NCBI GenBank assembly: GCA_004431415.1
Contig: QPMI01000062.1
Span: 124,001 to 188,000, forward strand
Direction: 5' to 3'
Length of the DNA stretch: 64,000 bases
Source of the DNA: Cyanophora paradoxa CCMP329
Taxonomy: Eukaryota; Plantae; Glaucophyta
Part shown: positions 1-64,000 of the stretch, in pieces
Layout: each line of letters opens with the position of its first letter
Position numbering within the stretch: the stretch's first letter is position 1
Translations under genes and position numbers: made by a program
Notes under the pieces: generated by a model
Told to the model about the DNA's origin: nothing
Seen by the model: only the letters and a program-made list of their open reading frames with translations
Database searches by the model: none

Positions 1-1258
1 CAGCTCCTCCTCCTCCTCGTCGTCCTCGTCGTCGGAGGAGGAGGAGAAGCGGCCGAAGGGGCGGCGGGAGGCGGGCGGCGAGGGGGCCGCCTACTCGAAG
101 CACGCGCCGCGGGACCTCTGGGGCCGGCCCCTCCCCGCGGGACCCGACGCCGCCTCGAGCGTCCCCTCGGACGACGACGAGAACCCCGTGCGGCGTCGCA
201 TCGCCGCCGGCCTCGCCCGCGCCGGCAAGAAGTCCCCCAAGAAGGCCGCCAAGCTCGGCCCCGCCGCCTGGGACCCCGAGCCCGAGCCCGGCCCCGCCTT
301 CTCCGTGCCCCCCGCCCCTCCCCCCCGCCCTCTTTCGCGCGCGCATGACCCGCCTCGCAGCGGGCGGAGGCGCTGGTGCGGGAGCGTGTGAAGGCGGGGC
401 CCGGGGCGCGCATGGCGAGCGGGGCGGAGGCGGAGCTGGCGTGGCGGAGCTACCTGAGCGAGCGGTACCCCGGGCAGCGGCTCGAGGGGGAGCCCGAGTT
501 CGAGTCCCTCGCCCTCGCCCGCCGCATGCGCGAGGTCCCCACCGCCGGCGCCCTCCGCCGCCCCGCCCCGCCGCCCCCGCCCGAGCCGCCCCGCCCCTAC
601 GAGCCGGGCGGCGCGACGCTCTGGGAGCGCGTGCGGCCGCGCCTCGCCGCCGAGGCCGACGCCGAGCTCGAGGCCGACGCCGCCGAGGGCGGCTTCGCCC
701 CGCCCGACCCCGCCCCCCGGCCCCGCGAGGACTTCTACGACGAGGGGCCCGAGGGGTACGGCGACGACCCCGGCGCCGCGTACCCCTACCCGGCACCCTA
801 CCCCAACCCCTACCCGGCCGCTCACGCCAACCCCTTCCTGGCCCCGACCTACGGCTACGCCCCGGCCCCGGGGGGGTACGCGGGCTACGAGGAGGGGTAC
901 GGGAACGGGGGCGGGGCGCTGGTGGTGGAGATGGAGCGGCCGGGGCGCGGGGAGCGGAGCGCGGGCGGCTGGAAGCAGTTCGAGCAGGCGCACCGGCACA
1001 CGCGCCACCACCACCACCACCACCACCACCACCACCACGCCGGTCACGCCGGCGCCTCCCTGCGCGCCAGGTGCCCCTCCCCGCCCCCGCCCGCTCCTCG
1101 TGGCGGGCCTGACGCCGGGCAGGCACGGGGAGAGCGCCGCGGGGGCAGGGATGACCGTGGAGGCGCGGCGCTCGCCGGCGGGACGCCAGCCGCTCGGCGA
1201 CACGTACGGCGGCGCGCAGTTCCGGCCCTGGGGCCGCACTGACCGCGTCTGGCTCTAG
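1..1258 (+). CDS. 3' part of an unknown low-complexity protein (Ser/Glu-rich, Pro/Tyr-rich, His11 run); 5' end lies outside the window
   Basis: GC3-rich open frames joined by GT-AG introns at ~305-360 and ~1071-1122. Spliced product ends ...QFRPWGRTDRVWL* (TAG 1256-1258). No recognisable domain. Confidence 0.6.
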
Positions 1259-1349
1259 CCCGTCGCCCCCCGCGCCTCGCTGTCCCTCGCTGATTCCTCT
1301 CTACAAGCGAACTTACAGCTTTGTCTTCGCGCGAGGGGCGGCGGGGCGG

Positions 1350-3149
1350 TCAGACGGGGCGGAGCGGGGCGCAGGTCGTGTCCGGGGCGGGGGGCGGGCA
1401 GGCGCCGCGGAAGACGCGCGAGTCGCGGGGCCCCGTGAGAGCCGCCAGCTGCAGCGGTCCCGGCGCCTGCGGCGCGGGGGCCCCCGACGAGGCGGGGGGC
1501 GCCACGAGATCCCCCTCCCAGTCCCGCGGCCTGGCCCGCCGTGAGCCGCGGGGGGCGGTGCGCGGAGGGGCACAAAGGGCGCGCCAGACGGGGACGGGCC
1601 AGCTGGAGAGCGTCTTCGTGTGCCTGCGCCCCCGCGCGCGTCGGCGGGGGGGGCGCGCGCGGGGGCAGAAGACTTGAGGCGCATACGCACCAGACGAGGA
1701 CCCTCCGCGTCGGGAGCTGCCGCACCTGCCCCGCGAGTCAGCTGAGCCAGTTTTCGCGGGATGCGGAGTTGGAGCGGGGGCGCGCCATGGATCCGGAGGC
1801 GTCGGGGGAGAGCTTGGCGAGGAAGCAGTCCTCCTGGCGCCAGTTCGGGCACTCCCACTCGAAGCGGACGCGCGGGCCGCCCCCGGGGCCCTGCGCCTCG
1901 AGGGCTCGCGAGGAGAAGGCGATGCCGGCCATGTCCACGCAGAAGCGGCGCCCGTCCTCGGGATTCCCCAGCCACGCCGCCAGCCGCCCCGCCCCATCAA
2001 ACACCGGGCCCTCGTACCTGGCCGTCGTGCACGCATCAGGCGCTGATTTCGCGCGGTTTTCGCGGAGTTTTGCGCGCGCGCCCGTGCGGCGAGAGGAGGC
2101 CGACGGGGAAGAGGGTGGCCCCCTGCGGGGCGGCGGGCACGTGCCGCCGCAGCAGATCGAAGAGCTCCGGTTCGTACGCGTTGTCGTCGTCTGCGGCGAG
2201 GCGCGAGTCGGACGCGTAAGCTTCGAGGCCGCAGACTCGCTTAAAGGACTCCGGGAGGCTGGGCTCGCGCGCGCCGGCGAAGTACACGACGCCCTCGACG
2301 GCCTCCCGGCGGCAGAACTCGCGGATCCAGTCCAGCGCCCAGTTACGCTGGTCCAGGCCCCTGTGCAAACGGTCCGGCACCAGCGGCCGCCGCGGCACCG
2401 CCTTGTACACCACCTGCGCACAGTCGTCCTCGGTCGCGATCTTTTTCGCGGGCTCGGGCCCTATGCCTGGCGCTCTAGCGCTGCAGCTGCAGGCGCCCAC
2501 GCCCGGCAGGGGGCCGCAGATACCCGAATGTTCCTGGTTTCTTTGGCGCTTCCGCCGAATGTTTCTGGGGCCGAGGGCCCGAGGGTCTCGTTCAGCCAGC
2601 GCATCGTGTGCGGGGACGTATCGTTGGCGTCTTCCACCACTATCCAGATCAGGTCTCGCGACAGCAGCAGCGCGTTCCGCGTCCGCACAAGGTCCGCACG
2701 CTGCGTGTCCCTGCGCATGCGAAAAATTAAACAGACGGCACGGCACGGCGGAATCAAAGCGTGTTTGAAACAGCTGCAGTCTGCGAAAAGGTTTTATGCA
2801 TAGTTGTTGTACAACGCAAAAATCTTCAGGCCGTGCGCAGCGCGCGGCGCGCCGCATGCGCGTACGCGTGCTAAATCTTGCAATTGATCTAGGTGCGCGA
2901 AAATCTTACTCACCGGTCGTACGTCGGCGTTATGACGAAGACCCACCGCTGCTGATCGGCCCTAGTCTCCAGCTGTAGACCGGGCCCGCCCCGCTGTTCC
3001 GCGGCCGCGGCTTGAACATGCTCGTCTGTTTTCGCGGCGGGTGATCTGAGCTTCAGGGCCGCGCTGATCACGCTGGTTCCGACGTACAACACGCTTAAGG
3101 CGCACAGGACGGCCACCACCGTGGTTAGCCGCGCGCGCTGCAGGTGCAT
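1350..3149 (-). CDS. Glycosyltransferase family 43 (GlcAT-I / IRX9-IRX14-like), type II membrane protein
   Basis: N-terminal TM segment (LTTVVAVLCALSVLYVG). GT43 motifs occur in order across exons: VFVITPTY-R, LIWIVVED, QRNWALDWIR, GVVYFA|DDDNAY, RYEGP, RFCVDMAG, VLVW|HTKT. The 3' end is approximate. Confidence 0.85.
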
Positions 3150-3169
3150 TTTCGTCTTTCTTTTCTTTT

Positions 3170-3970
3170 CGAATTCTCCTCTAGATCTAGCTCCCCGCGG
3201 CCGGCGGGCGCCCGGGCCGCGGCGCTCCCCGGCGGGCCCCGCTCTTGAGCTCGAGCTTTCTCCCTCGAGCCCCCTCTCGCCGAGTCGAGCTCTAGATCTA
3301 GATCTCTCGAGCTCAGCTAGCGCTCGCGAGTCGACATCGATATCGAGCTCTTCTTTCAATTTGAGCTCGAGCTGGCGATCGCGATCGAGTACTAATCATG
3401 ATCATGATCATGATCATAGAATTCGAATCTCCGATCCCTATAGCGCGCTAACTAGCCTATAGCTAGCCTTAGTAGGCCCTGAGGCCTGCAGCTGGCCATG
3501 GTCTGGGCCTCCGGATCCCCTCCCCCTCTCCCTCCCCCGGCCCTCCACCTTCGCCCCTTTAGTAGCGCTTGCCTAGGCCTGCAGCTGGGCCTCCCCCTCC
3601 CCCTCCCCCACCTCCCCCCCCCTTTCGCCCCTAGCCTCTTCTTTGCCCTCCTTCGAATTCGAAGCTCGGCGGCTTCGAATTCATGATCAAGGCTTCCGAT
3701 CCTGATCACTGCGTCATGATCATGATCATGATCACGCCGCGATATCTAGATCTAGAGCTCGAGTCAGCCGCGCTGATCATGCCGCGCGCGCGCAGTGAGC
3801 TAGCGCTGTTGGAGTCCCTATAGCCTGGCAGCTGCGGGCTTCTCAGAGTCTGCCACTGCGGCCAGGCTGAGGCCAGGCCCTGAGGAGCCTCGGAGCCTTG
3901 TCACATGTACAGTGTAGTCCCGGAGCCTTGTCACATGTACAGTGTACATGCATGGAGCTAGCTATAGGTC
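3170..3970. other. Non-coding tract built of overlapping 4-6 bp palindromes, including (TCATGA)n runs
   Basis: Examples: ctagatctag, gagctcgagct, gtcgacatcgatatcgagctc, tcatgatcatgatcatgatca (3396-3417 and 3714-3734), ttcgaattcgaa, gatatctagatctagagctcgag. Confidence 0.8.
3891..3950. repeat. 30-bp tandem duplication (2 copies)
   Basis: cggagccttgtcacatgtacagtgtagtcc followed by cggagccttgtcacatgtacagtgtacatg. Confidence 0.9.
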
Positions 3971-4490
3971 GAGTCCCCCGGCCCCCGGCCCCTAGGCCTC
4001 AGGGCCTGGGGCAAGCTTGACTCGCGATCGGCGAAAGGCACCGTGGCATTTGCAACTTTGGCAATTGGAAGCGGGTGGTAACATTCATTTCACAGAGATC
4101 CGACGTCGACAGACAGCGGATCGAAGACGTACACTAAGGCTAGCTATAGTTACATCACTGAGTCATGATCAAGAATCGATTAAGCTTTCACTGTACCTAC
4201 CTACTGGCGGGCGAATGCTTGCATTTACTTGCATTGGGGGCTGAAGAGCCCCGCAAAAGGGTCCTGCCTGCTTAACGTAATCGGAACGGGCACAATTCAA
4301 ACTACGGGCGCCGCTGAGCCGGGCGCCTGGGGCCTGTACACCTCTAGATCTACTTTGACTACTGCGGCAGAAACGAATGAAATGGAAACGTCTCCGGGGC
4401 CCCGAGGGGCGGGGGCCCCGGAGGAGGAGACTAGGAACTCTAGGGGCGGGGCCCGAAGGCGGGGCCCCGCCCCGGCTTGCTCTTGGGCCC

Positions 4491-6882
4491 TCAGGCGCCG
4501 AAGGCGTCGGGGTTCTCGAAGACGGCGCGGAGCTGGCGGGCGGTGGGCCGGCGCTTGGGGTCGGCCTGCCAGCACTGGTGGATCACCGTGCGCCAGTCCT
4601 TGGGCATCGCGTCCAGCGCCACCCGCGGCAGCGCGTTCGCGTCCGCCTGCGCGGCCGCCGAGGGCGAGCCCGGCGCCGGGGAGAGCGGCCGCGGCGCCGC
4701 CAGCGAGTCGCTCGAGAGCAGCCGCGAGGTCCGCGGCGCCTGCGGGATCGAGAGAGGGTTAGAGGGGGCCGGGCGAGGGAGGGCGAGAACGTTGACGGGG
4801 GCGGGGCCCGTGCCTGGCGCATGGCGATCTCGTAGAGGACGAAGCCGAACTGGAAGACGTCGGCGGGGGCGCTCCAGGCGGCCCGCCCCTCCGCGACCTC
4901 CGGCGGCACCTGCCGCGCCTCGGAGTCGCGGAGGCGGGCGATGCGGGGGCAGAGCTCCGAGGTGGCGTCGAGGGCGCGGGAGAAGGCGGAGAGCTTGGGG
5001 ACGTAGGCGCCGGGCTCGCCGGCGAGGAGGACGGCCGAGGAGGAGAGGCGGGTGTGGAGGACGGGGCCGCCGGGAAGGCCGTGGGCGTGCTCGAGGGCGC
5101 GGGCGACGCCGAGGGCGAGGCGCCGCTTCTCCTCCCACGAGAGCCGCTCCTCGGGCCGCTCGTGGAGCAGCGAGGCGAGCGTCCCGTGCGCCGCGTAGTC
5201 CATCACGTAGCGGCAGTGCGGCACCGACGCCAGCAGCACCCGCACCACGTTCTCGTGTTGCATCCGCCTGCGCGCGCGGAGCGAGCGCGTCAGCGGGCGC
5301 TCGAAGGGCGGGGGGGGGGGCCGGCCGCACCGGAGGACGGCGACCTCGTTCTGGATGAGGATCGAGTCGAAGCGCGTCTCCTTCATCGCGACGTGCGCCG
5401 TGGAGGGCGCCCCGTCCGGCCCCGCGATCGGCAGGTCCAGCTTGAACACGTACGAGTTGGGCGTCCGCTTCAGCAGCTTCGCCGCCGTGTAGTTCAGGCT
5501 CGAGATCGGGCTCTGCCCCGCGCGTCAGAGGCGCCAGGGGGCGGGGCAGGGCGGGGCGGGGCGGGGCGGGCGGACCGAGGAGGGCGTGAACTGGATCTGG
5601 CCGAGGACGGAGAGGAGGTCCCGCGCCGAGGGCCGGCGGGCCGGGTCCGGGTCCGTGCAGACCATGATGAGCTGCGCCCAGTCGTCGGGGGTGGAGTGGT
5701 GGATGCGCGGCCGCCCGTCCACGGTCGTCACGAGCTCGATGATGCGGTCGTCCTGGAACTCGAGCCAGGGGCTCTGGTGGTGCGCCAGCTCCCAGATGAT
5801 GATCCCCAGCGAGTAGATGTCCGCCGCCGTCGTGAAGGGCTGCTTCCGCATGATCTCCGGCGCCATGTAGCTGTACGTGCCGACGGGTGTCCCCTCGCGC
5901 GCCTTGATCGCCTCCCGGTCGCTCAGGTCGAGCGCCATGCTGAAGTCGATCAGCTGGTAGCGGCCCTCCTCCGTCAGCTGCCCCCCGCCCCGCGTCAGGT
6001 CGGACCCAGATCAAATCCGACTTCGGGGCGCACGAGGGCGTTCTCGCTCTTGACGTCGGAGTGGACGATGCCGCGCTCGTGGACGTAGGCGAGGCCGGCC
6101 GCCAGGTCCTTCGCGATCGCCCGCTTCTCCTCCCAGCTCAGCTTCCGCTTCTCCGTGTAGAGCACGTCGAAGAGGTCCTTCACGCCGTACTCCAGCAGGA
6201 TCGTCTGCTCCTCCATGCACGCCCCCAGGCACCGCCGGATGTTCGGGTGGTCCATCCGCCTGCGCGTCGAAGGGACGGGCCGGGTCAGCCGGCGGCGATG
6301 CGGCGCGGCGCGGCGCGGGGCGCGCGGCCGCACCGGAGGATGGCGAACTCGTTGCGCCAGCCGCAGCCGGGCGCGTCCTCCGTCACGGCCTTCTTGATGA
6401 TGCAGCGGCGGGCCGCCTTCTCCCCTGCGACGCGAAACGTCGCCGTGAGGACTCGGGCGGGGCGGGGCGGGGCTGGGCGGGGCGGGCGGGCGGACCGCTG
6501 GTGCTCTTGAGGGAGCCGAGGTAGATCTCGGCCTCGGCGCCGCGGCCGAGGAGCTTGTCGCGGATGATCTGGCTCCGGGGCACGAGCAGCACGTCGCGCG
6601 CCGTCGCCCGCACCGCGATCGGCCGCCTCAGCTCCACCGGCGCCTCGTCCACCTCCTGCTTCCGGTTCCGCGCCGTCGTCCCATCTGCAGCCCCGGCCCG
6701 CGTCGGCCGGCTGCGGCGGCACGCGGCGGGGCGGGGCGGGGCGGGGCGGGGCGGGGCGCACCCTTGACGGTCGTGAAGGCGGTGCGCAGGTTCCAGCGCG
6801 GGCGGTAGTCCTGGACTTTATTCTCGAAGTAGGAGATGATCGCGTGCACCGGCGAGGGCGGGTGGGGGAGCGCGGCGGCCAT
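4491..6882 (-). CDS. Tandem protein kinase + pseudokinase (TKL-like)
   Basis: Domain 1: LGRGAEAEIY, CIIKK, NEFAIL, VHSDVKSENAL, IDFS, GTYSYMAPE, DIYSLG, RRPSA. Domain 2: VAMK, NEVAVL, LHTRLSSSAVLL, SAFS, VPPE, DVFQFG, CWQADPKRRPTA. The exons join via short introns. Confidence 0.88.
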
Positions 6883-7287
6883 CGTGCTCGCTGGCGCGGG
6901 ATCTCGCTTGCTTCTGTTTAAGCGGGCTGCGCGGAGGCAAGCCGGGAGCTGCTGCTCCTAGGGGGGGGGCGTTGAAGCTACGTCGCAGCAAGCTGGTGTG
7001 AGAATGAGGTCGGGCCCAGCGCGCGCTGCTGGACCCTGCCACGTTTGCGCCGAGTCGGGAAGCGACGGGCGCGCGAGTGCGCGTTTTGACGCGCTGACTG
7101 GCAAGCGCGCGCCGCCATCGGTAGTGCCGCGCCGCGCCGATTAGATTCACTTGTCATCCGCGAAACGTTTCTCGTTGCGAATTGGCCCTGCACGCGAACG
7201 AAGCACTTCTCCCCCCCTCTCCCCCGAAGCAAGCCTCACGCGAGTCAGATGCGCTCGCGAGTCATTCTTGTCTTTGTCGACGCGCAG

Positions 7288-10200
7288 GTTCGCGTTCAAG
7301 GGCGAGGTTGAGATCACAGTCGACATCGCGGAGGCGACGGACACGATCCAGATGCACGCCGCGGAGCTGAAGGTCCACTCCGCGCACCTCATCGTGCGCC
7401 CCGCCGTCGCGCCCGCCGCCGCCGTTCGGAGCCGCGGCGCCCCCGCGCTGCGCGCCGGCGCTGAGGGCGGGCGGGGCAGACGAAGGACGGGGAGTGCATC
7501 AAGCCGGTGGTGGTGCGGGACATCGTGGCGAAGGACATCCTGAGCCTGGAGTTCACGGAGCAGGTCAAGGCCGGCAGGTACACGGTCGCCATCGCCTACG
7601 ACGGCTCCCTCAACGACCGCATGCACGGTCCGCCCTCGCGCCGCGCGCCCCACCCTCGCCTCCGTCTGAGAGCGCCGGCGCAGGCTTCTACCGCTCGAAG
7701 TACACGACGGCCTCCGGGGAGACGCGCTACGCCGGCTGCACGCAGTTCGAGGCGACCGACGCCCGCCGCGCCTTCCCCTGCTGGGACGAGCGTGCGCCGG
7801 CCCCGCGGCGGCGCGGCGCGGCGAGCGCTGACGGGCGGGGCGGGCGCAGCGCTGCTGAAGGCGACGTTCGACGTGACGATCCGGGCGCCGGCGAACCGCG
7901 TCGTCCTCTCCAACATGCCCGAGGCCTCCTCCCAGACGGCCCGCCCCGCCCCGCCCCGCCCCGCCCCGCCCCGGAGGCCCCCGACGCCCCCGGGGCCGGC
8001 CCGAGCGGCGGCGCGGCGTGCGGCTGACGGGCGGGGCGGGGCAGAACGCGGACGGGAGCCGGACGGTGGCGTTCCAGCGGACGCCGGTGATGTCGACGTA
8101 CCTGCTCGCGTGGGTCATCGGCGAGTTCGACTTCGTCGCGGGGACCACCAAGGAGGGCGTGTACATCCGCGTCTACACACCGGTAGCCCCTCCCCGCCCC
8201 GCGGGGGCGCCCCGTCTGAGGTGGCGGCAGGTGGGGAAGAAGGAGCAGGGGACGTTCGCGCTGGAGGTTGCCCTCAAGTCCCTCTCCTACTTCACCGAGT
8301 ACTTCGGCATCCCGTACCCCCTCGCCAAGCTCGACTGCGTCGCCATCCCCGACTTCGCGGCCGGCGCGATGGAGAACTGGGGCCTCGTCACCTACCGCGA
8401 GATCGCCCTCCTCATCGACGCCGCCAACTCCTCCGCCGCCCTCAAGATGCGCGTCGCCGAGGTGCCCGCGCCCCCCGCGATCGCTCGCTGGGCTCGGCGG
8501 GGCGGCGGGGGTGGCGAGCGGGCCGGGCCGGGGGCGTGCGGGCAGGTGGTGGCGCACGAGCTGGCGCACCAGTGGTTCGGGAACCTGGTGACGATGGAGT
8601 GGTGGACGCACCTCTGGCTGAACGAGGGCTTCGCCACCTGGGCCGCCAACCTCGCCGTCGACCACATCTACCCCGACTGGAACATGTGGCTCACCTTCCT
8701 CACCGGCAACGGCTCCCGCGCCCTCAGCCTCGACGCCCTCAAGAGCTCCCACCCCATCGAGGTCGAGGTCAAGTCCTCCGGCGAGATCAACGAGATCTTC
8801 GACGCCATCTCCGTGCGCCCCTCGCCCCTTTGCCACCCCCTCCTACCTTGCCCATGCCGACGCCTCCCGCCCTTGCTCCGACAGTACTCCAAGGGCGCCT
8901 GCGTCATCCGGTGCGGCCGGGGGCCCCGCCGACCCCTCCACCGGCCCCACCCCCAACGCTGACCCCGCCCCGCCCCGCAGCATGCTGGCCTCCTTCATGG
9001 GCTACGACAAGTTCCGCGACGTGCGCCCGCCCCGCCCCGCCCCGCCACCCGACGCCTGGGCCCCGGCCGACGCGGGGCGCGGGGGCGGGGGCGCAGGGCC
9101 TGCGCTCGTACCTGAAGGCCTTCGCGTACAAGAACGCCGTGACGGAGGACCTGTGGGCGGCGCTCGCGACCGCCTCGGGCCTCCCCATCCGCGACATCAT
9201 GGACTCGTGGACGAAGCAGACGGGCTACCCGATCCTGACCGTGGAGGAGACGAGCAGCGGGCTGCTGGACGCCATCACGGGCAAGCGGACCTTCGCGGTC
9301 GAGCAGAAGCGCTTCATCTCCACGGGGGAGCTCTCCGAGGAGGACGCGAAGCGGCTCTGGTGGGTCCCCATCGGGGTGACCACGGAGGAGGCGGCGAAGA
9401 AGGGCGAGGAGGTGCGCTACCAGGTCGTCCACGACCGCACGGGCGCCATCACCGCCTCCGTCTCCAAGGAGGGCTGGGTCAAGCTCAACGCGGGGCAGTC
9501 CGGCCTCTACCGCGTCAAGTACAGCGACGGCCTGCTGAAGGCCCTCGTGGCCCCCATCCGCTCCCTCGCCCTCCCCGCCGGCGACCGCCTCGGCCTCGTC
9601 ATGGACGTCGCCGCCGCCGCCAAGGCCCGCCAGGTCCCACGCCCCTCCTCCTCGAGGTGCTGCAGGGCTACACCGAGGAGAACGAGTACGCGGTGTGGAG
9701 TGAGCTGAGCGGGACGCTGGACGAGCTCTCGCTGCTGCTGGGGGAGGAGCCCTTCTACGACAAGTTCGAGGCCTTCGGGCGGGCCCTCTTCCGCCCCGCC
9801 TACCAGCGCCTCGGCTGGGAGCAGCGGCCCTCCGACTCCCACCTCACCGTCCTCCTCCGCTCCATCGGCGCGCCCCGCGCCCCGCCCCCCGGCCCTCGCC
9901 CCCCCCCCTCCTAACGCCCCGGGCAGTGCTGTCGAACATGGGCCACTTCGGGGACGAGGAGGTGATCGCCGAGGCGCGCAAGCGCTTCGCCGCCTTCCTC
10001 ACGGACCGCTCCTCCCTGCCCCCCGACTTCCGCTCCATCGTCCGCCCCCCGCCCCGCCCCGCTTTGCTTCGCTTCGCCCCGCCCCGCCTCGCGGGTGACG
10101 CGGCGGGCAGGTGTACAGCGTGCTGGTGATGCACGGGACGGAGGCGGACTACGAGGGCGTGCTCCGCGTCATGCGCGAGAGCGAGCTGCACGAGGAGAAG

Positions 10201-10301
10201 ATCCGCTGCCTCCGCGCCCTCGGCGCCGCCGAGCGCCCCGAGCTCATCAAGCGCACCCTCGACCTCTCCCTCTCCGACGAAGTCCGCTCCCAGGTCCGCC
10301 G

Positions 10302-10332
<31 letters not shown>

Positions 10333-10805
10333 TGGGCGCCTGGCGAGGCGGGGCGGGGCAGGACACGGTGTACGTGCTGGGGTCGCTGGCGGGAACCGGC
10401 TGGCGCGGGAGCCGATGTGGGACTTCCTGAAGGGCCGCTGGGCGACCCTGCACGAGCGCTACGGCAAGGGCGGCTTCCTCCTCTCCTCCATCGTCTCCGC
10501 CTGCACCAAGAACCACATCTCCCTCGCCAAGGCGCCCCCGGGCCCCGCCCCGCCCCGCCGCCCCGCCCCGCTGATCGCGGGGCGCGCAGGCGGAGGAGAT
10601 CCGCAAGTTCTTCGCCGAGCACCCCGTCGACAACGCCAAGCGCACCATCGAGCAGGCGCGCACGCCCCCCGCCCCCCGCGATGCCCCGCCCCGCCCCGCC
10701 TGACGCGGCTGCCGCCAGTCCCTGGAGCGGATTGCGACGAACAGCGCGTGGCTCGAGTCGCAGCGCGAGGGCATCAAGGCCTGGCTCGAGGCCAACGCGA
10801 AGTGA
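7288..10805 (+). CDS. M1 family zinc aminopeptidase (puromycin-sensitive aminopeptidase-like); first exon not identified
   Basis: [61 protein letters not shown] (HEXXH-18-E), [16 protein letters not shown]1-like C-terminus. Stop TGA at 10803-10805. Confidence 0.93.
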
Positions 10806-10965
10806 GGCCGCGCCCTGGCCCCTCGCCCGCCGTCCGCCCCCTCGCCCTTCCCTGCATGCGCATGCCGCGCCCTGCGGCGGCTTCTGTTGAATACATCAAA
10901 GCCGCGCCGGTCACCGAGGAGCGCTTGTCGCCACAGTTTTGCGTCGAAGCGCTTTAGAGCTAGAT

Positions 10966-11087
10966 CTAGTCCGACGTCGACGGTCCGCGCTTTCCGCGCC
11001 GGAGCAAGCGCTATAGCTATAGCTAGTCCGACGGTATACGCGGTACGGGTCCGCGCTTTCCGCGCCAGACTCTGAGAGCAAGCGCTA
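10966..11087. repeat. Degenerate ~55-65 bp direct repeat upstream of hemC (repeated at ~20539-20660)
   Basis: The three blocks ctagtccgacg, ggtccgcgctttccgcgcc and gagcaagcgcta each occur twice in the same order. Confidence 0.7.
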
Positions 11088-11265
11088 GTACTGGAGACCT
11101 GGTCGAGCGGTGCGGCGTTGCGAGCATACTTCGACAGACAATCGATGGCGCAGGCGTGCACGTGTCAGCGTGTGCGCGTGGCGAATTTGCAGTTTTGTCG
11201 GTCAAGCAGGGGTACGGCTGCCGAGGGGGGTACGTTCACCGAGATTCTTGCGGGCGCGGATCAAG

Positions 11266-12853
11266 ATGGCCGCTTTCGCCACCACCGTTCCGGCGGCGTC
11301 GACGGCGTCGACCGCAAACATTAGCTCGCGCAGCTCGGTCTGCCCGCAGCGCGCCAGCCGTGTTCGTGCTAGCTCGTTCTTCGGCGATGAGGTCGCGTCC
11401 AGCCACAAGAGCTTCGAGCTGCGGAAGTGCGTCGCCGCCGAGCAGGCCCCGGAGGCTTCCCCCAGCATCGTCGCGTCGGCCACCAGCTCGTCGACTATCC
11501 GCATCGGCTCGCGCAAGAGCATGCTCGCTATGTGGCAGTCGGAGTGGGTGAAGGCGCGTCTTGAGGAGGCGTATCCGGGCCGTGAGGTCGACATCATGGC
11601 CATCTCCACGAAGGGTGCGCTCCGCAGCAAACTATCTTTGAGGGGCGCCCTGGCCGGCCCGGGGGCCCTCCCCCTCCGTCCCTCATCCCTCGAGCTACGA
11701 TTGTGCATACAAGCTCGCTCGCTGACGTTCATCTCTCCCCCTTTCGCAGGTGATAAGATTCTTGATGTCCCGCTTGCGAAGATTGGCGACAAGGGCCTGT
11801 TCACAAAGGAGCTCGAGGTCGAGCTTATCGCTAACAACGTTGATCTGGTCGTGCACTCTCTTAAGGACCTCCAGACCAACCTGCCCGACGAGCTGGTCCG
11901 TGGCGCACGTCGCCTCGCCTGTCCTCAATTTTGATCCGGCCCGTGCGCAGGACCTCGGCGCTGTGTCTGACCGCCACGACCCGTCGGATGCGCTCGTCAT
12001 CCACCCTAAGCTGCAGGACAAGTACCAGTCCATCGATGACCTGCCCTCGGGCACCATCGTCGGGACCTCCAGCCTCCGCCGCATCGCTCAGCTCCGCCAC
12101 TACCGCGACGACCTGATCTTCAAGGTTTGCTCTCAACGCGCCTGCGCTTGCGTGCGTCCTCTCAACGGGCTGGTCCTTGCAGGACGTCCGCGGCAACCTG
12201 CAGACCCGTCTGAAGAAGCTCGACGACGGCGAGTACGACGCGATCGTCCTCGCCACCGCCGGCCTCGAGCGCCTCGGCTACAACGACCGCGTCTCGCAGA
12301 AGCTCCCGCCCTCGGTGCGCTTGACGGGGTCGCCCTTTGCCGCCGGGCGCTGAAGCGGGAGGCGCAGGTCACCCTCCACGCCGTCGGCCAGGGCGCGCTC
12401 GGTGTTGAGATCCGCAAGGGCGACCAGGCCACCATCGACCTCCTCTCGGTCATCAACCACGCCCCGACCCGGTCCGCGCTTCCTTTTCGCTCCTTTCGGC
12501 GGAGTGCGCGGGCTGACGCGCCTGCCGCGCAGTGCCAAGTGCGAGGCGGAGCGCGCGTTCATGCGCGAGCTGGAGGGTGGCTGCCAGGTCCCCATCGGCG
12601 TCTTCACCTCGATCGAGGGCGACAAGCTGACGCTCACGGGCGCCGTCCTCTCCCTCGACGGCAAGCAGTGCGTGAAGGAGACCATCTCGGGCCCCGTCGC
12701 CAACGCCGAGGCCCTCGGCATCGAGCTCGCCAACATCGCCAAGAGCAAGGGTCCGCCCCGGCCCACCCCGCCCCGCCCCCGCCCCGCTGGCGCCGGCCGA
12801 CGAACCGCCCCACAGGCGCCGGCGAGATCCTCGCCAACATCTACCGCGGCTAA
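11266..12853 (+). CDS. hemC: Porphobilinogen deaminase (hydroxymethylbilane synthase) with plastid transit peptide, copy 1
   Basis: [17 protein letters not shown]|[71 protein letters not shown]-terminus is Ser/Ala/Thr-rich and begins MAAF. Confidence 0.97.
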
Positions 12854-13239
12854 TAGGCAGCTGTCAGCTGCGGCCCACGGCCGGGGCCACCGATGGCGCG
12901 CCGCCAGTGCGCATGTAGCATGTAGTTTCTTTCCATATTCGCAGAACAGATCCGTTCCCTTTCACGCGCGTATGAGTTCCTTTCAGTTCATGCAGGCAAC
13001 CCGAACGAAGGGCGTGCACGGCCGCGGGTTGGGGGCGCTCGTCTTGCTTCACTGAGAGATTGATGGACAATAGTACAGACGGAAATACACCAATTACAAT
13101 TAAAAGCATCATCAAATAATGATCGAACGCGAGGGGCCGCCTCTCCCCTAGGTTTGGGAGGCGGGGCGGCGATCGAGCGATATACTGCGGAGGGGGATTG
13201 GGGAGAGACAGGAGGGGTAGGAGGGCTCTGGTGGGGGTA

Positions 13240-15796
13240 CTACGCCCTACCGAGCTCAATGTCTACGGATCCGTTGGAAGGGAGGAGGAGCTTGGGCTTT
13301 GGACGGGGGGCGGCGCCCCCCGAGGGGGCAGAGGAGGAGGAGGAGGAGGTGCCGAGGGAGTAGGCCTGGGAGGGCGCCGAGGGGCTCCCGACGCCGGCGG
13401 CGGGGTGCGGGGCCTTAAGGGAGGACGCCCCGCGGGCTCCTTGCGGGGCCCCGCGGGGCGGGGTGGCGGCGAGGGCGCCGGGCGGGGCACGATCTCCTTG
13501 ACCTGCTCGATGACGGTCTGGAGGAAGCCGAGGCGCTTCTCCTTGGCGCCCTCGGCCTCCCCGCCGGGGCCACGCGCGGGACGCCCGTCACGGGGTCGTA
13601 CTCGGCGCTCATGAGCACCAGCGCGTCCTCCAGCGTCGTCAGCAGCTTCGACTTGGAGCGCGACATGCGCGCCTCCGACCCCCGCTCCGGCCGCTCCTCC
13701 CTGGGCGGCCGCGCGGCGCGGCGCGGCCGACGCCGGCGCCGGTGGAGGCGGCGGCGTCGTCGGAGAGCATGCTGTCGACGGTGGACTGGAGCTTCTCGGG
13801 TCGACGTGGACGCCGTGCGCGGCGGCGACGAGGCGCTCGACCTGGGAGCGCAGCGCCTCGTAGCGCCGCGCCTCCTCCTGCCGGATCGCCGCCACCTCGC
13901 TCCGCAGCAGCGCCTCCACCGAGCGCGTCGCCGGCCCGCCCAGCCCCAGCCCCGCCGCCGCGCTCCGCACCCGCGCCTCCTCATCCGGCGGCAGCTCCGG
14001 CACCTCCCCGCCCGTCCGCGGCTCTTCCTCTGCCCGGCCGCACCGCCGTCAGCGGCGGGCCGCGCGCGGGCGGGGGCGGGCGGACCCGCTTGGCGGAGGA
14101 GGGACGGGGCACGGGGGCGCTGGTGGGCCCGACGCCGAGGGCCGCCGTCACGTTCTTGATGAGCTGCGCGAGCTCCTGGACCTTGGCGGCGTCGGGGGCC
14201 GCCCGCGGGCTGTCGGCGCTCGTCCCCAGCTTCTCGGCCTGGCGGTAGGCGGAGAGGGAGGACATGATCTCCGCGAACTGCTGCCGCTGCGCGTCGCTCG
14301 CCCCGCCGCCGAGCCACTTGACGACCAGGCGCGGCGAGACCAGCGGCGCGACGCCGTCCGCGATCGGCACCTCGCCCGAGGACATCGACATGTTGAAGTT
14401 CTTGAGCGTCAGCGGCTGCCGCACGCCGCTCAGGTTCGAGGTGCTCCCCTTGCGGACCGTGTCCCGGTCCTTCCGCAGCGTGATCGAGCCTGCCGGGCGC
14501 CCCGCGCGTCAGGCCGGGGGCGGGGCGCGGGGGCGCGGGGCGCGGGGCGGGCGCACGGATGTCGACGGAGGAGAGGTCGGCGAGGCAGCGGTAGCCGTCG
14601 TGGCCGGCGAGGACGTGGAAGCGCCCGCCGACGACGCTCGAGGCGTGCGCCGAGCGCTCCAGGGGCGCCCCCTCGAGCCCCGCGAAGCGCGCCCAGGAGA
14701 GGTTCTCCGTGTCCAGCACGTGCAGGTCGTTCAGGACGCCGTTGCGCCCGTCGTCGCCCCGAAGACCACGATCAGCGTCCCGTACGAGGCGCTCGAGTGG
14801 AAGAAGCGCGCGCAGGGCGTCTCCTCCGTGATGATCGCCACCCCGTACCACCCCATCGTGTCTGTGCCCCGCCCCCGCGTGAGCCGCCGTGGGGCGAGGG
14901 GGGCGGGGCGGGGCGGGGCAGAGCGGCGGGAGGGAGCGACGGGCCGCACCGAGGTTGAGAACGTAGAGGTCGTTCAGGCTGCGCTTGCCGGACTGGCCGC
15001 CGAACACGTACATCTTCCCATCAATCACGTCGGCCGTGTGCCCCTCCCTGGGCGGCGGCGCCATCCCCCGCACTTTCGGCTTCGACCACGTGAACGTTTC
15101 TGGTGAAGGCACGCGGCGCTCAGACGAAGAAAAGAAAAGGGAAGAGCAGCGTGGCGGACCTAGGTCCAGCATGAAGACGTCGTTCAGGTACTGGATCCCG
15201 TTGAAGCCGCCGAAGATGAAGAGCTTGTTCGCGTGCGTTACGCACGTGTGGTACGCTCTCGCCTCTGGCATCTTGCCCTTGGTCGGGGGCCGCGACCATG
15301 TCATGTCGTCTGCGGCGGCGGCGCCGTTTCAGGCGCGGGGCGTGCAAGCTGCGTGAGCGCCTTCTACGCACCAGTATCCAAGCAGCAGAGGTCATTTCTG
15401 TAACCGGAGCCACTGCGCGCGGCGAGCGGCGCTCAGCCGCAGGGACTTGGCGAATCGACGCTTTGTCCGGCACGCACTCGGTTCCGCCGAAGATGTAGAG
15501 CTTCTTGCCGACGACGGTTGTCGAGTGGCTTACTCTTGCAACAGGGGCAACGCCTGATACCGCAGGACGGGACCACGTCTCTGAATCTGTTGCCCTCCGA
15601 TCAGAATAGCTAATCCCGACCGCTCAACTGGAGGCGGCGGACCCAGCGCACCGGTATCAAACACGAATATGTCATTTAGGTACAGACTGCCGCTGAAGCC
15701 GCCGAAAAGGAAAAGCTTTGATCCCACGGCGGAGAGCGTGTGACCGGCGCGGGCCTCAGGCAAGCGGCCTCGCCCTTCATGCACTAGCCAGCTCAT
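13240..15796 (-). CDS. Kelch-repeat protein with C-terminal coiled-coil/low-complexity region, copy 1
   Basis: Repeated kelch motifs: ARAGHTLSAVGSKLFLFGG, KKLYIFGG, ARAYHTCVTHANKLFIFGG, PREGHTADVIDGKMYVFGG, ARFFHSS..VVFGG, ERSAHASS..HVLAG. Confidence 0.88.
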
Positions 15797-16340
15797 GCTT
15801 CAATGGCTTTGATGCTGGCGGCTTAGAGGGAAGGTTGCTCGCTGTTTTGGTCCGCTCTGGGCTGATAGCCCCGCCAATCTCCCTAAGCGGCCATACAGTG
15901 CGTGGAGCTGACACTGACAGGCTGTGCTGACCTAACTGAGAGCGACAGGCGTGTATCCAGCCAGGATGTGCCCAGCCTTAGCCGAGGGGAAGCAGCGCCG
16001 GAACCCGAAAAAAGGAAGCTCGGCGGCTCGGCGCGGCCGCGGGTCTGGGTCTGTTGTGCTCAGGTGTTGTTACGACAGACGAAGCCCTTAGCCAATCGCT
16101 CCGTGACCGGCTTGCAATCTGTACCCCCCCCGGAGCTCCGAAAACAGACTTGAAACTTGAAATGAGCACAGCTGCAGGATCGCACGGCTCAGCGCATGCG
16201 GCTTAGGATCGCAAACGAGCGCAGGATCGCGCTGATGCTTAGCTAAAGCGTATGGTCCGCTTCGGGTGCGCCCCGCGAGCGCCGGAACCCGTGCGCTCGA
16301 GCTCGTGGCCGGACTGGTGTGGTTTGGTACAGAGAGGCGC

Positions 16341-18604
16341 CTACGATCCTATCGCTGGGCGGAGCCTGGACGCGGGGGCCGCCCGCTGGCGGCGACGGGT
16401 GCGCCCTCGTCCTGCGCGAGGCGCGGGGTCGGGCTGGGCGGGGCCCGGGGAGGCGGGGCTGCGCACGCCGGGGCTGGGCGAGCGGCGCGGGTTGATCGCG
16501 TCGAGGTGCCGCTTGGCCTGGCCGAGCTCGACGGAGCGCGCCCGCTGCGGCGCGTCGGCGCGGGCCGCGGCGCGCCGCGGCGCGGGGGGCCCTCCCGACA
16601 AACCATCGCGAAGTTGAGGGAGCACATCGTCTCGCTCTGGTGCTCGAACGAGGGCCGGATTTGCACGAACATGAGCATCTTCGAGTCGCCGGCTGTGGGG
16701 CGTTCGCTCGGGGAGGGGCGGGCGGGGGCGGGTGGGGCGGGGGGCGGACAGAGGGAGTCCTGGAGGACCATGGTGAGCTTAGAGTCGCGGTACGGGACGT
16801 GGGAGTTCTTGCCCGCCAGCGCCGCGATCACGTTGCCGAGGGCGGAGAGGGACTTGTTGATCGCCTGCGCCTCCTTCAGGCGATCTGCGGGCCGGCGTCC
16901 CGGCCGTCAGGGCGCGGGGCGGGCCGGGGCGGGCGCAAGGCCGAGGGGCACCGCCGGCGGCGAGGGACTTGGAGATGCGCTCGGAGCCGGCCAGATCGAT
17001 GAGGTTCAGCTTGCCTGCGCCCCGGGCCATGGGCGGGCGGCCTCCGGCGCGCGGCTCGCCCGGGGCGGGGCGGGCGGACCAGTGGTGCGCATGCCGGTCG
17101 CCTTGCTTGTGCCCTCCACGTAGACGGTGAGGACGCTGCGGGGCGCGAAGGTCGCGGCCGGGCGGGCCGGGCGGGCCGGGCGGGGCGGGGGGTGCGGGGG
17201 CGGACAGGTGGGAGCGGGAGGAGTCGGTGTTCATGGCGGTCTGGGCGGTGCGGCGGTTGCGGGAGGCGGCCTCCATCCACTGGGAGACGTCCTTCTCGCC
17301 CCGCACCGGCACCCGCACCAGGCCCTCCACGTAGGAGCCCCCCTGGCTCATCCGCACCTCCAGCCTGCGCCCCGCCCCGCCCCGCGTCAGCCGCCCGCCC
17401 CGCCCCCGCCGCCCCCGCCCCGCCCCCGCCCCGCCGCCGCACTTCTTCTGCTCCTTGGGGTCCACGAGCAGATCCTGCACGATCTCGTTGTAGATCTCCA
17501 GAAGGCTGCGGCCCGCGTCAGCGAGTGCCCGCAGGCGGCCCCGCGCCGCGCCGCCCACCTGAGGTTGATCTCGTAGTCGAAGCTCGTGGCGTGCTCGACC
17601 TGCGGCCGGCGGCTCGGGAGGCGGCGGCGGGCGAGGGGGCGGGGCGGGGGCGAGGCGGACGAGGGCGAGGTTGAAGAGCTCGCGGATGGCGCGGTAGTTG
17701 ACGCCCCGGTCGTGCTCCGGGCCCTCCATCGTGTACGTCTGCGCACCCGTCACGCGCCCGCCCGACCGCCCCGGCGCGGCGGGGGAGGCGAAGGGGAGGG
17801 CGCGCCTTGCCGGAGCCCGTCTGCCCGTACGCGAAGCTGCGGCGGGGGTCGGCGGGAGCGGGGGCGGGGGTCGGGGGAGGGCGGCGCGCACATGCAGACG
17901 TTGAAGCCGTCGAGGACGGACGTCACGAGCGGCTTCGTGTCCTCGAAGACTTGCGCTGCGGGCGGGGCTCGCCTCAGCGCCCCCGGCGAGCGGGCGGGGC
18001 GGGGCGGGGCGGGGCGGGGCGGGGCGGGGACCCTGCGTGGTGCCGAGGCCGTAGACGCGGTCGAACTCGAAGGCCTTCTTCCCGAGGGCCCGTCCACCGT
18101 CAGCTCCTGCTCGTCCGTGATCTCCACGCACGCCTGCGCCCCTGTCAGGCGTGCGCGGCGCCCGCCGCCGGCCGCGCCGCGCCCGCGCACCGCCTCGCCG
18201 CGCGCCGCCTCCTCCTTGAGCAGCGGCCGCACGCGCGCAAACACGCGGATGTTGCCTGCACGGGCGCTCGGCGGGCGGCGGGGGCCCGGAGCCTGCGGAG
18301 AGCACGCACCCTTGAGCTCGACGAGCTGGTTGTAGAGCTTGCGGCGCTCCTTGAGCTCCTTCTGGTACCGCGTGTTCGCCTCGTTCGACGCCTCCACTGC
18401 GCCGCGTCGGCGGGGGGCCCCGCGCGCCAAGCGCTCCGCGGGGGGCGCGCACGGAGCTTGCGCATCGCCGCCGAGAACTGGTTGAAGAGGCTCGGCATCG
18501 CGAACTCCGCCGCCTCCTTCCGCAGCGACCGCTGGTTCTTTCGGATGTCCTGCCGCCAGCCCGGCTGAGCGGAGCGCCGCGGGGCAGGGCGGGACGCGGC
18601 GGGG
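16341..18604 (-). pseudogene. 5'-truncated duplicate of kinesin-14 (neck + motor exons only)
   Basis: Identical to the 3' half of the gene at 25900-30077 but cut at the duplication junction, so there is no start codon or N-terminal coiled coil. Confidence 0.8.
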
Positions 18605-18650
18605 TTCTTTCGGATGTCCTGCCGCCAGCCCGGCTGAGCGGAGCGCCGCA
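18604..18650. repeat. 46-bp templated insert at the duplication junction
   Basis: gttctttcggatgtcctgccgccagcccggctgagcggagcgccgc repeats ~18535-18580, then joins the 9081-equivalent sequence through cgc(a)gggg microhomology. Confidence 0.9.
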
Positions 18651-18666
18651 GGGGGCGGGGGCGCAG

Positions 18667-20378
18667 GGCCTGCGCTCGTACCTGAAGGCCTTCGCGTACA
18701 AGAACGCCGTGACGGAGGACCTGTGGGCGGCGCTCGCGACCGCCTCGGGCCTCCCCATCCGCGACATCATGGACTCGTGGACGAAGCAGACGGGCTACCC
18801 GATCCTGACCGTGGAGGAGACGAGCAGCGGGCTGCTGGACGCCATCACGGGCAAGCGGACCTTCGCGGTCGAGCAGAAGCGCTTCATCTCCACGGGGGAG
18901 CTCTCCGAGGAGGACGCGAAGCGGCTCTGGTGGGTCCCCATCGGGGTGACCACGGAGGAGGCGGCGAAGAAGGGCGAGGAGGTGCGCTACCAGGTCGTCC
19001 ACGACCGCACGGGCGCCATCACCGCCTCCGTCTCCAAGGAGGGCTGGGTCAAGCTCAACGCGGGGCAGTCCGGCCTCTACCGCGTCAAGTACAGCGACGG
19101 CCTGCTGAAGGCCCTCGTGGCCCCCATCCGCTCCCTCGCCCTCCCCGCCGGCGACCGCCTCGGCCTCGTCATGGACGTCGCCGCCGCCGCCAAGGCCCGC
19201 CAGGTCCCCACGCCCCTCCTCCTCGAGGTGCTGCAGGGCTACACCGAGGAGAACGAGTACGCGGTGTGGAGTGAGCTGAGCGGGACGCTGGACGAGCTCT
19301 CGCTGCTGCTGGGGGAGGAGCCCTTCTACGACAAGTTCGAGGCCTTCGGGCGGGCCCTCTTCCGCCCCGCCTACCAGCGCCTCGGCTGGGAGCAGCGGCC
19401 CTCCGACTCCCACCTCACCGTCCTCCTCCGCTCCATCGGCGCGCCCCGCGCCCCGCCCCCCGGCCCTCGCCCCCCCCCCTCCTAACGCCCCGGGCAGTGC
19501 TGTCGAACATGGGCCACTTCGGGACGAGGAGGTGATCGCCGAGGCGCGCAAGCGCTTCGCCGCCTTCCTCACGGACCGCTCCTCCCTGCCCCCGACTTCC
19601 GCTCCATCGTCCGCCCCCCGCCCCGCCCCGCTTTGCTTCGCTTCGCCCCGCCCCGCCTCGCGGGTGACGCGGCGGGCAGGTGTACAGCGTGCTGGTGATG
19701 CACGGGACGGAGGCGGACTACGAGGGCGTGCTCCGCGTCATGCGCGAGAGCGAGCTGCACGAGGAGAAGATCCGCTGCCTCCGCGCCCTCGGCGCCGCCG
19801 AGCGCCCCGAGCTCATCAAGCGCACCCTCGACCTCTCCCTCTCCGACGAAGTCCGCTCCCAGGTCCGCCGCCCCGCCCCCCGCCCCCCGCCCCCCGCCCC
19901 CGCCTGGGCGCCTGGCGAGGCGGGGCGGGGCAGGACACGGTGTACGTGCTGGGGTCGCTGGCGGGGAACCGGCTGGCGCGGGAGCCGATGTGGGACTTCC
20001 TGAAGGGCCGCTGGGCGACCCTGCACGAGCGCTACGGCAAGGGCGGCTTCCTCCTCTCCTCCATCGTCTCCGCCTGCACCAAGAACCACATCTCCCTCGC
20101 CAAGGCGCCCCCGGGCCCCGCCCCGCCCCGCCGCCCCGCCCCGCTGATCGCGGGGCGCGCAGGCGGAGGAGATCCGCAAGTTCTTCGCCGAGCACCCCGT
20201 CGACAACGCCAAGCGCACCATCGAGCAGGCGCGCACGCCCCCCGCCCCCCGCGATGCCCCGCCCCGCCCCGCCTGACGCGGCTGCCGCCAGTCCCTGGAG
20301 CGGATTGCGACGAACAGCGCGTGGCTCGAGTCGCAGCGCGAGGGCATCAAGGCCTGGCTCGAGGCCAACGCGAAGTGA
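18667..20378 (+). pseudogene. 5'-truncated duplicate of the M1 aminopeptidase (C-terminal half, no HEXXH)
   Basis: Starts at exon [20 protein letters not shown]; all catalytic exons are absent upstream. Confidence 0.8.
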
Positions 20379-20838
20379 GGCCGCGCCCTGGCCCCTCGCC
20401 CGCCGTCCGCCCCCTCGCCCTTCCCTGCATGCGCATGCCGCGCCCTGCGGCGGCTTCTGTTGAATACATCAAAGCCGCGCCGGTCACCGAGGAGCGCTTG
20501 TCGCCACAGTTTTGCGTCGAAGCGCTTTAGAGCTAGATCTAGTCCGACGTCGACGGTCCGCGCTTTCCGCGCCGGAGCAAGCGCTATAGCTATAGCTAGT
20601 CCGACGGTATACGCGGTACGGGTCCGCGCTTTCCGCGCCAGACTCTGAGAGCAAGCGCTAGTACTGGAGACCTGGTCGAGCGGTGCGGCGTTGCGAGCAT
20701 ACTTCGACAGACAATCGATGGCGCAGGCGTGCACGTGTCAGCGTGTGCGCGTGGCGAATTTGCAGTTTTGTCGGTCAAGCAGGGGTACGGCTGCCGAGGG
20801 GGGTACGTTCACCGAGATTCTTGCGGGCGCGGATCAAG

Positions 20839-22426
20839 ATGGCCGCTTTCGCCACCACCGTTCCGGCGGCGTCGACGGCGTCGACCGCAAACATTAGCTC
20901 GCGCAGCTCGGTCTGCCCGCAGCGCGCCAGCCGTGTTCGTGCTAGCTCGTTCTTCGGCGATGAGGTCGCGTCCAGCCACAAGAGCTTCGAGCTGCGGAAG
21001 TGCGTCGCCGCCGAGCAGGCCCCGGAGGCTTCCCCCAGCATCGTCGCGTCGGCCACCAGCTCGTCGACTATCCGCATCGGCTCGCGCAAGAGCATGCTCG
21101 CTATGTGGCAGTCGGAGTGGGTGAAGGCGCGTCTTGAGGAGGCGTATCCGGGCCGTGAGGTCGACATCATGGCCATCTCCACGAAGGGTGCGCTCCGCAG
21201 CAAACTATCTTTGAGGGGCGCCCTGGCCGGCCCGGGGGCCCTCCCCCTCCGTCCCTCATCCCTCGAGCTACGATTGTGCATACAAGCTCGCTCGCTGACG
21301 TTCATCTCTCCCCCTTTCGCAGGTGATAAGATTCTTGATGTCCCGCTTGCGAAGATTGGCGACAAGGGCCTGTTCACAAAGGAGCTCGAGGTCGAGCTTA
21401 TCGCTAACAACGTTGATCTGGTCGTGCACTCTCTTAAGGACCTCCAGACCAACCTGCCCGACGAGCTGGTCCGTGGCGCACGTCGCCTCGCCTGTCCTCA
21501 ATTTGATCCGGCCCGTGCGCAGGACCTCGGCGCTGTGTCTGACCGCCACGACCCGTCGGATGCGCTCGTCATCCACCCTAAGCTGCAGGACAAGTACCAG
21601 TCCATCGATGACCTGCCCTCGGGCACCATCGTCGGGACCTCCAGCCTCCGCCGCATCGCTCAGCTCCGCCACTACCGCGACGACCTGATCTTCAAGGTTT
21701 GCTCTCAACGCGCCTGCGCTTGCGTGCGTCCTCTCAACGGGCTGGTCCTTGCAGGACGTCCGCGGCAACCTGCAGACCCGTCTGAAGAAGCTCGACGACG
21801 GCGAGTACGACGCGATCGTCCTCGCCACCGCCGGCCTCGAGCGCCTCGGCTACAACGACCGCGTCTCGCAGAAGCTCCCGCCCTCGGTGCGCTTGACGGG
21901 GTCGCCCTTTGCCGCCGGGCGCTGAAGCGGGAGGCGCAGGTCACCCTCCACGCCGTCGGCCAGGGCGCGCTCGGTGTTGAGATCCGCAAGGGCGACCAGG
22001 CCACCATCGACCTCCTCTCGGTCATCAACCACGCCCCGACCCGGTCCGCGCTTCCTTTTCGCTCCTTTCGGCGGAGTGCGCGGGCTGACGCGCCTGCCGC
22101 GCAGTGCCAAGTGCGAGGCGGAGCGCGCGTTCATGCGCGAGCTGGAGGGTGGCTGCCAGGTCCCCATCGGCGTCTTCACCTCGATCGAGGGCGACAAGCT
22201 GACGCTCACGGGCGCCGTCCTCTCCCTCGACGGCAAGCAGTGCGTGAAGGAGACCATCTCGGGCCCCGTCGCCAACGCCGAGGCCCTCGGCATCGAGCTC
22301 GCCAACATCGCCAAGAGCAAGGGTCCGCCCCGGCCCACCCCGCCCCGCCCCCGCCCCGCTGGGCGCCGGCCGACGAACCGCCCCACAGGCGCCGGCGAGA
22401 TCCTCGCCAACATCTACCGCGGCTAA
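20839..22426 (+). CDS. hemC: Porphobilinogen deaminase, copy 2
   Basis: Same exons and motifs as copy 1. Confidence 0.93.
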
Positions 22427-22812
22427 TAGGCAGCTGTCAGCTGCGGCCCACGGCCGGGGCCACCGATGGCGCGCCGCCAGTGCGCATGTAGCATGTAGTT
22501 TCTTTCCATATTCGCAGAACAGATCCGTTCCCTTTCACGCGCGTATGAGTTCCTTTCAGTTCATGCAGGCAACCCGAACGAAGGGCGTGCACGGCCGCGG
22601 GTTGGGGGCGCTCGTCTTGCTTCACTGAGAGATTGATGGACAATAGTACAGACGGAAATACACCAATTACAATTAAAAGCATCATCAAATAATGATCGAA
22701 CGCGAGGGGCCGCCTCTCCCCTAGGTTTGGGAGGCGGGGCGGCGATCGAGCGATATACTGCGGAGGGGGATTGGGGAGAGACAGGAGGGGTAGGAGGGCT
22801 CTGGTGGGGGTA

Positions 22813-25379
22813 CTACGCCCTACCGAGCTCAATGTCTACGGATCCGTTGGAAGGGAGGAGGAGCTTGGGCTTTGGACGGGGGGCGGCGCCCCCCGAGGGG
22901 GCAGAGGAGGAGGAGGAGGAGGTGCCGAGGGAGTAGGCCTGGGAGGGCGCCGAGGGGCTCCCGACGCCGGCGGCGGGGTGCGGGGCCTTAAGGGAGGACG
23001 CCCCCGCGGGCTCCTTGCGGGGCCCCGCGGGGGCGGGGGTGGCGGCGAGGGCGCCGGGCGGGGGCACGATCTCCTTGACCTGCTCGATGACGGTCTGGAG
23101 GAAGCCGAGGCGCTTCTCCTTGGCGCCCTCGGCCTCCCCGCCGGGGGCCACGCGCGGGACGCCCGTCACGGGGTCGTACTCGGCGCTCATGAGCACCAGC
23201 GCGTCCTCCAGCGTCGTCAGCAGCTTCGACTTGGAGCGCGACATGCGCGCCTCCGACCCCCGCTCCGGCCGCTCCTCCCTGGGCGGCCGCGGCGGCGCGG
23301 CGCGGCCGACGCCGGCGCCGGTGGAGGCGGCGGCGTCGTCGGAGAGCATGCTGTCGACGGTGGACTGGAGCTTCTCGGGGTCGACGTGGACGCCGTGCGC
23401 GGCGGCGACGAGGCGCTCGACCTGGGAGCGCAGCGCCTCGTAGCGCCGCGCCTCCTCCTGCCGGATCGCCGCCACCTCGCTCCGCAGCAGCGCCTCCACC
23501 GAGCGCGTCGCCGGCCCGCCCAGCCCCAGCCCCGCCGCCGCGCTCCGCACCCGCGCCTCCTCATCCGGCGGCAGCTCCGGCACCTCCCCGCCCGTCCGCG
23601 GGCTCTTCCTCTGCCCGGCCGCACCGCCGTCAGCGGCGGGCCGCGCGCGGGGCGGGGGCGGGCGGACCCGCTTGGCGGAGGAGGGACGGGGCACGGGGGC
23701 GCTGGTGGGCCCGACGCCGAGGGCCGCCGTCACGTTCTTGATGAGCTGCGCGAGCTCCTGGACCTTGGCGGCGTCGGGGGCCGCCCGCGGGCTGTCGGCG
23801 CTCGTCCCCAGCTTCTCGGCCTGGCGGTAGGCGGAGAGGGAGGACATGATCTCCGCGAACTGCTGCCGCTGCGCGTCGCTCGCCCCGCCGCCGAGCCACT
23901 TGACGACCAGGCGCGGCGAGACCAGCGGCGCGACGCCGTCCGCGATCGGCACCTCGCCCGAGGACATCGACATGTTGAAGTTCTTGAGCGTCAGCGGCTG
24001 CCGCACGCCGCTCAGGTTCGAGGTGCTCCCCTTGCGGACCGTGTCCCGGTCCTTCCGCAGCGTGATCGAGCCTGCCGGGCGCCCCGCGCGTCAGGCCGGG
24101 GGCGGGGCGCGGGGGCGCGGGGCGCGGGGCGGGCGCACGGATGTCGACGGAGGAGAGGTCGGCGAGGCAGCGGTAGCCGTCGTGGCCGGCGAGGACGTGG
24201 AAGCGCCCGCCGACGACGCTCGAGGCGTGCGCCGAGCGCTCCAGGGGCGCCCCCTCGAGCCCCGCGAAGCGCGCCCAGGAGAGGTTCTCCGTGTCCAGCA
24301 CGTGCAGGTCGTTCAGGACGCCGTTGCGCCCGTCGTCGCCCCCGAAGACCACGATCAGCGTCCCGTACGAGGCGCTCGAGTGGAAGAAGCGCGCGCAGGG
24401 CGTCTCCTCCGTGATGATCGCCACCCCGTACCACCCCATCGTGTCTGTGCCCCGCCCCCGCGTGAGCCGCCGTGGGGCGAGGGGGGCGGGGCGGGGCGGG
24501 GCAGAGCGGCGGGAGGGAGCGACGGGCCGCACCGAGGTTGAGAACGTAGAGGTCGTTCAGGCTGCGCTTGCCGGACTGGCCGCCGAACACGTACATCTTC
24601 CCATCAATCACGTCGGCCGTGTGCCCCTCCCTGGGCGGCGGCGCCATCCCCCGCACTTTCGGCTTCGACCACGTGAACGTTTCTGGTGAAGGCACGCGGC
24701 GCTCAGACGAAGAAAAGAAAAGGGAAGAGCAGCGTGGCGGACCTAGGTCCAGCATGAAGACGTCGTTCAGGTACTGGATCCCGTTGAAGCCGCCGAAGAT
24801 GAAGAGCTTGTTCGCGTGCGTTACGCACGTGTGGTACGCTCTCGCCTCTGGCATCTTGCCCTTGGTCGGGGGCCGCGACCATGTCATGTCGTCTGCGGCG
24901 GCGGCGCCGTTTCAGGCGCGGGGCGTGCAAGCTGCGTGAGCGCCTTCTACGCACCAGTATCCAAGCAGCAGAGGTCATTTCTGTAACCGGAGCCACTGCG
25001 CGCGGCGAGCGGCGCTCAGCCGCAGGGACTTGGCGAATCGACGCTTTGTCCGGCACGCACTCGGTTCCGCCGAAGATGTAGAGCTTCTTGCCGACGACGG
25101 TTGTCGAGTGGCTTACTCTTGCAACAGGGGCAACGCCTGATACCGCAGGACGGGACCACGTCTCTGAATCTGTTGCCCTCCGATCAGAATAGCTAATCCC
25201 GACCGCTCAACTGGAGGCGGCGGACCCAGCGCACCGGTATCAAACACGAATATGTCATTTAGGTACAGACTGCCGCTGAAGCCGCCGAAAAGGAAAAGCT
25301 TTGATCCCACGGCGGAGAGCGTGTGACCGGCGCGGGCCTCAGGCAAGCGGCCTCGCCCTTCATGCACTAGCCAGCTCAT
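22813..25379 (-). CDS. Kelch-repeat protein, copy 2
   Basis: Same exons as copy 1, with fewer apparent frameshifts in the last exon. Confidence 0.88.
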
Positions 25380-25899
25380 GCTTCAATGGCTTTGATGCTG
25401 GCGGCTTAGAGGGAAGGTTGCTCGCTGTTTTGGTCCGCTCTGGGCTGATAGCCCCGCCAATCTCCCTAAGCGGCCATACAGTGCGTGGAGCTGACACTGA
25501 CAGGCTGTGCTGACCTAACTGAGAGCGACAGGCGTGTATCCAGCCAGGATGTGCCCAGCCTTAGCCGAGGGGAAGCAGCGCCGGAACCCGAAAAAAGGAA
25601 GCTCGGCGGCTCGGCGCGGCCGCGGGTCTGGGTCTGTTGTGCTCAGGTGTTGTTACGACAGACGAAGCCCTTAGCCAATCGCTCCGTGACCGGCTTGCAA
25701 TCTGTACCCCCCCCGGAGCTCCGAAAACAGACTTGAAACTTGAAATGAGCACAGCTGCAGGATCGCACGGCTCAGCGCATGCGGCTTAGGATCGCAAACG
25801 AGCGCAGGATCGCGCTGATGCTTAGCTAAAGCGTATGGTCCGCTTCGGGTGCGCCCCGCGAGCGCCGGAACCCGTGCGCTCGAGCTCGTGGCCGGACTG

Positions 25900-28800
25900 G
25901 TGTGGTTTGGTACAGAGAGGCGCCTACGATCCTATCGCTGGGCGGAGCCTGGACGCGGGGGCCGCCCGCTGGCGGCGACGGGTGCGCCCTCGTCCTGCGC
26001 GAGGCGCGGGGTCGGGCTGGGCGGGCCCGGGAGGCGGGGCTGCGCACGCCGGGGCTGGGCGAGCGGCGCGGGTTGATCGCGTCGAGGTGCCGCTTGGCCT
26101 GGCCGAGCTCGACGGAGCGCGCCCGCTGCGGCGCGTCGGCGCGGGCCGCGGCGCGCCGCGGCGCGGGGGGCCCTCCCCGACAAACCATCGCGAAGTTGAG
26201 GGAGCACATCGTCTCGCTCTGGTGCTCGAACGAGGGCCGGATTTGCACGAACATGAGCATCTTCGAGTCGCCGGCTGTGGGGCGTTCGCTCGGGGGAGGG
26301 GGCGGGCGGGGGCGGGTGGGGGCGGGGGGGCGGACAGAGGGAGTCCTGGAGGACCATGGTGAGCTTAGAGTCGCGGTACGGGACGTGGGAGTTCTTGCCC
26401 GCCAGCGCCGCGATCACGTTGCCGAGGGCGGAGAGGGACTTGTTGATCGCCTGCGCCTCCTTCAGGCGATCTGCGGGCCGGCGTCCCGGCCGTCAGGGCG
26501 CGGGGCGGGCCGGGGCGGGCGCAAGGCCGAGGGGCACCGCCGGCGGCGAGGGACTTGGAGATGCGCTCGGAGCCGGCCAGATCGATGAGGTTCAGCTTGC
26601 CTGCGCCCCGGGCCATGGGCGGGCGGCCTCCGGCGCGCGGCTCGCCCGGGGCGGGGCGGGCGGACCAGTGGTGCGCATGCCGGTCGCCTTGCTTGTGCCC
26701 TCCACGTAGACGGTGAGGACGCTGCGGGGCGCGAAGGTCGCGGCCGGGCGGGCCGGGCGGGCCGGGCGGGGCGGGGGGTGCGGGGGCGGACAGGTGGGAG
26801 CGGGAGGAGTCGGTGTTCATGGCGGTCTGGGCGGTGCGGCGGTTGCGGGAGGCGGCCTCCATCCACTGGGAGACGTCCTTCTCGCCCCGCACCGGCACCC
26901 GCACCAGGCCCTCCACGTAGGAGCCCCCCTGGCTCATCCGCACCTCCAGCCTGCGCCCCGCCCCCGCCCCGCGTCAGCCGCCCGCCCCCGCCCCCGCCGC
27001 CCCCGCCCCCGCCCCCGCCCCGCCGCCGCACTTCTTCTGCTCCTTGGGGTCCACGAGCAGATCCTGCACGATCTCGTTGTAGATCTCCAGAAGGCTGCGG
27101 CCCCGCGTCAGCGAGTGCCCGCAGGCGGCCCCGCGCCGCGCCGCCCACCTGAGGTTGATCTCGTAGTCGAAGCTCGTGGCGTGCTCGACCTGCGGCCGGC
27201 GGCTCGGGAGGCGGCGGCGGGCGAGGGGGCGGGGCGGGGGCGAGGCGGACGAGGGCGAGGTTGAAGAGCTCGCGGATGGCGCGGTAGTTGACGCCCCGGT
27301 CGTGCTCCGGGCCCTCCATCGTGTACGTCTGCGCACCCGTCACGCGCCCGCCCGACCGCCCCGGCGCGGCGGGGGGAGGCGAAGGGGAGGGCGCGCCTTG
27401 CCGGAGCCCGTCTGCCCGTACGCGAAGCTGCGGCGGGGGTCGGCGGGAGCGGGGGCGGGGGTCGGGGGAGGGCGGCGCGCACATGCAGACGTTGAAGCCG
27501 TCGAGGACGGACGTCACGAGCGGCTTCGTGTCCTCGAAGACTTGCGCTGCGGGCGGGGCTCGCCTCAGCGCCCCCGGCGAGCGGGGCGGGGCGGGGCGGG
27601 GCGGGGCGGGGCGGGGCGGGGACCCTGCGTGGTGCCGAGGCCGTAGACGCGGTCGAACTCGAAGGCCTTCTTCCCCGAGGGCCCGTCCACCGTCAGCTCC
27701 TGCTCGTCCGTGATCTCCACGCACGCCTGCGCCCCCTGTCAGGCGTGCGCGGCGCCCGCCGCCGGCCGCGCCGCGCCCCGCGCACCGCCTCGCCGCGCGC
27801 CGCCTCCTCCTTGAGCAGCGGCCGCACGCGCGCAAACACGCGGATGTTGCCTGCACGGGCGCTCGGCGGGGCGGCGGGGGCCCGGAGCCTGCGGAGAGCA
27901 CGCACCCTTGAGCTCGACGAGCTGGTTGTAGAGCTTGCGGCGCTCCTTGAGCTCCTTCTGGTACCGCGTGTTCGCCTCGTTCGACGCCTCCACTGCGCCG
28001 CGTCGGCGGGGGGCCCCGCGCGCCAAGCGCTCCGCGGGGGGCGCGCACGGAGCTTGCGCATCGCCGCCGAGAACTGGTTGAAGAGGCTCGGCATCGCGAA
28101 CTCCGCCGCCTCCTTCCGCAGCGACCGCTGGTTCTTTCGGATGTCCTGCCGCCAGCCCGGCTGAGCGGAGCGCCGCGGGGCAGGGCGGGACGCGGCGGGG
28201 CCGGTGCGGCGCACGCGGGCGAGCTGCTTGACGCGGGTGAGCTGCTGCATGCGGCCCGAGTCCTGCAGCTGGGCGACGCGCTCCTGCAGGACGCGCTCCT
28301 GTTCGCCGGCGCGCTCCGCCTCGGCCCGCCACCGCTCCGTCTCCTCCTCGCGCTTCTTCAGAAGGTTCTCCACCTTGTCCTTGAGCCGCAGCTTCTCCTC
28401 CTTGGCCTCCTTGTCCTTGGCCTTGAGCGAGTCCTTCATCTTCTTCTCGTACTCGGCCACTGCCGCCGGCGCTCGAGCCCCGCCCCGGGGCGGTGCCGGG
28501 GCGGGCGGGGCGGGGCGGACCGAGGCGAGCCTTCTCCTCGAGCCACTGCTTCTCCTTCTCGGCGAGGAGCGCCTGCGATGCGCCGCTCGTGGAGGAGGCG
28601 GCCTGCTGCAGCCGCTCCGTGATGCTCGCGTCCTTCTCCCGCAGCACCTGCGCCGCCGCCGCCTCGGCCCCGCGCCCCGCCCACCCGCCCCCCGGCCCCT
28701 GTCCCCGCCGCACCGCGTTCAGCCGCTCCACCTCCGCCTGCAGCTGCCCCCGCTCCGCCTCCAGCGCCTTGCGCTCTTTGTCCGAGAGCCCGGCCCCTGC

Positions 28801-30077
28801 TGCCGCGCGCGTCGACAGCCGGCGCGGCCCGCTTATGCCGCGCCTGTCCTACCCGAGGGGGCGCCGGCGCCTGCCCGCAGGGACTCCAGCTCGCGTTGCG
28901 CGTCGCGCAGCTGCTTCCTCGCATCCTGCGCACGGCGGGTTGGCCGCAATGACGGCGCACGGCCTCTGCGAGGGAGCGCGCCTGCAGCTGCTTCGTCAGC
29001 TCTGCGCGCTCCTCCGATCCTGAGTCCGTCAGCGCGCTGGGGCCCGCGCTGCCGCCAGCCGATGGCCGCCCGCCCTCGAGGGCGCGCTTTGCCTCCTGGC
29101 GCACGAACTGCAGCTCTGCGCTCCGACCTCAATGGGCGCGGGGGCTCTCCCTCGCTTCGGATGCCGCCGAACCGTCTGTGAGTTCCTGCACGCGGCGTTC
29201 CAGGTCATGATTCCGCCCCTGCAGGTCGAACGCGTCCGCGCGGGTGCCGACTTGCGCTGCCGCAGCCGTCGCGCTGATTTTGGACACGTGGTGGAAGATG
29301 TCCTGCGCGCTGCCTGAGATGCGGGGCATATCGGCGGGGCGGGGCGCCCTGCGCGGGGTGCGAACCTCGAGCGCAGTAACGCAGGCGGGATCCTTCTCGA
29401 GTGCCTCCAGAGCGGCTTTTAGCTCCTGCACCGCCTCTTCCCGGCGCTTAACGTCCTCCTCGTACTGCTTCTTCATGATGCCGAGCGTCGACTTGGTAGT
29501 TGCCTTAAAGGCCTGCAGAGAGTCATCGCTCTTCGCCAGTCGCTGCTCCAGAAGCTGTAGCGCACGCGCGTCAGGAGCAGTCTGCGCTGGCTAGCCTCAA
29601 CGATATCAGACCTGTAGCTTCGACATTGTCTCCTGTCCGCGCTTTACTTCCTCCTTGAAGAGCTCATCTAGCTCCATGTATTTGCGCAGCGGCACTGCAG
29701 CGCGCGTCAGCGCGGCAGTATGAACCGCATGGGATATCAGCGGCTGCCGACCCGTGTCGCCGCCGCGCCTCTGAGCGCCGCTCGTCGGCACATCGTCATC
29801 GGAATCTGACTCTGCGGGCGGCGCTATGCGTCAGAAGCGCTGGGGGAGGGCCAGAGCGGCGCAATGGGCAGGCGGACCGAAGCCAAGCTCCTTCTTCATG
29901 ACCTCCCGCCGCACGGGCAGGATGAGATCGGACTCCGCGAGCTTCTTCTGATTCGCGTAGTACGACTGGCCGACTCCATAGCCCTGCGTCCGAGTTGGCC
30001 TAGCACATGAAAAGCGCGCGGCGCTCGAGGCAGCCAAGTGCTTCTTCTCTGTCCTTCCGCTCGCGCACCCGAGACAT
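25900..30077 (-). CDS. Kinesin-14 (C-terminal motor, KIFC/Kar3-like) with long N-terminal coiled coil
   Basis: Neck [107 protein letters not shown]. Inferred start MSR|GYGVG at 30077. Exact stop is uncertain because of indels. Confidence 0.92.
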
Positions 30078-30388
30078 GGCGTGCTGCTGCCCGCCGGCCC
30101 AAAGCACGTAGGGTGGCCGTACCCGTCTACCGTTCTCTCCCCCCACGACGCACTTTGCGTTTGTGACGGGAGTCGCCGCTCGCACGCGTTGCCACCGCGT
30201 CCTTAGCTCCAAAAAAGAAGAGGCGGGCGTTAGCAAGGCGTGCGGCGGCTGCTGGCTTGGTTTCCCCTTGGTTGTCATACGGCGCTTCACTGCAACCCGG
30301 ACTGTAGTCTCGCTCCTGAACGGGGGAGCCAGCATTCCCTGCCAGCGGCAGGATTAGGATTGTTAGCAGTCGTAGAGCAGCAGGCAGA

Positions 30389-31910
30389 ATGGTGCAGCTG
30401 TGCGAGATTGACGCCGTGGCGTCCGATTTCGCCGAAGGCCAGCGGGAGCAGGGTCTCGTCATCACGAATGCGCAAGAGCTCATTGTTTTTTGCAGGTTTG
30501 TAGCATCCAGCCCTCCCGCACGCGCCGCGAGAGGCAGCGCCCGCCTGAAATCTTCGGCGCGCAGCGATGAGTTCTCCCGCATCACCGGCTACGATCGGTC
30601 CGAAATCATCGGCAAAAACTGCCGCTTCTTGCAAGGCATGATCAATCTACAGCACCGCGCGCGCCCGTGTCTGACTTGCTCTCGGCGCGCAGGCGCGGAC
30701 ACCGACCCGCACGCCGTCGAGGAGATCCGCCGCTCTAGGAAAGAGCGCAAGCCGTGCAGAGTGGCACTTTTGAACTACAGGAGGGACGGCACGCAGTTCT
30801 GGAACCTGCTCTCAATCACACCGATTCTCGACAAGACCACGTCGCAGGTGCCGGGCTCTGCGCGCCATGCGCCAGAGGCGTAACGCGCAATCTTGTGCTC
30901 ATACGTTACGTAGATTACCAACTTCGCGGGCTCGCTCTTCATGGTTGGTCTCGTGCCGTCGCCGCACGCCGATCGGCAGTTCATTGAAAGGAGACGCCTG
31001 ACCGACGGAGCTATTATCATTTCTCTTTCGGATGTTGCCGAGTCGGATGAAGATCTGGAGAGCAGCAGCGCCAGTAGCGGAAACAGCAGCAGCGATGACC
31101 TCGTGGGAAGGAATTCCTATTCTTTGGCTCACAGGAAGGCACAGCCGTGCAGGACGCAATTCGTCGCGGAGACTCGGCTGCCAACCCGGAAAGGTTTGTT
31201 TTGCCAGGCCCCTGCAGCGTGCCAACGAATTGCTAATCCAGTGCACAGGCTTCTATCGGGTGCGCGCTTACAGGGACAACGAGAACTCCGGATACGAGCC
31301 CCTGGCCATCGTATATGGAGACGTATCGGGCAAGGAGAAGATCGCAGTTCGTGTTCACGACCAGTGCATGACGTCAGAAGTCCTCGGTTCGTCTTCGCAT
31401 TCGTACTCTGTGCCTCCTCCGGTTTTTCATGCTGTTGGTGCAGGCTCGCTGAAGTGCGACTGTAAGGAGCAATTGGATTATGCGATGGAGTACATTCGCG
31501 ACAACGGCCCTGGCGTCGTCATCTACCTGCAGCAGGAGGGCCGGGGCATCGGCCTCGCGAACAAGATCGCCGCCTACGCGATGCAGGAAAAGGGCTACGA
31601 CACCGTCGACGCGAACCGCGTGCTGGGCCTCCCGGACGACGCGCGCGACTACCGCTGCGTCGTGGACATCCTGAACGACCTCGACATCGACTCCATCGTC
31701 CTCATCACCAACAACCCCCGCAAGGTGCGGCGCTGCTCAAGCATCGAACCCTCTAGCTGCTCTGATGGTGCATGGCGGCAGGTGAACCACCTCACATCGC
31801 TGGGGGTCGACGTGGTCGGGCGCATCCCCGTCATCCTGCCGTGCACACAGTACAACGTGAACTATCTCGTCGCCAAGGCCGCGCGGATGGGTCACGTTGT
31901 CGATCGGTGA
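30389..31910 (+). CDS. ribA: LOV domain - GTP cyclohydrolase II fusion (386 aa, 7 exons)
   Basis: Exons 30389-30495, 30565-30635, 30693-30847, 30914-31193, 31249-31386, 31444-31724 and 31782-31910 sum to 1161 nt with consistent phases. LOV motifs: IVFCSDEFSRITGY..EIIGKNCRFLQG..LLNYRRDGTQFWNLLSITP. GCH II motifs: ETRLPT, VRVHDQCMTSEVLGSLKCDC, QEGRGIGL, YAMQE, DTVDAN, DARDY, TNNPRK. Confidence 0.93.
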
Positions 31911-32624
31911 GCTGAGCTTGCCGTCTTGTTCAACGTTCCCTGCCCCCCATCTGACACCCCCGCCAGGCAACTTGAGGTTAATCGAGTCGACCTGCAATGA
32001 CCCCGAAAGGCCCTCCTCCCTGCACTTTACCTTTCATTAGCGTAGCCGTTGCCGCATGCTTGCTTAGCATGCCCAGGACATGGTCGCGGAGGAGCAGGAC
32101 GTCTTTCACGCCTCAGTTCAGATCTCTTCTTTCATCGAGTCAGCCCTTGCGAGTCTTCCGAACAGTTTTGCCGTATTCTTTCCGTAGCGTGCGCTTTGCG
32201 CGCGCGTCTATATCGTGTCACAGTGTCCTTCTTTTTTCCTTGAATCGATATCGTCGTTGCTGAGATCGCGTTGAGCGTGCCCGGCGCCGGCGCTTCGGGC
32301 TCGATAATCGAATTGATACATTGCACGAAATTGGAGCTATAAATGCATGGACGGATACTTAGCTAAGAGTTACGCAATTAAGCGCCAGCGCGGTTCGGGC
32401 CGGCGGTGCCGCCAGTGCCTTAGTGCCGCGCCTAAGTGCGGTGCCTGGGTGCCCGGTGCCACGGTGGCCGGGTACAGTCGCCGTTTTTGGCGCGAGAGAG
32501 CGAGCTTTCCTGTCACGAGGTGCATGCGCTATTCCTTATTCCTCAGTCACGTAGTTTAGCTGCAGCTGCTCAGCGCTCGCTGTGCTGACGCGGGCGCACA
32601 GCGTTTCAATCGGGCGAGGAATCG

Positions 32625-33095
32625 ATGGCGTCCGCTGCAACGGAAGCTGTGGCTAAGTTGAGCATTGCGCCGAAGACCGGGCGCGGGAAGAATGCCGCGC
32701 TGGTGAAGAGAATATGCGATGTGCCGGAGTGGGCGCGCGCTGTCGTCTTCGACGCGGAGGCGGAGATCCTGGCATCTACATTCTCGGAGGAAGATGTCAT
32801 CACCAGCGATGAGATGAAGTTCTTCGCCGACATGTTCGGGGACCGACAGCTCGCCTTCTCCTCGGGCCTGAAGATTGCAGGGGACCACTTCGACGTGCAC
32901 CGGTGGTACGACAACAACCTCATATACGGACGCCGGGGCGACTCGCACTCCGGCGAGGGCGTTGCGGCGCTGCGTGTCAAGCGGAAGAAGGGGTCGGACC
33001 TCACAGCCGTAGTGACGTACAAGTTCCCGTACCTCTCCGCGCGTGCCATTCCTGTGCTGCAGTCCTTCGCCAAGGAGCACCTGGAGTCCTTGTAG
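32625..33095 (+). CDS. Profilin-like protein (intronless)
   Basis: Clean 156-aa ORF. GLKIAGDHFDVHRWYDNNLIYGRRG..GEGVA resembles the profilin core (G-l-gG-ky-v------iyG-kg---G). Confidence 0.65.
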   Translation: MASAATEAVAKLSIAPKTGRGKNAALVKRICDVPEWARAVVFDAEAEILASTFSEEDVITSDEMKFFADMFGDRQLAFSSGLKIAGDHFDVHRWYDNNLIYGRRGDSHSGEGVAALRVKRKKGSDLTAVVTYKFPYLSARAIPVLQSFAKEHLESL

Positions 33096-34011
33096 CGCAC
33101 CTCGCCTTCTCCGACATCCCTTCCTGTTCTTTTCCTTCCTCTTCGCTCTCCCTCCATCCTCACCGCTAGCATCTTCCGCGTTTGTGTAAAGTCCTTTTGA
33201 GCTTAAACCTTTACGCTCTCTCCATTCCCAATCGTCTGGCCTTCAGCCTTGGATCCGTTCTTGAGTTTGCTAGGTGGCGTTTCTACGAAAGATTCGGGAG
33301 CTAGGGGCAAGGGCTTCTTTCAAGAACGCCTGCCAGCTTGTACGTAACCTGTGCACGTGTCCGCCACGAGTGGGCCGCTGCTGCGTCTGCTAGGCTAGGC
33401 CTGCCAGGCCGGCGGGGTGGGGGGCTCTCAGGGCATAGGCGAGATCTAGATGGCTAGGCCTAGCTATAGGGGACCAGCCTGCCGCAGTGCAGCCGTACTA
33501 GGCTAGGCTGAGCTAATTATACTTGGTTCGGGCGCGAGCAATCGTTATAATTAGACGGGGCCCCGGGGCCCTAGCTGGACTCAGCCGCAGCACTGCTAGG
33601 CTGGACCGTATACGTAGTTTTAGCTACTAGGCTATAGCAATTGCGCTAGCGCGCGCGGCGGCAGCTGCAGGCGCCGGCCCTGAGCTCGAGGCCCTAGGGG
33701 GCACTGCATGGGTAAATTTGAAACGCCAGGAAAGCGGTACAGCTCGGCCGGCTGTGCGCGTGCGGGGCGCCAGCAGGCCAAGAGCAATAACAAAAATTGC
33801 GATATATATAGCTAGCGCGCCGCGGCACGCTAGGTCTAAGGTCTAGTCGGCGCTAGCGCTGCAGCTGCTCGCTACTTTGTCGCCCCCCCCCCCCCCCCCC
33901 CCCCATTAGGTGTTGAAGGTCCTCATTAAATTCTTAACGGAAGTTCGGCGACAGGGAAAGAGAGACTGGGGGCAGAAAGGGGAAGCGTCCAGGGGCGCCC
34001 GGCGGGGGTTG

Positions 34012-35016
34012 TTACTCTACTGCGTGGCCGCCGCAGACCCACCGGACCTCGCCGTAGGGGTCCAGCTGCTCGGCGCTGGAGACGGACCGCCAGGTGCACT
34101 GGCACGAGTATGCGAGGTGCCCTGCCGCGGCAGGCCCGTGAGGGGCGAGGGGGAGGGGAGCGAGGGCACGAGGGCGCACCTGGCTTGGGGATGAGGTTTA
34201 CGCGCAGCTTCTCGTAGTCGGGCATATTGTTGCGGAAGAACATATAGTCGCACCGCTGGTGCCAGACACCCTCGAAGCTGCTTACTCTCCAGTCGCACTT
34301 CGTGCACCGCAAATTGCTGCACGTCCTGCAGGCGGGGGCGCGTGAGCTCGCCAGCTGCGCGGGGGCGTGCGACGCGCTTCGCACTTCTGATCCAGAAGGC
34401 TTGTTGTCAGACCCTTCTCCATGCTCGTGCCACCTATGCAAACGGGGAAGCATCTGCAGCGAACTTGAGCTTCCAGAACGCGCGCGCTCCGCCGTGCGCT
34501 CGCACCGCTTGCGCGTGCCACCAGCGATGTTGGGTAATGGAGAAGCATTGGCCGATTTCGTGGGCCCTCCGGGGGCGTGCACGGCAGTTCGGAGGGAGCT
34601 CATGGATTGAGGCTTCGACTGCGGCGCGCTCTTCTCCGAGGAGTATTTGAAAGAGCCGCTCCTCGGCGGCGACTCTATGGTCTTCAGCAGCTCATCTAGG
34701 TCGTCCGTCGGAGCGCTGCCGGATCGAGCCTGCGGGGAACGTGAGCGAATGGCAAGATGCGGGCCCATGCGGTGCGCGAGATCCAGCGCACTCGGTTCGA
34801 TACAACCGCTGGCTCCTTCGTAGATGTCGACAGCGCCTTCGTAGATGTCGACGGCGACGTCGGAGCCGCTGCTAAGCCCGGCATCGAGCGCGGCGGCCTG
34901 TGCGGCCGTCAATCTAGAACGGAGAGGATAGCCTGGCCATGGCGGCGCTTGCACCGCTTTGTTGCGTCGTCATCTAAGCTTTCTAGCTCCTTTAGTAGCG
35001 CATCCACATCGTCCAT
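34012..35016 (-). CDS. CFAP418: Cilia- and flagella-associated protein 418 (C8orf37 homolog)
   Basis: MDDVDALLKELE; DDLDELL; CFPVCIGG; CSNLRCTKCDWRV..WHQRCDYMFFRNNMPDYEKL; YSCQCTWRSV; RWVCGGH. These match the conserved C8orf37 Cys-rich domain. Confidence 0.9.
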
Positions 35017-35438
35017 GCCGCTGCGCACGCCACACGAACGCCAATCTCCTAAGCGGCTGCAGGGGGCGCTGCCAGTCGGGAATTCGCTTCTAAAGACTGG
35101 CTGGCCGGCGCGCGGCTCAACAACCCGGTATTTCGCGTCGAATTCGCGAGCTTTAGCACCAGTCGGAACCTTAGGTGATCGCGTACCCCGGCTGGCCGAA
35201 GGCCGCTTCCTCGCTGAGCCTCGCTGGGCGCACTGGCGGCAATTTGACGGCAACCTTGCGCGCGGTAACATCGATTGTTTGCTTTACCGGCTCCTCCGAT
35301 GCGTCGAGCAAGAAATCGGCCCCGGAAGCACGGTTGCGCGCGCTGAGCTCGAAGACATCTCGCAAGAAGGTTTTTAGACGTAGCTGTGCAGTCTGGACAG
35401 CTCAGAGACGCTCCTAGCTACCCTAGCTAAGCGGTGAA

Positions 35439-38400
35439 ATGCAGCCCCACCCGCCTGAGCCGCGCAAAGGCTCCGTCGGAAGCGGCGGTCGCGCTTCAGC
35501 GGCCTCGCATGCACCGCACCGCAGGAGGAGGTCGTCAGTGCCTCATCCGCACCGCAAGCCCTCGTTGCCGCTGCCCGAGGACCCCGTCGTCGCCAAGCTT
35601 GCCAGAATCAGCGACCAGCTCGAAAGCATGTCCCCTCTGACGAAGCTGGCCGAGGAGCGCATGCGTGCGGTCCAGGTGCGGCGTAGCTGAGCGCCGCCCC
35701 CTATGCCCGATGCTCACGCCGGTCGCAGGAGGCGCTGGACAAGCAGGCCCCCACCGCTCCGGCGTTCCCAACCCACCCCGCCGGCCGCTGGCGCGAGGCG
35801 ATCCGGTCCGCAGCAGCAGCCGCTAGCGCTGCGCTGCCGCCGCCGACCCTCTCCGTAGGCTCGTCATGAAGCAGCGGAAGGAGCAGCGGCTGCGCTCAAT
35901 CGAGACGGTGGACCCCAAGGCGTTCGCCACGATGTTCAAGGGCATCCGCAAGATGCTCGCGAGCTCGATGTCGGCCTCGGTCCACACGGGTGCGGGGGTC
36001 GGGGCGGCGCTGGGGCGGGCCGCGCGCGGCGGGCGCCGACGGCGGGGCTGGCGGGGCGGGGCGCAGAGCTGACGTCGAAGAAGGCGCTGCTGGGGAACGT
36101 GCAGGCGGGGGAGTACGCTTATTTCCGCTACTTCGTGTCGGACAACCGCCAGGCCCTCTCCATCGAGCTCCAGGCGCGCGTCGGCGGGGCGGGGCGGGGC
36201 GGGGCGGGGGGCCCCGGGCCTGCGCTCACGGGGCGGGGCGGGGCGCGCAGGTGACGAAGGGCAGCGCCCGCCTCTTCATGTCGGAGACGGAGCCGGAGCC
36301 GAGCGCGCAGCGGAGCACGTGGAGCGGGCGCCGCGGGGCCGACGCCGACGGGCGCGAGATCGTCTCGCTGGACTCGAGCGACGCGAGGTTCCGGGTGGGG
36401 CCCTGCTACATCGCCGTCCTCGGCGTGCGCGCCGCCGCCTTCCGCATCGCCGCCAAGTCCGAGCCCATCCTCGCCCTCGCCGACGGCAGGCGCGCCCCGC
36501 CCCGCCCCGCCCCGCCCCGCCCCGCGAGTGACGCGGCGCCGGCTCACCGGGCGGGGCGGCAGGCCGGAGAGCGGGCAGGTGAAGCCCGGGCAGGGGGCCT
36601 TCTTCAAGTACCGCGTGGACGAGCAGTACGCCAACCTCCAGATCGAGGGTGCCCCGAGCGCCTCGCGCACGCCCCGCCGGCCCCTCCTCACGGGGCGCAG
36701 TGCGGGCGACGGAGGGGGACGCGGATCTCTACGTGAGCAACGCGCACTTCTTCCCGACGCACGAGAACTTCATCTGGAAGTCCGCCGGCGAGGGCGACGA
36801 CACCGTCTCCATCAGCCACTCGGACCCCAACTTCCGCCCCGGCTGGTGCGCCCGCCGCCGGCGCCGCCCCGGCTGCAGCCGGCCGCCGGCCGCCGACGCT
36901 GGCGCGCAGGTACTACGTCTCGGTGTTCGGGTTCACGCAGACGGTCTTCACGGTGACGGCACGCTCCCTGCGCGACCGCGGCGCCGGCTTCGGGGCGTGG
37001 CGCCCCGCGGAGCTCGCGCCGCCGCGCAAGACGGACAAGCTGGTGGCGCGGCTGGAGGCGCAGCTGGCGGAGCTGCGGCAGAGCGACCTGCTGCGCGCGC
37101 GCCACGCGGAGGCCGTCGCCGGCGCCCGCGTCGAGTGGCGCGCCTCCTTCGACGAGGACATCCTCCGCCGCAACCGCGCCGCCGCCGCCGCGCCGCGCCC
37201 GCCGCCCCGCCCCCGCCCAAGCACAGGCGGAGGCGGAGGCGGCGCCGGCCGGCGACCCCGAGACGTCCCGCAAGCCCAAGAAGAAGAAGAAGAAGCGCCG
37301 CTCGGTCGTGCGCCCCGCGCCACGGGCCGCCCGTGCCATCGCCTGCCGACACCGGGGGCGGTGCGGGGCGGCAGGTGATCGCGACGCGGGAGATGGTGGA
37401 GCGGCAGCGCGCCCTCCTCTGGATCGTCGCCGCCGGCGCCCGCGCCGGCGCCATGATGCGCGCCCTCCGCGTGCGCCCCGCCGCCCCGCCCCGCGCCCCG
37501 TCCCGCAGCTCGCCGCCTGAGGCGGGCGCAGGAGCGGAGGGGGAGGGTGCCGGAGGCGGTGGAGGTGGAGGACAACGTCGACTGGTCGGCCCCGCTCTCC
37601 CCACACAGCGGCTACTCCCGCGCCTCCCGCGCCACCCGCCGCTCCTCCGCGCTCCCGGGGGGCGAGGGCGGCGCCGGCTCGTCCGGCTCGCCGGGCCCCG
37701 GGGCCGGGAGCGAGTCGTCGAGCGAGCTGAGCGAGCTCGGGGTCGACCCCGACGAGGTCCTCATCTACCGCCGCCAATCCACGTTCGGCGACTTGATGGC
37801 CGACATCGTGCGCGCCCCCGGCCCGGCGCCCCTCGAGCGCTGCACCCCCCGACGCCGCCCCGCAGCTGGCCGTGGAGAGGGCGCGCTCCCGCCGCACCTC
37901 CGCCCTCGGGCACGACGACGCGGTCTCTTCGCACGGCGCCTCCCACGGCGCCCTGTCCACCGCCTCCGCCCCGCACCACCCGAGGCCCCGCCGCCCGCCG
38001 CCCCCGAGCCCCGCCCGCCCCGCCCTTGAGGAGCCGGCCCCGCCCTCGCCGCCAGCCGCCCCGCGCACGAACCGCCCTACCTCCCGCGCCTCTCAGCCCG
38101 CCTCCCGCCCGCCTCCCGCCCCGCCTCTCGCCCCGCCTCTCGCCCCGCCTCTCGCCCCGCCTCCGCCCCGCCTCTCGCCCCGCCTCTCGCCCCGCCTCTC
38201 GCCCCGCCTCTCGCCCCGCCTCTCGCCCCGCCTCTCGCCCCGCCTCTCGCCCCGCATCCCCGCCGCCGGCGTGCCCGCCCCTCCCCCGACGGAAAGCGCC
38301 CCCGAAGAGGCGGACGCTGCTGGGGAGCGGGCGGCCGCTGCTGCGGAGCCGGGGGCCGGGCCTGAACTCATCCCCCCAACGCCCGCCAACGTCCGCGCCG

Positions 38401-40125
38401 CCCTTCCCGACCTCAGCGATCCGCCGCCGGCCCCGCCCGCCGCCGACCCGTCCCCCGAGCCCGGCCCGCCGGCCCCCGAACGGCGGCCCTCGGAGCCCTC
38501 TCCGGCGCCGGCCGCTGCGGCCTCGCCTCCCCACAGGCGGCTCACAGCGTGCCGGTCCTTGCGATGCCGCCGCGGGGCCGCGGGCCGCCGCCAGCCGGGG
38601 GCCTCGCCCGGTGCCTCCTCTTCCGCCGCCCGCTCCCCGGCCGCCTCCCCTCCCCCGCGCTCTACGGCCGCCGCGCCCGCCCGCCCTCGGGCGGGGAGGG
38701 CGCGGCGACGGCCCGGGGCGCCTCGAGTCGGATGAGGCGGGCGGGGCGCCGCCGGCGGCCTCGCCGCGGACGTCGGGGCCGCCACGGCGCGCGCGGCGGC
38801 CGCCTCGGCGGACGAGGACCGGCCCCGCATCATCGTCCGCACCGCCGCGCCCCCCGCCCCGCGCGACTTCTCCAGCGCGGTGCCCGCCCCCGCCCTCCCG
38901 CCACCTGACCCGGGGGGTGCTGAAGGGGCGCCTCTCCCGCGCGGGGGCAGCACGCGGCGCGGCGGTTCCTGGGGGAGGTGCTGCGCCAGGAGCGGCACCG
39001 CGCGGGGGTGCCGGCCCTCGACGAGCCGCCCCCCGTCCGCACCCTCGAGCGCACCCGCCGCCCTGACCTCGTGCGCCCCTTCTCTCTGTACCCCCGCCGG
39101 CGCTCCCTCCCGCTGAGCGGCGCCGACCGCTGCAGGAGGTGGCGGCGTTCGTGCCCCCCGGGCCGCGGCACCTCTTCTCCTCCGTGCCGCCCCTGGTGCC
39201 CCCCGTGCCGGCCCAAGAAACGGGCGCGGGGGACTGGCGGCGCCTGCGGGCCGGCTTCCGGGGCCCCGAGGAGCCGGCGCGGCACGTCGCCTCGGCGTTC
39301 GCCCCCGCGGATCCGAAGGCGCGCGTGCGGGCCGCCGACACGGGCCCGGAGCGCCTCTACGTGCACGACCCGTTCCGCGACCTCAAGGCCCGCACCCTCG
39401 GCACGGTCAAGAAGACCCGCGTCAAGGACCCGCACCCGCCCCGCGAGGCCGGCAGCGGGCCCGCCCCCGACGAGGCCCGCCCCGCCAGCCGCGGCCCCGC
39501 CGCCTGGAAGCGCCCGCCCTCCGCCTCGGCCGCCGCCGGCACGCCGGCGCCGTCGGCCCCAGCCGCAGGACCCTCCGGGCCCTCTCGCGCCGGCGCTGCA
39601 CGCGGGAGCGGTCGCCTCTCCAGGGCCCTCGGTAAAGCGGCTGCCGGCGCCGGCGCTGCAGGCGCCCGGGCGGCGTCCCCGGCGCCCTCGATCGAGCGCC
39701 TGCCGGAGCGGCGGGAGCCGGGGCCCCGCGAGTCGCTCTACAACTGGGACGTCCTCGCCAGCGACGCGGCGCGCCTCGAGCGGGAGCGGCAGGGGCGGGC
39801 GGCCCTCGCGGCGGCCCTCGCCGGCGGGGTGCCCGCCGAGGACCGCTCCTACTCCCCGATCCAGTGGGAGACGCCGCGGGACGGGGAGGCCCTCGCGCGC
39901 GAGCGCGGCCTCGTGAGCACGCGGCTCGAGGCGAAGCGGACGGTCGCGCTGAGCCGGCGGCACATGTCCCGCACGACGGCCGCCCCGGAGCCCAAGTCCC
40001 TGCAGGGCCTCGCGGGGGCCCTGCGCGCCCCCGCCCCCGCCGCCTCCCACGGGGCCGCCGGCGGGGTCAGCCTCGGCGCCTTCCACGCCGCCCGCTACGA
40101 GGCCTTACGCGTCCCAACTCCCTAG
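35439..40125 (+). CDS. Large unknown protein with two PPC-like (pre-peptidase C-terminal) beta domains and a long Pro/Ala/Ser-rich tail
   Basis: GNVQAGEYAYFRY..GSARLFMS..PCYIAVLG and GQVKPGQGAFFKY..GDADLYVS..PTHENFIWKS..GW|YYVSVFG. The exon chain in the tail is uncertain and could be two genes. Confidence 0.6.
38119..38255. repeat. 12-bp minisatellite (ccccgcctctcg), ~11 copies
   Basis: Directly visible tandem array, with one 11-bp variant unit. Confidence 0.9.
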
Positions 40126-40257
40126 ATCCCACTGTACCCCTCCGCCCCCCTCTCCCCTCGTCCTGCACGCGATAGCTCTGCACAGGCCGCCTAGGGCCCC
40201 CTAACTAACGCGCTACACGAGAAGGTTGGCTTCTCTCACGAGTCTGCCGAGGGCTGC

Positions 40258-43200
40258 TCAGTAGTGGACCCCCGGCGGGGGGTGCGGGAACGGGAGGTGG
40301 AGCACGTGGGGGAAGACGGCGGGCGGGAGGGGGATCGTGGAGGGGAGGGGGATGGGCGGGGGTAGGAAGGGCATCATGGGGTACGCGAACGGGTGGGCTG
40401 GCGGGGGCGGCAGCCCGCCGGGCATCGACACCGGCACCAGCGCATTGGAGAGGCTCGCGACGGGGGAGGATGATGCGGCGGCGGCGGCGGCGGCGGATGA
40501 GCGGCTCCTGGTGGGCGCCGGCTGCTGCGGCGTCGCCGTCTTGCTCTTGTTCTTGGAGCCCGGGGGCCGGCCGCGCTTGCGCTTAACCGGCTGCCCGTCC
40601 GGCCCCACGGGCAATGCGGTTGGCGCCGAGGCGGCGGAGCTCGATGACGCCGTTGGCGGCGCCGAGCTCGACGACGACGCCGCGGCTGCCTTGCTCCCGC
40701 TCGGCCGTCCCTCCTTGCTTCCGCTCGGGCGCCCCTCCGTGCCTTCGCTGGCCTGCTTCTCCTTGCTCGCGCTCGCCTGCCCGTCCGCCGGCTTGGCCTG
40801 CGGCGGGCGTCAGGCGGGTCCCGGCGACGGTCAGGGGAGGCGGCGCGCCTGGGCTGGGCGCCCGGGCTTCTTCTTGGCCGCGTCGCCGCTCGCCGGGGCG
40901 CCGTTCGCCGCCTGCGCCGGCTTGGCGCCGCCGCTCGGCGTGGCGGGGCCCCTGCGCGGCGGTCAGGGCGAGAGTGGCGCGGGTGGCGAGGAGGAGACTC
41001 ACGGCGTCGGGGGTGCGCCCGGCAGCGGGTGCTTCCGCAGCCGGCCCGGCTTCCGCTTGATCGGCTGCCCATCCGGGCCGACGGCTGCCGGCGGATGGGG
41101 CGCCGGCGCGGGCGAAGCGCCCGTCGCAGGCGGCGGCTTCGGCTGCGCGGGGCGGTTCGCCGCGCCGGCGCTGCGGGGCGATGGGGCGGGGAAGCACCTT
41201 GTTCTTGGAGCCCGGGGGCCGGCCGCGCTTGCGCTTCACCGGCTGCCCGTCGGGGCCGAGGGCGACCGGGGTCGCAGCCGAGGGCGACTTGGCGGCGGGC
41301 GTGGGCGGCCTGGGGGACTTGGGCGTCCCCGCCCCCTCCTTCCCCTCCGCCTGCTTCCCCTTCCCGGAGCCCGGCGGCCGCCCCGGGCGCCGCTTCGCCT
41401 CCCCGCCGGCCCCGGCGCTCGGCCCCTCCGCCTTCTTCGGGCGCCCGGGCTTGCGCTTCACCTCGCCCTCCTGCCCCGCCGCCTTCTTCGGCTTCTCGGC
41501 CGGCCTGGCGGCCTGCTTCTCCTTCCTCTTGGGCGCCTCCTCGCTCGTGGCCGACGAGGCCGAGGGGCGGGCCTTCTTCGCGGGGGGCCGCCCCCGCCGC
41601 TTCGGCCGCGGCGTCTCGTCCCCGTCCACGATGCTGTCGTCGTCGCTCCCGCTCCCGCGCTCGCTGTGCCGCCCGCAGTCAGCGCGCCTGCGCAGGGCGG
41701 GGCGGGGCGGGGCGGGGCGGGGCGGGGGCGGCGGCGCCTCGGCTCGAAGGTCGCGTCGCTCTCGCTTCCGTCGTCGTCGCCCCAGCGCTCCAGGGCCCGC
41801 GCCAGCCGCCCGCCCCCGCCCTCCTCCCCGCCCTCCTCCTCCTCGTCCTCTTCCGAGCCAGACCCGCTCCCGCCCCCGCCCCCGCTCCCGCTCTCGTCGC
41901 CGCTGCCGTCCTCGCTGCCGCTGCCGCTGCCGCTGCCGCTCCCACTCCCGCTGCCGCCGCCGCCGTCCTCGCTATCGCTGCCGCTGCCGCTGCCGCTGCC
42001 GTCGCTGCCGCCCTCGCTGCCCTCCTCCTCGTAGTCCTCCTCGCCCTCCGAGGAGGACGCGAAGTCGCCCGCCAGCAGCTCCGCGACTGCGCCCCGCGCC
42101 CGTCAGGCGCAGCACCGGGCCGCGCCAGCCGCCCGCCCGCGCCAACGCACCGCCGGCCCCGGACGACTGCTTCTTCCGCGACGAGTGGCGCGCCTGCGGG
42201 GCCGTGAGGCGCCGCGAGAGGGGCCGCGGGGGCGAGCGGAGAGGCGGGGCGCACGGGGGCAGGCGAGTCGGGCTCGACGCAGTTCTTGTCGGGGACGATC
42301 TGGACGCGCTCGCGGACGAGGGCGTAGAGGGGCTGCACGAGCCCCGTCTCGATCGGCATCGCCTTCTCGCCCCCGTGCTCCCCGCAGTCCATCACCACCT
42401 CCACGCTCCTCGGCGGCTCTGCCCCGCCCCGCCCCCGGCTCGCCCTCGCGCGGGGCCGGCGAGGTGCGCGCGAGGCCGGCGGGCGGGGCGCACTCGCGGG
42501 GAGGATGAGGCGGCCCTCGCGGTTCTCCCGGATGGGGATGCCGCGGAACTGCACCTGCTTCATCTTCGACCACGGGCAGAAGAAAGCCTCGCCCTGCCCG
42601 CGGCCGCGTCAGGCGCGCCCGGGCGGCCCACGGGCGGGGGTAGAGGGTTCGCGCGCCTGCCGCTCGTCGAACATGGCGAGCCCGTTGTCCAGGGGGTACA
42701 CCAGCGTGCTCACCCCCCGCACGTTCAGCGTCTTGGAACGCGACAGGCTGCGCCCGCCGCTCGGCCGCCGCAGGGCGCGGGGCGGGGCGGGCAGAGGCGG
42801 GGCGGCGGCACCTCTCCCACTCTCGGATGGTGCCGAGCGTCTTGCGGGAGATGCGGGAGAGAAACTTCGCGAAGAACTCCGCGATGCCCTCCTCCTCAAT
42901 CATGACGTCGTACTGCCGCCCCCGCGTCAGCCGCGCCACGCGCAGGGCACCCCGGCGGGGGCGCGGGCGGCCGCCGTACTTGCTTCTCCTCCTCCCTGGC
43001 GGGGCGTGAGCGGGGGCGGGGCGAGGGGCGGGCGGGGCGGCGGGCGGACGCGTTGATGGCGAGGCAGAACTCGACCTCGGGCTCGTCCAGGTTCGTCACC
43101 TTGGCGATCAGGATGTGGTACTCCTTTTCCATCACCAGGACGGGCCTCGACAAGTTGATCTGCGCGCGCGCCGCCGCCGCTGAGCCGCTCTCTGATTGAA

Positions 43201-44198
43201 AAAATGGTGCGCACGGGCCGCGCACCATGACGTAAGTCTCATTCTTCGTTGGGAGCATGAGCACGTCCGTCACCCGCTTGTACAGGATCTCCGCGTCGAA
43301 ATTGTTGCCGCCCAGAATCAACTGCAAGCACGCTAAGCTCTCTATCGCACGAAGCGGGCTACCCGGACCTTGTGCTGGAAAATCCGCACGAGGAACCGTT
43401 TGCCGCTGCGTAAATGCGTCTAGCTGCGCTCGAAGCAGACGAGCGCGGACTCTCGCACCGCGGCCTCGGGAAGAGAAGGGTATCGATCTGGCAGCACTCT
43501 GTTGTGCCCGACGCGTCGGGTGTCACTTCCGGCCCATCTGGCGAAGTGCCTCGAGAGTTAGGACGTCATCTCGATATTTGTCGAGAGGGACGCGGAGCGT
43601 ACCTACTATGACATCCTTTTTCAGGAGAGTTTTCAGACTGTCCCGCAGGGACTGGAAGTCCTGTGCGTATGCGGCAGGGCATTCGGCGAGTCGGCGACCG
43701 GTCAGCATCGCTTTGCGCAGGCGAAGAGCCCGCGCGCAGCACCTGTGCCGAGAAACCGGAAAAGCGATGCTCCGACGATGCGTCCGAAGAGCTCCCCCCT
43801 CTAACCGGGTCGGCGACCACTGTTAGGAGAAGGTCCACGCAGTCATTAGGGGGGCGTGTGAAGAACGTCTGCGCGCGAGCACGGGCACAGTAAATGCGTC
43901 TGCCTCGCCCGCGCTGCGACCCTCGCTCCAGCTACACCCCGCGCAGGTGCGCTCGCACCCGCAGGGTAGCGGACGCGATCCTCGAGGCCGGGAGCGTTAC
44001 CTCCCCGCTCAGCTCGCTGGCAAGCTTGCTCCCGTCCTTTGCATGCTGCGGTTTGTACACGACGCTGGCGGAATTTGAATGCAGCTCCACAACTCCCTCC
44101 GCCTCCTGCGGCCCCGCTGATCGGCCGGCGCCGACTCTTGCAGCGGCAAGACTCACCTGCCCCTGCCGGATCTCGTAGCGAACGCCCGGGAAGACCAT
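40258..44198 (-). CDS. Divergent SSRP1/Pob3-like histone chaperone with acidic tract and multiple AT-hooks
   Basis: Spliced N-terminal PH domain (MVFPGVRYEI..GVVEL..VVYK..HRFSGFSAQDFQSLRDSLK). Middle double-PH domain (PRGKRFLVRIFQHKLILGGNNFDAEILY..LMLP..MINLSRP..YHILI..LVYPLDNG..KQVQFRG). Then a D/E/S/G tract and RGRP/PGRP motifs. Confidence 0.75.
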
Positions 44199-44354
44199 CC
44201 CGCGCCCCCTTCCCGTGTACCCAGTCGAGTAGGGGTACGCGTTCGAAAAAAACGAACGTGGCCGTCGGGGCCGTCTTTCCGGCGTTCCTATCGTCAAGTG
44301 TAACAGCGTTCTAACCGCGCACTCCTTGAGCGGAGGCGGCGCGCGTTGCGCACC

Positions 44355-47300
44355 ATGGCGGCGGCGGACGCGCAGAACATCAGGGTCGCTGTGCGAGTGC
44401 GGCCGTTCAGCAAAAAGTGAGCGTCGCGCAACCTTCCCCAGCCGCGCCTTGCTGTCCTTTGTGAAACGCCGGGCCGAGCGTCTGACCGCGTCCGGCGCGC
44501 AGTGAGCAGCCCGATGACCAGCTCGTCGAAGCCCAGCCGCCTTCTCTTCAGATTCGCAACCCGGCGGCGATGGGCGAAGTCAAGAACTTCACCTTTGACT
44601 ACGTCTACGACTCGCGCTATCCCGCGCCAGGGAACGGCCTCGACCAGCAGCAGGTTCAGATCTTCACAGACCTTGGCCAGCAGGTCGTCGACAACGCATG
44701 GGCCGGTGCGCTCCTTGCACGTGTCCGCAGCCTGTTGCCGCTGAGCGGCGCTTCAGGTCTCAACAGCAGTGTCTTCGCGTACGGCCAGACGGGCTCAGGG
44801 AAGACGCATACAATGATGGGTAGCCATGACAAGGCCCGCGGTCTCATCCCTCGAATCTGTGAGGTGCGGAACGCCACCGCGTCCTGCAGCGGTTGAGCGT
44901 CCGTGCATCGAACCCGAGCGCGCAGAGCTTGTTCTGGAAGCTCGCCAACGACGCTTCGAGCGGCACTCTGAACTCCGTGGAGGTGTCCTATATGGAAATC
45001 TACAACGAAGTCATCCGGGACCTGCTCGTCCCAGTCAAGAGCACCGCGCCCGTGCGTGCCTGTGCATCGCGGCACGGAGTCAGCAAGCTGTCTGACTGTC
45101 GCCTCTCTGCAGGGCGGTCTGAAAGTGCGCGAAAACCCGACGTCGGGGCCCTTCGTGGACGGCCTGTCCAAGGTGCTGGCGAAGACGCATGAGGAGGTCT
45201 TGGACCTCATCGAGATCGGCACGAACATCCGCACCGTCGCCTCCACCGCCATGAACCAGCAGTCCTCGCGCTCCCACGCCGTCTTCACCCTCAAGCTGAC
45301 CCAGACGCGGGTTCGCGCCTTGCCGGACCGGGCGCTGTCGCCGCCCCCTTTGACTTTCACTTGTCGCGATCTCCAGGAAGAGGGTGGCAAGAAACACCAG
45401 AAGACATCCCAAGTGCGTCTCAGTTCTTGGGCCGCTGCTGCGCGCCTCCTGTAACCTTCCGCTGCAGGTGCATCTGGTCGATCTTGCTGGCAGCGAGCGC
45501 ATCGACGTGGCGTCGGCAGCAGCAGCCGCTGCCAAGAACCGCGGCACGATCGCCGGCGGCACTCAGGGGAAGAGCGCCGCTGAGATGCGGATGAAGGAGG
45601 GAGCGGCCATCAACAAGGTTCCTCCTTTTATTGGTTCTCCCTCTTCTTTTCTGATCCCCTTGGCAGTCTCTCTCGGCCCTGTCGAACGTCATCTACTCGC
45701 TGGCCGAGATGCAGTCGACCAAGAAGAAGGGTCCGCCCCGCTGCGCGCCCTCCGCCGGCGGCAGCTGACGGGGCGCGGGGGCAGACATCACGCACATCCC
45801 GTACCGCGACTCGGTGCTGACTTGGCTGCTGAAGGAGTCGCTGGGGGGCAACGCGAAGACGATCATGATCGCGACGATCAGCCCGTCGGCGGCGTGCTAC
45901 CAGGAGTCCATGAGCACGCTCCGCTACGCCGAGCGCGCCAAGAAGATCGTCAACCGCGCCATCGTCAACGAGGACTCCAACGCCAAGCTCATCCGCGAGC
46001 TCCGGTGCCGCCCCGCGCCGCCCCGCCCCGCGCCCCGCGCCCCTCACGCGCGCCCCAGCGAGGAGAACTCGCGCCTGAAGCAGCAGCTCGACGATCTAAT
46101 TAAAAATGGCACGCAGAGCATCGGCATGAGCGGTGCGTCCCGCGCCGCGCCCCCGCCCCGCGTGCCCCGCAGAGCGCCGGCGCGCAGGCCTGCTGCAGCT
46201 GAAGAACGACCTGGAGAGCAACGAGAAGCTGATGGAGGAGGCGGAGCTGTCGCCGGAGGAGCAGATGCGCCGCGCGGAGGAGCAGTCGCGCCAGAAGATG
46301 GCGCAGCTCCACAACATGGGGCTCGGCTCCCGCTCCAACATGGGGCCCCACCTGGTCCGCGCCGCGCCTCCGCGGGGGCCCGGGCCGCCTGACGCCCGGG
46401 CAGGTGAACCTGAACGAGGACCCGATGCTCTCGGAGACGCTGACCTTCGTGCTGAAGCCCGGGGCGAACAACATCGGGCGGGAGGACGCGGCGCGGACGC
46501 AGGACATCAAGCTCGCCGGCGCGTACATCCTGCACGAGCACTGCATCATCTACAACAAGGAGCGCGACGGGGGCGGCCTCGAGATCCACCCGCTCAACAA
46601 GTCCCGCACCTTCGTGAACGGGCACCTCATCACGCAGCCCGTCATGCTCGAGTACGGCTCCCGCAGTGCGCTGGCCCCGCAGCCTCCCCGCGCCCCCCGA
46701 TCCGCGCCGCCCTCCCCCTCACCGCCCCCGCAGTCGTCCTCGGCAAGAACCACGTGTTCCGCCTGGACCCGCCTGGCGCGCACAAGTACGGCCCTCCCTC
46801 CCCGCTGCACTCCCCCGCACCCCGGGCGCGGCCTGACGCGGGGGCAGCCGCGACCAGCCGGACGAGCGGGACTGGCTCTACGCGATCAACGAGCTGAACG
46901 CGGTGCAGGGCTCGCGCCTGCAGGACGAGGACGAGGGGGGCATCTCGGTGGCGACGGGCAAGCAGACCTCGATGATCGTGCAGCCGGACCCCGAGCTCGA
47001 GCGGCGCCTCAAGGAGATGGAGGAGGAGATGCACCGCCAGCAGGAGCAGGTCCGGCGCGCCAACGACGAGCGGCGCCAGCTGGAGGAGAAGATGGCCCAG
47101 GAGAAGCGCGACATGGAGCAGCGCTTCGTGCAGGAGCAGGAGAAGTACCAGAAGGGCCTCTCCGAGGTGATGGCGAACATGACGACGACGGCGACGGCGA
47201 CGGCCGCCGACTACTCGACGACGCCGAGCGACGGCTCCAAGTACAGCTTCCTGCCCCCGCGCGAGCGCCGGGAGTACATCTCGCGGATCGAGGCGGTGCG

Positions 47301-49896
47301 GCCGCTCATCCAGAAGGTGAACGCCATCTCGGTGGAGCTCAGCAAGGACGTGACCTTCGAGATCGGCATGCTCTCCGGCCCCTCGCTGGACGAGCCGGGC
47401 GGCGTCCTCCAGCCGCCCTGGGACGAGCTGCAGCGCATCGACCGCTGGCGCCCCGTCGTTCGCGTCCTCCAGAGCGTCACCCGCAAGGTCATGTACCACA
47501 TGAGCCTCGACAAGTTCCAGCGCCTCGCCCCCGAGATCGAGGCGTACCACCAGCGCATGCAGGGCGGCTCGGCCGGCGGGATGGCCGACCCCTTCGTCAA
47601 CTCGCAGGAGGACTGCTTCATCGGGCGGGCCTGGCTCTTCCTGCAGGGCCTCGCGCACCGCGTCACGATGGAGCACACGCTCCCGATCCTCGACCACGCC
47701 GGCAACAAGGTCGGGGAGCTCAACCTCACCCTCTTCCCCACCATCCCCGAGGCCGGCGACGCCAACGACGGGCCCAACAAGCGGCCCACGCCCCCCGCCA
47801 TCCTCGACATCAACGTGCCGCCCCGCCCCGCCCCGCCCCGCCCGGGCGCCCTCCCCCGCCGCCCTGACGCCGGCCGCTCGGTCCGGGCGCGCGCGCGCAG
47901 GAGGTGCTGGGCAACGCGATGAACTTCTCGCTGCGGCTGAACGCGGCGCTGCACATGCCCTCCATGTACCGCTCCGGCGTCTACTGCAAGTACCGCTTCT
48001 GGCACGAGAAGGAGGTGCACTGCACGGAGAAGTGCACGGTGCTGAACAACATCCCGCGCTTCAACTACCAGGCGAACTACAGCGTGGCGAACGTCTCGCC
48101 CGAGCTCTTCGAGTACCTCCGGACGTCGGCTATCCCGTTCGAGATCTGGGGCAAGGTCGGCGAGGCCGTCAAGTCCCTCGAGCGCTCCTGGGAGTTCTTC
48201 TTCCGCGTCGACATCGAGGAGTACCTCGGGCAGGGCGGCAAGGGCGGCGCCGGCCAGTGGGAGCCCGTGACGACCAAGGAGCAGCCGCTCGAGAAGGGCG
48301 GCTCCGTCTGCATCTACAAGCTGCGGCAGGGCGTGACGCGCCGCTTCGTGCTCTCCATCGCGCAGACGTCGGCGCCGGACGAGGACTCGGTCCTCGACCG
48401 CTGCACCTCCGTCCGCGTCGGGCGCCTGCGCCGCTGGCAGGACGGCTACAGCGAGGTCGTCAACCCCACCCACTTCCAGATCTCCCAGTTCGAGGTCAAG
48501 AAGATCGAGCCGACCGTCCCCACCGGGTGCGCCCCGCCCCGCCGCCTCCCCCGCGCCCGGGGCCCGGGGCCCGGCGGCGGCTGAGGGCGGGGGCGGCAGG
48601 CGGGAGCAGCACGAGCTGCTGCTGGTGACGCCGATGGACGCGCCGATCTTCGACCAGGAGGAGTTCAAGCGGGTCTCGCAGAAGGGCGAGGTCTTCTCGC
48701 TCACCGTCTGCGTCGACATCAAGCTCCACATCATCTCCACGCCCTACCGCTTCTCCCACGAGTTCATCTTCAAGGTCTCCCACGAGAAGGAGAAGAAGAC
48801 CGGCTTCTGGTCCGGCTGGGGTGCCTCGGACGCCCCCCGCAAGGAGACCCGCCGCCTCGACCAGATGGGCTCCCGCACCCGCATCTCCCTCGCCCCCGGC
48901 AAGGCCTCCCCCGAGGCGCAGACGGGCGGCGACATCGTCGAGCACTTCGAGCGGGACGTCGAGCGGACGATCCGGAGCGCGGAGCAGGAGTGCCTGCGGC
49001 AGCGGGCGGCCATCGCGCAGGGCCTCGAGCTGATGTTCGGGGCGGACAAGTACCGGGCGTGGGCGGCGTCGCAGCCGGAGCCGCAGCTGCCGTTCACGTC
49101 GGGGGCCATCCTCAACGACGCCGCCCGCGGCAAGCTCCCCACCGCCGACTCTTTCAAGCAGAGCAACCGCGTGGGGCCCTACCAGACGCTCTGGGCCGGC
49201 GGCGAGGACGGCACGACGCGCTCCAACAGCAACTACTCCTCCCGCGGCTCGTCGCCGCCGCGGCGGCCGCCGCCGCCGGGGAACCCGCCGCCGCCCTCGC
49301 AGCAGTCGGGGAGCGTCGGGGACGCCATCCTCGGCCTCTTCGGCTTCGGCAAGAAGGAGGAGGAGCAGGCGGCCCCGCAGCCGCCCCCGCCCCCGCAGCC
49401 GCAGCCCGGCGGCTACCGCGCCCCCGGCAGCTACGGCTCCATGGCGCCGCCCCCGCCCCGGCCGCCCCCGGAGCCGAGCCCGAGCCCGAGCCCGCCCCCG
49501 GCGGGGGAGCCGCAGAACGCGCGGGACAAGCTGGCGGCCTTCAAGGCGCGCCTGGCGGACCAGAAGAAGAGCGCGAGCTTCAGCATGGACGCCCAGGGCG
49601 CGCCGGCGCCGGGCCCCTCCGCCCCCTCAGGCGCCCCGGCGGCCCCCTCCTTCCTCGCCAAGCGCTCCGCCTTCTCCGCCGCCCCCTCCGCCCCCGCGCC
49701 GGCCTACGAGCAGCCGGCGTACCAGCAGCCGCCGGCACAGGGCGGCTACGAGCAGGCGAACCCGTACCAGCAGCGCTCGGCGGCGCCGGCGGCGGGCGGG
49801 AGCGACGAGGGCCAGTCGCAGCGGGACAAGCTGCTCGCCTTCAAGTCCAAGCTCGCCGGCCTCAAGAAGACGGCCAGCTCGGCCGACGCCCAGTGA
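44355..49896 (+). CDS. Kinesin-3 (KIF1/KIF13/KIF28-like): N-terminal motor, FHA, coiled coil, C2-like and low-complexity tail
   Basis: [102 protein letters not shown] segment: [26 protein letters not shown]. Confidence 0.95.
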
Positions 49897-50327
49897 GGCG
49901 CCCCGAAGCCCGCCCCGCCCCGCCCCGCCCCGCCCCGATCCACTCGCGCCCGCCAGCCAGAGAGCAGCTTTGCTAGGACAGCCCAGGATCCACCACCGGC
50001 CGCGAACCGAAACGCTTGGCGTGTATCGCCAGTGTCGCGCTTTTTTTTCCAACGAACCAGCTAATCTAAGCTTAAGCCTCACATCGGGGAGGGGATCGTG
50101 GGGCTGCCTAGCGGGACGGAGGCCAGTATTTCCTGCGTGGTAGGGCAAGAGAAACGAGCAATCGGAAATGCTGATATATATATGTGCGTCCATGCTCGAA
50201 TCACCGAATGTCTCGTCGACTCGATCGATCGATCGCGGGGTCTTCAGAGAGGGCGCGCGCCGCGCAGCGCCGCGGCGGCATGCTCGGCGATCGCGAGGGC
50301 CGAGCCGCGCCCGGGGCCCGGGGCCGC

Positions 50328-53165
50328 CTACTCCTCGCCCTGCTTGACGGGAGAGCCGCCGGCGGTGGCGGCGCTCGAGGAGGCCGCCGGCGAGAGGGCC
50401 AGCTGCGCCAGCGCCTTCGCCACGCCGGCCGCCGACCCCGAGGGCGCCCGCGCGGCCGCCGCGGCGCCGGCGCTCGAGGCGGCCGAGGGCGCCCCGAGAT
50501 GGGCGCCCCGGGCCCCGCCGAGGGCGCCGCGGCGATGCCGGCGGAGGGCGCCGCGGAGCCGGAGACGCGGACGGCGGCGGAGGGCGCGGCGGAGAGGGCG
50601 GAGGCGGCCGCCGAGGGCGCGGGCGTGACGGGCAGGGAGCCCGGGGGCGCCTGGAGGGCAACGGCGGGGCGGGGCGGGGGCGGGGCGGGGGCGGCCGGGG
50701 GCGCGGCGAAGGAGCCCGAGGCGGTGGGGGAGCGGGCCTGGGAGCGGCGGCGCTCCTTGAGGGCGCGCTTGCGCTCCTCCCGCTGCCGCTCCTCGATCGC
50801 GTGCTTCGCCGCCTGCGCCTCCTGCACCCGCCCCGCCGCCAGCAGCTGCCCGCCGCATCATCAGCGACGGGCCTGGCGCGGGCCGGGGCGGGGCGGGGCG
50901 CACGACGATGTCCTCGCGGAAGCGCGAGTCGGTGGGCAGCGGGTCGGTGTCCGGCGCCGCCTGCCGCCCCGTCAGCGGGCGGCGCGGGCGCAGGGGGGCG
51001 AGAGGCGGCAGGGCGTGCCCCGGGGTAGCGCAGGGTGGTCTTGATGTCCCAGACGCGCTTGCTCCCGAACTGCGGGGCGGGTCTCGGGGGCAGGTGGAGG
51101 GGGAGGCCCCGGGGCGGGCGGGCCCGCCGCGCACTTCGATGTGGGAGAGCCACGAGCCGCGCCCCTCGCTCACCACCTCCAGCTTCTTGTCCTGCGCCCG
51201 GAGGCCTCAGCAAAGGGCGCGAGGAGGAGGCGGGGCGTGGCGTGGCGGGGCGGGGCGGGGCGGCGGGCCTTGCGGAGGGGGTCGGAGGCCTCGTGGATGC
51301 TCTGGAAGGCGCCCATGCGGCCCGCCGCCGCCGCCGGCGGGTGCTTGTAGATGCGCACCTCGATCTGCGCGGCCGTGAGGCCCGCCTGGCGAGCCCGGGC
51401 TTAGGCTGGAGGTCGCGCCTCGTCGCTGGCGTGCGGCTCGCCGCGGCCGCCGAAGAGGGATCCGAAGAAGCCTGCGCGGCGTGAGGCGCGCCGCGGTGCG
51501 CCCCAGAGGGGATGGGGGCCGAGGCGGGTGCGAGCGCGGACCGCGCTCGTGGGGGTTGAATGTGACGACGGCGTCCAGCGCGTGCGTCGTGTCCCGGAAG
51601 CGCGCCTTCCTGCGCCCCCGGGCGGATCGTCCTCGGGCGGGGCGGGGCGGGGCGGGGCGGGGCGGGGCGGGGCGGGGCGGGGCGGGGCGGGCGGGGCGGG
51701 GCGGGGCGGGGCGGGCCCGACGGCGTCGAGGACGCGCTCGCCGAAGAAGAGGCCGCGGAGGACGACCGCCGGGATGTCGTACTCCACGTGCGTCCCTGCG
51801 CCCCGCGCCCGCCCCGCCCCCGCTCAGCCTTCCTGCCGCCCTCCACCCCGCCGCCCCGCGCATCGGGTCGGACCGTCGGGGAAGTCGACGCGGATGGTGC
51901 CGAAGTGCTGGATCTGCGCCCGGGCGTCGCCCCGGGGCCGCCCCGGGGCGGGGCCGGGGGCGGGCCGGTGCGGCGGGGCGTGCGGGCCTTCATCGAGTTG
52001 CCCTTGACGTTCGCGGCGAGGGTCAGGTCCCCGCTCGCCTTGAAGAGCGGGACGTTCGCCTGCCGCCAGGAGGCGCTGAGAGGGCGCGGGGCGTGCGGCC
52101 CTAGGGCGGCGGGGGGGCGGCGCGCCTCGCGGACGAGGGGCCCCGTGAGGGTGAAGCGGGAGGTGGGCGGGTGGTGCGAGACTTGCTCGCAGAAGACCCG
52201 CGAGCCGTCCGGGTAGACCCCCTTGTACCTGCGCGCCCCGCCCCGCCCCGCCTCGGGCGAGGGCAGAGCTCGAGGCCAGCCTGGCAGCGGCGGCGCGCGC
52301 GCACGTTTCGCCTGCGGCAATGCGGCCGGCAGGTCGCGTTGCGTCAGGCCCAGATTTCAAGAAATGACTCCATGCGCACCGAGGACCTGCGCGAATTCTT
52401 GCGTGAGATGGAGACTAAGGATAATAGTTGCCGCGGCCGGTGCGCACGGGGTTGAACGGCTTCTTCTGCTCCCGCATCTGCGAGCGCGGTGATGTGGGAC
52501 CAGGAGCCCCGCAATGCCCCGCAATTTTGCTCCAGTCAGGGTGACCGATCGCGCACCTCCCAATGGAGGCTCGAGATCGCAAAGGCGATGATCTAGAGTA
52601 AGGTTATCAAGCGAGCCGACACACGCACCACGCATTCCGCAGGCAACGCGCGAAACATTGGCGCACCAGCTGCAAGCGCTGCACGGGGTCGCGCTCCATA
52701 GCAGCGGCGTGCAGAAAGTCGAGGTAGACGAAGAAATCAGTCATGCGCTGCAGATGACTGCGCGGCTCAAAGAGGGCAATCGGCAGCGAGACGGAGCGCC
52801 CGAAGACATCGCCGCCTTTGATAATCTGTTCAAGGGAGTCGCGCGCGCTTTTCGAGCGCTGAGGGGATCGCTTGGCACGTTGAATGGCAGGCTCTTGATG
52901 AAATCTACGCCGACGCGCCGTTGCTGTACGCCGCGGGCGGTCAGCACGCACATGCAGGGCGCGCCCAGGGCCCGCAGTCGCGCTGCACATGTCGCCGCCG
53001 AACCTGCTTCACAAGATCGTGGTCGTGCACGATGAGCCCGCCCTTCGCTCCCTTGGCCCAGTCACTCTCCTTCGCCGCCGCTTCCAGCGCTTCGAGAGTC
53101 GTGGGGGACGAGCGTGCCGGCGCGGGGGCGGAAGGAGCGGGCGATTGCGGCGCGGTGGTGGCCAT
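50328..53165 (-). CDS. Oxysterol-binding protein family (short ORP)
   Basis: VSLPIALFEPRSHLQR, KPFNP, GET, the FCEQVSHHPP signature, GSWLSHIE, PLPTDSRFRED, AKHAIEERQREERK. Confidence 0.92.
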
Positions 53166-54111
53166 GGTGCTTCGCGCGGGCTCGGGGTGCTGCGGAAATC
53201 GGGGGGTCGCTCTTGTCGCCCTCTCGCCACGCGCGCGGACGTACGCGACAGCACGCGCACCCGCGGGGAATTGTCTTTGGATTTCTCACGTGCACGGAAC
53301 GCGCGCGCTTTCCCACTGCTCGAGCTCTGCTGCTTCACGTGCTGGGGTACGCAGGCAATTGAGACCGCTTCGCCGACTCGCGTGTTCGGTACCTGCGACC
53401 ACGGGGACATTGTTTTAAAAAAACTCTGCTCGAACTAGGAGCATTAGGGTGACAATTTTTTTCAACGCCGATCGACTCGGAGGTTGTTTTTCTCACGAAC
53501 AACCAATAGCTCGCGGTAAAAAAGTTTGAACTCGAGCTAAAAAAAGGCTTTATAGAGGACTTTCGAGGTACGAAGCAAAAAGGCCGGAAATATACTGTAC
53601 CCAAATTGGGTACCCGGAATTCTTCGGGGGACGGAAAGTGGTAGAGAGCCTCGACCTCATCAGAGAGCCTGAGAGAGGCCCGATCATCGAGAGCCGCAAC
53701 AGAGAGAGCTTCGCGGAAATATTGAGGCGTCGGCGCGCGGGGCGGCTGAGAGCAACGTTAACTTAGCGTCTATAGCTATAAGGATACCGAGTAGCTGCCA
53801 AGACTCTGAGAAGAGATCGAAAGAGAGAGAGCCTGCTCGTCGCGTGCTCGGTACCGTGCTACGGCGTACGCGCGCGTACTACGGTACAGCTGCAGCCGGC
53901 TCACGTGTGGGCGTCGTGTGCATAGCTGCGCGTACAGTCCACGCGCAGCTTCCGATGCACATCGGTTGAGCCGGATATCGATGGCGACGAGCTGCAGCTA
54001 TAGGTAGCTGCGAGCGGCATCGCGGGCGGTTACTGGTCACTCGCTTCGAGTTGTCTTCCCTAGGCCTCGGACCTGTGCGGTGTACATGTCCTTGAAGAAC
54101 GCGTACGAAGG

Positions 54112-56030
54112 ATGGAGCTCGGGGCTGAGCACGCGATGGTCTGGACGAGAACCGCGCTCGCAACAGCGAGAGCGCTGGCCGGGCAAGTCCAGCGCGTGCA
54201 GCTTGGAGGCGGCGAATCGGCGAGGTCAATCGGCATCGCGTTGCCGCTGTCGTCACTCGTCGTGTCGTGGGCCATCGTCAAGCTCGGGATGTGGTGGTTA
54301 CGCGCGGGGCGCTTCTACGTCCCTGGCATGCCCCTGCGGTCTTTCTGGGAGGTGTGCGAGTGCTGCGCGTGCCTCCCACAAACTGCGCATGCATGCGCAT
54401 GCCCGTCCATGCCTCGGGGAGGCGCTGACGCGTGCCGCGCCCCTTTCGCGCCGCGGCGCATGCGCAGCTGCTGAAGAACATGGCGAAGGGGGAGCGGCAC
54501 GCGACGGAGGCGTTCTGCCACAGCCGGCGGGTGCACGGGCCGCTGTACCAGGGGCGCTTCTTCGGCGTCTGGTTCGTCTACTGCGCCGACCCGGAGGGCA
54601 TCCGCCACATCCTCATGAACCCCGACCTCTACGAGAAGGCAAGCCCCCCACCGCCCTCGGATAACCTCTGCAAGCCCCACACCGCCCTCGGATAATCTCT
54701 GCAAGCCCCCCACCGCCCTCCGATCATTTCTGCAAGCCCCCCACTGCCCTCCGATTATTTCTGCAACTCGCAAGCCCCCCGCTACCCTTGGATTATCCCT
54801 GCCCTGCGAGCCCTCCCCGTGGCCTCGACTCCTCGAGGTCTGGCCATGTCCCCTCTGACGTCGGCCCCTCTCTCTGGATGCGCGCAGGCCGCCAGCATGA
54901 ACCCACCGTGGGCCACGCGCCCCGCCCCTCTGATGACCCCTCTGCATGGAAAATCCAAGTCTCACGCGCCGTACGCGGGCAGGCTGGCGAGGTCCTTCCT
55001 GGGGCAGAACGTCCTCTTTGCGAACGGCGAGGACTGGCGCCGGCAGCGCCGCCACATGAACGGCGCGCGCCCCCGCCGGGCGCCCCAACGAGCCCCGCCC
55101 CCCTCGTGCGCCCTCGGCTGAGGCGGGGCACGCGCAGGGGCGTTCGCGTTTGACGCGCTGCGGCCGCTGGTGCCGACGTTCGTGCGGTACGGGGAGCAGC
55201 TGTGCGAGCACCTGGCGGGGCTCGCGGGGGCGCCCGTGGCCGCCCAGGGCCTCCTCCAGCGCGTCGCCATCGACGCCCTCGGCGCCGCCGCCTTCGGGCG
55301 CGACTTCGGCGCCCTCGAGAACCGCGAGGACGGGCCCCTCACCGCCTACAAGTCCGTCCCGCCCGCCCCGCCCCGCCTCTCCGGGCCTTACCGTACGCGT
55401 TTCGAACGCCAGCTTGGTGATGGACAACTCGAGTGCGCGCGCCGGGCCGCCGGGCAGGCGGGCCCCGGAGCTGACGCGGGCCGCCGCCCCGCCCCGCCGC
55501 AGCGACGGTGTGGCGCTTCGTGTTCCCGTTCGTGGACGCGCTGCCGCTGCCGTCGAACTTTGCCATCCGGCGCGCCATGCGCGAGGTCCGCGCCATGCTC
55601 GACCAGCGCATCGCCGCCTGCCGCGCCGCCCGCGCCGCGTGCGTCCCGCCCCGGCCCCCAGCCTTTGTACCGGGGCCGAGAGGGGGGCGGGGGCAGGCGG
55701 GAGGGGGGGCGGGCGCCGTCGAACCTGCTGGAAATGCTTGTGGCGGCGAACGAGCGGGGCAAGGAGGCCCTCTCCGACGGCGAGCTCCGCGACAACCTGG
55801 CCCGCCCCGCCCCGCCCCGCCCCGCGCCCCCGGCCCCGCCCCGCCCCTCACCCCGCCCCCAGCTCGTCTTCATGCTCGCCGGGCACGAAACAACCGGTAG
55901 CCCCGCCCCCTTGAGTCCCCTCCCGCCTCGCGCCCCGGCCCTCGTGACCGCGCGGGCGGCCGCGGGTCAGCGGTGGCGCTGAGCTACGCGCTCTACGAGC
56001 TCGCGAGGCACCCCGAGATCCAGGCGCGCC

Positions 56031-56063
<33 letters not shown>

Positions 56064-56884
56064 GGCCCCGTGCCGGAGCGTGAGGCGCGACGCAGGAGCG
56101 GGCGCGGGCGGAGGTGGAGGAGGTGCTGGGGGCGGGCCCCGCGCGGCGCTCGCCGACGCTGGAGGACCTCAACCGCCTCGCCTACTGCACCCGCCTCATC
56201 AAGGAGGGCGCGCCCCGGCCCCCGCCCCGCTCGCCTTCCCCCCGGGCGCCGCCGCTCACGCTGCCCCAGCGATGCGCATGTACCCCCCGGTGTTCTCGGT
56301 CCCCTACCGCATCCTGCGTGAGGACGACGTCCTAATGGGGTACCGCCTCAAGAAGGGGGTGCGCGCGCCCGGCCCCCTCGATGCCCCCGACCGCCTCGCC
56401 CCGACCGCTAGCGCTCGCGCGTGCAGTGCCTGGTGTCGATCCCGGCGTACGCGGTGCACCACGACCCGGAGCTGTGGCCCAACCCGGGCACCTTCGACCC
56501 CGACCGCTTCCTCCCCGAGCGCTCCCTCGGCCGCCACCCCTTCGCCTACATCCCGTCCGCCCGCCCCACCCCGCCCCCGCCCGTGCTCTCTGGCGAGCTG
56601 CTGATCATGAGTGGCGGGGGCGTGCAGGTTCCTGGCGGGCCCGCGGACGTGCATCGGGAACAACTTCAGCATGCTCGAGCAGCGCGCCATCCTCGCCCTC
56701 CTCCTCTCCCGCTTCGACGTCCGGCTGCCTCCGGGCGCCCCGCCCCTCAAGTTCGACGTCCGCACCTCTCCCGCCCTTCCCTCCCCCGGCCCCCATCCCC
56801 TAATGCGCTACCCCCCCGCAGCGGCGGAGCGTGATCATCCTGAAGGCGGAGGCACTGGACCTCGTCTTCACGCCCCGCGCCTGA
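54112..56884 (+). CDS. Cytochrome P450 (membrane-anchored)
   Basis: TM segment; [10 protein letters not shown]; I-helix FMLAGHETT; EXXR (KE|AMR); FDPDRF; heme motif P|[10 protein letters not shown]. Stop at 56882-56884. Confidence 0.93.
54639..54800 (+). repeat. 31-bp intronic minisatellite (5 copies) starting at a GC splice donor
   Basis: Consensus gcaagccccccaccgccctc(g/c)gat(a/t)at(c/t)tct at 54639, 54670, 54701, 54732 and ~54769. Confidence 0.9.
56033..56061. repeat. (CT)n microsatellite in a P450 intron
   Basis: About 14 CT units. Confidence 0.9.
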
Positions 56885-57336
56885 GGCCCCGGGCACCGCC
56901 GCCGGTCCCTCCCCCGCACTCCGGGCCGCCCTCGCACCTAGCCCTCGAGCCCAGCTGCAGCCGGCGGCCCAAACGTTAACCCGAATATGCATCACACTTC
57001 CGGCCCTAGGCCTCCGGCCGCGGCCGCCGCGGCGCGGCTGGCCCCTCGAATCCGTCGATCCGTTGCTGGTCCTTCGCGATGTGCCGGACGCACGCGTACG
57101 CAGTGACGTCGACCGGGCCGGGGCACTTATTATCATATAATTATGTTTGCAACTAAGTTAGCTATATGCGCTAGGATGACAGTCAACGTATGAGTTTTTT
57201 TACCGTAGCATTTCTTAAGCTTAATGCCTAGCCTGCAGCTGCAGCTGCAGCGAGCTATAGCTAGTAGCTTTATATAATTAAGCTTGCAATTGAGCTTAGT
57301 CTGAGTTCGAAATTCAACTTTGGATCATGATCAGTT

Positions 57337-59133
57337 CTAGCCTAGTAGTACTAGCAGACCGCGCCCGGCCGTGCGCAAGTGCGGCAAGTGCGGGCCGCGC
57401 GCGGAGGTGCAAGGGGGGGTACTTGTGCACATTGCAGGGGTCTTGAGAGGGGGGGGGGGGGGGGGGGGCAGAGACGCGAGGTGGGCGGCCGGGCGAGGCG
57501 GGCGCCGGGGGCGGGGGAGGGGGAAGGGGGGGGGAGGGGCGGGGGGGGGGGGGGGGGGGGGGGGGGTGCGGGTCAGAGAGGCGGGGCGGGCGGACGGGCC
57601 TGGGGTGGGGTGGCGAGGCGAGCAGGGGTGGCGAGCGGCGGCGGCGGACAGGCGAGGGCGGCGGCGGGCGTGAAAGTGGGAGGAGAGGCAGTGGGATGCA
57701 CTTAGCCTGCGCATGCGCAGAGCCGACGTCAGCTCTCCCTGGACAGCGACTGTGCGGGGGCGGGGCCCAGCGGGGTCGGCCGGGTCAGGTGCGCAGCAGC
57801 AGCGGCGTGGCGAACCTGGAGTCGACGAAGTTGAAGCAGCCGGCGGGGCGGCGGGCGAGGAAGCGGGCGGAGCGGCGGCAGGTGGCGCCGCGCCCTGTTC
57901 ATAGCCTGCGCATGCGCATGCTTGACCGGCGAGCCGCACCCAGCCCGCCGCGCTCCCGCCCCGCCCGTCGAGCCGCGCCGTCACTTGTCTCTCGAGCCTG
58001 CCGCCGGCTGCATGGCGCCGGCATCGGTGCGCGAGGGCAGCGTGGCGCGCGCGGGCCGATGCAGACCAATATGGCAGATGCAGGTTCACTCCGACAACGT
58101 GCCCACGCGTGAGAGGCTGCTGCTAGAGGCCAGGCGAGGGAGGCCAGGCGAGGCTGCTGCTGCTAGAGGCTGCTGCTAGAGGCGAGGCCAGACCCATGGC
58201 CACGCGTCAGAGGTTGCTGCTGCTGAAGCTCGGATCTGCGGTCGGCGGGCGAAAGGCGCCGGCAGTCAGCTGCAGCTGCAGAACCATCGGCGCGGCCTCG
58301 GCCAATTGCAAGCGGCGCGCACCGGAAGGCGGCGTCGCGGGCGCCTTCTTCCGGCACTGACGAACGTGCTTGTGCAGGTTCTTGTGCTTGAAGAGAATGA
58401 CAACGCCGAGCTGAAGTCTGCTTGAACCGGAGTCCGTCAGAAACCGAGAGCGTAGCTATAGGCCGAGCTCGAGGCCGCGACGCAGCCGGGCGCGCACCGG
58501 AACGCTGCGTAGTGGGCGCCTTCTTTCTGCACTCTCTCACGTGCCAACGTGTCCGGTCGAGCGAAGTGCTTCCAGCATGCGCAGCGAGTGCATTTGCCGC
58601 CAGTATGGCAGCCGAGCGGCTGCGATGGAGCTCGAGCAAAGCTGACCTTCGCTTGCGACTACGTTTGTCGTCCGCGGACCCGGGCGAAGGGCCGGGTGAC
58701 GCGTACCCGGTTCAAGGCTTTGGGGGGGGGGCTATCTGGCCGGGTACTGCAACACGATATCCCCTGAAACTCGCAGGAGCGCATTTTTTCGGCGCCCGGT
58801 ACAACAGGTACTTGAGGCGGCCTAGCGAGCCACGCGCCGCTTCTAGAGCCAAGGCATGTATGACAGAGTTTGTAGAGCGCATTGAGAGCATTCAGGTGCA
58901 CGTGGTTTGGCGCATATAGCGATAGCAGGTGAGGCGCGAGCGCGACATGTTTGCGCAGCCCCGCCCTTGCATTTTTTTCCGCCGCTCGCAGCGGCTACGA
59001 TGTGATCACGCCTATACGAGAGCGCATGCAAAGAATCGCATCTTACAAAAATTGCTAACACAGAAAGTACGCCGCACCAATTCACCAGGGGAGCAAGGGA
59101 GGGGGTACCCCCCCTTGCAACTAGCCTAGTAGT
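57337..59133. mobile_element. Putative non-autonomous Helitron/Helentron-like element (~1.8 kb)
   Basis: Perfect 15-bp subterminal inverted repeat (tgcaagggggggtac 57408-57422 / gtacccccccttgca 59105-59119). Hairpin followed by CTAG-T at the right end. 13-bp direct repeat ctagcctagtagt at 57337 and 59121. No convincing ORF inside. Confidence 0.45.
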
Positions 59134-59371
59134 TGCGTTTATGATTTGTATCCCTGCGTATTAGTATAGTTTGCTGTATGTTTCGCGATCGCGTCTTTGA
59201 GTAGTTTCCCGCATTACCATCGCCGGCGGGCGCCGTGACGTCGACGCGCGGCTTAGTCAAGTGGCCGGTTGGGTACGCTTACTCGCGCCGGGTACAGTCG
59301 AACTAGGCCGCGCACTGCGGATCCGGAATTTGAAAGCTCTGAGTCTAGCTAACCAAAGCCCCCCGCTGATC

Positions 59372-62300
59372 ATGAGCAGCTGCAGCGGATTTGGCCATAC
59401 GCAGCTCGGGAAACGGAAGCAGGATGAGTACGAGTCAGGAGATCAGCTAGAGGGGCAGATTCCCGCCAAGAGCTCGCGCGGCTTGGACGGGAACGATGTT
59501 GATACGACACCTAACTTCGAGCTTCTACCAGGTGCGCCGCGACGCCCGCGTCGCCCGCGCCGCGCACGGGCGCCGCGCGGCCCGCGTGCCGCGCGCGGCG
59601 CCTCGAGCTTCTGGCGCGCTGCGCCGCTTTTGCCGCTCGCTGAAAGCGTTTCTCGTGCTCGCAGACGAGATCCTGCTCGCCATCTACCGCGATGTCCTGC
59701 GGACGGACGGCCCCCTCGGGCTCGTGCTATCGCTGGGCGGGACCTCTCGCCGGCTACGGGATCTGTGCTGGTACGCGGAGTTCTTCGAAGAGGTCGAGCT
59801 CGAGGCAAGCACCGCTGCTGCCCTCGGCGCTCATACAGTCGCTGACAACGCGCAGCCGGCGCACATGATCAGCGTCTCGCTCCTGGAGTCGTGCTTCAGG
59901 CGCATGGGCAATCACGTCCGGAAGCTCTGCCTCAGCGGCCTTTACATGCGCGGCTTCACCTTGTCGTCGAGCTCCATTAGTATCGGCGAGGTTCGCTTGC
60001 CGCCTTACCTTCGATGGAAGACATCACTGCTCATCAAGAACGCCTTTCCGCAGCTTCTCTCGCTGACGCCCGGGCTCACGCACCTCTCGCTGGCGCACAT
60101 GCGCTTCTTGAAGGAGGAAGACGAGGACGGGGTTGCATCTGTGCAGCCTGTGCGCCCCGGCGTTGCCGGCATCCCGTTTGGCCCGAGGTCGTCGCTTACC
60201 GGATGTATTTGCGCAGATTGTCCTTCAGAATCTGCCGCCCCTCCCGTCCCTCCACACCCTGAACCTCTCCGACATTGTCGTGTTTTCTGATGTGCTCCGT
60301 ACCGTCGTCTCGGACGCCTCCGACACCCTCCAGCGTCTTTTCCTGTGGCGCGTCATCCCCCTCTCTCCCCTCCCATCTGCCCCCCCCCCCCCCCCCCCCG
60401 ACCCCCCTCCCGGCGCGTCATCCTCCCCTCCCCCTTCCCGCCCTCCCCCTCCCCCCCCCTCCTCCCCCCTCCCTCCCTCCCTCCCCCCCCCCCCCCCCCC
60501 GCGACACACACCATTCCCCCTTCCCGTCAACCCCTCGCCCGCACCCCCGCACCTCCCCTTTACCCCCTTTAACCCCACTCTCACCCCACCCTGCCGCGTA
60601 CCCCGCCCGCCCCTCAAATCCCGGGCCGGACCCATCCTCACTCTACATGCGCAGCAACACAGTGGTCATTGAGTTGAAGAACGTCGACAATGATCACGAG
60701 TTTACTCTGTACCCCACGACGGTCTTGCAAAGTCTCGCCGACCTCTGGTGAGGCTTTCTCCCGCCGTCAGGTCGCCACACTCTGTCTGACAGGCTCGGAA
60801 GGCTGCCGCAGCTGCGCGCTCTGGACCTCTCGCACTCGGTCGTCGAGGCCGAGGCACTCGTCGACTGGGTGAACGCGCACCCGTCGCTCGAACAGCTCTA
60901 CCTCGTGCGCTCTCGCCGCGGTCGTCCTTCGCAGTGGCCGGTCACCCTGGATACAGAGACAGCTCAAGAAGAAGTTCGTCTACGTCAACGACGACGACTG
61001 GAGCTCGCTGCACGCATCGCTGAGCTGGTTCGCCGGCAGGGTGTTCGGTTGTTCGGTCGCCGTTAACCTTTTGGGTCCACCTGCGCAGGTTCGCACAATT
61101 GGATACCTGGACAGATGGCAAGTACGCCTCCGCCATCGTTCGCTTCGGGAGGAGTGAGGGGCTCGCAATCTGCGGCGTCGACGGCGAGCTCTACGACCGG
61201 GTTTCTTCCCCCACTTGAGCTCCTGTCGGTGCCCGCGCAGGCCTGACGCGCAGGCATGCGCGCGCAGATGGAGGAAGGGTTCTTCGAGGGGCGGCCGCTG
61301 GAGCCCGGCGAGCTCGACGAGTTCGTCGCCGAGTTCTCCGACCTCCCCGGCGACGCCTGCTGGGGCCTCGAGGCCCGCGACCACCGCGGCCGCACCCCGT
61401 TCCTCGGTCCGACCCCCCGCCGAGCGGCCCCTCGCCCGGCGGCCCCCGCCATAGGGCTCCAGTCTCTTGACATGGGCACGCTTGCGCACAGCAGCGGCGG
61501 TCGCCAGGGGCGATCTCGACCTCGCCCGGCGCCTGAAGGAGGCCGGCGCCGACGTCTCAGCGATCTGCCATCCCCACCCGCGCGCCTCCGCCAGCCGCGC
61601 CAAGCGCTGGGTGCGCACCCCTGCCCCCGCGCCCTCGCCCGTCGAGCTCACTTCCCTTGGGAGGCAGAGCAGCCCGTTTCCTTTCTTCCCCTCTGAGCAC
61701 TCCTGGCACTGGTGCGCTCGCAGCCGTCCCGCTGCTCGTCTCTGCCTCCTCTGCAGCTGATCACGAGCGGGGCGACAGCAGCGACGAGGAGGGCGAGGGC
61801 GCGACTGCCCTGCACCTGCTCGAGGACCTTGGAAAGGACCCCCGCGACCTTGCCGAGGTTCGATTCGCGCCTATGCAGGAGGGGCCGGCGCCTCGCCGCG
61901 CTGACGCGGCGGCGCTGCCGCTGCAGGGGCTGCGCGCCCTGGGGCTCGCCCCGCTCGCGAACGCGCGGGCGAGGAGGCGTGGGATGGAGACGCCGCTGCA
62001 CGCGCACGCCGCGGCCGACGGCGGCTCCGTGCAGATCGTGTCCACCCTCCTCGCCCTCGGCTCCGACCCCTTCCTCAAGGCGCGCCTCCCCTCCCCGCCC
62101 GCCCCTCGCCTCCCGGCCGGCGCCGCTGATCATGAGCGAGGGCCCCCAGAATGCGTCCGGGGACAACGCTCTGTTCGCTGCACTGCGCGGGCCCGACTGC
62201 AAGGCTGAAGTTGTCAAGGCGCTCCTGGACGCGCACCCGAGCCTCGCCGATGCGTTAGGTGACAGCGCCTTGCGCCCTCGCGCGGCCGGCACGTGACCGT

Positions 62301-64000
62301 CGGCTCGGGATCACAGACACGCACGGGGAGAGCGCTCTGTTTGCCGCGTTGCGAGGGTCCGTCTGCAAGGCTGAGGTTCTCGGGGCGCTCTTGGGCGCCC
62401 GCCCGAGTCTTGCCCGCACCACCGGTGCTCGGGACCCCCTCCGCTCTGTGTTGCAGCCGCAGCTGACATGAGTTGCGATGCGGCCGCAGACGCCCAGGGC
62501 CGGAGCCCCATCGCCATGCTCGCGCACTCCGAATGGAGCTCCGCGCTCGCTGGCAAAGTGGCGGCCCTCACGGCGGCGGGGGCCATCGAGTGGGGCGAGG
62601 ATGCGGCGAGGCTGCTGCGCGTGGCGGTCCTGGAGAACAGCGAGGAGGTCGTCCGCCGCCTCCTCGCCCTCCCGGGGGCCGACCCCGGCGCCGCCCTCGC
62701 CTCCTGGACCGACGCCGGCGTGCGCCGGCCGGGCGGCGTGACGCCCCTCATGGAGGCGATGACGGACTGGAGGGACGGGTGCACGTGGCGGGCGCTGCTC
62801 GCCGTGCCGGACATCGACGTCGACGCCCGCGACGACGCCGGCCGCACCGTCCTCCACCACGTCGCCGTGGACGACGGGTACTACGGCTGCAGGGACGGGC
62901 CCTCGCAGCTGGAGGCGCTCCTCGAGCACCCCGTCGACCTCAACGCCGTCGACGGCAAGGGCTTCACCGCCCTGCACCTCCTCCTCCTCGCCTCGGGCTC
63001 GCTGCTCCCTCCGCAATCGCGCGCCAAGATCCAGAAGCTGCTCGGTGCGTTCGACGCCGGTTGGCATCCACAAGGCCCGACCACGAGCGCGACTGACTGC
63101 GTGTGCGGGGGCAGAGAGGCGGGAGTTGGACCCGAACATGCGGGACCCGGCCGGCCTCCCCCCGCTCTTCCTCGCCGTCAGGCGCAAGGCGCACGACGTG
63201 CTCCAGGCGCGTCGCCCCGGCTCTGCTTGCCCGCCCCCGGGCCCGGGCCCGGCCCGCCGGCTGCAGTGGGGCCTGAGAGACGGGCGCCGCAGCTCCTCCT
63301 CGACCGCCCGGACCTGGACGTGAACGCGACGGCGGAGGGCGGGAAGTGCGCCGCCCTCGCCCCCCGGCCCCCTCGGCGCGGCTGCGGGTTCGACGGCGGG
63401 CGCGGCGCAGGACGGCCCTCTGGCTGGCCTGCGCGGAGCACGACTGGTGGTCGGCGAGGCGGATCCTGAGGTTCCCCGGCGTCGACGTGCACCGGGCCCC
63501 GGCCGGCCGGCCCTCCCCCATCTTCCTCGCAATCTCGGCCCCGTTCGCGAGGGAGGCGGGGGACCCGGAAAGGGCGCTGCACTTCGACGTCCTCGAGGTG
63601 CTCTTCGCGCGGGGCGCCCGCGCCGAGCCGGCCGACGACTCCGGCTACGGCGTCCTCCACCACGTGCCCCGCCCCTGCCTCTCCTGTGCCCCGGCCCGGC
63701 CCGCGCCGACCGCCGGGGCGGGGCGGGGCGGGCGGCAGGTCGTGGCGAACTCGAACGAGGCCGCCACGGCCGATGCCCTCCTCTTCCTCGACGACCCCCG
63801 CGCCGCCTGCGCCCTCCGCGATCCCCAAGGTCCCCGCCCCCTTCCCCCTCCCCCTCTCCCCTCCCCCTCCTCCCCCCCTCCTCCCTCCCCCCTCCTCCTC
63901 CCCCCCTTCCCCCCCCCCCCCCCCCCACCACCACCACCACCTTCACCCGCCCCTCCCCTCCCCCCCGAACTCTCGCTTTTTGCCTCGCCCCGGCCGCTTC
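59372..64000 (+). CDS. F-box + leucine-rich repeat + ankyrin-repeat protein; 3' end probably beyond the window
   Basis: F-box FELLP|DEILLAI..SLGGTSRRLRDL. LRRs: LTHLSLAH, LHTLNLSD, LQRLFLW, LRALDLSH, LEQLYL. Ankyrins: GRTPFL, GATALH, ETPLH, GDNALF, GESALF, GVTPLMEA, GRTVLHH, GFTALH, GLPPLFLA. Confidence 0.75.

Follow-up and report, generated by a model that had tools for sequence, protein, structure and literature searches.

The small FACT subunit, known as SSRP1 in animals and plants and as Pob3 in fungi and protists, belongs to a class of histone chaperones that borrow their DNA-binding module, either as a built-in HMG box or as the free protein Nhp6. In human SSRP1, PH1 spans residues 1-100, PH2 residues 101-195 and PH3/4 residues 196-430; binding of Spt16 requires PH2, and a (D/E)XX(F/Y) motif binds H2A-H2B (PMC8639466). 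Pob3 lacks an HMG box in many lineages, so the DNA-binding appendage is variable, and yeast FACT with Nhp6 illustrates that the histone-chaperone core needs a separate, non-specific DNA-binding module for nucleosomes (PMC6502085). Our literature search found no paper uniting SSRP1, Pob3 or Rtt106 with AT hooks in one protein, and none on a Cyanophora SSRP1.

Analysis of a 64,000-nucleotide window of the Cyanophora paradoxa genome (contig QPMI01000062.1) predicts a minus-strand gene of 19 exons that runs from an ATG at 44198 to a TGA at 40260-40258 in a single open frame of 929 aa. We judge it somewhat probable (roughly 55%) that this one nuclear gene encodes a very diverged FACT-type chaperone of the SSRP1/Pob3 branch, probably independent of Spt16 and tethered by AT hooks. 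Its parts and surroundings are as follows (positions within the window).

40258..44198, minus strand: whole predicted gene, 19 exons, 929 codons plus TGA, frame open throughout
44356, plus strand: ATG of the flanking, divergent kinesin gene
40125, plus strand: end of the flanking, convergent open reading frame
43603..44198, minus strand: exons 1-4, aa 1-110, N-terminal PH-sized module
42812..43537, minus strand: exons 5-10, aa 112-256, candidate first PH of a tandem, PH3-like
42255..42747, minus strand: exons 11-13, aa 257-375, candidate second PH of the tandem, PH4 / Rtt106-like
42594..42656, minus strand: intron 11, GC-AG, donor GCGCGC
41738..42086, minus strand: exon 15, aa 391-505, acidic Gly/Ser/Glu/Asp tract
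41688..41737, minus strand: intron 15, GC-AG, donor GCGCCG, 50 nt, 96% GC, bridging acidic tract and hook exons
41198..41687, minus strand: exon 16, aa 507-669, AT hooks 1-4
41003..41142, minus strand: exon 17, degenerate hook-unit copy GPDGQPIKRKPGRL
40849..40951, minus strand: exon 18, hook 5 (KKKPGRP)
40798..40848, minus strand: intron 18, GC-AG, donor GCGCGC
40258..40797, minus strand: exon 19, holding a pair of degenerate GRP cores, then hook 6, a run of Ala/Ser, the proline-rich and aromatic C-terminus and TGA

Across the 19-exon model GC3 is 0.91 against a GC2 of 0.56, a pattern present in every exon, and all 18 introns are 47-132 nt long and end in CAG, with the phase kept at all junctions; the codon-position bias and the short CAG-ended introns place the gene beyond chance. 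The less certain junctions are the acceptor of exon 5, a predicted micro-exon of 16 nt (42995-42980, within exons 5-10) and the donor of intron 11. A different GT donor, at 42713, would remove the peptide LVYPLDNG and was rejected as unlikely because the 57 nt that it skips, immediately upstream of the GC donor of intron 11, show coding periodicity (GC by codon position 0.68/0.32/1.00). A hidden exon inside intron 2 was likewise rejected, its sole candidate leaving a 20-nt intron, and introns 4 and 5 are only 65 and 53 nt long, so no hidden exon can fit there.

The AT-hook exons and the PH and acidic exons are one predicted gene. Not a single ATG occurs in any frame of the minus strand from 42255 to 41073, and this absence, together with the phase-keeping junctions and the GC3 of 0.91, places the hooks in the same gene as the modules upstream. 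The sequence-only reading from which this study started had raised the prospect of a separate hook gene; our check found no start codon for one and a shared reading frame. That a PH-plus-acidic protein and a separate AT-hook protein have been wrongly fused is in our judgement highly improbable: the acidic-to-hook junction does depend on a GC-AG intron, but ATG is missing in all frames for 1.18 kb upstream of 41073, the frame of exon 16 stays open upstream as far as 41971 without a methionine, the acidic exon and the first hook exon lie only 50 nt apart, too close for a promoter to fit, and two more GC-AG or GT-AG junctions within the tail keep phase. GT is absent from the whole of intron 15 (41688..41737), and if this intron is left unspliced the frame runs into an Arg/Pro-rich, non-coding-like translation and then a stop at 41460-41458. 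Exon 18 also has no GT, so the GC donor of intron 18 is required for the frame.

The predicted protein is laid out as three PH-sized modules (aa 1-375), an acidic tract (aa 391-505) and a basic tail. Module 1 (aa 1-110) looks beta-rich, carries the peptide HRFSGFSAQ|DFQSL across exons 3/4 and ends in the helix-like segment DFQSLRDSLKTLLKK. Neither Pfam, POB3_N included (exons 1-2 and exon 3, E up to 10), nor phmmer against PDB sequences returned a match for it. It bears a weak resemblance to the N-terminal PH1 of SSRP1: its 110-aa size, strand-then-helix order and GFS..DF..L pattern presumably fit the PH1 of SSRP1 and Pob3 at the level of motifs, and its last strand enters the helix directly (HRFSGFSAQDFQSL), which we take to be PH1-like and not PH2-like. 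About 25 residues separate the helix of module 1, at aa 110, from the PRG strand of the next module (aa 134-138), and SSrecog, the PH2 family, gave no Pfam match in any piece or exon searched. With about 25 residues between module 1 and the tandem PH, and three modules in 375 aa, the Spt16-binding PH2 seems to be absent, unless module 1 is itself PH2, which would make PH1 the missing one.

The peptides, acidic tract and hooks listed in the sequence-only reading all lie on the minus strand where it had placed them, the tandem-PH peptides being PRPRGKRFLVRIF (exons 5/6), LILGGNNFDAEILY...LMLP (exon 7) and LVYPLDNG (exon 11). The resemblance to SSRP1 that it drew from them stands only in part, since the short motif matches by themselves are not above chance. 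In a Pfam scan that covered ten pieces free of stops and ten exons after trimming, PH1_SSRP1-like (PF21103) was the only family matched on exon 7 and the sole PH/SSRP1-type match overall (E 0.04-0.056, model positions 29-59 of 130); a profile hit of the expected type was thus seen, but its 13.8-14.3 bits fall well below the cut-off of 27. POB3_N, SSrecog and Rtt106 were undetected in all PH-region pieces, where no family rose above its cut-off. Queried by phmmer, neither two long pieces nor three single exons retrieved SSRP1 or Pob3 from the full set of PDB sequences, and the best match of the LVYPLDNG exon was an actin peptide. An exhaustive phmmer search of 1.84 billion proteins with exons 12-13 (89 residues of the last PH) returned no SSRP1 at E <=0.001; its sole match, P0001, is a junk repeat protein and was rejected as chance. 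Word searches found nothing with the PH4 piece among proteins of 170-540 aa or with the hook piece among proteins of 254-808 aa, ranges outside which a 929-aa protein falls. Language-model neighbours were PH-like families; a language-model search with the PH3 piece gave no usable match.

The fold of this region was predicted by a single-sequence AlphaFold model of 42255-42593 (exon 12, the intron read through, and exon 13), which shows strands followed by a C-terminal helix and reached a pLDDT of 64 in one of five models. Compared by VIA-align with 48,161 PDB chains, it matched Spt16-M (Z 5.9), residues 407-474 of Pob3-M, the last PH of 2gcj (Z 5.5, rmsd 2.0), hSSRP1-MD (Z 5.2, 16% identity) and 56 residues of the second PH of Rtt106 (Z 4.7, rmsd 1.7), all Z scores, with their maximum of 5.9, staying under the level that noise usually reaches in that search. 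The rmsd to these four lies between 1.7 and 3.0, Pob3/SSRP1 share 14-16% identity with the model and Spt16/Rtt106 only 3-7% (7% for Rtt106), and PH domains of FACT or Rtt106 make up about 12 of the best 26 VIA-align matches. Ranked by query TM, the top ESM Atlas match was an SSRP1 cluster (0.49). Of the fold checks proposed along with the sequence-only reading, AlphaFold gave a model for exons 12-13 with FACT/Rtt106 structural neighbours, and Foldseek against the PDB returned nothing. A model of exons 7-9 (pLDDT 44) was too poor to use, and its PAS and tail-tube matches were discarded. The Pfam match on exon 7 and the fold match on exons 12-13 are collinear and at the right distance, with the acidic tract directly after them. 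The last two modules may form a FACT-type tandem PH, nearest to the middle domain of SSRP1/Pob3, an assignment that is supported but weak; we regard the kinship with SSRP1 as real but weak.

The exon 15 tract (aa 391-505, pI 4.05) has 34 Asp+Glu against 3 Lys+Arg and ends in SESDATFEP. Its aromatic residues stand in an acidic context (EEDY, GDF, DATF), and EEDY and DATF are putative anchors of the (D/E)XX(F/Y) type, positioned after the PH domains.

The remaining 424 aa form a basic tail (pI 11.1) of Pro/Ala/Ser/Gly/Lys-rich low complexity, dominated by Pro, Ala and Lys, in which eight GRP cores occur. Six of the eight have basic flanks and count as AT hooks: KRRGRPP, KRKPGRPK, KRRPGRPP and KRKRGRPPGSKNK in exon 16 (GC3 0.99), KKKPGRP in exon 18, and KRKRGRPPGSKNK again as hook 6 in exon 19 (aa 826); the other two cores are degenerate. 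The five clear hooks reported earlier were thus recovered and a sixth, KKKPGRP, added to them; the degenerate copies are KRKPGRL and two EGRPSGSK. The Pfam AT_hook family (PF02178) matches both KRKRGRPPGSKNK copies over 13/13 model positions, at 41198-41266 (14.3 bits, exon 16) and 40525-40614 (13.1 bits, exon 19); against the whole-protein cut-off of 17.4 bits each falls under and the two summed lie over. At the DNA level, 86 nt at 40546-40631 are 85% identical to 41198-41283, and the exon 17 unit GPDGQPIKRKPGRL belongs with the hook unit to repeat family D1. The earlier statement that the protein has no HMG box agrees with Pfam, whose HMG_box model was silent on every tail piece.

Set beside SSRP1 and Pob3, the Cyanophora protein shares a putative PH-like module at the N-terminus, a candidate tandem PH whose best structural (model-based) and Pfam neighbour is their middle domain, a disordered acidic tract bearing (D/E)XX(F/Y)-type anchors directly after the PH domains, and a predicted C-terminal DNA-binding appendage within a basic region. 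It differs in having three PH-sized modules instead of four, with no room for PH2 (SSrecog), in carrying, over 424 aa, six AT hooks plus a pair of degenerate cores where SSRP1 has an HMG box, and in a divergence so high that SSRP1-type Pfam families miss their cut-offs and exhaustive HMMER finds no SSRP1. With Rtt106, the fungal H3-H4 chaperone, it has in common a candidate tandem PH followed by an acidic stretch and, probably, action free of Spt16, which is known for Rtt106; the N-terminus of Rtt106, however, is a short helical dimerisation domain and not a 110-aa module of beta-rich appearance, and Rtt106 has no AT hooks. The tail itself recalls HMGA and the plant AHL proteins, with RGRP cores in basic flanks and several hooks along a disordered chain, and two of the hooks carry the extended RGRPPGSKNK form, which we take to be typical of HMGA hook 2 and AHL type-I hooks. 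HMGA, in contrast, has no folded domain, AHL proteins carry a PPC/DUF296 domain, and in neither are the hooks linked to histone-chaperone modules of PH type. Unlike the Nhp6 of yeast FACT, the DNA-binding module here would be covalently attached and would engage the minor groove through AT hooks in place of an HMG box.

It is rather unlikely, in our view, that the gene encodes a lineage-specific PH-like protein unrelated to SSRP1, that is, a novel AT-hook chromatin protein whose resemblance comes from the common PH superfold and chance motifs. Generic PH, PTB and FERM chains are far commoner in the PDB, yet ranked below the FACT/Rtt106 chains; the one Pfam match is to an SSRP1 PH family and is collinear with the fold match at the right distance; and an acidic tract with aromatic anchors after a tandem PH is a FACT-type arrangement. 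An unrelated protein would nevertheless account for sequence evidence that is wholly sub-threshold across the PH region, Z scores under 6 from a low-confidence model with Foldseek negative, an actin as best PDB match of LVYPLDNG, and an exhaustive search of exons 12-13 without relatives.

The opposite possibility, which we consider doubtful, is that Cyanophora has no other SSRP1 and that this protein is the true orthologue, serving as small FACT subunit, with module 1 as the dimerisation PH2 that pairs with Spt16 and AT hooks having replaced the HMG box. It shares the fold evidence and the order of parts with our preferred explanation; any PH domain closes with a helix some 25 aa ahead of its successor, and spacing alone cannot separate PH1 from PH2; and the DNA-binding appendage is known to vary. 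Canonical SSRP1 and Pob3 are well conserved, however, whereas 89 residues of this last PH match no SSRP1 at E <=0.001 among 1.84 billion proteins, Pfam SSrecog and Rtt106 are silent, and the strand-into-helix segment of module 1 (HRFSGFSAQDFQSL) is presumably PH1-like. The three modules instead of four and the want of any SSRP1 among the 1.84 billion proteins also speak against the simple form of the sequence-only reading, an SSRP1 with hooks in place of its HMG box; the protein looks like a diverged SSRP1-like paralogue, and a canonical SSRP1 is probably encoded elsewhere in the Cyanophora genome.

For such a very diverged, hook-tethered FACT-type chaperone, a mechanism can be outlined. Because the Spt16-binding PH2 seems to be missing, the protein would probably work without Spt16, in the fashion of Rtt106, its tandem PH holding H3-H4 and its acidic tract H2A-H2B. 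The multivalent AT hooks would anchor it in the minor groove of AT-rich DNA and so fill the tethering role that the HMG box or Nhp6 has in FACT; targeting of the AT-richer intergenic DNA, as first suggested from the sequence, is speculation. The Ser-rich acidic tract beside a basic tail of pI 11 may allow an intramolecular contact, which could gate DNA binding, possibly via phosphorylation. We tentatively suggest a glaucophyte stand-alone chaperone derived from SSRP1, which shed the domain that binds Spt16 and acquired a multivalent tail of AT hooks for direct recruitment to the rare AT-rich DNA of a genome of ~80% GC, an Rtt106-like solution arisen independently outside fungi; in a stronger form of this suggestion, it would be the only SSRP1 of the lineage, and FACT would reach DNA via AT hooks and not an HMG box.

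If this is true, a natural AT-hook version would show that the DNA-binding module of FACT is interchangeable, and, if the Spt16-binding domain is also lacking, that the SSRP1 scaffold can function on its own beyond fungi and animals. In addition, it would offer a way to test how chromatin handling relates to the sharp division of the Cyanophora genome into GC and AT domains.

The gene at 40258-44198 is encoded entirely on the minus strand (strand read base by base, coordinates checked by script). A 19-exon model, open throughout, runs from a start ATG at 44198 to a TGA stop at 40260-40258, confirming the feature described in the sequence-only reading. The predicted ORF comprises 2,790 nt (929 codons, with no internal stops); GC at codon positions 1/2/3 is 0.67/0.56/0.91, with periodicity present in each exon. 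A predicted 16-nt micro-exon (EEEKQ; 42980-42995, minus strand) is required for frame between exons 8 and 10. The gene is hemmed in by a divergent plus-strand kinesin gene from 44356 and a convergent plus-strand ORF ending at 40125, so an extra upstream exon is impossible. The ATG-to-ATG gap to the kinesin gene is ~157 bp (44199-44355), with kinesin motor motifs readable beside it on the plus strand; this interval is probably a two-way promoter shared by the two genes. Two antisense stop-free ORFs on the plus strand (40337-42034, 565 aa; 41181-42905, 574 aa) are Arg/Pro/Ala-rich and seem to result from the extreme GC rather than to be genes.

All 18 introns are 47-132 nt long and end in CAG; the donor is GT in 15 of them and GC in three, the latter all within the ~80% GC half of the gene:

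GC-AG introns of the gene model
42594-42656, minus strand: intron 11, donor GCGCGC
41688-41737, minus strand: intron 15, donor GCGCCG, between the acidic exon and the first hook exon
40798-40848, minus strand: intron 18, donor GCGCGC

The model requires all three, with donors at 42656 and 40848 in addition to the one at the acidic-to-hook junction. No GT occurs anywhere in exon 18. An alternative GT donor for intron 11 (42713) was rejected; the 57 nt that it would drop have GC of 0.68/0.32/1.00 by codon position and are thus coding. Regional GC is 0.60-0.66 over ~43,000-44,600 and 0.75-0.82 over 40,400-42,800. The composition break, at ~43000, falls within the gene, leaving exons 1-7 in 60-66% GC DNA and exons 9-19 in 75-82%; there intron GC rises from 0.57-0.73 to 0.75-0.96, and all eight introns of the 57-73% GC half start with GT. 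A CTGAC-like motif lies 10-17 nt upstream of the acceptor in several introns. Several introns of 86-96% GC, among them 41688-41737, 42996-43049 and 42748-42811 (minus strand), are strongly C-rich on the sense strand and made of CCCCG/CCCGCC runs (~5 CCCCG units in intron 15); a C-tract may take the place of the usual pyrimidine tract in these introns.

The acidic tract reported earlier is borne out at aa 391-505 (exon 15), with a pI of 4.05 and 34 Asp+Glu against 3 Lys+Arg. Its aromatics in acidic context, EEDY and DATF, fit the (D/E)XX(F/Y) motif by which hSSRP1 anchors H2A-H2B (PMC8639466). The tail that follows (aa 506-929; pI 11.1) has a high content of Pro, Ala, Ser, Gly and Lys. Of its eight GRP cores, six are flanked by basic residues (KRRGRPP, KRKPGRPK, KRRPGRPP, KKKPGRP, and QPVKRKRGRPPGSKNK in two identical copies) and two are degenerate (EGRPSGSK); a further copy of the hook unit lacks its proline (KRKPGRL). 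Pfam AT_hook covers 13 of 13 model positions on both long hook copies (14.3 and 13.1 bits), so the AT-hooks of the sequence-only reading hold, as does its missing HMG box: Pfam found none anywhere in the gene, searched in pieces that included the tail. The 86 nt at 40546-40631 are 85% identical to 41198-41283, with a third, more diverged copy at 41040-41091; to judge from these repeats, the hook unit is duplicated at the DNA level. The last ~60 residues (40261-40440, minus strand) are proline-rich and aromatic (PPPPAHPFAYPMMPFLPPPIPLP...FPHPPPGVHY), with no family match.

The hook exons (16-19) might instead have belonged to a separate gene, the outcome that the sequence-only reading had named as its own refutation. 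The acidic exon (end 41738) and the first hook exon (start 41687) lie 50 nt apart and are joined through a GC-AG intron. The minus strand has no ATG in any frame from 42255 to 41073; upstream of the first hook exon its frame stays open as far as 41971 with no Met, and the model itself has none from aa 341 to aa 875. Lacking a start codon of their own, the four hooks of exon 16 continue the upstream frame, and the sequence says that the hooks are part of the same predicted gene as the PH modules and acidic tract.

The folded part of the protein (375 aa) consists of module 1 (exons 1-4, aa 1-110) and a tandem PH (exons 5-13, aa 112-375). The last strand of module 1 passes directly into its helix (HRFSGFSAQDFQSL), which we take to be the PH1 pattern of SSRP1/Pob3 sequences and which would make module 1 PH1. 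Only ~25 residues separate this helix from the PRG strand, and introns 4 and 5 are too short (65 and 53 nt) to hide a domain. The Cyanophora model has room for three PH modules, whereas hSSRP1 has four: PH1 (residues 1-100), PH2 (101-195) and PH3/4 (196-430). PH2 is the module that binds Spt16, and its loss abolishes that binding (PMC8639466). With module 1 read as PH1, the missing module would be PH2, and we infer its absence from the Cyanophora protein.

Sequence evidence for kinship with SSRP1 is thin. Searches were run exon by exon or on pieces, the exons being joined solely for length, composition, GRP-core and ATG positions. Across 20 pieces Pfam reported no POB3_N, SSrecog or Rtt106; its sole report for kinship was PH1_SSRP1-like on exon 7, below threshold (E 0.04-0.056; 14 bits against a cut-off of 27). 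Neither SSRP1 nor Pob3 turned up when pieces and single exons were searched with phmmer against the full set of PDB sequences, and the top partner of the LVYPLDNG exon was an actin peptide, which places the short motif matches first noticed, taken alone, at chance level. Word searches among proteins of 170-540 aa for the PH4 piece and 254-808 aa for the hook piece found nothing. Exons 12-13, run exhaustively with HMMER over 1.84 billion proteins, gave just one match, a chance one driven by repeats. For 89 residues of canonical SSRP1, such a search should return hundreds of relatives.

Fold comparison gives better, still modest, evidence. The query (42255-42593) was a stop-free, in-frame reading of exons 12 and 13 with the intron between them (intron 12), folded without an alignment. 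The best model (pLDDT 64; both exons 71-81, translated intron <50) has three strands followed by a C-terminal helix; the remaining four were poor, as was a model of exons 7-9 (pLDDT 44), which was not usable. Foldseek returned no match for the exon 12-13 model. VIA-align was run against 48,161 PDB representatives:

VIA-align matches of the exon 12-13 model (Z values here fall short of stand-alone level)
4ioy, Spt16 middle domain: Z 5.9
7xsx_k, probably Pob3, judged from residue numbers: Z 5.7, 15% identity
2gcj, Pob3 middle domain: Z 5.5, residues 407-474, rmsd 2.0
6l1e, hSSRP1 middle domain: Z 5.2, rmsd 1.9, 16% identity
9eh2_y: Z 5.0, 16% identity
3gyo, Rtt106: Z 4.7

FACT or Rtt106 chains account for ~12 of the top 26 rows, with the SSRP1 N-terminal domain and Pob3-N among the lower ones; generic PH, PTB and FERM domains rank below these chains, though far commoner in the PDB. 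The modest signal suggested by the model lies in which family fills the top rows and in the alignment falling on the middle domain's final PH, as collinearity predicts. In the ESM Atlas the highest TM by query was to an SSRP1 cluster (0.49); language-model neighbours were bacterial PH families with low scores.

A diverged SSRP1/Pob3-like protein with an AT-hook tail is the best explanation of these data. The original interpretation is partly supported: a single predicted gene, the AT-hook tail and the missing HMG box stand, the evidence for homology is sub-threshold, and the model has room for three PH modules rather than four. The extreme divergence argues that the gene is a paralogue, with a canonical SSRP1 probably elsewhere in the genome. 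In fungi, amoebozoa, ciliates, apicomplexans and excavates Pob3 is without an HMG box, whereas plants and animals have one (PMC6502085), so the DNA-binding appendage is already known to vary; no description of an AT-hook version of SSRP1/Pob3 was found in the literature. The Cyanophora protein would be a very diverged member that retains PH1, the tandem PH and an acidic histone-binding tract, carries a multivalent AT-hook tail instead of the HMG box and, like Rtt106, probably works without Spt16.
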